Below are positions 1-64,000 of a DNA stretch of 64,000 nt, piece by piece. Source of the DNA: Leucoraja erinacea (taxonomy: Eukaryota); the NCBI RefSeq assembly GCF_028641065.1, contig NC_073410.1, positions 8,184,001 through 8,248,000 of the forward strand, read 5' to 3'. The stretch's first letter is position 1; the number at the start of each line of letters is the position of its first letter. Below the pieces are notes generated by a model that ran no database searches, was not told the origin of the DNA, and saw only the letters and a list, made by a program, of their open reading frames with translations. Made by a program: the position numbers and the translations under genes.

Positions 1-739
1 AAATACGATTCTGTTGTAAGTGTGGACTGTGATGATGTTGTAAAGGAAAGGAAGAAAATGGTCAACGTTTAGAGAAACATGCATTTTTCAGTAGGCGAGC
101 ACTCAACGGGTCAAGCGATATCTGCGGAAAGCCACTGGGTTAATACTTCAGGTCGATGATCATTTATCAGATCAACCTGAACTTTCTCTGATCCTCTCTC
201 TCTCCACAGACTTCAGATTGTTGTCAGCACCTTCCCGTTTTAAAATACAAAGTGCTGGAGGAACTCGGCGATATCATAAGAAGACTCTAATAACAATGAT
301 GTTCGCAAAGTACAAGAGTGAAAATGATGCTTTGTCAGCAAAACCCGCAATTCCTTTAATAACTTGTGTTTTGCTTAAGATTCCACCATCTGCAGTTTCT
401 TGTGTTTCCATCTATGGTTTGCATCGGCGATAATATTCGGCTTCTGCATTTATACACTGCTCTTTCATGTAGAAATTCACGGGGGATTAAGAATGTAATA
501 GACCCTGAACCAAAGACTAAAAGATTTGGAGAAATAAACAAAACATATGTGGTCTAAAGGGAAGAGGTACAGAGATGGAGATTTCAAAAATAGAATTCCT
601 ATTGACAATTTGTGCAAGTATAATGCACACCAGCCATGGCTCCGAGATTGGGAGCAACGCTATAAAAATGAACACCAAGGCAAATTTCATTGAAATGTCT
701 GCAAGTTTCACGAGTCCCTTCTTCAAGTGGGAAGACTGA

Positions 740-850
740 TCTGATCTGAAGAAGGGTCTCGACCCAAAATGTCACCCATTCCTTCTATCCAGAGATGTTG
801 CCTGTCCCGCTGAGTTACCCCAGCATTTTGTGTCTCCCTTCTTGTGTTTC
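740..850 (+). mobile_element. PLE-derived terminal-repeat fragment with decayed hammerhead motif
   Basis: CTGAAGAAGGGTCTCGACCCaaaatGTCACCCATTCC...GAGATGTTGCCTGTCCCGCTGAGTTAC, same family as the 11015-11150 copy; GAAAC core mutated. Confidence 0.7.
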
Positions 851-1848
851 TATGATCCTTAAGTCTTATCAGCTGACTATCAGAGTCAAATTTACAACCA
901 GAAATTATAAACAAGCTATAAATTAATTCCAGTACTGATCTGAGATTGGCAGCCAGTATATAAGTGGTCGCTATGGAAGTGCTAGGCATAAGAGCAAATT
1001 TCGTGCAATTCATTATTAGATTGAAAGGATGTAAATTTTCATAAACATTGCACTGATTTAGGTGGATGCCTTTAAATGTCTCTGTGTGTTATTTCAATCC
1101 AAAGTCCGATCATCGGGGCTTCGGGATATGAAAATTCCAAAGTTCACTTTCTTAGTTCCTTTCTTGCTTTGTGTTTATAGAATTGCAGCAAGAGAGCTTA
1201 ACACCTTTTTGTGTCATCCCATCTTCATGCCCTTCTCTCACAGAAAGCCAACAGTGAGTGTGTAGGATTGTCTGCTTCCCTCTAATCCGACTTGTCCTGA
1301 CAAGCAACTCACTAGTGCCTGCATTATGCAGGACCACCCCAGAAAGACAAATGGTTTTGACAAGACAGTGACTTAGCTAATCCCCAGAAAGTAACATAAA
1401 CAGACTAATCCTCCCCCTATCTCTCCATCTACTAATGTACAATCTACCTGTTGTACATCGTCTACTTGTCTTGACATTTTGGTTGAAGAGTTGAAAAAAA
1501 ACACTGAAACATTTGAAAGCTTCACATCTCAAATATAAATCTATACGTGAACAAACTCAGCCCAGCATTAATAACTAACTTGAACTATTGGAATGTTGCA
1601 TTAAGAATCATAGCAGAATACCTAATCACACCATTGAAGGCAAGATGAATCTTCCCACTCTTATGTATGTTGTTCCAACTCATGTCACTTGTCCATCCTC
1701 CACTTCTGTAGCCCTAGATCCTAAGCTATGGAATTCAAAACTCTCTCTCCTCCCTTTAAAAGCGCTGAAAACATACCTCTTTGGCCAAAAAGGCATTTTG
1801 TGCAGAGACTGGTCGTATTTCAGCTAGAAATTTTTACAGCGTTTTTTA

Positions 1849-2054
1849 TGCCCCTGTCCCACTTAGGAAACCTGAACAGAAACTTTGGAGACTTTGCACC
1901 CCACCCAAGGTTTCCGTGCGGTTCCCGGAGGTTGCAGGTGGTTGCCGGAGGTAGGGAGACTGACAAAAACCTCCAGGAACCACACGGGAAACTTTGGGTG
2001 GAGCGCAAAGTCTCCAGATGTTTCCGTTCAGGTTTCCTAAGTGGGACAGGGGCA
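1849..2054. mobile_element. PIF/Harbinger-type MITE
   Basis: Long terminal inverted repeats TGCCCCTGTCCCACTTAGGAAACCTGAAC / GTTCAGGTTTCCTAAGTGGGACAGGGGCA, flanked by TTA on both sides (1846-48, 2055-57); no ORF. Confidence 0.85.
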
Positions 2055-2323
2055 TTAGAAGTATTGCACAACTATAAGTTATCATCTAAGTTATCATCAA
2101 TATAAGACCAACTGACCAAATGGTTAAGCTCTTGTATTTATTAAATGACTCTTGGTTACAACAGAAGGCTTGGAGTGAAACTCCAACCCATGAGAGGGAG
2201 GATGACGCACGCACAACTACAAATAAAGGCTCCTTTGGATGAAACCGTGTAAAGAAATGAAGTACGGAGCCTAACATGGCCTTGCCTGGTCTTTTATTTG
2301 CAACTGAGTTCTGCTTGCTTTAG

Positions 2324-2575
2324 TCTCATAGACAGTGTGTTGGGCCTCGATGTTCCATTAAAAACCTGGCGCGTTCAGAGAGAGGAAGAAAGAGAGGGAA
2401 GAGGAAAAGAAAGGTTGCAAAACAGAGGAACAAAAGTAGAAAACCAAGGAAAAAAATAAAGGGACGAAGGAGAAAACATTTGTTGAAGACCAAGGATAAA
2501 GTAAAGGAGAGAATAAGCCATCTGAAACCCATGAGAACCAATACAGTGCAGGGGGAAAACCGAAAAGCCATTTAG
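2324..2575 (+). CDS. Candidate terminal coding exon of an unidentified upstream gene (CxGxxC plus Lys/Arg-rich tail)
   Basis: Pyrimidine tract and acceptor TTTAG (ends 2323; alternative AG at 2331), open frame SHRQCVGPRCSIKNLARSERGRKRGKRKRK...ENRKAI*, stop 2573-75, AATAAA at 2636-41. Purine bias lowers stop frequency, so uncertain. Confidence 0.35.
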   Translation, partial: SHRQCVGPRCSIKNLARSERGRKRGKRKRKVAKQRNKSRKPRKKIKGRRRKHLLKTKDKVKERISHLKPMRTNTVQGENRKAI

Positions 2576-3189
2576 GATTTAATGGATTTAACCATAGCAA
2601 ATCGTGCTTCTGTATGGGCAAATGGTTGTGGCACCAATAAATAGATATGGAATGAAACATATCCATGCAAATTATTAACAGAACATTGAAGTCAATTGCA
2701 ATTGAATGGACCCCCACAGATATGAACATCCTTATCCCAAATATTGGAAGGGAAAGCTTTTGTCACCTATTTCACCCTTTACATTCCTGCAAACCTGATT
2801 TATCAATCCACCCGGATATGCCAGAATTGTGGTTCAAACCAAGAAAGCCAACATGAGAGAAACTCCAGTGATAACTCTTGATTAACGGTAGGGCAACGAA
2901 GAAAATCGAAATGAAACAACATAAATGTCCAAAACAAAAACTTAATTAGAAATCATGACTCCTACAGCACAGCTGTGATTTCAGAAACAAGTCAAACAAG
3001 GAAGCATATCATCAAGGGGATTAGACTGCCCCTCCAATCATTAGTGACATGTTTTGCAGGTTCATCAGATCCATAGCTGTTTATCAAAATCTCGACATCA
3101 ATGTGTAAGTTGTTCCCACTACCATACAAGAAAAGGAAACAGGGTATCTCAAAGAGCTACAAAGGCAACCTAGTACCTCTCCTTTTGAT

Positions 3190-3520
3190 CTATAGTCATT
3201 GTTTTTCATATAATGAAAGGAAGCCACTTTGTGCACAGCAAGCTCCAACAAAGAGCATCAAAGTAAATGGATAATTTAGAATTGTACAGGCCGTTTGGGA
3301 GCCAAATATTAGTCTGAACATTAGGAAATCACTGTGCTCCTCTTTCATGTTTGACATGGATATTTTACATTTGTCTGGGATGGCGTTAGTTCAACTCAGC
3401 CTTAAAAACAAAATCACCACCAACAGTGCAGTACTCCCAGAATAGAATGGAGTGGCACTGGATTCTTAGTATATGACTGGAACCCGTTGACATTCAAAAA
3501 TGAATAGGATGCCAACCTCT
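3190..3520 (-). mobile_element. Old Deu-domain-like SINE remnant
   Basis: Diverged match to the remembered shark DeuSINE pattern (...CACCACCAACAGTGCAGTACTCCC...GGAGTGGCACTGGA...GACTGGAACCC). Confidence 0.45.
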
Positions 3521-4699
3521 GATGTTAATGCCCTAACACTTCCCAAATGAGGTTGTGGCTGGTGTCAGCTGCATATTTATCAATGTTGATCTGAAATGTT
3601 ATGTTCCATTGAGGTACAAGGTCATAATTTCTCAGTAAAGTGTTCTAAACGGGAGCTATAAAAGCGCACAGAGACGACTTGAAACTGAATGAGTTAATGT
3701 TGGTTAGCGAGACATGACCGAGTACAATTTCAAGTATTTTAAGGGAATGCATTGGTATGAGTGTGTCTTAATGAATCTATAGTATATGCTTTTTGTCTTC
3801 CAAATTGGATCTGACATTTATTGCACATTGAACTTCTGGGCAATTCAATTAGGGGTGGGGGGGGAAGATTTGTTCAAAATAAATCATTTAAAAAGTAATT
3901 AACTAATGCATATACTCCATTTAATTAGTACTCAATTGGCGTACCATCCTGTGAAAAGATGTATTGATCTTTAATTCAAGAGATTAAGTCCAAAGCTTAC
4001 TTTTGTCGCACCAATTTATACCAGGTTGTACTTCCAATTGTGTGTTGGTTGTGAGTTGCAACTACTGCTGGACATAAGGTGTATTAAGAAGATTAGCAAC
4101 CAGCACATAATGAAAAATAAGCACATTCTGGTGTAATCTAATGGACCTCAAGTGTACTGGGGTAACACTCAATCATCTGTCTTCCCACTAATCCTACTCC
4201 TCACCATTTTACCTCGCCTTTTGTGTATTGGATTGTCGAAATGCTCACAATTTGTTCGGTGATACAAATAAACCGGGAGGAACTTGGAACGGCTGTCAAG
4301 TTAATTCAGGCCATCTGCACCCCAGTGACACAAAGGGCACTTTGCTCATCAATCAGGAATGGAAAGAAAGTAAAGGAGACCAAAAAAAAGAGAGAAAAAT
4401 GAACAAAACAATTTAGGAACAGAAACATTTGAGGGACCGTGCAACAGGCAAAAAAATGTGGCGATTAGGAGATAAAAAGTGAACGATAAAAAGGCAGACT
4501 GCCTTGAAAGATTCAAAGCAAAGCAGAGACATACAATACATCATGAGTAATAATCAGGACAAATTGCGGTCTGGACCACTGAATAAACATTATTATACAA
4601 CTTCTATCACTCTTTTTGGGGCCATGTTACATGGTTCTCTTTATTTCTAATTATTTTCTTCAGCTGTCCGATGTGGTTGAGGATGACTTGCCTCTATTA

Positions 4700-4920
4700 C
4701 AGCTCAGGAGCGTGTGAGCTAGTTGATGAGTTTGATGCAAGAAATGCAGGTCTTGTCACAGCTGGGGCAGATGGAACAGCTGGAGCTTGCCGGATTAGGA
4801 GGATGGGCTACTCAGGATGTTGTGCTTTTTGTCCGACTTTTCTTGCACTTGGTCTCTGCATCCTCCCATCAAAGATGCTCAAGTGGCTCAGTATCTCCCT
4901 GGTCCATCTGCATGGTCTCC
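4700..4920 (-). mobile_element. Degenerate RTE-type LINE C-terminal zinc-finger remnant
   Basis: Minus strand reads EDAETKCKKSRTK...ICPSCDKTCISCIKLIN* with in-frame stops; nearby plus-strand FDLTKALHSVN (~5403-5435) resembles an RTE RT motif. Confidence 0.5.
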
Positions 4921-5827
4921 CCCTTATCCCCCCACACACAAGACACACCGAGAGACATTAAAACGCACATTTGGACATACTGGAAAAAACAAAAAAATTA
5001 GACATGATTAACATGCTGCTGGCAGGGCAGCGGTTTTACAGTGCCCCTACCGACTAGATGAGAGCATCTTTGTTGGCCTGAGAGAGGTTACTGACTTGGT
5101 TTGCCTATCCTGGCATTGGAGGTAAAGGGAATTTGTTGAGCCAACGAATGATACTTCGTTGAGCCAATGATACTTTTCCAGAGCTTTGAAGTGCCTATTC
5201 TATATTATCCATGCCTGCAATGTATATTGGAAGGCTGCTTGGTAGACTGTGGCCTTGGTGCTTAGCGATGGATCTCCTTGCTCTCTCCCACAGGTAAAGT
5301 CATCATAAGGAGCACCTCCAACCATTTCTAAAGGAGCTCCACAATGGACATGCTCTTCACATGTGACTAACTCAAGAAAAATGTAAAGAGCCTGGAGTTT
5401 TTTTGACCTCACAAAAGCTCTTCACTCGGTCAACAAACTAGGTTAGCAATTCTTCTCAGCTTGTCTGTCTTCAGAAATGGTTGAAGTGTGTGAATAGATT
5501 GTTCCTGTTTTATTCCGTAAATTATGTGATTTTGGGCATCCTCATTCTTAATGCATCTTAACCATGAAGGATACAGTAGCAACTTGAATGTACAACCCCA
5601 AGCAATACATTCCCCCTATCTTTGGAATACAAAGGCCCATGTCCCATCTGAAAATGCACTGCAGCAACTCACTTCCTCCACAGCCACGTTGAAACCCACA
5701 ATTACCAGAAGGAAAAGAATAGTAGAATCCACCAACTGCATGTTCTGCACTAAAAGGTTGGGAAATATATTGACACACCTACATCAAACTTTGGTCTACC
5801 TTTACCACACAGACTGTTCCATATGAC

Positions 5828-5990
5828 TCACCATCTGCAAACTTGCTAATCATGCTTTTTACATTCTCATCCAAATCGTTGATATAAATTACAAACAGCA
5901 AAGGACTCGGCACTGATTCCTGAGGCACACCACTAGTCCCAGGACTCCAGTCCGAAAAACAACCTTCCACCATCACCCGTTGAAGCCAAT
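5828..5990 (-). mobile_element. CR1-clade LINE reverse transcriptase fragment
   Basis: TSGVPQESVPSPLLFVIYINDLDENVKSMISKFAD, the GVPQG...FADD RT motifs. Confidence 0.9.
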
Positions 5991-6176
5991 TTCTCGTTGG
6001 TGTAAACCAGCATCTGCAGTTCCTCCCTATACTAGAGAAGCCCTGTTAACTTTCATTGTAACTTCCATGATGCCAATTTCCTCTCCAGTCGGCTAGCTCT
6101 CCCTGGATCCCATGAAATCTATACCACTAGACCATTGCATTGGAAAAATGTTATACCAATGAATAACAATAAGAGT

Positions 6177-6276
6177 TTAAGAAGGAACTGCAGACGCTGG
6201 AAAATCGAAGGTACACAAAAATGCTGGAGAAACTCAGCGGGTGCCAGGGCACCTGCTGAGTTTCTTCAGCATTTTT
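6177..6276. mobile_element. Short PLE-derived palindromic insert
   Basis: AAGAAGGAACTGCAG...CTGGAGAAACTCAGCGG / CTGCTGAGTTTCTTCAGCATTTTT; flanked by GAATA(A/C)CAATAAGAGT at 6161-76 and 6277-92. Confidence 0.75.
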
Positions 6277-6334
6277 GAATACCAATAAGAGTCTTGCAGG
6301 TGCGCTTAAAGTTGCCCTGCTCTGAAATAAAATA

Positions 6335-6620
6335 GGTAGAGCTGCTGCCTCATACCACCGAATTTATTCTTCATCTCTGATGTTCTCTGTATGGAGTTTG
6401 CACATTCTTCCTGTGACCACTTGGGATTCCTCAGGATGCTTCAGTTCCTCCCACTTCCCAAAAGACATGTGGGTGACAGGTTAATTGCCACTGCAAATTC
6501 CCCATGGGCGAGAGGTAGAATCTTCAGAAAGTTGATCGGAATGTAAAGAGAATATATTACAGAGAAACATAATGGAAAATGAGATTGCTTTGCGAGTCAG
6601 GATTGACTCAAAGAGTCAAA
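6335..6620 (+). mobile_element. HE1-like V-SINE, diverged
   Basis: GTAGAGCTGCTGCCTCA head; V-domain-like TGTATGGAGTTTGCACATTCTTCCTGTGACC...TTCCTCCCAC. Confidence 0.7.
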
Positions 6621-6854
6621 TCATCTATGTGGTAAGGAAATATGAAATAAGCATGTTGGTAATAGTAAAGTCTTTGTACAAGCATTTATATAAATTATCT
6701 TGTCAGTATAGTTTGGGTCATTGACGTCAAAGTACTCAGAAAACTGAATAGTGTAGGACTCCACATTAATATTACCTCACATTTTAATTTGGATTCTTCT
6801 GAATTATTCCTGTCCTCGTGATATAATAAATTAGCACAATAAATTATTTATTTG

Positions 6855-6990
6855 GGTCAGAACTCTTCTTCAGACTATTTCCGATGCAAAACAGATCCTT
6901 TTCTCCAGAGATGCTGCCTGACCTGCTGAGTTACTCCAGCATTTTGTGTGTCCCTCGTTGGTGTAAACCAGCATCTGCAGTCCCTCCCTA
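6855..6990 (+). mobile_element. PLE-derived terminal-repeat fragment
   Basis: TTCTCCAGAGATGCTGCCTGACCTGCTGAGTTACTCCAGCATTTTGTGT...AAACCAGCATCTGCAG family consensus. Confidence 0.75.
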
Positions 6991-7447
6991 GAGATACTAG
7001 AGAAGCCCTGATAACTTTCATTGTAAGTTTGCACTTAATCCTCAAGTTAATCAGGAGAACCATGTGCATATGTGTGGTGCCTGCCAAACAGGGCAGCAAC
7101 TAATTTGAACAAGGTAGTTTTAACTCGGACCGAGCAAGCAGAATCAGTGGCGGACTGGCCAGGGTGTCAGCTTGCCCGATGGCAAGTGGGCCCCTGATGA
7201 AGTGATAGCAAGTGATGGCAAGTGGGCCCCTGTTAAATGATAGCATTGTAGTTGTGGTTGGGCCCCCTTCGTCTCCTGGTAACCAATATTTTTAGACCCA
7301 GTCCGCCACTGAGCAGAATCAACACATTGGTGAAACAACAAGGCTTGGCTCATAAGTGCAGCAGCATAATTCAAACTGGCATTCAACCCACTGAAGAATT
7401 ATCGACTTCCAGTCTAATTGATCATACGTGTGTTTTTGTGTGCACTT

Positions 7448-7824
7448 ACATAGAAACATAGAAATTAGGTGCAGGAGTAGGCCATTCGGCCCTTCGAGCC
7501 TGCACCGCCATTCAATATGATCATGGCTGATCATCCAACTCAGTATCCCGTACCTGCCTTCTCTCCATACCCCCTGATCCCCTTAGCCACAAGGGCCACA
7601 TCTAACTCCCTCTTAAATATCGCCAATGAACTGGCCTCAACTACCCATTGTGGCAGAGAGTTCCAGAGATTCACCACTCTCTGTGTGAAAAAAGTTCTTC
7701 TCATCTCGGTTTTAAAGGATTTCCCCCTTATCCTTAAGCTGTGGCCCCTTGTCCTGGACTTCCCTAACATCGGGAACAATCTTCCTGCATCTAGCCTGTC
7801 CAACCCCTTAAGAATTTTGTAAGT
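7448..7824 (-). mobile_element. Young CR1-clade LINE 3' end
   Basis: ORF2 C-terminus DRLDAGRLFPMLGKSRTRGHSLRIRG...FFTQRVVNLWNSLP...GIRGYGEKAG, then 3' UTR and CATAGAAA tandem tail. Confidence 0.92.
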
Positions 7825-8049
7825 TACAAAATCTGAGAAAATAAACCAGGCACAGAGCTCTCTGCATTACCTGTGCATAACCGTGTTACTCTGAAATAAC
7901 TGCTCTATAAACTAGGAAACCGCAATGGTATAGAATTACACCTACCACAACAACTAAAGACTAATTAAATAAAATCCAGAGTTAAAATGTTCTTCAATGA
8001 AGATGATCTGAACCCATGACTGAGTCTAACAAGACCGTTGACTCTTAAG

Positions 8050-8775
8050 CAAAAAACAAACTGCAGAGGAACTCAGCGGCTCAGGCAGCATCTGTAGAGG
8101 GAAAAGGACAGATGACACTTTGGCCGAGGTGCTTCTTCAGATTGAGGTCGAGGAGAGCATTAGTTGAGGGGAACTGTTTGGGTATTGGGTCTGGGAGTAA
8201 ACAGAGGCCTCCGAGACCTTCCCAAGGTGGAATGGAAGTGTAAAGGTTTTCATGGTAAAGATGGGTAATGGAGTCCAAAGAATTAGAAGTTCTTGAAGTG
8301 GTAGAACGTGTGTGGGGTGGTCTGTATGTAGGTGGGAAGAGAGGAGACGAGATACAGTCACAGCATGAGGAGATGAGTTCAGTGGGGCAAGGGCAGACTG
8401 GGACCATGGGCTTGGCAGGGCAGTCCCGTTTGTGGATGTTGGGTAGGTGATGGGAATGGGCAGTGCATGGTTGGGGAACGGCAGGTTGGAGACTGTGGAG
8501 AGGAGATTGACGGAAGTGATGAAATCGGTCACGATTTGGGAGATAGTGGCCTGGTGTTGGTTGGTCAAATCATGGTCAGCGGATAGGTATGAGGAGATGT
8601 ACGAGAGCTAATGCCTAGCCTCAGCAAGATTAGACCACCAGACTACAGTGGCATCGCCTTCGCCAGCAGGTTCGATATGGGGTCGGTTCCATTTCCCTGC
8701 ACAGATGCTGCCTGTCCCTCTGATTTCCTCCAGCAGTTTGTTCATCATTCCAGCATCTGCAGTCTCATGTGCCTC
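8050..8775 (-). mobile_element. Penelope-like element remnant (RT N-terminal region) between inverted terminal-repeat pieces
   Basis: Frameshifted PLE RT motifs CPTELISS...LYTSIP...QFPSTNALL; family terminal repeats at 8050-8140 and 8690-8775. Confidence 0.8.
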
Positions 8776-9104
8776 TAGTTGACTCTCAGTTGCCAGCTGA
8801 AGTGGCCAGCACATCACCAAATACAGCCGGAATTAGGAACTGGCAACAAATCTGGTCCAGCCAGTAAAACATACATCCTGTGAATTTGTGCAAACAAGAT
8901 AATCCGTACTTAGTGATGTCAGTTAGATAATAAATATTGGCAATGACTTTGAGCAAAATGGAGTCGGCAGGAGGAAGAACTGTTAATTACCAGCTTGTGA
9001 TCAGTTGTGAAACTGACGCATAAATCTCAGAATTTACAATGAGCAACCATCTGAAGGACCTTGAAAATACCAGATTATTGTAAACTAACACATTAATTCC
9101 TAAT

Positions 9105-9335
9105 GTGAAGGAAGGAACTTCAGATGCTGGTTTACATATAGGCACAAAATGCTGGAGTAACTCAGCGGGATCAGCAGCATCTCTGGAGAGAAGGAATGGC
9201 CGTTGTTTTGGGTTGGGACTCTTCCTCGGACTGAAGCCAGTCTGAAGAAGGGTCTCAACCTGAAATGTCACCCATTCCTTCTCTCCAGAGATGCTGCCTG
9301 ACCCTCCGAGTTTCTCCAGCAGTTTGTGTCTATCT
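9105..9335. mobile_element. PLE-derived palindromic insert with two head-to-head decayed hammerhead motifs
   Basis: Arms AATGCTGGAGTAACTCAGCGG...GAGAGAAGGAATGG / CCATTCCTTCTCTCCAGAGATGCTGCC; axis near GACTGAAGCCAGTC (~9229-9242). Confidence 0.8.
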
Positions 9336-10446
9336 TTGCACTAATATCTATTCCTGCCCACTTTTCAATCCAGTTAGGACTTTATGATCTAATTGATCAG
9401 CAATCCAATGTCTTCAGTGTAATTGCATATAAAATATTAGTTCTTGGTTCTCCAAAATAAGTAAATGGAATTTAAACTGGAGGTGGTGAAGGGAGGGCTT
9501 AAGGCTGAAAGGGTTATTGGGTAGAAAGAGCAACTTTAAATTTAGTTGCATCTGGTTGGGTAACTATAGTTGGGTGGAAATTATTCCATGCTTTAATTGT
9601 GCGGGGGAAGAACGAATTGCTGTACACATCTGTCTTTGTAGCTGGGATCACAAATTGGATCGAATGCCCTCGTCTGCTCCTAATTGGTTTGGGTTTGGTG
9701 TAGGTCTTGTAGTCTATGTCGAGCTGACCATTTAATATTTTGTAATGTTAAAACAATGTTAGAACAAGTTCCTCCATTTATCAAATCCATTTGACAACGA
9801 GCGCTTTGTTAACAAGTGAATCAAATAATTTCTTGATCTGGATTCTCTTGTCACTTCTACTGTAAAGTCTGCATGTTGCTAATAATTATAAATGCTCCAT
9901 TTGTATTATTTTCCAGCCCATGTCACTAGTGGCTGGGTGGAATCTATCTTCCTGGTCGGCAAAGTGGAAAGTGTGACATGATGTATTTGAGACAAGTTAT
10001 TTTAAGATGTATTGGGTGACCTGTCTGACACTTCACTTCTTAAATTGCCTTCAATTTGTCCTTCTCTATGATACTTTATTTAATCCTAAATAAGTAGTTG
10101 ACACATATCATTTTACAATCTGCCGTAACATACAAATAAGGATTGGCATCTTATGCATGATTAATTACATATAAATATACTTTAAGACGTTTAATTCTGA
10201 ATTGTATCCGTTGCAATGTTCTTCATTAATCTAATTCGTTCTTCCTCTTTATTTATGTTCAGAGCCGATAACAATATTTCTCCTGCAGGTTATGAACAAC
10301 CTTCGGCAATAAAATCTCTATGAGGATATCACAACAAAGGATTTTTTAAATTTTACCAATACATTTGGACAATAAACAATTCTGCACCAATTTAGCCGTG
10401 ACACAGCTAAACCTTGACTGGTTGGCATGTCATGAGGTCATAGGTG

Positions 10447-10632
10447 TTCAAGAAGGAACTGCAGATGCTGGAAAATCGAAGGTAGACAAAAATGCTGGGG
10501 AAACTCAGCGGGCGAGGCAGCATCTATGGAGCAAAGGAAATAGGCAATGTTTCGTCCCGAAACGTTGCCTATTTCCTTCGCTCCATAGATGCTGCCTCAC
10601 CCGCTGAGTTTCTCCAGCGTTTTTGTCTACCT
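10447..10632. mobile_element. PLE-derived palindromic insert
   Basis: ~75-bp inverted arms centred on ATGTTTCGTCCCGAAACGTT; flanked by GAGGTCATA(G/A)GTG at 10434-46 and 10635-47. Confidence 0.85.
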
Positions 10633-11014
10633 ACGAGGTCATAAGTGATAGGAACAGAATTAGGCCATTTCGCCCATCAAGTCTACTCCACCATTCAATC
10701 AATCTCACCCTCCCAATCCCATTCTCCTGACTCTCCCACTCGTTGAAACATCCTCTCCACATCCACGCTATCCAAGCCCATTCTATTTAAAATGTCCCAT
10801 TCAGTTTAAAAAGTCACTTTAATTGTGGAGCTTTGAGCCAAGTGTGATGGAGGTAATGTGTGGCAGAATGGATACAAATACACATCTTAATGCTGACATT
10901 AAATGAAATTATTTTGAAAACAGTAGAACACAAATCCACTTTACTAATTCTCAATATACTTGGAGAAGGTAGTTATGAAGATTATGTTGCAAACCAAATA
11001 TTATCTTCTGATAT

Positions 11015-11586
11015 GTGAAGGAAAGAACTGCAGATGCCGGTCTAAATCAAAAACAGACACAAAATGCTGGTGTAACTCAGCGAGACAGGCAGCATCTCTG
11101 GAGAGAAGGAATGAGTGACGTTTCGGGTCGAGACCCTTCTTCAGACTCATGTCAGGGGAGTGGGAGGTACAGAGTTAAAATGTGGTCAGAGACAGTAAGA
11201 CTGGAGGGAGAACTGGTAAGGCAGAGGGGATGGAGAGAGAGAGGGAAACCTAAGGATTACGTGAAGTTAGAGAAGTCAATGTTCATACTGCTGGGGGCTG
11301 AGCTACCCAAGCTAAATACGAGGTGCTGTTCCTCCAATTAGCGCTGGGCATCACACTGACAATGGGGGAGGCCCAGGACAGAAAGGTTAGTGTGGGAATG
11401 GGAGGGGGAGTTAAAGTGTTGAGATCAGGTACATTTAGGTGGACTTAGCAGAGGTGTTCAGCGAAACGATCGCCGCGTCTGTGCTTGGTCTCGCTGATAT
11501 ACAGGAGACCACACCAAGAACAGCGGATATAGTAGATGAGGTTGGAGAAGGTGCAAGTGAACCTTTGCCTCATGTGAAAAGACTGT
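11015..11586 (-). mobile_element. Penelope-like element 3' end: GIY-YIG endonuclease remnant plus terminal repeat
   Basis: Minus 11586-11257 translates (with stops/frameshift) RQRFTCTFSNLIYYIRCSWCGLLYISETKHRRGDRFAEH...HFNSPSHSH...LEEQHLVFSLGS...MNIDFSNF*. Confidence 0.9.
11111..11150 (-). ncRNA. Minimal type I hammerhead ribozyme motif (PLE-associated)
   Basis: Minus strand AUGAGU-CUGAAGA-A-GGGU(CUCG)ACCC-GAA-ACGUC-ACUCAU: 6-bp stem I, core CUGANGA/GAA, stem II hairpin, palindromic ACGU stem III, GUC site. Confidence 0.8.
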
Positions 11587-12239
11587 CGGTACAGTCTGAT
11601 AAGCTGCTGGTTGGTGGTCAAGTGTTAAAGACCAACTTATTTCTGAAACTACTGGAGTTGTCTCAAGTGGGTATACAATATATTTCTTATCAAGTGTGTA
11701 AACAAACTTCTCAATAGCATGTCCCTACATGAGGGACACGGTTATTGTGTGGGTGAGAACACCAATAGGCCATGATTGGTGGAACAATTATAATCTTAGA
11801 ACTTAGAATATGCAAAGCTTTGTACATTAAATATGATAAATTGAGAAAGATTTAAATTCTTCAATGATTCATCACATATAAATCTTCTGTATTTGGTTGC
11901 CATGACAGTGTTTGCATATTTCTAACCGTTGGGGATAACTAATTGGAATAATAATATACTTGCTTATTTTCTGTCTGAGGTCACAGAAGTTTACCTGAAA
12001 GTAATATATCCAACCTTCCACTGGCTAAATGATCTGATAAGGCAATTGCAGTTTCATTAGCCATTGAAGTACTGAATGGATACAACAAAGACATAGGTGG
12101 CTGTGGATGACGAGGTAGCATCTATGCAAACTCTAGAACAGCCATTGGTTCTAATCCCACTCCTGTAACCGTTGCCGTGTCGGAATGTCCCAAGGCACCT
12201 CACTAGAATGTTTGCCCAACACACCCTGACTGAGAATCA

Positions 12240-13160
12240 AAGATTCAGAGAGCATGGAGCCTTTTATGACAACTAAGATGATCTATGTGCTAGTTCCATT
12301 TAGCCCAGATCCTCTTATTTCTTCCTATCCATGTTCCTGACCAAATGTCTTTTTAAACATTGTAATTATATCTGCCTCTATTTCTTTCTCTGGCAGCTCA
12401 TTCCATGTACTCGACATCCCCTGCATAAGAAAGTTTCCCATCGGGTCTCTTTTAAATCTTTATCATCACCTTAAATCTATCCGCACCAGTTTTTGACTCC
12501 CTGACACTGGGAAAATAATAATAATAATCTTATTTATATAGCACATTTTTAGTCAACTTGCATTGACCCCAAAGTGCTTCACATAATTACATTACATTTA
12601 CACACAGGCAAAGGTGGGTGAAGTGTCTTGCCCCAAGGACACAACGACAGTATGCACTCCAAGTGGGATTCGAACCAGCTACCTTCCAGTCGCCAGCCGA
12701 ACACTTAGCCCATCGCGCCATCTGTCGTCCCGCAAATAAACATTGACTGTATCCATACCCCTCATATATATCATATCAGACTGATTTTATAGACCTCCAC
12801 AAGATCACCCCTCATCTTCCTATGCATCGGGGTAAAAAGACTCAGCCTATCCAGCCTCTCCCGATAACTCAACCCCATATATTTCCAGTAACATCCACGT
12901 GAATCTTTTCTGCACCCTTTCCAGTTCATGACATCCTATTTATAGCTGGGCAACCAGAACTGTACACAGTACTCTATGTGTGGTCTCAACAATGACTGTA
13001 CAGTTGTAATATGACCTTCCAACACCTGTACTCAATGCCTTGACCATTGGTGCCAAGAATACTTCACCATCCCGTCTACCTGTCTTGCAGGGAGCTACAG
13101 GTATGTACCTATAAACCTCAATCCCTTTGTTCTTCAACATGCTCCAGGGGCTGACCATTC
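12240..13160 (-). mobile_element. Diverged CR1-clade LINE 3' portion
   Basis: Similar to 7448-7824 (GGCAGCTCATTCCA, AAGTTTCCC, CTCAGCCTATCCAGCCTCTCC, CCAGAACTGTACACAGTACTC); interrupted by a SINE. Confidence 0.8.
12514..12731 (-). mobile_element. tRNA-derived CORE-like SINE nested in CR1
   Basis: Minus strand: A box TGGCGCGATGG, B box GGTTCGAATCC, GTTGTGTCCTTGGGGCAAGACACTT core-like motif, L2-type tail ending (ATT)n. Confidence 0.8.
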
Positions 13161-13508
13161 ACTGAAAATGCAACACCTTCTATGCCTCAGAGTTCAATCC
13201 CATTTGTCATTTCTTAGCCCAACATGTTCAACAATATCCTGCAATATTATTACTATGTAAAGCAAGTTCAATTTTCTTCTATTATATGCTCCAAATTCTA
13301 GACTACAAACCATCTCAACTGTAATGATACCCTTCCATCTACCTTGCAGCTCAATTAATTGATTATTAAATATTTTCCTGTAAAATCTGTATTGTTCTAA
13401 TGTAAAAATAATCAATAGTCTTCCTCCATATTTTAATGTTTTAATATCTATCAGCATCATAGTGCATACGCTCTAACATCAAAGCCTTATTCACAATGTG
13501 AAGGCTTA

Positions 13509-13894
13509 AGGGCCTGTCCCACGAGCACGCGACTCCATGCGGCAAGCGCGACCTAAAGCCCGCATCCGCCTCGACGCTGTACACACGGCGGTCGAGTGAG
13601 TGACGTGAAGTTCGACGGGCGTACAGCGTTGAAGCGATGCGTACGGCGTCGAGGCAGCTGCGGGCCGTTGCCGCGCAGAATTTTTGTCAGTTTTTCGGAG
13701 TCCCGCGCGATGTCGGGACCAGCTCCGCACAACTCCATTAGGCTCCGGCAATCGAAGTGGGACCGGCCCCGCGAGGCCGTACGGTTCAAGCGACCACGTT
13801 AGGTCACGCTTGCCGCATGCAGGCACATGCTGTTGGGCCCAGCCCTTTAGGTCGTGCTTGCCGCATAGAGTCGCATGCTCGTGGGACAGGCCCT
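13509..13894. mobile_element. PIF/Harbinger-type MITE, CpG-rich (young)
   Basis: ~45-bp TIRs AGGGCCTGTCCCACGAGCA / TGCTCGTGGGACAGGCCCT, TWA flanks (TTA/TAA; TTAA reading also possible); shares CCTGTCCCAC with 1849-2054. Confidence 0.85.
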
Positions 13895-14789
13895 TAACAG
13901 TACCCATTGTGCGTATAGTATACCTTCAAAACTGTGACCTCATGGATTTTAATCCTTACGGTTACTTCTTTTTTATATATTTTCTTTAATGCAGTGTAAA
14001 TATGTAAAGTCCAGATGGTACATCTGCGCCCATACTTCTCTATCTTTACTTGTCAAAGGTGTACCAAAGGCATGTTGAATCTTTCCATCACTTGTTGCGT
14101 TTTTAAAAATTGTTACATAATGTATCTTAACTGGTATTGCAGAGGAGCTCAGGATAGATCATAATCCATCAGGAATCTCTGCTTCATTCCAACCTAAATC
14201 AAGATTCAGCATTTGAAGCCAAGGAAAGGTTTGGGATTTCATCTTGGACCACTTGGAATTGACACACGCAGTGTTAATCCAGGGTGGTTTGCACGGTAAA
14301 AGGCTGAAGAGACAGATTTTTGGTCTGACCTTAATGGTAATATTAAGAGTAAGTATTCTTCCCTCCCGTCTCATTTCTTAAGAATGCAGTCAGGTTACAT
14401 CTGTCATCGGTTTTGCTTTCAGTCACATGGAGATGTTATGATGCATCTGCTGCTTTAATCCAACATCCAGGATTCTAGCGAACTGTCAGCACATGGAGAA
14501 AAATTCTCCCTCGACTTCACAGCCGAGTCCTTCCTCTGGCACCACACTCACGTCAAATGGGGTGAGCACCTGACTGACCAGCAGATGAATTTAGCACCCA
14601 GTCAAACCAAAATGGCTTCTACTCATATTGTCGAGATGCAATTGAATTTTATCTGATCTATCTGGGCCACAATCTAGACTTGCACAAAGGTTCCTTGAAA
14701 ACAAGCCTGTTACAATTCCAGCAGGAGGCAGCTGTGTAAATAGAGCTTGTCGTGGCCATAAAACTGAAACGCAACCCTTGCTCTCAGAT

Positions 14790-15070
14790 CAATAGGTGGA
14801 GTTTCCATCATCCCGACGAGAGGCCTTCGGACATCGGACCGTCGGCAGCGGCAAACTGCGGAGGGTTCAAAAGCCTCGACCACGGGTGAACAAAGGAGGA
14901 AGATGATTAAATTTTATTACCTTCCATCACAGTGAGGAATGTGGATTCTGCTGTGGTAGATGTTTATGTTAAATTTTATTTTATGTGGCTGTGTCTCTTG
15001 TTGCTTTTCACTTAGTATGGCAACTCAATTTTCACTGTACGGTAATTGGTACATGACAATTAAAGTGAAT
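14790..15070 (+). mobile_element. Non-LTR retroelement 3' fragment with Rex1-like tail
   Basis: Ends TTTCACTGTACGGTAATTGGTACATGACAATTAAA, like tails at ~34990, ~50040 (inverted) and ~60640. Confidence 0.5.
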
Positions 15071-16819
15071 CTTGTATATGTTTAGTAAGAAATTTGTATT
15101 AAAATACCAGAAGGATGTAATCACAGTGGAATATTGCCTTCAGCCACTTAAATGTATAAATATTAGGAATAAACAGAGGCAATCAAAAAGCCTTGAGGTT
15201 TAAACAAATGCTCACACATATTGCAAAGTTTGTGGTTGTCCACCCTCTGTCCAGAATGTAAATATATTCACTGAGTGTGTTTGCTTTCAACCAAATATGT
15301 CATGACAGTACTTTACTCAGTCCAATACATTAGCACAAAACATCTGAGCTATCCATCGTCTTCATCTTGCCCAATCCATTTCTTCAGGTCTGCACTTAAG
15401 AGTTATTGATTCATCAGCTGCTCGAGCTCAACTTCATGTTATCACATGAACACCACAAACATCAACAATTCTGGGTTACTAACTATGCGCTCAATTCTGT
15501 TTATTTATTTTGTCTGCCATCATTAATTAATTTAAACTAACATGGACGTTACAATGATTAAATTAACCTCCTTTTGTGCTTTGCCCTGCTTGGAAAGATC
15601 GACTAATAGTTCAACAGTGAGTTTTGTTCCCTAAACTGCAAGCCAGAAGCTCAAATCAGACTCCCCATGTCGCTCGGAATTGCAAGGAATAGATTATCAA
15701 GGCATCTTCATCAATTTTGAAAGAATCACAGGGAATTTACAGCATAGAAATGACCTCTTCATCAATCGTGCCCAAGCCAGTCATTATTTACCTCACAGGA
15801 TTACATTATCCTTTCTTCATCTCACCCAATCAACATATCCACTGCCTCATATTTTTCTTACTTTGCTCAAATTTACCTAAGCTAACGTTTCCTGTGGTAT
15901 AGAGGGGAAAAGAATTGTGTTTGCATAGAGCTGTTGGCATCTCTTCACAGGTTTGCTGTCGTTTGCTCGTTCTATAGTTATCACAATCATGCTTCCCTGA
16001 TAACACATAGTCAGTCAACAAACATCAGCTTGTTGGAATCCAGAAGATCATATCGTTCGAATAGGCTCTTGATAGCTTTTAGCTGGAACATTTTGTAAAC
16101 TAATCCCACTGCCCTTCACAGCCCGATATCTTCCTGTTCTTCAAATAGCCCTCCAGTTCTCTTCTCAGATGCAACGATCTCTCCCTCAACCACTCCCACT
16201 GAACCATTGTTGTACATTCTCAAAGGCAAGGCTATTCTTCCTCGAGAAAGAAACCAAACATATTCCATGGTCTAGTAATACGTTGGGTAAAGAGCTAACA
16301 TTTGCAAGTGCTTTCTGTGACCAGGCCAGATTGCTAAACTTAGTTATAGTGAAGCACTCAAATATAAATATTATTATTATTCATTTCTGAGTCATGTCAA
16401 TGCTTCAGACACAATCCTAGCACCATTTTTTTTGTGTCATTAATTTCCACACGGGGGTGGGGTTTATCCACTCACCCCGGATAGAGAGAACATTTGTTTT
16501 AACAGCAGCCAACAAAAATAATTATTTCATTTGATGTTACAGCAACATTTCATTTCAACTTTGCTCAACAGTAAATCACCCAGGCAAACCACATTAAAAG
16601 CAAATGTCAAAGATGATTTCGAAGCTTGGGTTACAAAAATAACTCAACCAACATGTTATCCCTGTTGGAAATAAACTACTGTGCTACCAACCACTGATCA
16701 AATTGCTTCTGAACTTGAGTTTCAGCGCATACAGAGCTTTGCCTTCAGTATTCTTCAGATAGTTTATGCACATTAATTTCATTCTATAATGAAATGGCTG
16801 AATAAAGAAAGATTTAAAC

Positions 16820-17450
16820 ATAAGATAGACACGAACTGCTGCTGCAACTCAGCGGGTCAGGCAACAACTTTGGAGAAAATGGATAGGTGACGTTTCAGGT
16901 CGGGACCCTTCTTCACACTGATTGTGGGGGAGATGGGGGGGGGGGGGGGGGGTGGGGGAGTAACTGGAAACAAGAAAAGACCAGGACACATCAGAGCCGG
17001 TAACAGATGACCTCAGGCTAGGCCAGTGTGCTTCCAAGAGGGATACATCATTGCGAACTGTGAAACTGGTTAACTGACTTTTAGTTGAGGAAAGGGCCAA
17101 AGAGCGGGGTGTGGGTGGCGGTTGAGGAGGGGGGGGGGGGGGGGGGAGGAGGGGGGGGGGGGGAAGGGGAACGTTTGTAGAAATTACCAAAAAAATAGAG
17201 AATCCAACATTCATCACGCTGGGAAATGAATTATTTTGGCATTTGGGCCCATTTCCTTCAACAAGAATTGGTCGAGGTAACCAACAAAAAGGCAGGCATA
17301 GTTGGGGCCCATGCGAGTGCTCACGGCTGCATCTTTAACTTGGATAAAGTGAGAGGAGTGAATAGAGAAGCTGTTGAGGGTGAGGACAAGTTACGCTGGG
17401 TGGAGGAGAGTTAGAAGAGGAAAATTGGTTGGGTCTTTGTTCAAGGTAAA
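16820..17450 (-). mobile_element. Penelope-like element remnant (RT core plus terminal repeat, poly-G tracts)
   Basis: Minus strand LVLTLNSFS...HFIQVKDAAVSTRMGPNYACLFVGY; hammerhead-like motif ~16884-16920 with mutated C3. Confidence 0.8.
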
Positions 17451-17674
17451 AATACAGTTACTCTAACAATTTGTGTCATTCAGTGGTATAAACATCTGCC
17501 GTTCCCTTTTATTACTTTTAAAGATTTAAGCATACCTAATTATTATGAGATAAGTATATTTTAAATGCTAGGACTACAAATTAGGAATATCAGGTCAGTT
17601 AAATAATTTCACTTGCAATCCATTCCTTGCTTTCAGTGGGATATTTGTCCAACCATCAAGATGTATTGCTAAAG

Positions 17675-17800
17675 AGAAGGGTCTCGACCTGAAACGTCAC
17701 CCATTCTTTCCCTCCAGAGATGCTGCCTGTCCTGCTGAGTTACTCCAGTATTTTGTGTCTACCTTCAATTTAAACCAGAATCTACAGTTCTTTCCTATAC
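17675..17800 (+). mobile_element. PLE-derived terminal-repeat fragment
   Basis: GAAGGGTCTCGACCTGAAACGTCACCCATTC...TTACTCCAG. Confidence 0.75.
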
Positions 17801-17994
17801 GCAAAAGAGAAACACCCTATTTTAACATCCCGCACTTTTCCTTTATATCTTGAGAAATATACTACAGATGAAATATCAGTTCAGTTTAGTTTTGAACTGA
17901 TAAACTAAATTAAATACTGATATTAGAATACAGATGACTGGATGGAAGCAAAATTCTAAGCAGTTTTTACGCAAGGAAGGCATAATTACTTATA

Positions 17995-18210
17995 CTGAAG
18001 ATAGACACAAAAAGCTGCAGCAACTCAGTGGGTCAGCCAGTATCTCTGGAGAAAAGGAATAGGTGAAGTTTTCGGTGGAGACCCTTGTTCAGACGTGACC
18101 CGACTTGTCTACTAAACCCTTATTCAAGAGATGATACCAGACCCACTGAGTTACTCCAGCATTTTGTATCTGTCTTCGGTGTAAACAAGCGTATGCAGTT
18201 CCATCCTGCA
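17995..18210. mobile_element. PLE-derived palindromic insert
   Basis: Inverted arms of family consensus; TTACTTATA repeated at both flanks. Confidence 0.7.
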
Positions 18211-18534
18211 TGGTTACTTATATTCACTGATTGAGAAAGAGCAGGAGAATGGTGCAAAGTTAGTTGATTTATTGAGCACCAACATGAAACAGATCCAAAA
18301 TAACATTAGTGAAGGTTAGAATATTAGGACATTGCATCCAATTCTGAGGGACAGATTTTGGGAAAAGCATTAATATTTTGGAGAGGATAAACAGAATCTT
18401 TACTAGAGTGGTACAGTTTGCTTTAAATAAATGAATGACCAATTACTCAAAGAGAATTTGAGCTCAGGGATGGTTCTCCTACAGGTGGGGAAGGATTGAG
18501 AGGTTCAAAAATGCAAAAGGTTTCGATAGAACAG

Positions 18535-18811
18535 GTGCAGATCGCCGAACATTTTCAACATGTTGAAAATCCAGCATTTTCCAGAAAGATGCTACGAGTC
18601 TTTGGGTGACTGAGAAGACTACTCACGACCATACAGGCAACACCCTGGTGACATGTCGCGGGGTGAAGCCAGCATGGTCATGAATAGTCGCCCAAAGAGT
18701 CGTACCTTGTTCTGGTCGCCACTGGATTTTCAACATGTTGAATATTTTCAGCGACCTGCAATGACCTATGACGGGTGCCAGCAGTCACCGAAAAAGTTGC
18801 GTAAGTGGGAC
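18535..18811. mobile_element. Truncated Harbinger-type MITE
   Basis: Right end TAAGTGGGAC as in 1849-2054; internal inverted copies of TTTTCAACATGTTGAA. Confidence 0.55.
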
Positions 18812-19914
18812 TCTGATTTTCTCCCTCCACATATGTTGTCACGATCCCTGAATATTACCTCGATGTTCTATTTGAATTATAGTTTTGCTGCATTTGCAGT
18901 TTTATTTTGCTGAACTACTGAAATTTCAAAAATCCCTTCTTTAACTTAAAAGCATTTTAAGCCATAAAAGATGGCATAGAAGTGGAAGTCCTACTCGTGC
19001 TTTTGCTTGGCTAAAGCCACAAAACCAAATATTATTATGTTTGATCTTTGTTTGGGCCGGTGTGATTTTAACACAAAACCAACCATGTGCGCATGTTGTG
19101 ATGAAGCCAAAAATGATGGCTGGGGAGGAGAAAAAAACAACCAGCTCAATCCACCTCCCACTGCGACAGCTAATAACAGAAGCAACTAAATTATCACGAT
19201 TTCATTTGGACTCTTCACTGCTTTCCAGAATTATTCCAAACATTTGTCACTCTTTGGGTAAAGCAATTATTTTTTCTGGGTTTATGTTCTAAATATACTT
19301 TCCATTTGTTTCCACTTACAGCCCCCAGGTTAATAAATTATCTGACAATATTTAAGATTGTTTAAGTAATCTGCCTGTTGTAACTAAACACTGAAATTAG
19401 GTCGACCTGCAATGGTAATGTGTGGCATGGTGTGAATGTCCTCAAATAATAAGTCAATGCTAGGATGGGATAGATAAGTGCCTGGTGTAATCCCTGTCAG
19501 GGCACAGGTTGGTTTACATCACTCAAACAGAAGACTGTCGTTCACTAACCTATGTCGACATTATTATAAACTCTCTACACGTTTCCCGTCTGTTTTTACG
19601 TCCATATTAAAATGGTGACAGTGAACATTTGTGTCAAATCAGTTTTATGTTGATGAATTAAATATACAGACTTATATACTACTGAAGCGTACGTAGCAAA
19701 CATAATTAACTCTTTGCAGTCACCTTAAGGCACAGTTTCTTTAAAAATGAACTGTGGAGTGATTTTCTTTTAGATTGGGGGTGGGATGAATTGGTGATTA
19801 AGCTCTAAACCTGATATGGGTCTTCAAACCGTGTATATAGAACTAATTCTATGTGCGTGGTAGGGAAGGAGGGGGAGGTTAATTCATAATTATTGTGACC
19901 AGCAGAACTGAGGA

Positions 19915-20080
19915 GCAAACCTCCAAAGACGTGCAGGTTTGTGGGTTCATTGACTTCTGTAAATTGCCCCAAGTGTGTGGGATGCGCAAGTGAGATCAAC
20001 TAGAAATTGGGAGCGGGTGATCGATGGGTGGCGCGGACTCGGTGGGCCAAAGGTCCTGTTCCCAGTCTGTAAATTCTAAA
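19915..20080 (+). mobile_element. HE1-like SINE 3' half
   Basis: CCAAAGACGTGCAGGTTTGT...AAATTGCCCC...GGACTCGGTGGGCCAAAGGTCCTGTT (CR1-derived tail). Confidence 0.7.
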
Positions 20081-20777
20081 CAATTACAGGATGTGGGAGC
20101 AAATCCCTGCGGTAGAGAGCGATCTCTAGAAGTGGAGTGTTTCAGTTAAAGGGAGGCCTCGCAAATAGAGGAAGAATGTAAGGGAAAACATACTCTGAGA
20201 GGCGAGGGGGTGGCCGATGTCCCCGTGCATCCGAAACATCGCCAACTTTGTGTCCTGCCTGTAGACCAGAGATTCTGTCACAATCTCCGTGCGCGTCAAG
20301 AATGGCACCCGCTCTGAGAGATTTACATGGTTTGTTCATGCTAAGCGAGGTCCTTCCTGGAGGGCTTGGGTTGCAAGAAGAAGGTGGATAGGCTGGAGTT
20401 TTTTTTCTTTGCAGTGCAGGAAGCTGAGGGATGACCTCGTCTCACATTTGGCCCCTATCCCTCCCTCATACCCAACAGGTTTCTGCGTAGTCTACAGTAC
20501 AGCAAGGTTTGTGTTCCATTCAACATTCCCCCACCATCTCCCACTACCCTGGTGCTGCTGTCTTGAAACACAAAAGTGCTGAACTAACCTCTGTGGAGAA
20601 CATGAAAAGCTGACGTTTCGGATCGCCACCCTGCATTTGGCTGCTGGGTTAGATTTTAGACTGCAAAGAATCACTTGTTGTTTTCCAAATGACCTGCAAT
20701 CTGTCTTTATTGCGTCTTTGGAAAATGCAAAATCTCCGCTTTTCAATTTCAGAACATTTAGCCTTCAGGCATTAAAC

Positions 20778-20895
20778 AAGGGTCTGAAGAAGGGTCTCGA
20801 CCCGAAGCGTCACATGTTCCTTTTCTCCAGAGATGCTGTCCACTTTTTGGTATCTGTCTTCGGTCTAAACCAGTATCTGCAGTTCCTTCCTACAG
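20778..20895 (+). mobile_element. PLE-derived terminal-repeat fragment with near-intact hammerhead motif
   Basis: GGGTCTGAAGAAGGGTCTCGACCCGAAGCGTCAC (A15.1 mutated). Confidence 0.75.
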
Positions 20896-21447
20896 ATAAA
20901 AAATAACGCAGCGGCGGGAGAAGAACCCACTATTTCGGAAATTCCAGGAAAACGTATAGTAATCTTTGCTCTGCAGCCGAACTGGTTGAAGGAAAAGATT
21001 GCCGAAAACATATTACTCAGATGAACACGGGAGGTTGACAACATATTAACATGTATCTCGGGGTAAACCCGTTTTTCTTACCCGGCCGCCACTGAAAAAA
21101 TGACGAAGCAGCTTAAAATGAACTGTGGTTCAAATGGAGATAAGATCATATTGATTCAGTTTCACTCAATAAAACCCCGCCCGCACTTTTTACGCATTAG
21201 CTCGGTTTTGGAGCATTTTGTGTGTTAGTACACGGACATTTTTTGTAATTACCTTAAATGGCTACACTGACTGTATGTAACCTGTCAACATTTCTCCCAG
21301 CTCTTCAATATAAACCACATCATAACGCGTTGCCCTCAGAGGACCAGTCACCATGCACGAGTCCGTGCAGCCTTTTACAACAGCCTCCGGACAGAGAGTG
21401 AACAAAAATCTCTTCTTACGAAAGTAAAAACCTCAATCACTTTGAAA

Positions 21448-21860
21448 TGTGTTGGAAGGAACAGCAGATGCTGGTTTAAACCGAAGACGGACACATAAAA
21501 CTGGAGCCGCTAACAATGAATGGCCTGCTCCCTTTATCATTGTTACTTTAGTGTATACATTTCATTCTACATCTCTCGTTTTCCTTTCCCCAGACTCTGA
21601 AGAAGGGTCGCGACCCGAAATACCACCTATTCCAATAGACAGTAGGTGCAGGAGTAGGCCATTTGACCCTTCGAGCCAGCACCGCCATTCAATGTGATCA
21701 TGGCTGATCATCCCCAATCAGTACCCCGTTCATGCCTTCTCCACATATCCCCCGACTCCGCTATTTTTTAAGAGCCCTATCTAGCTCTCTCTAGAATTCC
21801 TTTTCTCCAGAGATGCTGCCTGACCCGCAGAGTTACTCCAGCTTTCTGTGTCTACCTTCA
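21448..21860. mobile_element. PLE-derived insert with nested CR1 3' tail
   Basis: Family arms at 21448-21510 and 21595-21860, split by a minus-strand CR1 tail (~21633-21792). Confidence 0.75.
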
Positions 21861-23454
21861 AGCACTTTGAAAGTCCCTGCGATAAGAAGTCTGGGCCAAA
21901 GTCCAACTATGTATCACGTACTCACCTATGGATTTGGGGTTTTAATTTCCATCAAGCATGTTCCCCATTAGGATTGGGGGCAGATGTGCAGAAGCCGCCC
22001 AGGCGGGTCTCTCTCTCCGCCGATCTTTTTACTCCTTTGTGGAAGCCAATAACGCTAGTTCTGTTCGCCAGTTCTATTTGTCACTATCCCCTGCCCGGCA
22101 CTTCAGTGAACAAGCCTGAATACCGGTGGCATTGAGTGCTTTGAGTTGAAATGGTGCGGGCGACAGTGGGTTTTTAGTCTGCAAACCAGGACGTTATTTT
22201 CCTAATCCTCATGTAAATCTCAGTGCAAATCGAAGGCAGTCTGCAAACACTGAGTTGCTGGCTGCGCGAAAACGGGAACGATGAGGAATTATATCTGTGG
22301 AGGTCCAGTACCGTCACATTTATGAAACCAACCATAACACAAAACATGCTAGAATAAAAGGTGCGTTGCTATGCATTCATGCGAACACATACTCACACAT
22401 TATACAGGACGAGAAGAGACAAAGGTCGGGGTGGTGATCGCGGTCGGGAAGTTAGCAGGCAAACCAAGGCCGTCACACCTGGTGCGAATTAGCGGCGATT
22501 TGTTTGCTTATCAGTGGGGCCTACTTAAATAGTTAGTTCGATTTGGGCGGCTGGAAATTGACTGAATACGCATTTTACTTGGAAATAAAATATATTAAAA
22601 GGCCGTGCTGTGAAAAGACTCAGTTTGGACGCACAGATCCGAACATTCCCCCTCTCCGTCAGGTTTGCGTGACCCTGGTTTAGCTATTCCACTTCACAAA
22701 TTGCCACCAATAACCCCATATAACTGTCTAAAGAAGGATCTGGACCCGAAACGTCGCCTATTCCTTCTCTCCAGACATTGCTGCCTGACCAGTTAAGGCT
22801 TTTTGTGTCGACGGTCTAAACCAGCATTGTAACTATGAATCTGTCTCACGCCTGACGCCACCTTAATCCAAATTGTGTTTTTGTTACACCCTGCTGTTCA
22901 ACGGCTATTTGTAGTCATTGGAGCCAGCCCTCGCTAATATTGTCAAACTGTTGCTCTAAAGATCGCTTGTTTTATGTGAGGGGACTTAATTTACCATCAA
23001 TGCGCCATTTAACCCTGTCACTGGCTGACCATTCCCCCCGAGCTGCGCATCCTCTTTGTCCTATCCCACTCTATTTGAGGTACACGCAAGAACTTGCCCC
23101 GAATCCGCAGTTTCCTCCGCGAATGCCCGCTATAGTGTGTGCTCTTCTTGGCGGACTCATTTTGCCCGTCTGATGTCGAAAACACTGCGCTGCGCCTAAT
23201 CGTGTATGTTCCCCGTGTGTTAAACGCAACATCAGTTAGAACTTCGTATTTCCACCGTATAACTACAATGGATGGGGGGGGGGTCCTCTCTGCATTATCT
23301 GTAACTATATGAAATACCAACTTTACAATGTATATATCTAAGATGTATATGCAAAGCGCTCACGGGAGAATCATTCCCCGATATCTATGACTGAGCCTGC
23401 TCAATGTAGTGGGACTGTGAGCAATTCCCACTCAACATCCCAATCCATAAAGCG

Positions 23455-23716
23455 ACTCCTCTTTAATCCATAGGTTTAAGAAGGGACTGCGGATGCTGGA
23501 AAATCGAAGGTGCACAAAAATGCTGGAGAAACTCAGCGGGTGCAGCAGCATCTATGGAGCGAAGGAGATAGGCAACGTTTCGAAGGCCCGAAACGATGCC
23601 TATCTCCTTCGCTCCATAGATGCTGCTGCACCCGCTGAGTTTCTCCAACATTTTTGTGTACCTTCGATTTTCCAGCATCCGCAGTCCCTTCTTAAACCTA
23701 TGGATTAAAGAGGAGT
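23455..23716. repeat. Near-perfect 262-bp palindrome (PLE-derived)
   Basis: ~128-bp arms with about 3 mismatches around a 6-nt spacer (TTTCG-AAGGCC-CGAAA). Confidence 0.95.
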
Positions 23717-24224
23717 AATACTAATTGTGTATTTTACACCAATGCTACTTGATGGGTTTATTTATGTTTGTTTTTTTCCCGCAGAGGCTGGGAATGTATT
23801 TGGTACAATAGACGTTACCATGTAGAGCGCTCCGGCCACAACCATTGTGTTCCCATAGATTGTGTTCTCATAGAATCCCTCTGTAATGTTACTTCATGTT
23901 GTAAACTCAGCATATCCTTTGCACGATTTCAAGGTGAACTTGTTTTTTTCCCTTTATTATCTTATTTGCAGAGTACTATTCAGTTGTGGTGTGGAAGATT
24001 GCAACCTTCACGTGGTCCGCCCTGTTTCGACTAATGCAATCAACTAGACGTGCACAAACAGAAGATCAAATAGAACAAGTTGTCCTACAACTTTAAGCTG
24101 TGCATGCCACACGAAAGAAGAAGAAGCTTCAGTTGTGTTGGTGCAAGTGTTAGAATGTCGTTCTTTAAGTAAACCAGGTAGATGTTAAATACCCCACTGA
24201 TCTATTTCAGAGGCTTTCTCTGAA

Positions 24225-24420
24225 GAGAGACACAAAATGCTGGAGTAACTAAGCGTGACCGGCAACATCTATGGACAGAAGGAATAGATGACATTTTGGG
24301 TTGTGACCCTTCTCCGGACTGTCTTCAACTTTCTGTGAAGTCCCGTTGCTCTTCAGCCTATTTCCTTCGCTCCATAGATGCTGCTGCACCCGCTGAATTT
24401 CTCCAGCATTTTTGTGTACC
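24225..24420. mobile_element. PLE-derived inverted pair (two subfamilies)
   Basis: GACACAAAATGCTGGAGTAACT... followed by GCCTATTTCCTTCGCTCCATAGATGCTGCTGCACCCGCTG. Confidence 0.7.
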
Positions 24421-24719
24421 GTTGAATCACACGTCCCTGTTTGTGGAACCTTGCCGTTCACCAATGAACTGCCACTATATCGGAAACAGCGCATTTGGGG
24501 AACTTGGGGGAAAGAGATCATTGAGCGAGTGGTCACGTTTAATGGGCATGGCATGGTTCAGATCTGTCCCAAGTCCCGGAGAGATTGGAAACAATGGACG
24601 TCTGAAACCGCGACTGATTCGAAAGACAAGAGAAAAAAGCTTTAAGGCGAGTGGAGCAGAATTTGGAGGAGATCTGGGGGCGATTCTTGCTGTAGTGGAT
24701 GGGTACCTGCATCGCTTGC

Positions 24720-25185
24720 AGTGGTGGTGCTGGAAACAGATACCATAGTGGCATTTAAGAGACTTTCAGATCGGCACATGGATATATCCCAGGGAATGGC
24801 GGAATATGGATCACGGTCAGGCAAAGGAGAATCGTTGAACTTGGCATCAAGTTCAGCAGGTTGTGGGCCGAAGGGCCTGTTCCCGTGCTGTACTCTTCTG
24901 TGGTCCAGTGTTCCGTGTAACCTAACAGCAGCCTGGGTTATTTGATAGTAGTTTGTGTGATATTTATAGACAATATTTGTTTTAAAAAGAGTGGGTTCTG
25001 TGGCCCGTGCCTTCTCCTCACGATCTCGCTGCATTACAGTCAAATATCGTGTTGATGGACATGACAGGTTTAGGGAGATATGGGCCAAACGCAGGCAGGT
25101 GGGACTAGTGTAGATGCGCCAGGTGGTGGTGGCGGTGCGGGCAAATTGGGCCGAAGGGCCTGTTTCCACGCTGCATGACTCTATG
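24720..25185 (+). mobile_element. Two CR1 3'-tail fragments
   Basis: GGCATTTAAGAGACTTTCAGAT...GGGCCGAAGGGCCTGTT ends at ~24900 and ~25185. Confidence 0.7.
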
Positions 25186-51375: not shown

Positions 51376-52538
51376 TGGGATACGAGGTGCTATTCTTCTC
51401 CGTTTGTGTGTGACCTCACTCTGGCAATACAGGAGGACAAGGACTATGTTGTCTATAACAAGGTCGTTACGGAATTTGGAGTTAAACTGTTCTTAGAAAG
51501 AACCTCGCTTAATCTATAAATTGAAAGGGACATAAGTTTTTGGCCTGTGATGATGGGGCAATGTAATTTGCATTGGGAGTTTAGGTGACCCAACAATTTA
51601 CAAGGGCAGTAGCCGCATACTTGAAGTTATGTCACACCCAACTAGCTGTCGAGAGGGCTACGTCGTTGCAGCTGACACTAGACTTTCAAAATGTTTTAGC
51701 ACAATAAGTGATTTAGAGGAAGATGGAAAAGTGCATCCAGAGGTTCTTCATGACTACTTGGAAAAACAAAGCAGATCTCTACAAATTTGTGGGAACTCTG
51801 GCCTAAAATTGTTCAAAACAGGAGTCAGACGTTATGGGGAGAAGGCAGGAGAATGGGGTTCGGATGGAGATGTAGATCAGCCACGAGTGAATGGTGGAGT
51901 AGATTTGATGGGCTGAATGGCCTATTTCTACTATCACTTATGATCTTATGAAAATTGTGAAAAAAGCATCCAGCTGGCACTGTACAAACAGAAGCAACAC
52001 ACCAAGCAATCCTTGCACCATCCCGATTAAGAACCAGCAACCCACCTATGGATCATGCATTAGTTGCAACAGTGATGTCAGTAACCACATGAATGGATAA
52101 AACTCATCCTTGACCCTGAAGGTCTGCCTATGAAGGAAGGTGGAAACTTAAAGATGCTTTCTTTGGCCTTGTCATCTGAGTAGTAAAGTGAATGGTAGTA
52201 ACTGTACAACTTTCAAAACAGATTAATCTTCATAATTTACAGTGCCAGCTTGCAAACATGTTCTTTTGAACTCGAAGGAACAGCAAAGAATCCACATTGA
52301 ATTATTATCAATGGATGTTGTTGTATATCCTATTTGAAGTAAATTTAAATGATTCTCTTGGTATGCAGCAAGCCATTTGGTTTATTGCCGTTAATGGAGA
52401 AATGGGCAGTGGTGTTAAATTTTTTGGATATCTTTGAAAGTGATATTGGAATAATATATAATGAATAAAATCCTTATTTTGGGGGTTTTCTTGCCAATTT
52501 ATAACCTTGATTTTTCTTCTTGTTGCAGATTCATCACT

Positions 52539-52634
52539 ATGATCGATAAAGGCATTTATATTGTGCAAGGTGAAATAAATAGTGTTGTTGGTGCCATTAA
52601 GCGAAATTCAAGATGGACTACACATACTCCATTG
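52539..52634 (+). CDS. GBF1: GBF1 first coding exon (exon begins 52529)
   Basis: ttgcag acceptor, MIDKGIYIVQGEINSVVGAIKRNSRWTTHTPL, GTAAGT donor; matches GBF1 N-terminus (MVDKNIYIIQGEI...RWSTHTPL). Confidence 0.96.
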
Positions 52635-53876
52635 GTAAGTTGTAGTATTTTTTTTACTGCTCTCATAACTCATAAAAACAAAATGCACAAAGCTGTGCAC
52701 TGTTGCAATCAGTGTGGACTGCTTTGGTGCTTATCCATTAATCTGATTTTAGGGTTGGCATTAGATTTGTTCTTGTCTGCTACTGATTGTCTTGGGATTG
52801 TTTGAGTCATAACTTTAGGTCTTTATGTAAAAAGTTGTGTCATGCTTGAATGGTCTGGTAGGCATTGCTGATCTGCTCTCAAGTCATTGACCTTAGAAAA
52901 GGCAGGACCATACATTAGAACCATACTTTATGATTTACCCTTTGTGAGAAAGATTTTTGTGAACTGTGTAATTTATTCCCAAAGTTGCATTTGAGCTCAA
53001 AAAAATCATGTACCACCATATCATTAGTAGGATGAGTGGAATTTGAACCAGGAATAGTTTTTTTTTTGTTTTCTCTTCTTGCCCAGTCCCATACGATCTC
53101 TATGTACTGTCCTATGCTAGGTGAATTTAGTAATGTAGTTCTCAACCATCCGGCATGACCAAAGAAGTAAAAATCTCTCACTTCCACCATCTGCTAACCC
53201 ATGCTCTTTAAACTTCAGAAAGAACCCCCAAACTGATCATCTATTTAGATTATGTTGTTCTTACAGTGCCCTCCATAATGTTTGGGATGAAGACCCATCA
53301 TTTATTTATTTGCCTCTGAGCTCCACAATTTGAGATTTGTAATGGGGGAAAAAAATCACGTGGTTAAAATGCACATTGTCAGATTTTAATAAAGGCCATT
53401 TTTATACATTAGAAATGACAGCAATATTTATACATAGTACCCCCATTTCAGGGCACCATAATGTTTGGAACACAGCAATGTCATGTAAATGAAAGTAGTC
53501 ATGTTTACAGTTTTGTTGCCTGCCTTTGCATGCAATGACTGCTTAAAATCTGCGATTCACAGACATCACCAGTTGCTGGGTGTCTTCTCTGGTGATGCTC
53601 TGCCAAGCCTTTATTGCAGCCACCTTTAGATTATGCTTGTTTTGGCGACTACCCTTCAGTTTTCTCTTCAGCATATAAAAGGCGTGCTCAATTGGGTCCA
53701 GATCAAGCGATTGACTTGGTCACTCAAGAATTGACCATTTTTTAGCTTTGAAAAACTCCTATGTTGCTTTAGCAGTCTTTTTCGAATCATTGACTTGCTG
53801 TAGAATGAACCGCCGACCAATGAGTTTTGAGGCATTTTTCTGAACTTGAGCAGATAGGATGTGTCTATACACATCA

Positions 53877-54131
53877 TCTCATCATACCATCGCCCGGTGG
53901 GGAATTGCCTCAGCGCAGAGGGAGCGGAGGGAGAGACTACAACCCTAAGATTTTTGCCTCCACCACAGTGAGGAGGTGTTTGGAGGACTCACTGTGGTGG
54001 AAGTTAATTTGTGTTTATTGTTGTTATTATTGTATCATTGTATGTATGACTGCAGGCACGAAATTTCGTTCAGACCGTAAGGTCTGAATGACAATAAAGG
54101 AAATTCAATTCAATTCAATTCAATTCAATTC
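53877..54131 (+). mobile_element. Non-LTR retroelement 3' fragment with (AATTC)n tail, nested in Tc1
   Basis: Interrupts Tc1; hairpin TTCAGACCGTAAGGTCTGAA, AATAAA, then (AATTC)n. Confidence 0.65.
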
Positions 54132-54680
54132 ATTATGCTACTACCTTCAGCAGTTGTATCATCAATGAAGATAAGTGAGCCAGTACCTTCAGCAGCCATA
54201 CATGCCCAGGCCATAACACCCCCACCACTGTGTTTCACAGATGAGGTGGTGTGCTCTGGATCTTGGGCAGTTCCTTCTCTCCTCCATACTTTGCTCTTGT
54301 CATCACTCTGATATGTTAATCTTCGTCTCATCTGTCCACAAGACCTTTTTCCAGAACTGTGGTTGCTCTGTTAAGTACTTCTTGGCAAACTGTAACCTGG
54401 CCATCCTATTTTTGCAGCTAACCAGTGGTTTGCAACTTGCAGCGTAGCCTTTGTATTTCTGTTCTTGAAGCCTTCTGTGGACAGTGGCCATGGACAAATC
54501 CACTCCTGAAGAGTGTTTCTGATCTGTCGGACAGGTGTTTGAGGATTTTTCTTTATTATAGAGAATTCTTCTGTCATCAGCTGTGGAGGTCTTCCTTGGC
54601 CTGCCAGTCCCTTTGCTATTAGTAAGCTCACCAGTGTCTCTTTCTTCTTAATGATGTTCCAAACAGTTGATTTTGGTAAG

Positions 54681-56224
54681 ACTTGTTGCGTGTCGGCGAC
54701 AACATGGAAAAGTTGGAGAACAGAAGATGGCAGACTTGCCTCTGGAGAGGATTCTACCTGAATATTTAACACCTGAAAGAAAAGCCTCCATTTACAGACG
54801 TGGGAGTGGATTATTTTGGTACTATAGAGGTGAAGAGAGGATGAAGCCTTGTAAAAAGGTACGGTGCAATCTTCACTTGCATGGCAAGTAGAGCAGTTCA
54901 TCTTGAAGTTGCATCCACACTTGACACAGACTCCTGCATTCATGCATTACGGAGATTTATCTGTCGACGAGGTAAAGTTTCATCGTTAAGATCAGATAAT
55001 GGTTCGAATTTTGTTGGAGCTGAAAGAGAATGAAAAGAAGCATTTTAAAGGCTTAAATCAGGATAAGATCCAGAATGCTATGCTTCAACAAGGGATAAGA
55101 TGGAACTTGAATCCTCCAACGGCTTCTCATCATGGCGGTGTATGGGAACGGTTGATCTGCATGGTTCGAAATGTGCTACGCTCTGTTCTTAAACTACAAG
55201 ATCTGGACGATGAAGGATGACAAACTTTATTCTGTGAAGTTGAAGCAATTTAAATGATCGACCTATTACTAAGAGTTCTGATGATCCAAACGACCTGGAA
55301 GCGCTTGCACCAAATCATATTCTTCTGTTGAAGACCAATCCAATACTACCACCTGGACTCTGTGTAAGAAGATTTGTATATAAAATGCAGATGGAGACAA
55401 GATCTTTTTTGGAAGAGATGGACAGAAGAATATTTGCCTCTGATCCAAGAGCGAGAACGATGGTCGAATGTTAGAAGAAATTTTGTCCCAGGTGATATTG
55501 TTTTGGTGGTTGATTCTACTGCATCACGAAGGTTCTTGGTTGATGGGAAGGATACTGGAGATCATGCCTGACGTTAAGGGTTTGGTGCGCACAGTACGAC
55601 TTCAGACTAAGCACGATATTTTAATAAGACCAATAACCAAGTTATGCTTGCTTCTAGAAGGTGAAGATGGAAGAATCGCTAAAGAAGTTTGAATGCTGAT
55701 ATGTAATGCATGTTATTTTTAGTTTTTTGATATATGTTAAGCTTTTATAGCTTTTTTAAAAAATGTCTATTAGTAATTGCCTCGTTATATACCAGCCCCT
55801 AATTGCTCTGTATGTAGTAGCCATTTATCTTAACTTCGTATGTTATAACTATAACCAGTTACCTTTAAATTTTATCTGCCTGTAATTATGTGGGTGGGAT
55901 TTATACATAGTCTGAGGCGTGTTTGCGGCAGGGATTCTCACGCATACTCCCCAGTAGTTTAGTTTGAAGAAGCATGGGGGAGAGGTCAGTTTTTGACCAT
56001 GCTTGAATTGAAATGTACTTGTGCTAGAAGAAGTTTGGATGAATATCTTACTGTTTTTGCGACTACAATAAAGAAACTATTAATCAAGAGACTGTGTTTG
56101 GAAGATTTATCTTTCGAAGGCATTGAGAGCTTGTGGGTGCGTATCGATTATCTTCTGATCCCCTGTCTTCAATTAGTGACTAAAGGACTAAATCCTTGAA
56201 AAGATATAAAAATCTGACACTACA
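54681..56224 (+). mobile_element. BEL/Pao LTR retrotransposon 3' fragment (integrase plus 3' LTR)
   Basis: [88 protein letters not shown] (frameshifted); LTR TGTAG 55813 to CTACA 56224. Confidence 0.9.
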
Positions 56225-58568
56225 ACTACCATCAGCAGTTGGATCATCAATGAAGATAAGTGCCTTCAGCAGCCATACATGCCCAGGCCATATCCCCGCC
56301 GCCATGTTTCACAGATGAGGTGGTGTGTTTTGGATCTTGAGCAGTTCCTTCTCTCCTCCATATTTTACTCTTCCCCTCACTCTGATATGTTGATCTTCAT
56401 TTCATCTGTCCACAAGATCTTGTCACAGAACTGTGGTAGCTCTGTTAAGTACTTCTTGGCAAACTGTAACCTGGCCATCCTATTTTTGCAGCTAACCAGT
56501 GGTTTGCAAGTTGCTGCGTAGCCTCTATTTCTGTTCATGTCTACGAAGCGTGGTCATTGACAAATCCACACTTGACTCCTGAAGAATGTTTCTGATCTGT
56601 TGGACAGGTGTTTGGGGATTTTTCTTTATAGAGAGAATTCTTCTGTCATCAGCTGTGGAGGTCTTCCTTGGCCTGCCAGTCCTTTTGCGATTAATACGCT
56701 CACCAGTGCTCTCTTTCTTCTTAATGATGTTCCAAACAGTTGATTTTGGTAAGCCTAAGATTTGGCTGATGTCTCTCTAACAGATTTGTTCTGGTTTCTC
56801 GGTCTCATAATGGTTTCTTTGACTTTCACAACTTTGGTTCTCATGTTGATAAACAGTAATAAAATATTCCAAAGGTGATGGAAAGATTGGAGGAAAGACT
56901 AGGTGCTGAGAGATCTCTTGTACCTGCATTAAGGAGGCATTTAAACATGCCTGAGCATTGACAAACACTTGTGAAGCTATGTGTCCCAAATATTATGGCC
57001 CCCTAAAATGGGGGGAACAATGTATAAACACAGCTGTAATTTCTTCTTGGTGAAACCAAAATGAATAAAAATACCCTTTAATAAAATCTGACAATGTGCA
57101 GTTTAACCACATGTGAATTTCTTTCTTTTGTTTTCTTTTCTATTACAAATCTCAAATTGTGGAGTACAGAGGCAAATAAATAAATGTTGGGTCTTTGTCC
57201 CAAACATTATGGAGGCCACTGTATTTAAGTTCAGAGTTGTATGACAATTTAAATTTATTTTGATATATTTATTCTATTTCCTTAATGGCCATATACTTTG
57301 ACTTGGTGCTGGGTAGTAGTGGAGAATAATTAATGTACTGTAACTGTAATAACATTGTCCAGCTGTGAGCAGCAATCTGTTTATTTAACACCTGAAAGAA
57401 AAGGCATCATCAGGGTGGTCCCTCATTTTTTTTATTTAAACACAACACTTGCTGCCCATCATCCCTTTTTCTCCCACTGCCTTCCATTCTTTCTGAAGGG
57501 TACTGATGTCTGGGATTGTTGCACAGGTGTTGGCCATTATTGGATATTTCATTTAAACAAACTATTCATCATGAGCTCAGACAATAAAGGCCATAAAAGT
57601 TGTGACTGAGCCCATGTGCAATGACATTGAATCTTTACAACAGAAACAATGTGATAGAATAGTATTTTCTGCTTCTTGCTGGATCCTGGGGCTGTGGTCA
57701 CTTTTGCTGTCCTTAATGTTGTCTGAGGTTTTCATGGAAAGCTTTTCATTGGGTTGAGAGAGAGTTTTAGTTTCTATGGGTACTTGTACATCGTTGTTAA
57801 TTCAGGAACCAATGCTTATTTATTTGCTAACACACTCCATTTGACTGTTAGTTAAATTATATTTATATATTCAGAAGGATGTCTTGGGAGAGGATGGAGA
57901 ATCCCTTTATATTGGCACATTTTACTTGTATGTCACATTGCTGGTACAGTTGGAAGGTGCAAGCTTTTACTATCGTTTATGCGGACTATGTAGCAATTAT
58001 GATCATAGCAGTGGAAGATGAAAAGAGAAACTACATGCTTCCAAACTGAAAGAGGAAAATATATTGTCAGATATTTGATCACCAAATCAGGATGAATGGA
58101 AAGTGCTGGTAATATTGTAAGTGGTTCCTGTGTGACCATTTCAAAGCTTGACAAACTGATGTGAGCTGGATGAGACTTGAGTGGATGTGACTGGTGCAAA
58201 CAAAATGATTGATTCCTCTGATTTGGATTGACCATGGCCAGGTTGGGAATTAATTTTTATATAAGTAGACTTTGAGAAGTTCTTTTAGCTTGTCTTTAAA
58301 AATAAAAAGTACATATAATATGTATGGCTAAATGACTTGCATGGTTTAGAAATTACTACCATCAACCCAATCATGCGTTTTGTCTCTGATTTTGTTTTCC
58401 CAGTAAAGATAACTTCATCTGGTCTCGTGTGTTCTTTTTGGACAGTCACACGTTATGCAAAAACAATGCTATTTTGTTTCTAAGCCAACCTGTCTAGCTC
58501 TTTGCTCCTGCCTTCTATTTTTTTTTTTTTTTTTACTGCTTTGTTTTCCATTTCTTTTGCTGCTGCAG

Positions 58569-58610
58569 ACTGTATTTCTGGGAGAGAGCAAAACAACAAG
58601 GCCGTATCAG
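58569..58610 (+). CDS. Candidate 42-nt in-frame GBF1 cassette exon
   Basis: Long T-rich tract, TGCTGCTGCAG acceptor, CAG|GTATGT donor, phase 0/0, TVFLGESKTTRPYQ without stop. Confidence 0.45.
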
Positions 58611-59379
58611 GTATGTCATAGTAGTTTTACTGTGATGTATCTGCTGCGTGCTTGTTACTTAAGTGTAGCATCAGGTGGGTGCCAGATATTTGATGTAAAA
58701 TTGCTTGTATGTTGCACTCCTATGTTCATGACTGCAAGCTGTTGTGCAATGTCTACGTTGTGGACCATTTTGAAATTTAGACTTTTTTTGTTGGAAGATG
58801 TGTTGAGCAAGCATGTTAAAACATGTTGACTGATAGAAATGGAATGTGGAACTTGTGTTTGCTGGGGTGTAAAAATGGTTTTGGGAAATTTGAATAGTTC
58901 TTTACTCATTTTGTATCTCTCAAAATGGTAACAATCCTGATTGTTCAATATTTTTCCAACATCCATTTTTTAACCTCTGATAAAAGAAATTATTTGAAAT
59001 CATTTTCACTACCTTTTGTGTGAGTGAGTTCAAATAGATTGGTTAAAAATAAATAATAGAGACAAAAAAATGTCTTGCTCCATTTTTGACATTCATCCTG
59101 GTTGGACAATCCAGCATTTTGGAATCCCTAGTTGCAGTTTTGTTTTTAAAAAAAAGCAGACTATGAAACATCTGTGGCATTGACAGCCAGACATCATGAT
59201 CAGAAACCCATTCTGTGAATGAGCCATTGTCCACAGAAGATAATAGATTTTATTTCTTTGTGACTGATTTAAAATTTGCTGACGTTACCATGCAGTACAG
59301 TCTTTGGCTTGTATACTATTCACTTTGAACTAGGATTTACTGTATCCAGGAAAAAGTCTCAAGTGGAAACTAGTGTAAA

Positions 59380-60000
59380 AAATTATAGAGCTAAATGGCA
59401 CAGAAACTGACCTTTGGCCCAAATCATACACGACGACCAAGTTGACTAACCAAGCTAGTCTCACTTGCTTGTGCCTGGCCCATATCCCTTCAAACCTTCC
59501 CTTTTCATGGCTGTCCAAGTATTGTTTGAATTTCATAATTGTACCTCCCCCTACCACTCCCTCAGGCAGCACGTTCCATACTATTGCCATCCTCCTGTGA
59601 GAAAGGTGCCGCTCACACCCTTTTTAAATCTTTCCACTCTTACCTTAAACCAATGTCCTCTAGTTTTAGAATCCACTACCCTGGAGAAAAGACTGTGGTT
59701 ATCTACCTTGTATATACCCCTTGTGGTTTTGGAAACTTCTATATTAATCATCACTCAACCTGCTATGCTCCAGAGGAAAAAAGACCTAGTCTCCCTGAGT
59801 AACTCAATCCTGTCAAATCAGGCAACATCCTCATAAGTCTCCTCTGCACTCTTTCTGGTTTAAAGACATCCTTCCTATAGCAGAGTGATCAGAACTGCAT
59901 AGAGTAAATGCAAATGTAGGCGTAACAACATACTCTAAGCTGTAACATGGCACCCCAACTCATGTACTTGATACACTGTCTGATGAAAGCAAGCGTGCCA
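59380..60000 (-). mobile_element. Diverged CR1-clade LINE 3' portion
   Basis: IVWNVLPEGVVGGGTIMKFKQYLD; CR1 tail motifs. Confidence 0.8.
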
Positions 60001-60119
60001 AAAAACACTCCACAGGGCTCTATAATTTACTGTCAGGCCAGTGCATCTTCTTTCAATGGGCAAGAAAGCACACAAATGCCTCTACTTCCTTCGAAGGCTT
60101 CGGAAATTTGGCATGTCCC

Positions 60120-60682
60120 CAACAACTCTCACTGACTTCTATATATGCACCGTAGAAATCATTTTAGCGGGATGCACAGTTTGAGAACAATTTGAGAACG
60201 GTTCCATGTAAGACTTCAAGAAATTGCAGAGAATGGTGGACGTATCCCAGACCATCAAACAGACCAATCTCTCCTCCATTTACACCTAATGCTGCCTCAT
60301 CAAGGTCACCAGCATAATCTAGGATGTCACACCCCGGCCACTCTCCTCTCCGCTTCCATCAGGCCAGAGGTATAGAAGTGAGAAAATGCACACCTCCAGC
60401 TTCAGGGATAGTTCTTTCCCAGCTGTTAGGAGGCAACTGAACCATCCTATCAACAATGAGAGAGCAGTCCTGAACTACCATCCACCTCATTGGAGACCCT
60501 CGGATTATCTTTAATTGAACTTAACTGGACTTTATCTTGCAATAAACTTATTCCCCTTGCCTCCATACATTGTGGATGGTTCGATTGTAATCATGTATTG
60601 TCTTTCTGCTGACTGGTTTGCATGAAACAAAAGTTTTTCACTGTACTTCTGTACATGTGACAATAAACTAAGCTGAACTAAA
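60120..60682 (+). mobile_element. Rex1/Babar-type LINE 3' end
   Basis: Degenerate FYICTVEIIL...KKLQRMVD...LPSGQRYRS...FRDSSFPAV; tail TTTCACTGTAC...GTGACAATAAACTAA. Confidence 0.8.
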
Positions 60683-60778
60683 CATTTATTGGTTTTAATA
60701 TATCTTTGCAGTTAATGCTCTTAACTTGGGAGTAAATGTTTATAATTTACATTGTTCTACTATCTGATTTTACTTCAG

Positions 60779-60845
60779 GAAGAAGAGCAAGACCCGCTTC
60801 TAAATTGTTTCAACCATCTTAAAGAAGTGCTGAACCATATAACAG
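60779..60845 (+). CDS. GBF1: GBF1 second coding exon (gene continues beyond window)
   Basis: ttcag acceptor, EEEQDPLLNCFNHLKEVLNHIT, 67 nt, GT donor; matches DEERDPLLHSFGHLKEVLNSIT. Confidence 0.95.
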
Positions 60846-61699
60846 GTACCAACTAATTTGTTGCTGTATAATACACTGTCATTTATTTTCAAGTAGGCCA
60901 TTTGAAATATTTGACACCATGTGATGTAACCTAACTTTCCTAGTTCAGAACATCAGTATTTTTATAAAGAATTTAAGTGTAGGTAAAATAAATTATTTGA
61001 CAGAGGTATACTAGTAAACAAAGGTGCCTTTCAAGTAACTAAATAAATGTAGAAAATACTGGAAATACTCAGCAAGTCCAACAGAATCTGTGGAGAGAAA
61101 CAGTTTCCTTTCCAGGTTGGTTAATTTTTATCAGAACTGGAGAAAGTTAGAAATCAAACATGCAGAGAACTAGGAGACTCCTTGAAGAATATAGATAGTA
61201 CCAGAGAGTAAATGGGAATTGGAAGAGACTGCTGGAAATGAGTCGCAAACCATTTCAGTTACTGGAAATCTGAAATGCATGACATTTCTGGTAATGACAG
61301 AAGGTCACACAGCATGTGTTTACAGATAATTTTACAGATTGACCTGGCAATGAAACTTCTGATCTGTTACAGACTGGAAAGTCTGATTATTTGAAATTAA
61401 ATGGTTAAATAATGCCAAATCGTGAGAGCTGTTGCATGTAATTTTGACATATGGTGTGGTGTTCCTTGAGCTCACATGAGGCTTTGTTGGAACAGTGTAA
61501 GAGGTCAAACACTAAGGTCATTGTGGGCAGGAGAAATGTTAAAGAAAGCTAGAAATCCAGGGTCAACCCAGCAGAGTTATTGGAAGTGTCCATTTTTTTA
61601 GTTTACTGGTGCTACTTCTTGCTCTTGTATAGATCTCAAACATTTCAAAAAATTTGCCACCAGATTTTTAAATGCTTGACGATCTTAATATATAGGAGA

Positions 61700-61985
61700 C
61701 GAATTAGGCAATTCAATCATGACAGATCTATTTTTTCCTCTCAACCCCATTCTCCCTGTATCATTTTAAACCCTTGCTAATGAAGAACCTATAAATTTCC
61801 ACTTTTAAAATACCCAAAGTCTAGGCCTCCTCCACCATCGTCTGTGGCAATGAATTCCACAGATTCACCAGTCTCTGGCTAAAGATATTTCTCCTCAACT
61901 ACATTCCTAAGGTACTTCCTTTTATTCTGAGGTTGTGCCCTCTGGTTCTAGACTCTCCCGTTACTGAAAACAGTCTTTCCAAATC
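61700..61985 (-). mobile_element. CR1-clade LINE 3' end
   Basis: DLERLFSVTGESRTRGHNLRIKG. Confidence 0.85.
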
Positions 61986-64000
61986 CAATGACGCCTTCCA
62001 TTCGTGCTCTGTTGTCTTCCTGATTCCTTTCGACTGTGGTTGATAGGACTTTGAAGAATGCCTGTTCCTTTTCCCATATTTCAACTCTCGCCCCTTCTGC
62101 TCAACATGGTTAGAATTTCCCACGTCCATCCTTTACCCCCTCCACACGCAGGCTGTACTCTCAATATAATTTCAACCATCTCCCTGTGTTGTCTCACATT
62201 AGCCATACAAAACAGAGGTGGGGTGGCTGCTGTTCAGAATCTTTCTATTAAGTCTGCAAGGGTGATACAGAGGCTCCAGTTGCCTTCCACCTTAATCATC
62301 CATTGCACTGCACTCTCCCTCTGAGTTTACCCTATTACAATGTTATAAAAAAGGAAGCATTTCCATTACACAGGTTATGGCACTCAGGATAACATTTGAA
62401 TTTAGCAATTGAAAAGCAAAAACCTGCATTTGTGAATATTGGAAATGTTCAGCATCAGGCAGTATGCAGGGTGAGAAATAGAGTTGCTGTTTCAGGTCAA
62501 TGACCATAGTTTTGATGAAAACTCATTATACTGCAACATCAGCCATGCCTGTCATTCCCTAGGTACGACCTAACCTCCTAGCATTGCCTGTTTTATGTCA
62601 AATTTATAGCAACTTTAGCAGTGCTTTGTATCTAATTGTTAACGTTGTCCCAGTATTGTATCTGCAGCATGTTCTTTGTAGAATAAAAGGTGTCAATTTA
62701 CATATCGTTGTCCCTGTTGATGTCTATGGCGGATCGTTATCCTACAAATTGTTTAAGCTGTTTAGGAGCCTGACGACCTAACCTAATTAACACATTTCAT
62801 TTTAGTAATATTTTTTATTATAAAACTGATAGCATTTGAAAGTCTAGTTTTTAAAATATGTCGAGGTGCTTCCACACTATTCTGGCATGCACCGTTACAA
62901 AACAAGCACTGCTTATCTTTTTCCCGTCCTTTGTTCTTATTCTTCTACCATTTATATTGCTTTGAGGCAGACGGTGTACAGAACCCTCCCTCAGCCAGCA
63001 CCACCATCACTGAGCATTCAATATATCTTGGCATATCTGTGATAGGGAAGAGATGCTTTGTTGTCTTCACCCTCCCAATTCCCAATCCTGATGGAAGATC
63101 ATTGATCTGAGATGTTAATGTGATCTTTTTTTCCCTCATAGATGTTGCAATGTATCTAGTATTTTCTATTTTTCGTTTGGATTTTTTTAGTTTTTTTTTC
63201 CCCATGATAATTAATTTGCAATCACTTCATGTTCATCACAACATGTTATCCATTGCATTGATGATTAAAGGATGATAATAACAGGTCTTTTTTGATCTGA
63301 CAAGCTTCAGCTATTTAGATACCACAATAGAAGTGGAAACTAACAATTTGCATCGTGAAATTGAATGCAGTCTTCCTAAATGTTTGATTACATAGAGCAA
63401 GGTGGAGAGAAATCAAGGAAATGGCATTGAAATATGGATACATTTTAGCAAATGGTAACTTTTAAGATTTTCGCGTACTATATTATGCATTTCTTGAAGG
63501 TTATCAAGTGTGCCTTTTGCGATTAAGGACTTTGTGAAGAACCAGACCTATATTCCCTCATTTAGGTTATCTGCGTAAAATATTTATAGGGTTGACAGTT
63601 TAGCTGCACGAAGGTGTGTATTGGGGGGTAGAGTATTAGAATCACCTATTTGCTATAGTGAGTGCTGAGCATAAATTTCTTCAGAGTTGACCATCCTTGC
63701 CATACTCAACCATTATGCATATTGGAAACAGTAAGTAATAGATTTTGGGTTACCAAGGGAATAAAGGGTATGAATGCAAACGCTGAATGGCTTACTGCTA
63801 TGCCTATTTCATACATTCGTAGCAGTCAACATTTGATAAAGATTTTTTTTCAGCAAATAAATGTTATGATTTTAATGTACTTTTATATAGCATGTTGGTC
63901 AAGTTAATATTCTCTTGAAGGTTTGGTCTTTTTTAAGCTTGGTAGAATATATGCAATAAATTTTTCTAATCCTATGAGCCGCATTGTAATAAATTCCAAC

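Follow-up and report, generated by a model that had tools for sequence, protein, structure and literature searches.

A minimal type I hammerhead motif with a perfectly paired stem I in a truncated Penelope-like insertion of Leucoraja erinacea

The window analysed here is a stretch of 64,000 nucleotides from Leucoraja erinacea (contig NC_073410.1, positions 8,184,001 to 8,248,000 of the forward strand), and all positions below are counted from its first letter. At about 11 kb it holds the remains of a Penelope-like element, inserted on the minus strand between two copies of a short direct repeat and still carrying a complete hammerhead motif in its terminal repeat. The parts of the insertion are as follows.

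11007..11013, plus strand: left copy of the target-site duplication TCTGATA, a 7-bp direct repeat
11014..11594, minus strand: 5′-truncated Penelope-like insertion of 581 bp, consisting of the endonuclease end, the hammerhead-bearing terminal repeat and the tail
11111..11150, minus strand (read 11150→11111): the whole minimal type I hammerhead motif
11263..11588, minus strand: broken C-terminal frame of a GIY-YIG endonuclease, with a frameshift near 11424, two in-frame stops and visible CCHH residues
11595..11601, plus strand: right copy of the target-site duplication TCTGATA, a 7-bp direct repeat

When RNA runs and contigs were mapped on 10800-11800, the read depth contributed by the family was restricted to bins 11004-11615. 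ATGTGAA, likewise repeated over 7 bp (11013 and 11572), was ruled out as the target-site duplication because position 11572 falls within the endonuclease frame. Only one terminal repeat lies between the duplications, with neither a tandem nor a partial-tandem arrangement, and the insertion is a truncated, inactive member of its family. At least 28 of its 581 positions depart from the family majority among the sites listed (about five of which may be indel edges), and the copy has therefore decayed by about 5%. Both junctions are covered by contigs of a second organism, which differ at 8 of 238 letters in one case and at 6 of 258, with 2 gaps besides, in the other (about 3%), so that the insertion is old and predates that split. 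As a separate observation, a small inverted duplication, AGACTGT-CGGT-ACAGTCT, occupies 11580-11597, where the 5′ end of the insertion meets the flank, and resembles a short fold-back located where the element was truncated.

The preliminary description of this DNA had placed a GIY-YIG remnant upstream of the motif, and alignment by protein relatives confirmed it at 11588-11263 of the minus strand, with the hammerhead about 107 nt downstream of the broken frame. The 51-aa endonuclease remnant had no Pfam match, and a word-indexed protein search was likewise empty; a further search, with a threshold of E 0.001, returned 553 relatives. Among 16 chosen relatives that were scanned, 9 matched GIY-YIG (8 of them below the curated cut-off) and two matched both RVT_1 and GIY-YIG; relatives of this set align back to 11588-11263. 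Of the 10 relatives looked up, 6 came from named cartilaginous fishes. Three relatives (P0003, P0006 and P0094) contain a C-x3-4-C-xx-C linker, the position of which the copy at 11014..11594 does not reach. In passages of PMC8557442, a CX2-5CxxC linker ahead of the endonuclease is given as a mark of Neptune and Nematis elements. Judged by these sequences, the family is probably a Neptune-type one of cartilaginous fish. The 7-bp duplication, the 5′ truncation and clusters of 3′ ends that fit an optional tail of 30-40 bp are all traits of endonuclease-positive Penelope-like elements. Copies of the family gave no match in viral contigs and none in two metagenome scans, and the literature covered, itself incomplete, yielded no publication that describes this family from skates or rays.

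The hammerhead reads, on the minus strand, AUGAGU CUGAAGA A GGGUC UC GACCC GAAAC GUC ACUCAU. The position 11111..11150 given in the preliminary description is correct, and the strand, which it had left unstated, is the minus strand. In standard hammerhead numbering the motif divides into the following parts.

11145..11150, minus strand: 5′ arm of stem I, ATGAGT in this copy and ATCAGT in the family majority, differing at 11148
11137..11144, minus strand: core C3-A9, CUGAAGA (C3 = 11144), and an unpaired A (11137) between A9 and G10.1
11125..11136, minus strand: stem II hairpin GGGUC-UC-GACCC
11117..11124, minus strand: GAAA, the palindromic ACGU that replaces stem III, and C17 (11117)
11111..11116, minus strand: 3′ arm of stem I, ACTCAT in this copy and ACCCAT or ACCTAT in the family, differing at 11114

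All 13 positions checked in the conserved core (C3-A9, G12-A14, A15.1-U16.1 and H17, here a C) agree with the consensus, and the predicted cut would fall between 11117 and 11116. Helix I of this copy forms six of six pairs. Stem II, closed by the G10.1-C11.1 pair (G 11136 with C 11125), has 5 bp with a 2-nt loop or, in the ViennaRNA fold, 4 bp with a 4-nt loop. The core nucleotides, the perfect stem I, the stem II hairpin and the self-complementary ACGU were thus all as first described, with the addition of the unpaired A at 11137, which had gone unmentioned. The pattern CTGANGA-N8-20-GAAACGTH occurs twice in the window and not once in 100 shuffles, and the motif at 11111..11150 is real, beyond chance; one of these two strict-pattern matches has a perfect 6-bp stem I. 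On its own, the 40-mer folds into stems I and II, with a stability that is not unusual relative to shuffles (z −0.84). Read on the plus strand the same two stems fold, but the core and the reading frame sit on the minus strand, and the plus-strand reading was set aside. Rfam returned no match at gathering score anywhere in the window, and relaxing the threshold to E 10 within 10900-11400 still brought up no hammerhead; a HOTTIP_3 match near the motif (E 3.7) was dismissed as chance.

By its sequence features, the motif belongs to the minimal hammerheads (min-HHRs) of Penelope-like elements, a kind already known, as the preliminary description had proposed when it placed it with the minimal type I hammerheads carried by Penelope-like terminal repeats. 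Passages of Cervera and de la Peña 2014 (PMC4209133) set out the min-HHRs of metazoan Penelope-like elements, with their palindromic stem III and the idea that they work as dimers, and report monomers of the published minimal motifs as inactive and dimers as weakly active; the dimer requirement that had been put forward for such motifs is this published view. The copy at 11111..11150 shares with the motifs described there the type I form, the palindrome in place of helix III, the extra nucleotide between 9 and 10.1 and the G10.1-C11.1 pair, all three of the latter being present here at the corresponding positions (ACGU at 15.2-16.2). Alike, too, are the location in a terminal repeat and the occurrence mostly as single truncated copies, and the same passages report min-HHRs in fish Xena, Poseidon and Neptune elements. 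Schistosoma min-HHRs are given there with a helix I of 4-5 bp and a helix II of 7-8 bp, whereas here helix II has 4-5 bp and helix I has 6 bp in the copy and 2+2 bp in the family majority. Neither shark nor skate appears in the two files covered of the supplement to PMC4209133. Dimeric cleavage, which the preliminary description inferred, is also described for the small Penelope-like hammerheads of Lünse, Weinberg and Breaker (via review passages of PMC6765202), which likewise have a very short palindromic stem III, a likeness that is one of description only.

A further point of comparison is PAc, a Poseidon element of Anolis carolinensis, for which parts of Frangieh et al. 2024 (PMC11167929) describe a hammerhead that cuts only with the element's protein, that is dispensable for insertion in vitro, and at whose cut site no RNA-seq ends fall. 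PAc resembles the skate family in its terminal-repeat hammerhead, and its two reverse-transcription start sites, with an optional tail, match the two clusters of 3′ ends described below; it differs in being active and of the Poseidon clade, whereas the copy at 11014..11594 is dead and has relatives with a Neptune/Nematis-type linker. Non-LTR retrozymes (Li et al., bioRxiv 10.64898/2026.07.22.740005) carry type I hammerheads related to those of Penelope-like terminal repeats and, in the portion of that text covered, are reported in one chondrichthyan. They are tandem head-to-tail non-coding units, whereas here one insertion, flanked by a target-site duplication, carries an endonuclease remnant, and retrozyme identity was rejected on the ground that this is a single copy fused to an endonuclease remnant. 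With minimal hammerheads in fish Penelope-like repeats and the dimer requirement in print since 2014, the single copy in itself matters little.

What sets the copy apart is its stem I. Two RNA runs (X24 and X22) and two contig sets (X1 and X5), from two organisms, were mapped on 10800-11800 at 85% likeness, a level chosen so that family copies map; this gives letters site by site, from the best rows listed, and no haplotypes. At 11148, a letter other than that of the copy was found in 1048 of 1177 (X24) and 3650 of 4037 (X22) reads and in 97% (X1) and 96% (X5) of contig depth. At 11114 this was the case in 19245 of 20869 (X24) and 22483 of 24596 (X22) reads and in 94% and 91% of contig depth. 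The family majority letter on the minus strand is C at both sites, so that the family stem I, ATCAGT/ACCCAT, consists of 2 bp, a 2×2 mismatch (A·C, C·C) and 2 bp; a natural long copy at 16883-16922 is of this family type, with ATCAGT/ACCTAT. The departure of the 3′ arm from the usual ACCCAT, as first noticed, holds against the read and contig majority, but the accompanying difference in the 5′ arm had been overlooked. The family majority differs on both arms, each change in this copy closes one mismatch, and no pair has been preserved through a double change: the perfect stem is the product of two separate mismatch-to-pair changes, one per arm, and is not covariation. The stem covariation that the preliminary description implied also failed to emerge from 14 gap-free window copies, where the covariation score was 0.096 against a shuffled mean of 0.104 and 326 of 500 shuffles scored at least as high. 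Within the window this is the outcome that the preliminary description had itself named as refuting its reading, though the test is weak, since most of these copies are without the 5′ arm. Over the same 14 copies, 81% of the cells of stem II were paired, and changes on both sides were seen in none of its five pairs.

We consider it probable that this is an old, fixed and dead copy, ordinary debris of a very abundant family, and that its perfect stem arose from two chance mutations after insertion. Neutral changes, one on each arm, would have closed both stem I mismatches. Point mutation would be the route, possibly with one step of hairpin-templated repair, a known process acting on imperfect inverted repeats that could supply such a step. 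A single template switch as the sole cause was rejected because the changes sit on both arms.

Folding in context places the motif at a disadvantage. The pairing probability of stem I is 0.68-0.88 in an 81-nt context versus 0.02-0.04 in contexts of 151-581 nt, where stem I is lost to pairing of its 5′ arm with upstream sequence and of the core with UCCUUCU/CAG downstream. Forcing the hammerhead fold in context costs 3.3-3.5 kcal/mol. The predicted competitor is the following structure.

11098..11144, minus strand: competing hairpin in which the core CUG/AGAAGGG pairs with UCCUUCU/CAG 3′ of the motif, hiding the catalytic core; the predicted minimum-energy fold in 151- and 249-nt contexts

Family variants with TCCTTTT would still pair with the core, which might amount to a family-wide off state, the fold having been computed for the 11111..11150 copy alone. 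For two molecules, the predicted energies are −18.5 kcal/mol for the double-hammerhead dimer, −30.3 for the plain duplex and 2 × −10.1 = −20.2 for two monomers. Since the energy models omit Mg2+ and the tertiary contacts of the core, folding lowers the odds of cleavage and does not decide the matter. In an active tandem element, two motifs would pair through their ACGU, swap stem I arms and be cut after GUC; going by the literature, such tandem cleavage would be slow and perhaps would take place only with the element's protein. The copy could probably cleave weakly as an engineered, synthetic dimer in vitro, and dimer cleavage in vivo is unlikely for a single copy without a tandem partner. With no such partner, a disfavoured fold and a locus that shows no sign of transcription, the hammerhead copy most likely does nothing in the cell. 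The family-type (2+2 bp) and the 6-bp stem I, two bases apart, nevertheless form a natural test pair for asking whether stem I limits cleavage, and this pair bears on the question, raised in passages of PMC8557442, of whether these hammerheads matter for transposition.

Other copies of the element's end, 34 of which were matched elsewhere in the window with a threshold of E 1e-3, give a view of where copies begin and end. Of the 18 window copies that span the core, only two keep core and ACGT, namely 11111..11150 and the second strict-pattern copy at 33973-34000, 23 kb distant and without the 5′ arm. Eleven of the 18 start within 11145-11149, which lies some 30 nt upstream of where the cut is predicted, and their templates were therefore uncut at 11117. 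Among the strand-switch joints listed for genomic contigs, many end at 11145-11147. The start region corresponds to the family TCAGT (11149-11145), its CAG following a pyrimidine tract, and 7 of the 11 copies keep the G that precedes the T of TCAGT (P = 0.008 by chance). TCAGT resembles the initiator consensus, with the A at 11147. An Inr-like TCACT has been noted in rotifer repeats (passage in PMC3846280), and in Drosophila virilis the 5′ end of helix I marks the end of the intron (parts of PMC4209133; intron and promoter passages of PMC2377424). From sequence, 11145-11149 is a candidate RNA 5′ end, splice acceptor or stall site, and the clustering of 5′ ends within the stem I arm offers a lead on where the element's RNA starts. 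A donor near the stop codon (11260) spliced to the family CAG at 11148-11146 did not appear among the 15 joints listed of 507, and the arm joined by such a splice would pair no better. At the other end, the 3′ ends of window copies fall into two clusters, at query positions 562-573 and 600-612, about 35-40 nt apart, which is the known optional tail. One further copy, at 24362-24417 (plus strand), seems to start at the first base of the cleavage product (GCCTAT variant); it is one of the 34 matches and could be due to chance.

At the level of the family, it is quite possible, if somewhat short of probable, that the motif is unused as a ribozyme in transposition, uncut RNA being copied and the hammerhead being weak, off or vestigial, a reading compatible with that of a dead copy altered by chance. 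The two central mismatches in the family stem I, the hairpin that hides the core, the 11 of 18 core-spanning copies made from uncut templates and the Anolis hammerhead mutants that leave insertion in vitro unaffected (passages of PMC11167929) all speak for such disuse. However, the core, the extra A, the G10.1-C11.1 pair and the ACGU are all the majority state in the family, which suggests selection in active masters, and parts of the same source report cleavage by the Anolis hammerhead in the presence of the element's protein.

For the perfect stem of this one copy, the alternative to chance mutation is inheritance. An unchanged 28-nt core at about 5% decay has P = 0.25, while drift that closes both mismatches and leaves the other 38 nt untouched has P of about 1.6-1.8e-4 per long copy. 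Three window copies keep the upstream sequence (the hammerhead copy, 16827-16940 and, by eye, 8043-8157), and plain drift comes to P of about 5e-4 per window with three long copies. The figure weighs against plain drift, which needs many windows to have been scanned and the neatest copy to have been chosen; in a genome that we take to be 2-3 Gb in size, some tens of such copies would be expected. The low probability per copy would be explained if a minor master element, a subfamily with a perfect stem I, had passed on both changes, which would then reflect selection on the ribozyme. At each of the two positions, 3-11% of reads or contig depth depart from the majority letter, the window contains further subfamilies (GCCTAT 3′ arms together with a different upstream sequence being one example), and site-by-site mapping without haplotypes leaves room for a share below about 3-10%. 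Yet the non-majority share, 6-9% at 11114 and 3-11% at 11148, is no higher than at the private sites 11083 (8-10%), 11366 (4%) and 11388 (5%), it stays low although the mapping favours the reference letter, and ACTCAT occurs in none of the other core-spanning window copies (18 in all). We regard a subfamily origin as unlikely, and two chance mutations in a dead copy as the better account.

RNA depth was about 0 on both unique flanks of the insertion, and no pile-up of molecule ends was seen in the two RNA runs, of unspecified tissues, of which about 5% and 1% were sampled. In the single-cell run X22, plus-strand reads were in excess by 7:1, which we set aside as evidence because A-rich loose ends suggest internal priming. 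Separately, 246 RNA reads with 77 starts in run X24 share one strand-switch joint, 11096/11252, which suggests that a fold-back copy at another genomic site is expressed.

That the two changes made a working ribozyme at a fixed locus, kept by the host, for instance as a means of cleaving or terminating a transcript, would accord with the intact core, the perfect stem I, the presence of the insertion in the second organism and the five of six pairs that each swapped stem I would form with a family-type partner, but it is very improbable given that the unique flanks show no RNA depth, that the 169 of 169 stop-free frames (≥72 aa, outside 31000-35100, short exons being missed) contain transposon remnants and no host-gene domain, that the intactness of the core is within chance (P = 0.25) and that the sole other strict-pattern copy lies 23 kb off without a 5′ arm. 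Hardly more credible is its fuller form, in which the family hammerhead would be off, through its mismatched stem I, the hairpin that hides the core and a splice acceptor or RNA 5′ end in the 5′ arm (TCAGT, 11149-11145), and the fixed copy, having regained a perfect stem I after insertion, would be a new ribozyme transcribed and kept by the host; were it true, a ribozyme would have arisen from transposon debris through two mutations.

Several further features of the window concern the same or other mobile elements. Two longer Penelope-like remnants, at 8043-8741 and 16827-17796, have a direct terminal repeat and an inverted one, with reverse-transcriptase pieces on the minus strand (8676-8144 and 17438-17232); no endonuclease part was detected in them, and they are probably internal deletions. 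Stretches at 5782-6045, 51026-51367, 54306-54647, 55444-55689 and 56528-56776 include Tc1/mariner transposase remnants, a DUF5641 piece and an RVT_1 piece. The region 31000-35100, which lay outside the Pfam scan, has a GC content of 27-39% and long stop-free frames on both strands, and probably consists of simple tandem repeats. The element's end also forms head-to-head fold-back mini insertions, at 9103-9338, 10452-10628, 18003-18210, 23480-23691, 24228-24417, 25912-26111 and 28916-29066, an arrangement described for Penelope-like elements.
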